A DNA stretch of 64,000 nucleotides, taken from positions 5,456,001 through 5,520,000 of the forward strand of contig CDRNST010000123.1 in NCBI GenBank assembly GCA_977016875.1, written 5' to 3'. The notes under the pieces are model-generated. The model saw nothing but the letters and a program-made list of their open reading frames with translations. It searched no databases and had not been told where the DNA came from. Shown here in pieces: positions 1-64,000 of this stretch; the stretch's first letter is position 1, and the number at the start of each line of letters is the position of its first letter. This DNA is from Pavona decussata. Its lineage: Eukaryota. The translations under genes were made by a program, and so were the position numbers.

Positions 1-26200: not shown

Positions 26201-29200
26201 CCGGCGGAGTCGGCTCGTAGCACTGCGGAATATTAGGCTTGAGCTGGTTTTAAAAAATGCCAATACTCTTTGCACTATGCTGGCCGGAGGTTTCAGTTCG
26301 TAGTGCCATGGAGAGTTAGGCTATTAGATTGTTTTAGTTTTGGACCTGCCTACAACTTGTCCGATCCAGTGCTGGTCATTAATACAGTTTGATAGCGCTG
26401 GGGAGATAAGTAAGGCTTTATGGTCATGCTATGGGAGTCGTCTGTCACGCCAATCACGGAGCGGTGTTCCCCCTTTACGCCAAACATCACGTTGTTATTA
26501 TTTGCCTGTCGAGATCTCTAGTTAACTTTATGGTAATAGGAACTGTGACATTAAATTTTATTTTGAGAAATTATAAATTACAATTATTCAACACTTGGGG
26601 AGTGGGACCTCCCATATGAAAACGACATGAGTGATGAATTATCATAACTTACATGACTGTATGGTATAGAGAAAAATTAATTTGTGGATTTGTACCACTT
26701 GGGGGTGATTAGAGTTATGGTAATTTAACTTTTAGGGAATTAAGCTTCAGGAAAAGCCTATGCAGCAAGACTGCAAGGTGATACAGGTAATTTATTTATA
26801 ACTTTACCAAACTCAGCAATCCACTACAGCATATAAATCAAAGAGGCACACTAAATTCTGGTACTTTCTTGCATCCTATGGTACCACCAATTGTGAAATT
26901 ACAAGATTTGCAGATGCCCATACTACCTTTCGTTCTTATCGCGTAAGCTTGTGGCTTCAACATCGAACATCATCAATAAATAACAGCTGCATGTATACAG
27001 AAATGCTGAGGGTAACAATACAATAGCCTTGAACAAGTGCATGTCGTATTACTAGGGATGCTTTCCATTTGGCCAAAAAATTCCAGAAATTCTGGGTGAG
27101 AAATCAACAGACAGAAATTGCTGCTTTTTGCTGGAAACTAACCCTATGCGTCCCATTGCCAATGGTCCTATAACTAGCAAATGAATATAATGCTTAATAA
27201 AGGTTAGTAGACAAAAAAGTACACTTACCAATTCGCCTTTTCCCATCTCGAAAGAAAAGAGTATTAGAATGATTTTTATTCTGTAAAAATAAAATGAAAT
27301 ATAACATTTTATTGAGCTTAACTTTTTTAACCTTTTCAACAGTTACTGGCAGAAGCGATGACAATGGTGGCAAAGGCAATCATGATGATGATGATGATGA
27401 TGATGATGCAACTTTATTTGATATGCGTCTGTCATGTGCTTATAAATGCATGCCAAATAAAGGTTATAATTATAGTTGTGTTTCTTAAACTTGTGATCTA
27501 TGGACCAAATGACCGTTTTTATACTAGAGGATGCATTATCCATCTGGACAAACTTGGGCAAACATTTGTTGTTCATCTGGTTATTCGTTTCTAGTATAAA
27601 GATGGGCACAAGATGCATTATCCATCTGGGTGAACTATTTTCTGTTGTTCATCATTTAAGACAAAACAATGGAGGATAGTTTGTCCAGATGCATAATGCG
27701 TCTTGTGCCCTGGCATCTTTATACTACAGGCAAAGAACCAGATGAACAGCAAATGTTTGTCCAAGTTCATCCAGACAGATAATGCGTCCTCTAGTACAAA
27801 AACAGCCAATGTTGTACAAATATTCATTAAATAAGAGCCAGCAATCTTCACTTTCTTTTGGTGTTTCTTGCTTTCCATTTTTTCCCTATATTGTTGACAT
27901 CTACTCAGAGTGCAACTGAGAGTCAGCCAAGAACCAAAGAGCAACCTAGTAGCTTGCATGAACACATTTTTAAAGGGGCATTGTTACATATATTTTATTG
28001 TATTTGTTCAAAAATGCTCATTACAAATGTTTGACAATTCAAAGAACCTTTTCTCCAAAACAAATTTGTTCTTAGAGCACTACCTAGGAGGAAAATTAAG
28101 TGACTTTGAATTCTACAAGGAAGAACAAACTATAAACAGTTAAATTTAGTGATTTCTTCAAAATATACAGAGAGAAAGTTCTTTAAAAAATTTGTTGTTC
28201 AGTAATCCATTTCCACCCCGGTCATCAACAGCCACAGATGATAAATATTAGCTTTACGCACTAGTAGTGTTATTGTTAACAAAACACAACCATTATATTA
28301 ACAAATTTTCCATTGATACAAATACATTTAAATTTTTAGATGTTCAAAGTGATGCTAAAAATAGGTGATGCTGTGCACCCTTTTTAAAGGAACAGTTTAA
28401 CATTTGGATTGGTCTCAAATGCATTCACCAAGAGACTGAATTTACCAGAGATTTATAGTAACTAAATACTATAATTTCGCTTTTACATGTATGTGACCAC
28501 TTATTTGATGAAGTCCTTCATAAATAAATATAATACGTTTCAATAATTTTTGCTTTCAAAAAAAGTACTTGTATGCTCATTGCAGTTGATTTCTTTAAAG
28601 TTGTTTAAATACATTAAGACGAAAGGAAAAGAAAATTAAAATTTTATATATTTCACTTGAAAAAATGCGTATTTCATTTAATCCTTTAAAAAAGTTTAAA
28701 ATTCCCATAAAGTTCTGGCCATTGCAGCTTAACTTCCCACTTGCTAGCAACCCCGTTTTTGTTTTTCCTTAATATGATTTACATGTAGCACCAAGCTATA
28801 ATTTGTCGTCATGATTCAACGGAGAAGAGAATTTTTTAAACAAGAAATGAAGCTGCTTTGTTAATGTGAACACACTAATTGTTATAGACTACATTTTGTA
28901 ACTTTGACAAGTCAAGTTGAGCTTAAAAATTATTCATTTTTGGCTGCTCCCAGTAGAATCATAACCATGAATCAGGTTTTAAACCCAGGGACTTTGAAAA
29001 CAACAAAAACAGCTGGAATTAAATTGCCCTTCCAGAATATGGCCAAAACATGACTTAAGAAGAAGCTTACAATACAAAAAAAAGTACCTAGTTATTAAAT
29101 GTTTCAATTTATATTATTTTTTTGTTTCAGTCTTACAAATCTTGGAAGATTGTACTTCTTGCTTTTCCCCATCCGTTGACAGTGTTGCATATTAATTTCA

Positions 29201-32200
29201 GTCAAATTTCTTATTGTTAGGCTTCTATCCAGCCAAACAGATCAATAATTGGTTGTTGCTTTGTAGGTGGTAAGTATTTTATGCATATGTATGTAGTGAC
29301 CGCAAATACTTATTAGTAATCTAAACTTTAAAATGCCTGCCAGTAGTTTTACAACAAAAAAGCCGATCTCCTGTCGCGTAGGTAACAATAAATTAAAACT
29401 TTTACACAAAATTCAACCAATTAGAACCCCTCTAAATGTTAAACAAGACGGGAATGGAGATTTGACAGGATGGTCACTTCGTGCCATTAAAAGACAAGTA
29501 AAATTAAAAGTTCTAAGGTTTTTAAAATCCTACTTGCCAAATTCATCCTTACTTCATGCTACATATTTGAAGGATAAGCGAACTGACCAAAGATTAAATA
29601 AATTCATCATATTAACAAGTAATACTAAACAAAGAAAATACACCAAATTTTGCTTCAGAAAATATGGCTTCAAGAAGACCCAATATTTCTGTAAAGATGA
29701 CTGGATCCACTACATGTAACTAGTACTCTCAATACTTCTGTCACTGACTCTATCTTTGCATATTTAATATACCTTTATATTTACACAGTTAAGAGAACAG
29801 AAGTGCTACTATTAATAGTATTCTAATGTGCTTCATAAGCAAAAGTCTTCTATCATTCAGAGCAAAATAAGTTATAAGTTAAATGAAAAAAAGATACTAC
29901 AAGTAAGTGAAAAGCCCAAAATGATCACATACACATGTAACTTGTAATAGATGTGCATACTCTTTCAAACAAAATAAAAATTAATTATACACCACAACTA
30001 AAAAACTACCAAGCAGCTGTTTTCTAGAACTTGGGAAATGGAGATTTCATGCATCAGAGCAATTTAATTTCAGTTTTAATTTTGTAGACTTTAAATGACA
30101 GCTTAATAATAGCTCCAATTCAAGGAACACAAGGCGTGCACACACAAAATGTTTTCACTTTTAATGCAAATTTTCTAAGAAGAACAGGTGACACTGGAGC
30201 AGATAATCTAACTGACATTTAGTGTTCTTTTCTAAAACCAGTTCTGCATAGATCAATCCACCCACAGAAATTTATTTAAAATAAACATTATTTAGAAAAT
30301 AAATGTTGATCAAAGCCAAGTTCTCACAAATTCATAAAAATTTAGAAGTGTCTAAAAAAAATTAAAAAATAATATATTTACTACAAAAAATTTTAAAGTT
30401 CCACCACAAGCCTTTGGAAGTGGCCCACACGGCCAGAGCTTAACCTAGTTTCTGTAGTGCAAAACAACTACATATTGGAATATTGCTACTCCCTATAGAA
30501 AAGATGCTAGTCCATCACAAGGTAACCCCTAGCAACTGGTATCTTGCTGGTACCCAAATATACACCTGTGTGAAGATAGACGACGTAGAGCAAAGTTTCT
30601 GGTCTGAGAAAACAACACAGTAATGAAGAGACTAACCTAGCCTCGAACCACCGACCCTGTGATTTTCTGATTGAAAGTGTGATGTGCTGACCACTATGCC
30701 ACCTCTCCTCTACCAGTTTTCCATAACTCTAGATCTACCCACCCACATTAATTTGCTTAAAATAAACATTAATCAGAAAATTCAACTGCACTGTACATGA
30801 TAAAAGTCACTTTACATTTACGAAAACCAAGTTAAAAGTGTCAAAAAAATTTTTTTTTTCATGTAAGCTGGTGAGGACATTGCTTTGTGAATCTGGTCCC
30901 AGAACTGCAAATAACTACAAACTAAACTTCTAATTAATGAGGGCAAAGCCCGAATCAACTATCATGCATAGAAATTGAGAGCGAATTGAGAACAGCAGAA
31001 GAAGAGCAGAATGGGCAATTGTCGTTCTGAATCTGGAGCTGAACATTGGAGCGATTCTGAATAGCTACTGGCTGGTGTGATGGCTCTTCTCCGGAGACGA
31101 ATCCACTCAAAATGTTTGACATGTTCTCCTTCTGGTGGAAGGATTCCCTTGCATTGTACGATTCAATCAATCTGATTTGTGGCCTGTCACTGCCTTGATA
31201 TGTTTTGCCTCGCTATCTGATAACACGGTTACTGCTGTAGCTCTCATACAGCGGTTGGTGAGATGTGGAGTAATTCAATACCACACAGTTGAATCATTCT
31301 CAGTAATGAATTTTCCTGACTGTTCCCTCGGTCGCTGGAACAGGCAGTCCAATTTGGGATTGAGATGCTTGAGGAAATTCTCAATTGTTTTCACTGGGCA
31401 GGGATTGGAATTGATTACTTCAAACATCTTTCCATCGGATTCATCTGTTGAATCTTTGAGTCTGCCTTGGTGGTTTTCAGTGGACATCAGAGCACCCCTT
31501 TGGAACTCATCATACCATCTTCCTTAGGGAGTAGTCTCCAGAACCAGCATCTCTTTGGTAAGTTTTCTTTGATTTTCTAGTCCTCTTGTTCCAAAGTTAA
31601 GGGTCAAGTAGAAGTCCAAGCCATTCAGAGTAGTTGCCAGGATCGTTTCCGTTAGTGTCGTCAAGCTAACCGCTTGTGAACAATTCTTGCATTTATTCAC
31701 TGGTTATCGGGAAACAGTGAGTTCTGTTTCCCCTCAACCCTCCATGTTCACCGAAGCGAAGCCAAGAGGAACATTGAGGTTCTCAGGGAAACAAAACTCA
31801 CTGATATCATGGAGCCAGTCCTTAAGTGTTTTGCTATACCTCCCAACTCAAAATAGAACAAATTATATACAGGTACATTGTACGTTACAAATCCTAACTG
31901 CAAATAAAAAAAAAATCTAAGTATCATAAATGTTAAAACTTTGAGTGAAAATCAGGAATACACCTTTTTTTAAATTAGTTTTACTTATAAGTTAAATTCA
32001 TAGTAACTTGACAATTGCACCAGAGGTAAAAGACACGCCATCATTTCTAAGGGTAGTTTGATGTGCAAAAAAGGCATTTTGTACATTTGTACCAAGTTTT
32101 CAAGGTGCATGACCTGATCACGTGTGAGTCGAAATTTCAAGTTGTAGTTTCCCTAGGGAGTTAGTGAGTTTTGACCCATGGCACGTGACACGTTCTCCCC

Positions 32201-33337
32201 CAATCGGAAAACATATTTGAGTTGGGAGGTATGACAATAATATTTTGACACCAATAATTGGTTGTTAGTAATTATTTCTTAGCTATATATAAGCTTAATA
32301 TTATTTTTTGTAATGGGGGACTACTTTGTAAAAGCCCGTAAGGGTTTCTTTTGTCCCTCTACCTTATATCATGGGAAATAAACAATGAGAAATCAACAAT
32401 GAGAAATGAGACCGAATTGGCTGAGACTTAGTTTAGCCATTAGAAAGTAAGTTAGATAAGCGCAGAAACGAAGAAATCAACTTATTTTTAATTTGTTAGG
32501 TACCGCGGGCATTTGGACACGATACACTTAACTATAAAATTGAGCGAAAAAACTGAACGACGTTTCGGCGTCATCCTGCTACCATTATCAAGTAAAGAAT
32601 GCAACAGAAAAGACTCCATTCGCGCGAAACTATTTGTCTAACGGACATAACTCTCATTTTATGACACCTTCTGAATACACCGAAACGTCATTCCGTTTTT
32701 TCGCTCATTTTTATCGTTAACTGTCTCTCTAAATTTAATCTTATTACGAGATCATGATACACTTTGATTGAATTTCCTAGTATAGCGTGCTCTTCGATCG
32801 ACTAAGTGCTCAAAAAGTTCATTAAATTTGCACCGCTTTTCGATAAAGACCATTTTTCAAAGAGAACACTTAATACGAAACCATAAAAACAAAACAAAAC
32901 AAAACAAAACAATGCAACCTACAAACCTTTGTCGGGTTGACTTGAAGTCGATGAGATGAATCGCTCTGAGAAATTTGATCGTAAGGAGTTATTGGCGGCA
33001 CAGGACTCTCTCTATCGTCTAGTTTAACACCCGATGTCGTAGCTGTATCTTGGTCTTTTTGGCTGGCAATCGGTTCAAAACCCACAGGAGGAAGATTATC
33101 GCCATTTTGATCTCCGTGGTGATGGTATGAAGGAGCCGTCGGTTGGGCTGGTGGGCCAGCGAAGGTGTTGTAGTCATTCGTCGTGCTAGGGTGATAAATG
33201 TCTCGTGATGGCGGAGGAGGATATCCAGGCCTGTTATCATGAGGTGGATAAGGTGGTTGATGCATTTCAAAGCCTATGGGCTGAACACTGGGCTGAAAAC
33301 CCACATATGGGCCTGGCGGTGGCCCGTAGCCCGCCAT
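6..33337 (-). CDS. ANO: Anoctamin/TMEM16-family Ca2+-activated channel/scramblase, 5' part (18 exons, 616 codons in window; 3' end lies beyond position 1)
   Basis: Exons in transcription order: 33337-32927, 27280-27229, 25604-25474, 25315-25217, 23580-23438, 22659-22602, 21254-21203, 18663-18608, 14491-14435, 12772-12705, 5600-5557, 4943-4853, 4212-4107, 3626-3566, 3102-3020, 1790-1653, 799-638, 42-6. All introns are GT-AG and phases are continuous. Family motifs: [102 protein letters not shown]. The paralog number cannot be assigned by eye. Confidence 0.95.
638..799 (-). CDS. ANO: Anoctamin exon 17 (TM3-TM4: [15 protein letters not shown]...IIMLLNK)
   Basis: 162 nt, phase 0/0, ttccag acceptor, gtgtgt donor. 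Confidence 0.92.
867..1040. mobile_element. Palindromic MITE
   Basis: taatagacc...ggtctatta termini, self-complementary along most of its length. Confidence 0.75.
1041..1216. mobile_element. Second palindromic MITE abutting the first
   Basis: cattatgaaagcgaggc...gcctcgctttcataatg arms. Confidence 0.75.
1653..1790 (-). CDS. ANO: Anoctamin exon 16 (ELPRPEYE...FILFM)
   Basis: 138 nt, ttttcaag acceptor, gtaaga donor. Confidence 0.92.
2132..2370. mobile_element. PIF/Harbinger-like MITE
   Basis: TIR GCCCCAGTTGTTCAAAGGCCGGATAACTTTATCC, CTG 3-bp TSD; inverted sibling at 41786-42024. Confidence 0.8.
3020..3102 (-). CDS. ANO: Anoctamin exon 15 ([28 protein letters not shown])
   Basis: 83 nt, conserved FLEFWKRRQ motif. 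Confidence 0.93.
3566..3626 (-). CDS. ANO: Anoctamin exon 14 ([20 protein letters not shown])
   Basis: 61 nt, acag acceptor, gtaag donor, FDN motif. Confidence 0.92.
4107..4212 (-). CDS. ANO: Anoctamin exon 13 (RDICD...[22 protein letters not shown])
   Basis: 106 nt, extracellular Cys loop. Confidence 0.92.
4563..4810 (+). mobile_element. tRNA-derived SINE
   Basis: A-box tggcgcagtggtgagagc, decayed B-box, typical body (ggtactccagttttccc...ccaaattccaattcc). Confidence 0.65.
4853..4943 (-). CDS. ANO: Anoctamin exon 12 ([21 protein letters not shown]...)
   Basis: 91 nt, TM1, gtaagt donor. Confidence 0.92.
5290..5527 (+). mobile_element. Penelope-like terminal fragment carrying a decayed hammerhead motif
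   Basis: ttgact-CTGGAGA...GAAATGTC-agtcaa followed by ctcctgggttcaaaccattta, a typical PLE terminus (recalled pattern). Confidence 0.55.
5557..5600 (-). CDS. ANO: Anoctamin exon 11 ([14 protein letters not shown])
   Basis: 44 nt, signature YFGEKIxxYFAWL. Confidence 0.93.
7581..8594. mobile_element. Non-autonomous Academ(H)-like DNA transposon nested in the Sola3-like element
   Basis: TAG...CTA termini, near-perfect ~150-bp TIRs, exact 9-bp TSD GACAACAAC (7572-7580, 8595-8603). Confidence 0.85.
10839..10881 (+). ncRNA. Minimal type I hammerhead ribozyme motif (Penelope/retrozyme type)
   Basis: ATTGC-CTGATGA-A-GACTaGC(agaa)GCAGTC-GAAAC-GTC^-GCGAT: full catalytic core, stems I and II pair, palindromic ACGT stem III. 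Confidence 0.65.
12705..12772 (-). CDS. ANO: Anoctamin exon 10 ([23 protein letters not shown])
   Basis: 68 nt, QPLD motif. Confidence 0.92.
14219..14277. repeat. (TAT)n microsatellite
   Basis: Uninterrupted ATT run; source of the poly-Ile ORFs. Confidence 0.95.
14435..14491 (-). CDS. ANO: Anoctamin exon 9 ([19 protein letters not shown])
   Basis: 57 nt, tttag acceptor, gtaagt donor, joins LHE|G and RQ|LL. Confidence 0.85.
15122..15713. mobile_element. Kolobok-like MITE
   Basis: TTAA TSD; TIR AGTGCCTATGAAGCGAAAATTGT. Confidence 0.8.
16444..17963. mobile_element. Non-autonomous DNA transposon with ~320-bp TIRs (CAATGAA termini, superfamily unclear)
   Basis: CAATGAATGATTTGCCAGTAATCAGA / TCTGATTACTGGCAAATCATTCATTG; homology extends to ~16762 and ~17660. 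Confidence 0.8.
18608..18663 (-). CDS. ANO: Anoctamin exon 8 ([19 protein letters not shown])
   Basis: 56 nt, AAYPLH motif. Confidence 0.92.
18849..20442. mobile_element. Tc1/mariner-type MITE containing a nested related MITE (19366-20294)
   Basis: TA|CAGTCAACTCTCT...AGAGAGTTGACTG|TA outer; TA|CAGTCGAACCTCCC...GGGAGGTTCGACTG|TA inner; GTGGTCGCTTACGAGAG subterminal repeats. Confidence 0.8.
20550..20965 (-). mobile_element. tRNA-derived SINE
   Basis: Reverse-strand tRNA-like head (tagttcagttgggagagcacc...ggtttcaaaccc) plus body. Confidence 0.6.
21203..21254 (-). CDS. ANO: Anoctamin exon 7 ([17 protein letters not shown])
   Basis: 52 nt, ttgtag acceptor, gtatg donor; supplies the required phase 0 to 1 link. 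Confidence 0.85.
22602..22659 (-). CDS. ANO: Anoctamin exon 6 ([19 protein letters not shown])
   Basis: 58 nt, FFxxAxRxRI motif. Confidence 0.9.
23438..23580 (-). CDS. ANO: Anoctamin exon 5 (ENDMD...[12 protein letters not shown])
   Basis: 143 nt, open frame, gtaag donor. Confidence 0.88.
23855..24210. repeat. Inverted pair of tRNA-derived repeats (tRNA-like units 23924-23994 minus, 24059-24130 plus)
   Basis: ggcttgatagctcagttggtagagca...gaatcccgttcaagcc with GGCTTGA/TCAAGCC acceptor stem; T-loop (TTGAA) and anticodon arm mutated; flanks also inverted. Confidence 0.75.
24229..25134. mobile_element. Kolobok-like MITE
   Basis: TTAA TSD; TIR GGTGGCTTACTACAGTTTT. Confidence 0.8.
25217..25315 (-). 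CDS. ANO: Anoctamin exon 4 ([33 protein letters not shown])
   Basis: 99 nt, KIHAPW motif. Confidence 0.92.
25474..25604 (-). CDS. ANO: Anoctamin exon 3 (DYILAYE...[18 protein letters not shown])
   Basis: 131 nt, DYILAY and RxxFExNL motifs. Confidence 0.92.
27229..27280 (-). CDS. ANO: Anoctamin exon 2 ([17 protein letters not shown])
   Basis: 52 nt, FRDGKRRID motif, gtaagt donor. Confidence 0.9.
27381..27408. repeat. (ATG)n microsatellite
   Basis: Source of poly-Met/Asp/His ORFs. Confidence 0.9.
27510..27808. mobile_element. Palindromic MITE with internal sub-repeats
   Basis: gtttttatactagaggatgcattatc / gataatgcgtcctctagtacaaaaac arms. Confidence 0.7.
30420..30710 (-). mobile_element. SINE relic (Deu/Nin-domain type)
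   Basis: gctagtccatcacaagg...ctggtacccaaatatacacctg core; same family in the opposite orientation at ~37895-38140. Confidence 0.55.
31040..31630 (-). pseudogene. Crypton-type tyrosine recombinase (DUF3504-like) relic
   Basis: [37 protein letters not shown] (HxxR-like), [15 protein letters not shown]; stops and frameshifts. Confidence 0.75.
32927..33337 (-). CDS. ANO: Anoctamin exon 1, proximal copy (137 aa Pro/Tyr-rich N-terminus)
   Basis: Kozak context aagATGG, 411 nt open frame, phase-0 donor AAG|gtttgt compatible with exon 2. Confidence 0.78.
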
Positions 33338-35096
33338 CTTGTTTATAAACTGATTTCAATTTCGGTGAAATCCGGGAATTTCCGGAAACCGATCGGCTGA
33401 AGTACGGTGACAGTCGGAAACAGTCAACTCACAAAATGTTTGAACGGTGTAGGAATATAACGCAGCATTTCAACACCACGAAAAAATTGTACACGTTATA
33501 AAAATCAACACGTATTTCTGCGTGGTATAATGTCTACATGCATTTGATGCAATTTTATGCGTAATAATTTCTATAGCAACTAGCCTGCGAGCAAGCTCTA
33601 TACTATACTATAGCAACATGCTCTGTTCACAACTGACAAAACAACCAAGTCCAACAACAGAAGGCCGAGCAGTCTAACTGTACTAGTCATACCAATTACA
33701 AAAGTATTTAAATAGTGACTGTTTAATGAATGGATCCAGGGATGGAAGGCTTTCCGTCCTGGCCCTTTCGACCGACCCTGAGAGAGAGATAGATGACTTG
33801 TGACTCAGCAGTTGCTAGAAATCATAAACGTGTCTTAAAATAACGATGCTGTAAAATAGTGTAATTTTACTTAACAATGACGTAATTTGAGGTGCATAAA
33901 ATTAACGCGAATATTTTTTTAACTCTGCGTTTTAAATAACATGCATCGCTAATTTTCTGTAATGAAGAAGTTGTTCAAGTCCGCTGTGTAGGGGTAGACA
34001 GGGATCGGAGGGGGACAGGGTGGGGTGGTGGGTTCCTATACAAAAGTGACAAGACATAAAGATCGTCTAAGCTATTTCATGTAAGATGTAGCCTGTGAAT
34101 AGTCTTCGTAGTAGGAATAGGGTTACATTGGAAGAAAAATCGGCGAATGGAGCAACTGTGAACCCTGTCCCTTCTCTTCTGCTCCTGAGTCTCTCTACGC
34201 GTTGGCGAATGGACTTTTCGTGCAGAACAAACCTCAATTGTGCGGCAACCTGCCGTTTAGGGTGTTCGGAAACCTAAAAAATTACTGACTCCCTCTTTTA
34301 TCAGGAGTTCGCCTCGAGCTATATTTCAATATATTGTTAAGCAAAGTCAAAATTCTAAAATCTACCTCGGAACGCCTACTGCAACCCCAACCCCCCGCCG
34401 CCCCTACCCCGCTCCGGCAAGTCAATTTTCTTGAGTTCAGTTAACTCAGCCACCTCTTTTACGGTGCGTCTCAAAAATCTTGAATAAGACACCTACAGAT
34501 TTTAAAGCATCTTCAAAAAACTTTGAGTCATGGGCAGTTATCAATTAACCAATTATGTATCCATCGTTATGCAGTTATTAACCATTTATAGAAGAACGTT
34601 CATTTTGCTGTAACAAACGCCTTGATGAAGGGTTTTTAGCCTTAATTTAAGAAGTCCGTGACGGTTTTCTAAAGTCTCTGACCGTCACATGCTTTACCAA
34701 CAACCGCGTTTTCTTTTTTGTCTTTCTAAATGTCAAGCTGTTTAATTCCCTTGTGCATTGGAAACCATTTTAAAAATGAATATTCACATATCCACATAAT
34801 CTTCATTTCTGAACGGGCATGTAGGCACGGACCGTGTGGTTTTGTTATTCGGCTGAGGCACCGTCATTAAAACAGCTCATACCCGTCAATGTTTTGTGGC
34901 AATGAGCCGATATGTTAAACTCAATAGTTTCGGAAACGTAAACAGTCAATTAGAAATACAATACAAACTGCTTTTCATTAAAACTAGTATTCAGCTAAGC
35001 ACCAAACAATATAATATAGCAGAACTCAGTAAAGGAAAACACAACAGCTCTCTATAATACTCTCGATTTAATTCAAGTAAAATTAATTATACGAAC

Positions 35097-35354
35097 CTTA
35101 CATCGGAAGCTCTCGCCATTTTCCGCCTCTCTGTGGTGATCGTACGCGGATGTTTCGAACGGTGTGGCTGGTGCCGCGAAGGTGCTGTAGTCATTCTTTG
35201 TAGGGTGATAAATGTCTCGAAGAGGAGGCAGAGGGTACCCAGGTCTGTTATCATGAGGTGGATAAGCTGGTTGATGCATTTCAAAGCCTATGGGCTGAAC
35301 ACGGGTCTGAAAACCCGTGTAAGGGCCTGGCGGTGACCCGTAATTACCCGCCAT
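35097..35354 (-). CDS. Duplicated, diverged copy of anoctamin exon 1 (alternative first exon or relic), 86 codons
   Basis: [40 protein letters not shown] aligns to [39 protein letters not shown]; same caagATGG start; phase-0 AAG|gttcgt donor available. Confidence 0.6.
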
Positions 35355-35485
35355 CTTGCATCTAGTGTGCAAAAGTTCGTTTCCGCAGGCTCCCTAGGGA
35401 CATATTAAAGAGTAAAATAGGGAAAGAAGGGAAAGAAGAGAGTTCAGTGAGTGGGCACGGGGGAGGACTTTTCTCAAACCATGTA

Positions 35486-36024
35486 CAGTGGAACCCCGCT
35501 CTACGGACACCCGCTTAATACGGACACCCGGATATTACGGACAGTTTCGTTTGTCCTAACAAAAAGCTCATAAAGTTTCTCTAAAATTGTACCGGCTTAA
35601 TGCGGACACCGGTTAATACGGGCAACCGCCGGACACTTTCTCTGTGTCCCGAGTGACAAACTCTCATACATCGTCAACCCCGCTTTGCGGAAACTGGTTA
35701 TCTGCGCACTGTCTATCTCATTGTCACAATTATGTGTAGTCCTTACTCACTATGTGCCGTATGTGTCAGTTTACTTCCTTGACATTTTGCCGCAATAAAT
35801 TGCTTGCAGTCTTGTCCTCTTTGACGCCCTTTGCTTGCCCCTATCATCATCAGCCTCCGCTGGGAGGCTAATGCTAAAAGTCTCTGTTTTAGTCTTTGTA
35901 TCGATGAAACATGTGTCCGTTACGTTTTTCCATGTTTTTCTGAGAGCCCGGTTAATACGGACACCCGGATAAGACGGACACTTTGCCGTGTCCCCTTGGT
36001 GTCCGTATTAACCGGGTTTCACTG
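35486..36024. mobile_element. Tc1/mariner-type MITE
   Basis: TA|CAGTGGAACCCCG...CGGGTTTCACTG|TA; TAATACGGACAC sub-repeats. Confidence 0.8.
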
Positions 36025-37894
36025 TAATAGACTAGCGCAGATCCCACGTAACAGCGCCTCCATCGATCTTTTCTTTTTCCCTAAACTTATAGCCGGATAC
36101 TCATGATTGTTTCCATAATAGGCAAGGCACTTAATTTCTATGACTTAACAGTCTATAAAACTGATAACAAAAAAAGGTGTCAGTTCTTGCACAGGGAGCA
36201 TTACCTTCCTTCTTCGTGGCCGCTATAACCATAATTAACTGCTGCCACAAAATTCTTAAAGAAAAGGGTGTGAAGGATACTTTTCATCCCAGTTCGTGGC
36301 AAGGACGCGCTTAGCCTGTGGACAGACTCGACCCAAGTAGGCTATAGGGCCGGCGAAGAGTTAAACAAGCAAGCCGTTGTTCTTCGCCCTATACTCGACT
36401 TGAGAGCCTGTTCACAAGGCTAGGCCACACGACAACAAGCTACTTTTAAAAAAAAGTCATTACCCTGCGTAGCGGATGAAATCAGGTAGGGGAGAAGCGA
36501 GAAAAAGTGAGAAAAGGAGGCACTGGGGAGAGACGAAAGAAAAGAGGGTGCGCAGGTAGGTAAGTGGGTCTTGCAATTTTGCTAGTTTGCTTTTTCGCGA
36601 TAAATTTTTTGCAGTGAAAGTCAGAGGTTAATCTAAATCTTTCAATTCCCTAACCTACGAACAAGTTCTTCCTTTCAGTAGAAATGCTATTTCAAATACA
36701 AAAATGGGATTGAACAGCAAAGGTTAATCTTCCTCTGCTAAATAGAGGGTAGTATTCATCCTCGGAAACAAACTGAGGGTACATCATCGAGACAAAGTAA
36801 CGGTGAAACCAAAAATCATCCTTCCTTACCTATGGTTTGCGACAATGAGTATGTGCAGCTCAAACACATAATTAACGGCAAACTCTGAACTAGAGTGGTA
36901 TGGGCGCTATAAGAAAAGGCCGGGGAAAGGGACGAATCGAACAAATCAGAAGCTTTTAGACACGAACAGTACGTATTGACATTTTTCCGGCTATTTTTTC
37001 CTGTTACTTTTGGGCCGTTTGTCAGCTTTGTCTCGATTTCAAATCATTGTAGTCAACCTGTATCGCTCACGTTCCGCCTTAAGCTGAAGATTTACTCTTG
37101 TTAAATTTTGGCCGCGGCTTTATATCACGACAAAAAACACCAAAATTAGCACCACGCATTGATGCTGATGCATTGCAGAGCCATTGCGCTTAAGAAAACC
37201 AATAAAAGAGCTACTTGCTTTATAAAAATACGCACCCCGGTATATTTTGTCAAGAAGTCGATTCTCCTGTTGAAAAGTAGCAACTTTATTTGTACTGAAC
37301 ACGAAAACAGTCAGTACAACATAAAAAAAACAAAACAGTTTCCAGTTTACAAGAAGGTCGTGCATACACAATCCTTGAAATACTCTAAACACGAATGTAG
37401 AGTGTCTCGATAATTATAAATGGTCTGAAAGACAAACAGCCTTAACATGACAACATTTAGGTAAATAGTTCAGTGATAAATCTCCAATGGCAGAACTGAA
37501 CCACTATTAAGCTAAGTAAAATCGTTTGTTTACAGCTGAATCGCGTAGTTGGGATACAATTTAACTTATAATTAGGGTTAGATTTAAACAAGGATCTCGG
37601 ACGTTATATACAAACATTTTAATGTTATTGATGGATACATACACTATTCTATGACTTAATTTATTTCTGCATTTTATTGCACAAACGTACCGGTACTTTT
37701 TTTATAATTACTTCTTAAGCACTTTTTGTAACTTACGTATACTTTATTGACACTATTCTATAAGTAATTTATTTATTTTATCGCGCATTAGTTTATATCT
37801 ATATAGATGCTTGCGCGTTACAAATTTTTACATTATTTTGTATTATCTTTACTATCGTTACAAATACTAACATGGTGCCTTTTGCAAAAGCACT

Positions 37895-38140
37895 TTGGTG
37901 CAGTTGTTAGCGCGAATCCCTCGAAGGCTGGTCTCTGTTTGCTGTCGTGTTCTTTTCCTAGACAAGAAATTTTTACTCACACTGCCTCAACAGCCTTTCT
38001 ATCCACCAAGGTAACTGGGTACCGGGTAACCGCTAGAGAAAGCTGCCAAAATGCTGGGGTAAATCTGCGATGGACTAGCACCCCATCAAGGGAGAGTACA
38101 GTAGTAACGCTCTTAGTCGCTTCATGCAACAGAAAGCGAA
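37895..38140 (+). mobile_element. SINE relic (Deu/Nin-domain type) downstream of the CNP stop
   Basis: ctgcgatggactagcaccccatcaaggg...tcgcttcatgc core. Confidence 0.55.
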
Positions 38141-38251
38141 CCACGACGCTGGTCGTGAACAGCAATCAGCCTTGTTCACTCCCTTACTTAAACACCTAAC
38201 ATTACAATAACAGTAACTCAGATTAGCCTTGTGAGGCGAGAAACTTAAAGA

Positions 38252-38560
38252 TTAGTAAAACCCTGTAAAGAGCGCATTGACACGGATGGGTTCATTAAGG
38301 TAAACAGCCCATTGACCATCACCATAGTTACGGGCCACGCCCTGTGTTACTTTGTATTCCTCGTAACTGTGATTGGTTAATTCTAGTCTAATGAGGTCAC
38401 GCAAGTCATAACGTCCTTGGACCGGTGTTACGTCACTTCTCCGGGACAGCGTGATGTGCGCAGTGTCTCCCTTGCCAATGGTTGGCATGATTGCCAAATC
38501 GTTGTATGACACAGGAATGAAGCTAGTTTCTGACCCCTGAGACAGACATCTCAAGGCTTC
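38252..38560 (-). CDS. CNP: CNP-like exon 5 (second HxT motif, stop)
   Basis: GKGDTAHITL, PVQGRYDL, ALFTGFY*. Confidence 0.9.
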   Translation of the reverse strand, partial: EALRCLSQGSETSFIPVSYNDLAIMPTIGKGDTAHITLSRRSDVTPVQGRYDLRDLIRLELTNHSYEEYKVTQGVARNYGDGQWAVYLNEPIRVNALFTGFY

Positions 38561-41500
38561 CTGGAAAATAAGATACATGAATATACCTTTTAAATAATGG
38601 GAAAATCAAAAATCAGGTTAGAGCACTTTGATTTGACCCTCAATACTAATGCTTTTCAGGGAAAATGAAACTATCAGGAGAGAAACAACTCCAGCTGCAA
38701 TCAGGCAGATTGGGACTTGAACACAGGACCTTCTTCTGTTTGTATAGAAAAACCGGTGACAATTTTCCGCCAATAGAACGGTTTAATTCTCGAACCTTTC
38801 CATTTGTATGGAAAAAAACAGTTGTTCCGTTTGGGAAATCAAATGGAACAGTTCTTTCCAAGGGTAATTTTGGGAACTAAACCGCGTATTTCTCATCAAG
38901 GGGCATGGTACGTGAGTGTGATGAAACAAATGGTTCAGTGATATTCTGGTCATTTCGCCGATAAAAACCAGAAAAGAGGAAAACGTCTGAAGTTATTCCT
39001 TTTTTTTCCGAAAATTTCCAGTGGGAAGGACTGTTCCATTTACTGTCCCACCGGAACGGCCGTTTTTTCCATTCAAATGAAAGTGCTCCAGAATTCAAAC
39101 TTGTCCGATGCCATGACTACACGTTCACACTGCCTGCTATGCTCCAAATTTATGTATAAGTTCTATCACGTGAAAACTCTTGTGTTCAGGAGTGACTAGT
39201 GGTTGGACATGATCAGTGTTCCGTTAGTCTCTATATTAAGTTGGAGGGTACATTTACAGGTCCTTGTATACAGCTGTTTCGACAAAGGTTGCCCAAAAAG
39301 AGCTTGAAAGCGTACGCGACAATGCCGAAAGGTAGTCTGGGAAATACCCAATAAATTTCAATAAAAGCTCAGAATCCATATTTCCCGCCATATCAAGTGT
39401 TCACTGTACGGTCGAGGCATTTTAGATTCTGAGCTTTATTGAAATTTATTGGGTATTTCCCAGACTACCTTTCGGCATTGTTGCGTACGCTTTTGCGCTT
39501 TTTTTGGACAACCTTTGTCAAAACAGCTGTATATCAGAGATATTCACTTACAAGGTGAAGTATTGTATTGACATCGCAACTCCCTTCTTCTAAATCCAAC
39601 GAATCAAGATTATTCCAAAGTGTAATCTGTTGTGAATTAAGTTTGACTCTGGCTGTGACAGTTCTAGGTGTGATTGTCCAGGCAATTATCACCAGGGTGG
39701 TCACTGACCCTAGGGCATCTTGAACAGCAGGTGATGCGACATAGTTATTCGCTCTGCTTTGCTGGGCTTTCCCTCTTTTGTTGAAGAATGCAGTCATGTG
39801 GAGATGGTCGTGTGGACGTTCCAGGCAAGACAGTGATGACAACATTGTTTCACTGGAAGTTTGCAAGGAGACTGAGCATCCTAAAAAAGACAACAACATT
39901 GTGTTTGTAAGGTTTGATCCTCTATTGAACAATTAAGCAACACCAACACTTAATTCAGACACGTGAATTTATGCATCAAAACTGACAGTGTAATAATTCT
40001 AGGGACCGTTCATTTTTATGAGATGGTGGGAGGGGGGGTGGGATTTGGGGAAGCGTCATTTGGAAATTGTATGACCGGTCCCTTACAGTTTTCTCTGCCA
40101 GGTGCTACAGACACTGAGTTTTCAACATGATTTGCCAGTCACTGTGTGCTAGATTTACTCATCGTGGTTCCTGTCAAAGCAACTAAAAAAGCATTGCAAC
40201 AAGCCCAGCCTGCCATCATTGGGAGCTGCCATGACCTCATGCAACTTACAGAAGTGTAGTTATAAATTTGCAGGGTTCTGACCTTGAAGCTGTGGCCTGG
40301 AAGGGTATTGTTTTCAGAGTTTTTGTCTTGATCATGTTATCAATTTCACCACTTTTTGTGTCAAACACCCAATCTTTTTGGAATTGGTTTGAGTTTATCA
40401 CAAGACCACGAATGTCTTAAATTGACAAAACTTTAGGACACTTTCCAAACCAATCTGCCAACATCTATCCTGGCAGATGAAACACTCAAACACCATGCAC
40501 TTCTGACTAGTCTAAAAAATAAATCATTAAAAGTAAACTTGCCATGCTCATCTTGCACACTGTTGTTACCATGAACATCTTTGAATGAAGGGATTTTTGT
40601 ACAGCACTCATTCAAAACTCCAAACAATCCGTCTTTCAAAGCCTTAGAACTGTTTTCTGAGAGAAACCATCCATAATAAACAGCAATTATTTGTTCAAAC
40701 TCGGCCAACAGCTCCCCCAGAACTTCCTCTGAGACTTTATGATGGTTCCTCAAGGCCAAATCAGAAATATTATATTTCCAGCTGGTCTTTGGTTCCACTA
40801 ATACCACATAGTAGCCAGCACTGCGAGCTATATCAACATAATCATACAGCAACGTCTTCTTGATATTCATGTTATCTGTGAAAAAAAAAACACCAACTTT
40901 TTAATCATATAATGATAGTCTTTCTTTCCAAACTTGGATTCTGGATGTGCTAAAGGGTGTATAATCAGTCTCTCATTTACAAGAAAACTATGTGTTAATT
41001 AATGACACAAAAAGTTTCTCCACAAATATGCCCCATCCTTCCTTAGGATACGGTCAAATGTTTTTGTTGTTGTTTTGTTTTTTTGTTTTCATCTACACTG
41101 TATTTATTGCAGTATTTTTTATTTTCCCAATTCAGAGCTCTCTATCTACCTGTACTTATCCAATTACCTATCTACAGGTCTACTTAGGGCGCTTTCCATT
41201 TTTCAGAACTGGCCGGCGAGTGCGATCCCCGGGGTGGGGGGGGGGGGGGGGCTACTCCCATAATTTTTAGCCGGGGGTGTGCCGCTGGAACTCTGAGAAC
41301 CTTAACCTATACTAGACAATGTTAATCTTTATTTTGCAACCCTATTCTAGACTAAACGCCGAAAATCCCTACCCAGCTATCCCAGACCTATTTCCGATTT
41401 TTAAATGTCATTTTAATATCGGGAAACTCTCTGACTAAATTCTTCAAGCAACTGATTAGTTTCACAGAAAATGATACCCTATTCTAGACCACAACTCTCT

Positions 41501-44500
41501 GATTTCTATACCCTATTCGAGAGTAAACTCGCTGAAAACCATACCCTTCACAGCGGCACATACCTATATAGCTCATATATGGGAGTACCCCCCCCGCCCC
41601 CGTTCGATCATTTTGCAAACGGAATACACCAATTTAAAAAGGCAGTTATGTTTTATACTGTATGCCCCTCACCTGTTTTGATTGCTTCAAAATGTTGCAC
41701 ACTACTCTCAGAATGTGCCATTTTGAAGAATTTGAAGAATCAGTCCCTCAAATTGGTGCACCCCATTTACGGACTTACCAGTCTGGCCCCAGTTGTTCAA
41801 AGGCCGGATAACTTTATCCGCTGGATAAGGCACTCTTCAGCGTCTAAAATATACTTCACGTTAAATGTTGTCCAAGGTTTTTGTACACCCCCCAACTGAG
41901 CTCTGGTTAGAGTGTGCATATTCGCTTGTGCACGAGGAAATACTGAAATCTTTGCACAGATTGAAACTGTCGGATAGTGACTTATCCACTGGATAAAGTT
42001 ATCCGGCTTTTGAACAACTGGGGCCTGGATGGCCAGTTCTGACAGATGGAAAGCACCTACCTGACTGCCTGTCTGCTTGATAGTTTGTGTGACCCTGCCT
42101 GTCTGTCTGTCTGTCTGCCATTCTAGGTATCAAACTATGGCACAATGGTGGGAATCAAGTGTTCTCACCACTGTGCCATCTCTTTTCCCAACTCAATTTG
42201 ATACAGTACCTATAATAACAACAGGTGTTCCATTTTGGCAGGCCTGCTTTGCTTTTTCTTGGCACATCATGTGCTGTCTTGTTTCACACTCCTCCACATC
42301 TCGGAAATCATCTACTGAACACTTCACAGCCAGGTCACCATAAACTTGTTTTATTTGCTGAGCAACTACTGATTTTCCACTTCCTGGCAATCCTCGCATT
42401 ATAAACACGACTTTAGAGTTCATGATGAACTTGATGCAGTGATCCTCTGTCAAAAATGGGAAGTTCTGAGTTTCTAAATTATCCCCTTCATCCTCATTCT
42501 GAAAGAAATTTTAGAAAATCTATATTAAGTTTGGTGCATCTTAAATTGCTACTGTGTCCAGGAGGCAAAGGGGTGATATATTCATCCTGGTTAAGGGGTG
42601 TAAATTTCCCAGTTAAACACCCCAGGTATTCTATACTGTACTCACTGGTTCCAAATCTGTTTAGTTCTGGACTAGGGTATAGTTTTGGACCATTTTGGTC
42701 TGCAACATTACCTGAAATAGGATACAGATATTTTTCTTAAATTTCTCTGACACAGGTGTGTTAATTTGGTATTACAGTGCTAAGCTCAATTTCTGCCACT
42801 CTGCTGGGTCTGGAACTTCCTCCCCTTTCAGGGCCAAAGTGCGTGTTCGTTTCCCCAAACAGCAGCTGGCTATTATTATGCATTTTTATGTTCTTTTGGC
42901 TGGGAAAATAAGGCCTCAGTGGCTTAATATTTTAACATTCTCATTACATTTTCAGTGTGCCTGTTCATAAATGGTTATGGAAAACTCTTCAGAAAACAAG
43001 CACATTTAATTGGCCAAACGCACCCCTAACACAGTAACACAGTTAACACTAAACTTGCATGAAAATCCCCAAAAATGTGACTCTGAAAAACTACTCACTC
43101 ACATGATAATCTTTCGCATAACTATGCACACAACACTTCAAATTCAAAATGTCTCTGAGCGAGTGCAGGCGCGCTCTATTCATGCATCACACCATGGGTG
43201 GATGCCATTGAAAATAGAGGCCTAAAGTGTGACATCACAAATATTTGAATTTTCAACATTATTGGTCAGGATTTATTAACTAATGATGTTTGAAAAGAGC
43301 ACGCCTCCATACAAATTCGTCTAATTTTGCCTCAGTTCCAAACATTCAAAACTGCACGACTAGGCAAAATTAGAAGGCTTTGTCTGGAAACATCATAGCA
43401 TAAAAGTGCCAATTTTTCACCCACAAATTACAAAAAGATTCTGATTTTTGGCAAGTAGGCATTTTTTCATCACTCTCTTTCAGAATATCTCAGCAAATCT
43501 CATAATTTCATAAATTTAGTTTTAGTGACATCAATCATCACTTTAGGTCTCAATAACATGGAGGGGGTGGGGGTGGGGGGTAAATTATATTAAGCATGGA
43601 GAAGTGGACAAAACCGCAGGGGAAAGCCTTATATTCCCAGATATTACATGTTACTGGGATATTATTAGGTGGGGAATCCAGTGGCCAAGAAACAAACAAC
43701 AAGTTCAAGTTTACTTTTTCCCACTATAAATGAAAATATTAAATGATAAAATAAAGGTGGGAAGGAAGCCCATGAAAAACCATAAGGCTTTTAAACAATG
43801 GGCTCCCTCTATTACGTATTATTCACAGTTTAATGTACAGTAGAATAATGACAAAATCAATGGTAAAGTAAAAATAGAACAGAGCTAAGACGTTACTTAA
43901 AATTACCTATATGTTTAAAGCATGATAAGGCTAAAAAGAAGTGAAAATCGAAAAAGTGAAAAAAAAATTATAGGTTTACATTAAGAGGAACCCTTTCAGT
44001 TTCGAAGTAAAAGAGACAATACTTGTTGCACTTTGAATTTCAGAGCTATAATAAATTTTTTGCCCTAAATTCTTCTAAGAAAATTAAAGAATTTAGCAAA
44101 AGGGCAACAAATTTTAAAATTGTATCTTTTGGGTAGCCAGAACCAGACTCGGGTGACCATGGCGCTGGGTTTTGATTCTTGATTGCTGATGATTTGTTTT
44201 GTGATTTTGACTTCCAACGTCGACAACAATTTTCATTTCTCTGAACCCTGACAACCCACCCTAATTTTGATATAAGCTTCAGCGAATGCCGTACCCGGAA
44301 GAGAAGCGGAAATGAAAGTGAGAACCTTATGAAATGTTTTAGAGTTATCCACCTGATTTAGAAACCACAGATTTAAAACTTTGTTCACTACTGCTCACAT
44401 CGGTGGAAAAATCAAGATTAGCTGGACCATAATTTAAGCCCTGAGCTTAAACTGTCACTGTATATTAGCATCTTTGATATTTCTCTCCCCAATCAAAAAC

Positions 44501-44632
44501 AATGATAAATATAGCTACACAACATACCTTTTTTCGGCGATACTTTCTGGTTGTAAGCACATAGATTGCTACAGATGCAAAAGAAACAGTAAGGCCGATA
44601 CCTAAACCAACTGCAAAACGTCGGGAATTCAT
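38252..44632 (-). CDS. CNP: 2',3'-cyclic-nucleotide 3'-phosphodiesterase (CNPase-like): N-terminal TM segment + P-loop kinase-like domain + 2H phosphodiesterase; 454 aa (463 aa from upstream ATG at 44659)
   Basis: Exons 44632-44528, 42498-42210, 40875-40543, 39880-39552, 38560-38252 are phase-consistent. Walker A FIMRGLPGSGKS; Walker B-like VVIIDNMN; LVEPKTSW; two HxT motifs (LHMTAFF, AHITLS); TPRTVTARVKL; ends ALFTGFY*. Confidence 0.92.
39271..39529. mobile_element. Near-perfect hairpin MITE in CNP intron 4
   Basis: TA|CAGCTGTTT...AAACAGCTG|TA; ~110-bp arms. Confidence 0.8.
39552..39880 (-). CDS. CNP: CNP-like exon 4 (first HxT motif)
   Basis: LHMTAFF, TPRTVTARVKL; gtaagt donor. Confidence 0.9.
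40543..40875 (-). CDS. CNP: CNP-like exon 3
   Basis: ttcacag acceptor; LVEPKTSW, LALRNHH, YYGWFL; G|gcaagt donor. Confidence 0.87.
41186..42058. mobile_element. Harbinger-like MITE with two nested insertions (CCCGG/EnSpm-like 41227-41602; Harbinger-like 41786-42024)
   Basis: AGGGCGCTTTCCATT...ATGGAAAGCACCT outer termini; inner CTACTCCCATA/TATGGGAGTAC; inner GCCCCAGTTGTTCAAA TIR with CTG TSD. Confidence 0.7.
42210..42498 (-). CDS. CNP: CNP-like exon 2 (Walker A)
   Basis: tttctttcag acceptor; FPFLTEDHCIKFIMNSKVVFIMRGLPGSGKS. Confidence 0.9.
43214..43554. mobile_element. Small TIR element
   Basis: GAGGCCTAAAGTGTGACATCAC / GTGACATCA..CACTTTAGGTCTC. Confidence 0.55.
44528..44632 (-). CDS. CNP: CNP-like exon 1 (signal-anchor MNSRRFAVGLGIGLTVSFASVAIYVLTTRKYRRKK)
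   Basis: ATG, hydrophobic stretch, AAG|gtatgt phase-0 donor matching exon 2. Confidence 0.75.
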
Positions 44633-44762
44633 AGTTTTACCGACAATTCTGCAGAACATTCACCCGTCATTGTTTGTTGGTTGGCAGAGCAGGGCCAGCC
44701 TCGTTCCCAGGGTCCCATCTCTTCCGGTTCCTCACCAAGAGCCGAAGGACTATGGGTACGCG

Positions 44763-44783
44763 ATTGGTTCCTGGTCACGTGAC
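44763..44783. promoter_or_regulatory. CCAAT box plus palindromic E-box GTCACGTGAC upstream of CNP
   Basis: ATTGG at 44763-44767 and GTCACGTGAC at 44774-44783, ~105-125 bp 5' of the upstream ATG. Confidence 0.35.
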
Positions 44784-45707
44784 TGCAGACGATAAACTTC
44801 TCCCCAGTGGGATCGGCGTACACTCGCTCTCGTTTTTTTTTTTTATTTATTAATTTGTTCCTAAGATCCGAACAGAGATTTTCAAGCGGGCACGAAAACA
44901 AGAGAAATGCGAGAGATCATTCAGCGGTGTGCAAAAATCATATATATTAAAGTATTAAAGAGTTTCACGACTGTGTAAAACATTTATTAATGCAGTCTAG
45001 CCTTTCGTAAACGTACACCCTTGGGGCCAGAAAAAGGGCCCACTTAAGAGAGGTGTCCGGTTCAATGTAGGAGATTAAAAATGCAGTGTTTGTATGTAGC
45101 TGAGAACATGGCCAAGTGTCCGCTTACGAGAGGTGTCCGCCTACGGGAGGTGTCCGTTAGCAGAGGTTCGACTGTGCCAAACGTTATGAGGAGCCATAAT
45201 CAGGGATGGAGACCGTAACGAAATGCCATTTTGACGTGTGGGCTTGTACCCACGTGTTGTACCAAAAAATCTATTTTTAGAAAAAATTGCGCCATACACG
45301 CGTGCGCGCACGCGTTTTTATGGCCAAGATCCCGCCTGGAGAAATTGAAATTTTTTTCTACCCGTTCAAAATGGTGTACAAATTTTAAAATTCTGCCAGG
45401 GAATTTCTCCTCAGTACCCACATTTAAGGAATTAGACTCTCACAACGAAAAGGTAATAAGAAGCAGTAAGCTTTTCGGCAAAAAGAAGTAATCGAGAAAT
45501 TCACTAATTCTGACCGATGTTGAAAAATTTGGCACTGATCTGTGAACAAAATCTGCTCAATTCGACAGCTTTTAGCTTAAGCTACGTAATTTCTGCCAAT
45601 AAACTGAATTCTTTTTAACCTTTCGCTCGGTAATCCCTAACTTGTTTAACCATTACCTGTTTACCAGGCACTCAGCATTAATGTAGTAAGCCTATGTCAT
45701 GAGTGAT

Positions 45708-46255
45708 TGCCTTTCTCACTGTCTTGTTGCCGAATGCCCAATCACAATTGTATGACAAAAGGCATGAAACAACGAAATCGGATTCGGACAAGTGAACTGT
45801 GCAACGTGCTAATTATTGTTAGTTGGTTGAGCAAAACATGCCAGTTTGTATGGTAGATTGCATTATGAATTTTTATCCTGGGAGTGACGTCTTACGTGAT
45901 GGTACCCCATGCAGGAATAGGAATGTTTGAATAAAGGTTGGATAAGTGTGTGCCTTTCTCACTGTCTTGTTACGGAATGTCCAATCACAAGTACACGACA
46001 AGAGGCATGAAACAACGGAAGCGGATTCGGACAAGTGAACTGTGCAACGTGCTAATTATTGTTCATTGGTTGAGCAAATCGGTTTCTATTGTAGATTGCA
46101 TAATGAATTTTTATCACCGTGAGTGCGTGCCTGCCCAATCACAAGACAAAAGGTATGAAACAACGCAATCGGATTCGGACAAGTGAACTATGTAACGTGC
46201 TAATTACTATTCTTTGGTTGAGCAAAATAGTTGGTATTGTAGATTGCTTTTATCA
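45708..46255. repeat. Three imperfect direct repeats (~120-170 bp)
   Basis: cggattcggacaagtgaact.tg.aacgtgctaatta occurs three times. Confidence 0.85.
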
Positions 46256-58948: not shown

Positions 58949-60586
58949 GACTACGTCCTCGCACCCATTAACCACATGTACACAAGCAGAGAGCACTCAT
59001 CATTTTCAGTCCCTTTGTAATCTCTTTGTCGAACTATATAACTTATAACTTCTTCATTCAAATTTCAAAAGTAAGTTGCTTTGATTTCAAGCATCTTCAA
59101 CCAAAATATTTTTGCGTGAAGTGTTTTTTAAGCTATTAATAATTAAAGGTCCGACTGGTTTGTTATTCACCAGAACGGCGTGAAAAACATCGTTGCTACA
59201 CACCGTTCATTTGCGACTACCAGACCACCAGCTGATGTATTCATTACTGCCACTACTGTGTGAATCTAAAGCCGTGAAGAGGTTTGTGAAACTTGTAAAG
59301 AGAAAACAGAATACTACTTGTGAAGCTCTCAATGGAAACTTTCAGACTTCGATTTCATCGCCATTTTTTTTTTACAAATCGTAGATGTTTTTCAACCAAG
59401 TCTTGGTTTTTGTATTTAAATAATTGTCCATTCAGTCTGCCAGTGTTATAGGTAACCAAATAAATGTTTCCCTTGAGTAATGAAATAACTGCACACGTTG
59501 TTCAAAAGCGAATACTAAGTTAGTTGCTTAAACAATAAACAACAACAGTTACTAATAAGATTTTGCTGTCTGTTGTCATATATTGTTTTGTCCTCGCTTG
59601 GCAGCCGTCGTTGATGTCGTCGTCGTGGAGAAAATAAAAATTCAAAATATAGGAGAGATAAGTGGGGATAACAAATAATTTCAAGTAAATTTTAGCTTAA
59701 TGGATCCAAGATTGACTCAACTTCTATCTAACCACATGACACAAACACAAGGGGAAAACCTGATTGGGCTGTGAACAAGCCCCTTCGTCATATATGGCGC
59801 GCGAAAATAGGCGAACGAAGCAAGCCGGGTGTGAACTGGTAGAATTTGACAGTTTGAACGAATCCGAGCTAGCTATGCGGAGTTTAATAGATTAGTAACC
59901 AGTTTCCCAACAATTTAGCGACGGGCCACCCGGTGTGGATAAAGAGAGTCAACTGGTAGAAGCAGGTGGGTGGTTAAGTTTTTTTTTTAATTTTCTTTTC
60001 CGTTTTTCCAGCATGTTTTGTAGTATTGTAATTTTTATTTTCCATTATGTTCTCGTGCTCGTCTTGTCTTGCCTCGACTAGTTTTGTGGCTATTTGCGGG
60101 ACAAGCAACTTATATCTGAAGTTGTAAAATAAGTTGTTGTTTTTGTTATACAGTATACCTCTTAGTAACCAAGTTCAACAGTACGGACCGAGAAAACGAA
60201 GTCACTAAGATATTTAATATTATATCTCTGAGGTTAATCGGGCGCGCGGAAACAAACTCTTTTCGAATTTAGCGGGCCGTACAGTGGAAGGTGTATATTA
60301 ATGGATCGGAGGGTTCGTGACTTGTCAGTCGACCTAGCGGTTTATAGAACTAAATGAAGGTAAGGTGTGCAAGCCCCGGGGCGGAAGAGGGGGGGGGGGG
60401 GGGTAGGGGGGTTGAGGGAAAGGGCCTCCCCAGAATGCATTGCGGCCGAACTGGCCAGGATTTCACTACTCTTCTATCCGTTCAATGTCAATCGATTAAC
60501 GGGTAAATGGATTGCAACTTGAAACTGAAAATTAGGCCAATATTTTTAAGTTGAACATTTGAGACATGAAAAAATCGCTTAAAACC

Positions 60587-61365
60587 CTATCTTCTCATTG
60601 TTCTGGTAAACGCACTTTTGTACGAATCAAGGCACTTGGTTTTAATTTCGCACAGATTTGACGCATCTCCATCAATTCCCCACAATCCTTTTCGATGCTT
60701 AAACTGCAGCATCTGTAATGTTGGCATGTTATCATTTTGAAGACTTTGCACGCACACCATGTTAGACTTTCTAAGTTTATTCAGTTGATGGACAGCCACT
60801 TGTCTCAGGTTTGTCACTCGCCAAAAGTAAATCACGGGGTTCATAAACGAGTTTATGTAGACAACACATTCTGCAACGATTAAAATTGAAGATATGGCAT
60901 GTTTGGGAATCGCAACCTCGGCAGAAAACTGCAGCAAGCTCAGAAAACGTGCCAGCGGTAAATAGCATAGAACGAACGCTCCCGCAAATGTAGGACTCAG
61001 TTTTCAGAGATTTCATGTATCGCGACATTTGCCAAGCCTAGGAGTTCTATCCCGGCAAGGAACCGGTTCTTGTACATGGTGAAATTCCCTGGCTTGGTCA
61101 TTAATTTGAACATGATGTTGTCGAACGACTCGCGTGATCTTGTAATCTGAGAACCACGCATTGATTCCGATTAAAAAAAAAAGGAAGATCGGAAGAACGG
61201 AAAGCACAGTTCTGACTTTAATGCTCCGAATGTAAGCCAAATTAAACGGCGCTAAGATTGCGCACAAAATCCAGAAAACAGCCACAGCACAAACAACACG
61301 CCGCGGTGACGATTTCTTTGTGGCGAAGGAGAGCCTGAATACAACGCGATGGGAGCCGATCGATG
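60587..61365 (-). pseudogene. Intronless class A GPCR pseudogene (TM3 to C-terminus)
   Basis: IDRL (DRY-like), LRHKEIVT/RRVVCAVAVFWI, YKITRVVRQHHVQI and YINSFMNPVIYFWR (NPxxY) are split over at least three frames; TM1-2 not seen. Confidence 0.8.
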
Positions 61366-61938
61366 GGCTCCTGTTTGTGCGGGCCATATTTTAAAAAGTG
61401 AGTCGGTTGTAGTTTTAGTTTCGGTGTTGTTAACCCTCTCTGAGAACTAAAGTGAATTTCTCATACAAAGACTATACATCGACATCACATTCATGTTATC
61501 AATTAATGGGCTTGGGGTCTGTGAAAAATGACAAAAATGGACCAATACTTCAGTGATACTTGTCAGCAAACTTTTAATTTATTTAAAAAAAGGTCCATTT
61601 TGGTAAAAACGGACTTGAGATGGGCTGACGAGACATTTTATTACCCTGCTAGCAGAGATTTCTCGTATCGTTTCTGTTTTTTGTTATATTTCCGTCAATT
61701 GTGCCTTTCTTCCGCGGTGAAAGGAACAGACATGCAATTTTATGTTTCTGTGACGAAGGTCCGGTTCCCGTGTATCTTGCACTAGGAAGAGAGAGGTCTG
61801 GTAACCAAAGTACGTGTGCAACGAGAAGAAAACAATAATCAGTTTCGTGGCTGGTGAATTTACCTTGAAATATTTCGGTATTCTTTGTATAAACGTCTCT
61901 CATCAATCGCTCAGCCTGCACCTACTGAGAGAAGAGAA

Positions 61939-62022
61939 ATGGCTGGCGAAAATTCGTCTCAAGAGATGAACAACTTTGTGGATGACAGAGAGAGTCTTAT
62001 TCGGCATGATGACGATGGAGAG
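61939..62022 (+). CDS. Probable first coding exon of an unidentified gene (MAGENSSQEMNNFVDDRESLIRHDDDGE)
   Basis: Kozak context gaaATGG, 84 nt open frame, GAG|gtaaat donor; no downstream exon found in window. Confidence 0.5.
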
Positions 62023-62281
62023 GTAAATATTTAGCGGCGGCCATGTTGAATGTACCACAATGAACTCTGCATCTCGTTAAAGCGGATACCCTCCGTACAG
62101 CTCTGCCTGTTTAGTTTAGAGAGTTTTCCGCCATAAAGAGAGTTTAGTTACAAAGAAACAAGTAAATTAGGCCGGTACCAGCCATCCTATTGAGTCTGTT
62201 GAAGAAGTTGCATTCGTGTCGGCCAGCTTCCGTATCTTTTAGCTCGACTTTGGCTATGATCTTTTATTGTAAGCTTACTAT

Positions 62282-62652
62282 TATACCTCCCAACTTTTTC
62301 TGAGTCAAATGCGTGAGATTTTTGTCTCGTCATGACCAGGATTTCCGAAAACGTCCGAGCCACTTCCGAAGATTTCCGACGATTTTCCGAACGTTACCGA
62401 AAATGTCAGAAGATATTCCGACGACCTTTGAACACTGGTGATTCGGGACAGATTGTAGACTTTTGAAAGCTTTTGGAATTGCTATAAAGAGCGAAGAGAT
62501 AATATAGCAAATCTGAAAGGAAATTAAGTTTTTTAAGAACAACTCGTCCGGATTTGAGTCAGGCGTGAGAAATTGTCCTCGATGCGTGAGATCGATGTCT
62601 TTAGTCTGCAGGCGTGAGACTCACGCATTATGCGTGAGAGTTGGCAGGTATA
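62282..62652. mobile_element. TIR element (TATACCTCCCAACT / AGTTGGCAGGTATA)
   Basis: Terminal inverted repeats; similar termini at ~31835-32232. Confidence 0.55.
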
Positions 62653-62989
62653 TACTATTTATTCTTGGCTTGTCAGAACTATGGCTCAATAAGTCTTTTT
62701 CCGAGTATGGCTGGGTCACTGACAATAAATGCATCGATCTATAATTTTATTCAGGCTTAAAACATCACATTTCTTTCACTTAAGCTTGATATACAATGTT
62801 GAAGCAATATATCTTGCTTAGTTTAAAATATACCTAACAGTGTGCAGGATGTTTGTCACATGAACCTAGTCATACAAACTGTCTGCAACATGTAAGTGCC
62901 CGTTTTCAACTGTACATGTAGCTTAATTATACGTGCTTCAAATCTTTGATTACCGACGTGCACGTGTATAGTAAGCCTAACACAATCCA

Positions 62990-63680
62990 GCCAAAACAAA
63001 ATCTGCTACATGTACAACAACGACTAAAACACCTTTTTTATGTGTAGCTTCAAATCTTTAATTTACTTAAGTAGTATACATGTATAGTAAGCCCAGGGGG
63101 GGGGGGGGAGGGTAAGTTGTAACAAGTTGTGTGGGGGGCTAGGGGGGTGTGCTGCTGGGACTCTGAAACCCTGGTTACCCTAAACCAGACCTACTAGTTC
63201 AGCTGCATTTTGCAGCCGTAAACTAGACTAAAGACCAAATGTCCCTACCCTATCCCAGTCAAAACAAAATCTGCTACATGTACAACAACAACTAAAACAC
63301 CTTTTTTAAGTGTAGCTTCAAATCTTTGATTTACGTGGTACACATGTATAGTAAACCCGGGTTGAGGAGGGGGGTGGGGGAGTTCAAGTTGTAACAATTT
63401 GTAGATAGGTGTGTGCTGCTGGGACTCTGAAATCCTTACCCCTTACGACCCCACAAGCTTTCAGCTTTTATATACATCGTGTAGACATAAAGGCAACCTA
63501 CCTACCTACCTACCTACCTACCTACCTACCCCTAAACCAGACCAAGTTCAGCTACATTTTGCAAGCCTATACTGCACTAAAGACCACAAATCGCTACCCT
63601 ATTCGAGACTCGCTATTTTCCAGAAACTCGTTCACTATCACGGTCCAGCCAAAACAAAATCTGCTACATGTACAACAAGA
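62990..63680. repeat. Partial tandem duplications with an (ACCT)n microsatellite
   Basis: aaaacaaaatctgctacatgtacaacaa at ~62993, 63261 and 63651; gtgtgctgctgggactctgaaa twice. Confidence 0.75.
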
Positions 63681-64000
63681 ACTGATAAGATCTACATGTA
63701 ATGATGGCTTAAATCTTACAACTTAGTTTTGAGAGGGAGTTGTTTTTGAGAGATTCCAAGTATAATGATTAAGCTGGAAAGCCTGTAAAGCACAAGACTT
63801 AGTAATAAACTGTCTTTGATTACTACAGTTGATTAGCTATGTTCTTATGATTATAAACATAATCCAATTTAAGATTTTCTTCCTTTAAATTTCTTGGTAG
63901 TTTCTAGAAACACTTTAAATAAGTGTAAAATAGAAATCAGAACAGGTTTTAGAACATGTCAAAACATTAATTTTTGGTAACAAGTAACATTTATTGTGCA

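Follow-up and report, generated by a model that had tools for sequence, protein, structure and literature searches.

A coral CNPase-type gene with a predicted N-terminal membrane anchor, a modest new variation within a known family of enzymes

The window analysed, a 64,000-nucleotide stretch of the Pavona decussata assembly GCA_977016875.1 (contig CDRNST010000123.1), contains a five-exon CNPase-type gene on the minus strand at positions 38252-44659. The gene is real and expressed. Its features are as follows, in window coordinates and in the order of transcription.

44528..44659, minus strand: exon 1, coding from ATG 44659, with the probable conserved start at ATG 44632; RNA contigs cover 44528-44640
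44549..44617, minus strand: encodes the hydrophobic helix, which spans residues 15-37 in the numbering from ATG 44659 and 6-28 in that from ATG 44632
44528..44548, minus strand: basic flank, RKYRRKK, adjoining the end of the helix; exon 2 then opens with an acidic linker
42210..42498, minus strand: exon 2, with the acidic linker, the conserved FPFL, the P-loop and CSVDDFR; colinear with RNA contigs
40543..40875, minus strand: exon 3, remainder of the kinase domain (DNMN, RNHHKV lid motif, YYGWF), with a GC-AG intron donor at its end
39552..39880, minus strand: exon 4, which encodes HxT motif 1 and the first half of the 2H (CNPase) domain
38252..38560, minus strand: exon 5, which encodes HxT motif 2 and the remaining half of the 2H domain and closes with LFTGFY and the stop TAA

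The original prediction depended on exon 1 being joined to exon 2, and RNA contigs from runs X1, X2 and X10 (X2 and X10 being one sample and X1 another) contain the spliced junction 44528/42498 with GT..AG ends. The junctions 42210/40875 and 40542/39879 are present in the same contigs, again in two samples. Exons 1, 2 and 3 are bridged by single contigs, as are exons 2, 3 and 4, and transcript-derived orthologues align colinearly across the exon 4/5 join. The RNA joint at 40542/39879 can be shifted by up to 2 places, and a shift of 1 gives G/GCAAGT...AG/. An end of exon 3 at a GT near 40569 was ruled out, since splicing in the RNA contigs takes place at the GC donor, 40542/40543. With its end at 40543 (G/GCAAGT), exon 3 gains nine residues, GNNSVQDEH, for which the orthologues have matching residues. 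In run X7, coverage was seen on intronic repeats only and none on the exons. The joined spliced protein was used for hydropathy, for local alignment to fetched proteins and for the tree, while databases were searched exhaustively with exon 5 and by a word search with alignment, in which the five exons were entered as separate rows.

Exon 1 contains two in-frame ATGs, at 44659 and 44632, giving proteins of 463 and 454 aa, and a TGA stop lies immediately upstream of the first. The conserved start is probably ATG 44632, because all coral orthologues begin at its equivalent Met. ATG 44659 was rejected as the start: its context is poor, the RNA contigs stop at 44640, and the extensions of orthologues upstream of the second Met are not conserved. 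That contig end, only 8 nt upstream of ATG 44632, would also suit a soluble protein, with exon 1 mis-joined or serving as an untranslated leader. Such an arrangement is very improbable and already largely refuted, since the 44528/42498 junction occurs in three runs, the frame is open from ATG 44632 through that junction, the following in-frame Met falls within the kinase fold, and transcript-derived orthologues in five coral clusters have the same start.

Hydropathy analysis revealed a 23-residue hydrophobic stretch with a best 19-residue Kyte-Doolittle mean of 2.04. No 19-residue window in the rest of the protein exceeds 1.47, and the helix alone exceeds 1.6. The protein has one conserved stretch, 19 residues or more in length, that passes the Kyte-Doolittle threshold, and it lies near the N-terminus, as expected of an anchored protein. 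The helix, the RKYRRKK flank and the two ATGs are thus present as first described. Two variants in the RNA, G18C and L23F, leave the helix hydrophobic. The gene product is most likely a single-pass, N-terminally anchored membrane protein, its membrane insertion being predicted from the sequence.

Comparison with five scleractinian orthologue clusters, which include public models from Pocillopora and Oculina, revealed that the helix, an RRKK-type flank, the acidic linker, FPFL and the LFTGFY end are all conserved. The orthologue helices have Kyte-Doolittle means of 1.9-2.5 across the five clusters, and identity is 37-74% in the anchor region and 54-69% in the rest. The basic flank has equivalents in RRKK or RIKK in corals and RYRHRKR in Glandiceps. 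The models XP_027042797 (Pocillopora damicornis), XP_058943370 (P. verrucosa) and ACROYT_G007488 (Oculina patagonica) are orthologues of 458-463 aa, 51-60% identical, and these ‘CNP-like’ proteins share the N-terminal helix, the basic flank and the tail-less end with Pavona. According to Table 2 of PMC6214176, the CNPase Pfam domain is present in all the scleractinians covered there and absent from both sea anemones. Our literature search found no paper commenting on a membrane anchor in the scleractinian ‘CNP-like’ models.

A short N-terminus, a moderately hydrophobic helix, a basic cluster after it and cytosolic catalysis are the layout of Tom20/Tom70-type outer-membrane anchors and of the ER anchors of cytochromes P450, which the predicted layout of the coral protein resembles without sequence relationship. 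Net charge across the helix is near balance once the acidic linker is counted, and the predicted orientation therefore leans mainly on the K/R cluster and the helix length. This small difference, together with two Arg in the N-terminal flank, is what could be expected if the N-terminus were a type II anchor, or a signal peptide that is cleaved off, and the enzyme luminal or extracellular, for example an ecto-2’,3’-cNMP phosphodiesterase. We consider a luminal enzyme quite improbable: the core of a signal peptide is usually shorter than about 23 hydrophobic residues, six Lys/Arg directly follow the helix, ATP-dependent kinases and RNA substrates belong to the cytosol, and in the AlphaFold model of an orthologue the helix runs on without a break through the basic flank. 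Moreover, relatives with an N-myristoylation consensus can only reside in the cytosol, in support of the cytosolic membrane face for the family.

The 2H domain is assigned by several comparisons. HxT motif 1 is HMT at 39800-39792 (exon 4) and motif 2 is HIT at 38458-38450 (exon 5), both intact as originally read; HMTA and HITL align with the human CNPase motifs, and both lie in invariant columns of the family alignment. The Pfam CNPase profile PF05881, with a curated cut-off of 25 bits, is matched above that cut-off by exon 4 (E 6.7e-12, 45.9 bits) and exon 5 (E 3.6e-12, 46.8 bits, profile positions 127-213 of 236) each singly. Human CNPase (1woj) matches exon 4 with E 3.9e-6 and exon 5 with E 1.8e-8, the latter aligned up to the last residues of the crystallised domain, and a family profile matches the CNPase catalytic domain with E 3e-56. 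The fold was assessed on the orthologue P0136, 67% identical to the window protein and used as its stand-in. Its AlphaFold model (mean pLDDT 80.5) comprises one long N-terminal helix (residues 3-41), in which the hydrophobic and basic segments are continuous, then the kinase domain and the 2H domain. Foldseek matched the P0136 2H domain to mouse and human CNPase with E 8e-16 and a target TM-score of up to 0.87; the top 50 matches listed were CNPase catalytic domains only, with no kinase-domain matches among them. The protein ends in LFTGFY, directly followed by TAA at 38254-38252, and has no C-terminal CaaX box. The predicted stop without a CaaX tail is thereby borne out, and the five coral orthologue clusters end likewise.

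Upstream of the 2H domain lies a P-loop kinase domain of the PNK clade, with the P-loop GLPGSGKS at 42393-42370 and the catalytic Asp/Arg motif CSVDDFR at 42318-42301 in exon 2, a Walker-B-like strand VVIIDNMN and the RNHHKV lid motif. Single kinase exons gave only P-loop-level or chance matches to PDB sequences, and a family profile was therefore needed; its N-terminal half matched PSTK (1e-6), the kinase domain of Clostridium thermocellum Pnkp (5e-5) and T4 PNK (2e-3). The expectation that the kinase motifs are intact holds at the level of the motifs, for the P-loop and VVIIDNMN, but not for their surroundings: a 9-residue hairpin kept by other corals, including the Pocillopora and Oculina models, is absent from this species. 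The deletion site lies just after 42301, beside the catalytic Asp/Arg, and the deletion takes out a near-invariant Tyr found in at least 90% of relatives.

The same architecture might therefore hold an inactive kinase, leaving a protein that acts in the manner of vertebrate CNPase, as a membrane-bound 2’,3’-cyclic nucleotide or RNA phosphodiesterase or a scaffold, in place of an end-healing enzyme with two activities. The deletion argues for this, as do DNMN in place of the DNTN of relatives, an in-frame 3-nt insertion at 42308 inside the DD pair, and mammalian CNPase, which is gapped at the same place as the coral deletion and has no PNK activity in the mouse enzyme (PMC5434554). The P-loop is lost in the Acanthaster, Thrips and holothurian homologues and broken in P0141, of a sister coral lineage, and the kinase may therefore be decaying. 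Against it, the P-loop, DxxR and the RN.H.V lid motif are all present in Pavona, four of the five other coral clusters keep the full kinase, and the insertion allele comes from one RNA contig at a depth of about 9. An inactive kinase is thus a possible but doubtful reading of this gene.

One of the closest known systems is the PNK/CPDase of Branchiostoma floridae (Englert et al. 2010, as cited in PMC10275265), which has both PNK and CPDase activity (PMC5434554). As in the coral protein, a polynucleotide-kinase-like P-loop domain precedes a 2H domain of the CNPase type, with FPFL, RGLPGSGKS, DN(T/M)N, YxGWF and two HxT motifs common to both, and the amphioxus protein ends without a CaaX tail, in ...FSGFY where the coral protein has LFTGFY. 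The two are about 31% identical over about 410 residues; the amphioxus 2H domain has two large loop insertions that the coral domain lacks, and the coral kinase differs by the loss of the 9-residue hairpin. Both domains of the proposed RNA end-healing module are present here, although the idea itself is not new, having been established by biochemistry for the amphioxus enzyme (PMC5434554). That enzyme was characterised as a soluble recombinant protein of 60.3 kDa (PMC5434554, Fig. 2 legend), a mass consistent with the earlier 520-aa model (58.09 kDa) carrying a tag. The current 544-aa RefSeq models carry an additional 24 hydrophobic residues before the basic cluster, and the amphioxus enzyme was probably used in biochemistry without its natural hydrophobic N-terminus.

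Other known systems share the domain order. The vertebrate CNPases (CNP1/CNP2) and fish RICH, which are membrane-associated, combine a PNK-like N-terminal domain with a 2H domain, as the coral protein does. Unlike the coral protein, vertebrate CNPases run past ...FTGYY into a basic tail that ends in an isoprenylated CaaX, and in vertebrate CNP2 an N-terminal extension of 20 residues directs the protein to mitochondria (PMC7246452). In fungal and plant Trl1, a 5’-OH kinase is followed by a 2H cyclic phosphodiesterase that yields a 2’-phosphate (PMC10275265). This kinase-CPD healing module has the domain order of the coral protein and the chemistry predicted for it, but it is fused to an N-terminal ligase domain, has no membrane anchor, and is similar in sequence at the P-loop level only (family profile versus the Rhizopus kinase, E 8e-4).

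Across the animal family, CaaX-type endings were found in 58 sampled sequences, apparently all vertebrate, and all 58 group with vertebrates in the gene tree. An N-terminal helix or an MG start occurs in none of the 58, in line with the claim that vertebrate myelin CNP has no TM helix. Since CaaX has a single origin, in one vertebrate clade, it counts as one event, and mutual exclusion of N- and C-terminal anchors was dropped as a statistic. Outside the vertebrates, an ending without a tail is the rule, so that the tail-less end, while true of this gene, does not set it apart. N-terminal helices were also found in starfish, sea urchin, acorn worms, amphioxus and thrips. In place of the helix, many arthropods have an N-myristoylation motif, a myristoyl/palmitoyl motif is present in a sea-urchin isoform, and the Hydractinia homologue has no helix. 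The helix state requires at least six changes on the gene tree, and the N-terminal helix is therefore not a stable family trait; nor was the helix taken as ancestral, given those changes and the helix-less Hydractinia homologue. The proposed inverted anchor is not unique to this coral: it recurs in related corals and in other phyla, and is already present in public RefSeq models. No relevant paper on N-terminal anchoring or myristoylation of CNPase homologues from invertebrates turned up in the literature searches.

The gene model, expression, splicing, family membership, motif integrity, anchor conservation and absence of a CaaX tail are directly supported. The explanation we favour, and consider reasonably likely, is that the gene encodes an expressed coral member of the CNPase/PNK-CPDase family, a predicted N-terminally anchored, cytosol-facing enzyme for 2’,3’-cyclic-phosphate ends. 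In this proposed mechanism, the moderately hydrophobic helix of about 23 residues, followed by six Lys/Arg and the acidic linker, would fix the protein in an intracellular membrane, either the mitochondrial outer membrane or the ER. The short N-terminus would lie on the far side, with both catalytic domains facing the cytosol. The 2H domain would open 2’,3’-cyclic phosphate ends, of RNA or of free 2’,3’-cNMP, to give 2’-phosphates, and the P-loop domain, if still active, would phosphorylate 5’-OH ends. The result would be a membrane-bound counterpart of the amphioxus end-healing enzyme.

On a broader and more tentative reading, what the animal CNPase/PNK-CPDase family would conserve is its attachment to a membrane, whatever the type of anchor. 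A cytosolic enzyme might be held by an N-terminal helix in corals, echinoderms, hemichordates, amphioxus and thrips, by myristoyl/palmitoyl groups in many arthropods and the sea-urchin isoform, and by a C-terminal prenyl group in vertebrates. The ancestral role would then be the repair or marking of 2’,3’-cyclic-phosphate and 5’-OH RNA ends, with the mitochondrial outer membrane, as in yeast tRNA splicing, or the ER, as in Ire1 mRNA cutting, as candidate surfaces, and the myelin enzyme may derive from such an organelle-surface RNA-end enzyme.

What CNPase does physiologically is still a matter of debate, and work on its invertebrate relatives has dealt only with soluble recombinant proteins. 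The coral gene is a modest novelty within an established enzyme family, with similar versions in related animals. Its anchor, the parallels in several phyla and the prenyl tail of vertebrates suggest the testable idea that the family works at a membrane surface. For coral biology this adds one more annotated gene; for RNA repair and the evolution of myelin it offers a modest, usable lead.

The CNPase-family gene lies on the minus strand from 44659 to 38252 and comprises five exons, listed below.

E1, 44659-44528, minus strand: exon 1, with two in-frame ATGs at 44659 and 44632
E2, 42498-42210, minus strand: exon 2
E3, 40875-40543, minus strand: exon 3, ending at a GC donor
E4, 39880-39552, minus strand: exon 4
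E5, 38560-38252, minus strand: exon 5, with a TAA stop at 38254-38252

Contigs of public RNA runs were aligned to 38850-44849. The exon 1-exon 2 joint at 44528/42498, singled out for checking in the original prediction, is carried by contigs of runs X1, X2 and X10, with a skip of 2029 and plus-strand ends CT..AC, equivalent to GT..AG on the gene strand. The joint 42210/40875 was again found in X1, X2 and X10, and 40542/39879 in X1 and X10, where the allowed one-place shift yields a GC-AG intron. E1-E2-E3 are linked in one X2 contig, and one X10 contig links E2-E3-E4 and extends 166 letters past the aligned stretch; the E4/E5 join is supported indirectly, by transcript-derived orthologues that are colinear across it. 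Depth is zero over unique intron stretches, so the runs behave as cDNA; X2 and X10 derive from the same sample and X1 from another, giving two independent samples rather than three. The intron 3 donor is GC (G/GCAAGT), a correction to the exon 3 end, and the remaining introns are all GT-AG. This GC-AG donor, at 40541-40542, is used despite a same-phase GT 27 nt upstream, and the corresponding shorter form of exon 3 appears in no RNA contig.

Two introns contain inverted repeats.

39267-39365 and 39435-39533, intron 4: MITE-like inverted repeat, 99-nt arms, 93% complementary, 69 nt between
41773-41834 and 41976-42037, intron 2: second inverted repeat, 62-nt arms, 85% complementary

Contigs of all four RNA runs (X7 included) pile up on the intron 4 repeat with very high summed depth, which places it in an abundant, transcribed repeat family. 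The intron 2 repeat is another dispersed element, with high depth and contigs continuing into unrelated sequence. Intron 2 also contains a long poly-C tract, read on the gene strand, with one interrupting base (41230-41262).

Relatives were collected by an exhaustive search with exon 5 (93 matches) and by a word search with an alignment that has the five exons as separate rows (851 proteins). The closest named proteins are scleractinian, and four RNA runs containing small parts of the window are coral metatranscriptomes, so the window derives from a stony coral. Five scleractinian orthologue clusters were found, with the following identities to the window protein.

P0136: 67% identical
P0141: 66% identical
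P0140, Oculina patagonica: 60% identical
P0132: 58% identical
P0143, Pocillopora damicornis and P. verrucosa RefSeq 'CNP(-like)': 51% identical

Orthologues of the gene in other corals, members of a known family, are already annotated, and the RefSeq entries have the same N-terminus. A previous study lists a CNPase domain for all the scleractinians it covered and for neither of two sea anemones (PMC6214176, Table 2).

Both ATGs noted originally are present in exon 1, giving products of 463 aa (44659) or 454 aa (44632). RNA contigs stop at 44640, so that ATG 44632 is covered and ATG 44659 lies outside. In four of the five cluster representatives the first Met is the equivalent of the second ATG; the P0132 representative has 12 extra non-conserved upstream residues, and shorter members of its cluster start at the equivalent Met. 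Such short, non-conserved in-frame extensions in some transcript-derived orthologues fit ATG 44632 as the conserved and likely start codon.

The hydrophobic stretch encoded by exon 1, first described as about 20 aa long, spans 23 residues and leads into RKYRRKK. In a scan of the whole protein, its best 19-residue Kyte-Doolittle mean is 2.04, and the runner-up (1.47) lies within the 2H domain, on a buried strand. All five coral clusters share a helix of similar pattern (means 1.9-2.5), an RRKK-type flank, an acidic linker and an NFPFL motif. Identity to the window protein is 37-74% in the first 35 residues versus 54-69% elsewhere, indicating a degree of conservation for this region about equal to that of the enzyme body. 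We take the helix to be a putative membrane anchor, because it is long, conserved, the sole hydrophobic segment and followed at once by six Lys/Arg. The catalytic domains should then face the cytosol: the kinase depends on ATP, RNA ends or nucleotides serve as substrates, and relatives with a myristoyl group must lie on the cytosolic side. The helix, moderately hydrophobic and rich in Gly/Ser/Thr, and the basic flank on its C-terminal side resemble in general pattern the signal anchors of the mitochondrial outer membrane; P450-type ER anchors look similar. RNA contigs vary at two first-codon positions within the helix (44593 and 44608, giving L23F and G18C), with hydrophobicity kept. Many more contig-window differences occur in exons 3-4, which suggests that diverged individuals or populations were sequenced.

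The 2H phosphodiesterase domain retains both HxT motifs (HMT and HIT), as predicted. Exons 4 and 5 each match Pfam CNPase (PF05881) on their own, at 6.7e-12 and 3.6e-12, and the match reaches profile position 213 of 236. Alignments to human CNPase 1woj score 3.9e-6 for exon 4 and 1.8e-8 for exon 5, the last query residue aligning with the end of the crystallised domain. A family profile of 24 full-length members matches the CNPase catalytic domain at 3e-56, and its N-terminal half matches PSTK, the Clostridium thermocellum Pnkp kinase domain and T4 polynucleotide kinase. The AlphaFold model of the P0136 orthologue (mean pLDDT 80.5, pTM 0.77) shows a single helix over residues 3-41 (pLDDT about 65), a confident kinase domain, a low-confidence linker, and a 2H domain matching mouse CNPase with a target TM-score up to 0.87.

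The kinase had been described as intact, which holds at motif level (P-loop GLPGSGKS, strand VVIIDNMN), but 9 residues found immediately after CSVDDFR in the five other coral clusters are missing from the window protein, which also has DNMN in place of the DNTN of relatives. In relatives the missing residues form a small hairpin with a Tyr conserved at least 90%. The deletion is real, because RNA contigs are colinear with the genome there. Mammalian CNPase, which has no PNK activity (PMC5434554), shows an alignment gap at the same place. The P0141 orthologue has a broken P-loop, GLPESGKP, that should abolish nucleotide binding, with intact 2H motifs, suggesting kinase loss in one coral lineage; the P-loop is also lost in starfish, thrips and holothurian homologues. 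With these features, the predicted kinase activity of the window protein is uncertain. In one X10 contig the kinase DD pair is split by a 3-nt in-frame insertion (42308, exon 2); the insertion is absent from X2, from the same sample, and could reflect either an allele or an error in the contig.

Family members occur in hemichordates, echinoderms, amphioxus, many arthropods, molluscs and vertebrates, and in one annelid, one brachiopod and one hydrozoan. Termini of full-length members were surveyed by script, with counts that include isoforms and close species and are therefore not independent. A CaaX-type ending was found in 58 proteins, every named one vertebrate, and none of the 58 has an N-terminal helix or MG start, in agreement with the original contrast to vertebrate CNP. 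Among the 89 proteins with other endings, 18 have an N-terminal hydrophobic segment (mean >=1.6; corals, Acanthaster, Lytechinus isoform X2, Glandiceps, Ptychodera, Branchiostoma and Thrips), 32 an N-myristoylation consensus (Schistocerca, Timema, decapods, Darwinula, S. purpuratus isoform X2 and several others), 4 other MG starts, and 35 neither helix nor MG start. The window protein stops directly after LFTGFY, as stated originally, and all five coral clusters end in LFTGFY plus at most two residues. In a maximum-likelihood tree of 63 members, the coral clade that includes the window protein has full support, and the vertebrates group together in one clade; the helix state takes 6 or more changes and the presence of any N-terminal anchor takes 15. 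The helix is absent from the Hydractinia protein. From the census and tree, the CaaX tail is an innovation made once, in vertebrates; N-terminal anchors are common but evolutionarily labile; and the tail-less end, although correctly noted, is simply the non-vertebrate condition rather than a distinctive trait. Given the changes on the tree and the Hydractinia protein, the helix may or may not be the ancestral family state.

Between isoforms of one gene or sister species in Thrips palmi (P0031/P0095/P0096), sea urchins (P0146/P0147) and Acanthaster (P0020/P0094), the N-terminus is a helix, a myristoylation-type start or neither, recalling the vertebrate CNP1/CNP2 pair from alternative starts. 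In a group beside the coral clade (P0043, P0233, P0236 and P0078), long Arg-Gly-rich N-termini replace the helix; the start is polybasic in Lingula and rich in Trp/Cys in several decapods (MxWLWWRC).

By analogy, the 2H domain would open 2',3'-cyclic phosphates to 2'-phosphates and the kinase would phosphorylate 5'-OH ends, in line with the family chemistry demonstrated with amphioxus PNK/CPDase and with yeast Trl1 (PMC5434554, PMC10275265), the end-healing module invoked originally. An invertebrate kinase + 2H healing enzyme is known (Englert et al. 2010, as cited in PMC10275265; PMC5434554). The recombinant amphioxus enzyme has a calculated size of 60.3 kDa (PMC5434554), which fits the old 520-aa Branchiostoma floridae model (P0104; 58.09 kDa) plus tag, and current 544-aa models add 24 hydrophobic N-terminal residues; it was thus probably studied without its natural N-terminus. 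No mention of an N-terminal membrane anchor in these proteins was found in open-access literature. Speculatively, the setting could be the mitochondrial surface or the ER: yeast tRNA splicing occurs on the mitochondrial outer membrane (PMC10275265), vertebrate CNP2 has a mitochondrial targeting extension (PMC7246452), and Ire1 products are healed or degraded at the ER (PMC10275265). Of the original interpretation as an organelle-tethered processing enzyme, the architecture stands, with a putative anchor, kinase + 2H and no CaaX tail, and the anchor arrangement represents a little-noticed variant that recurs across phyla.
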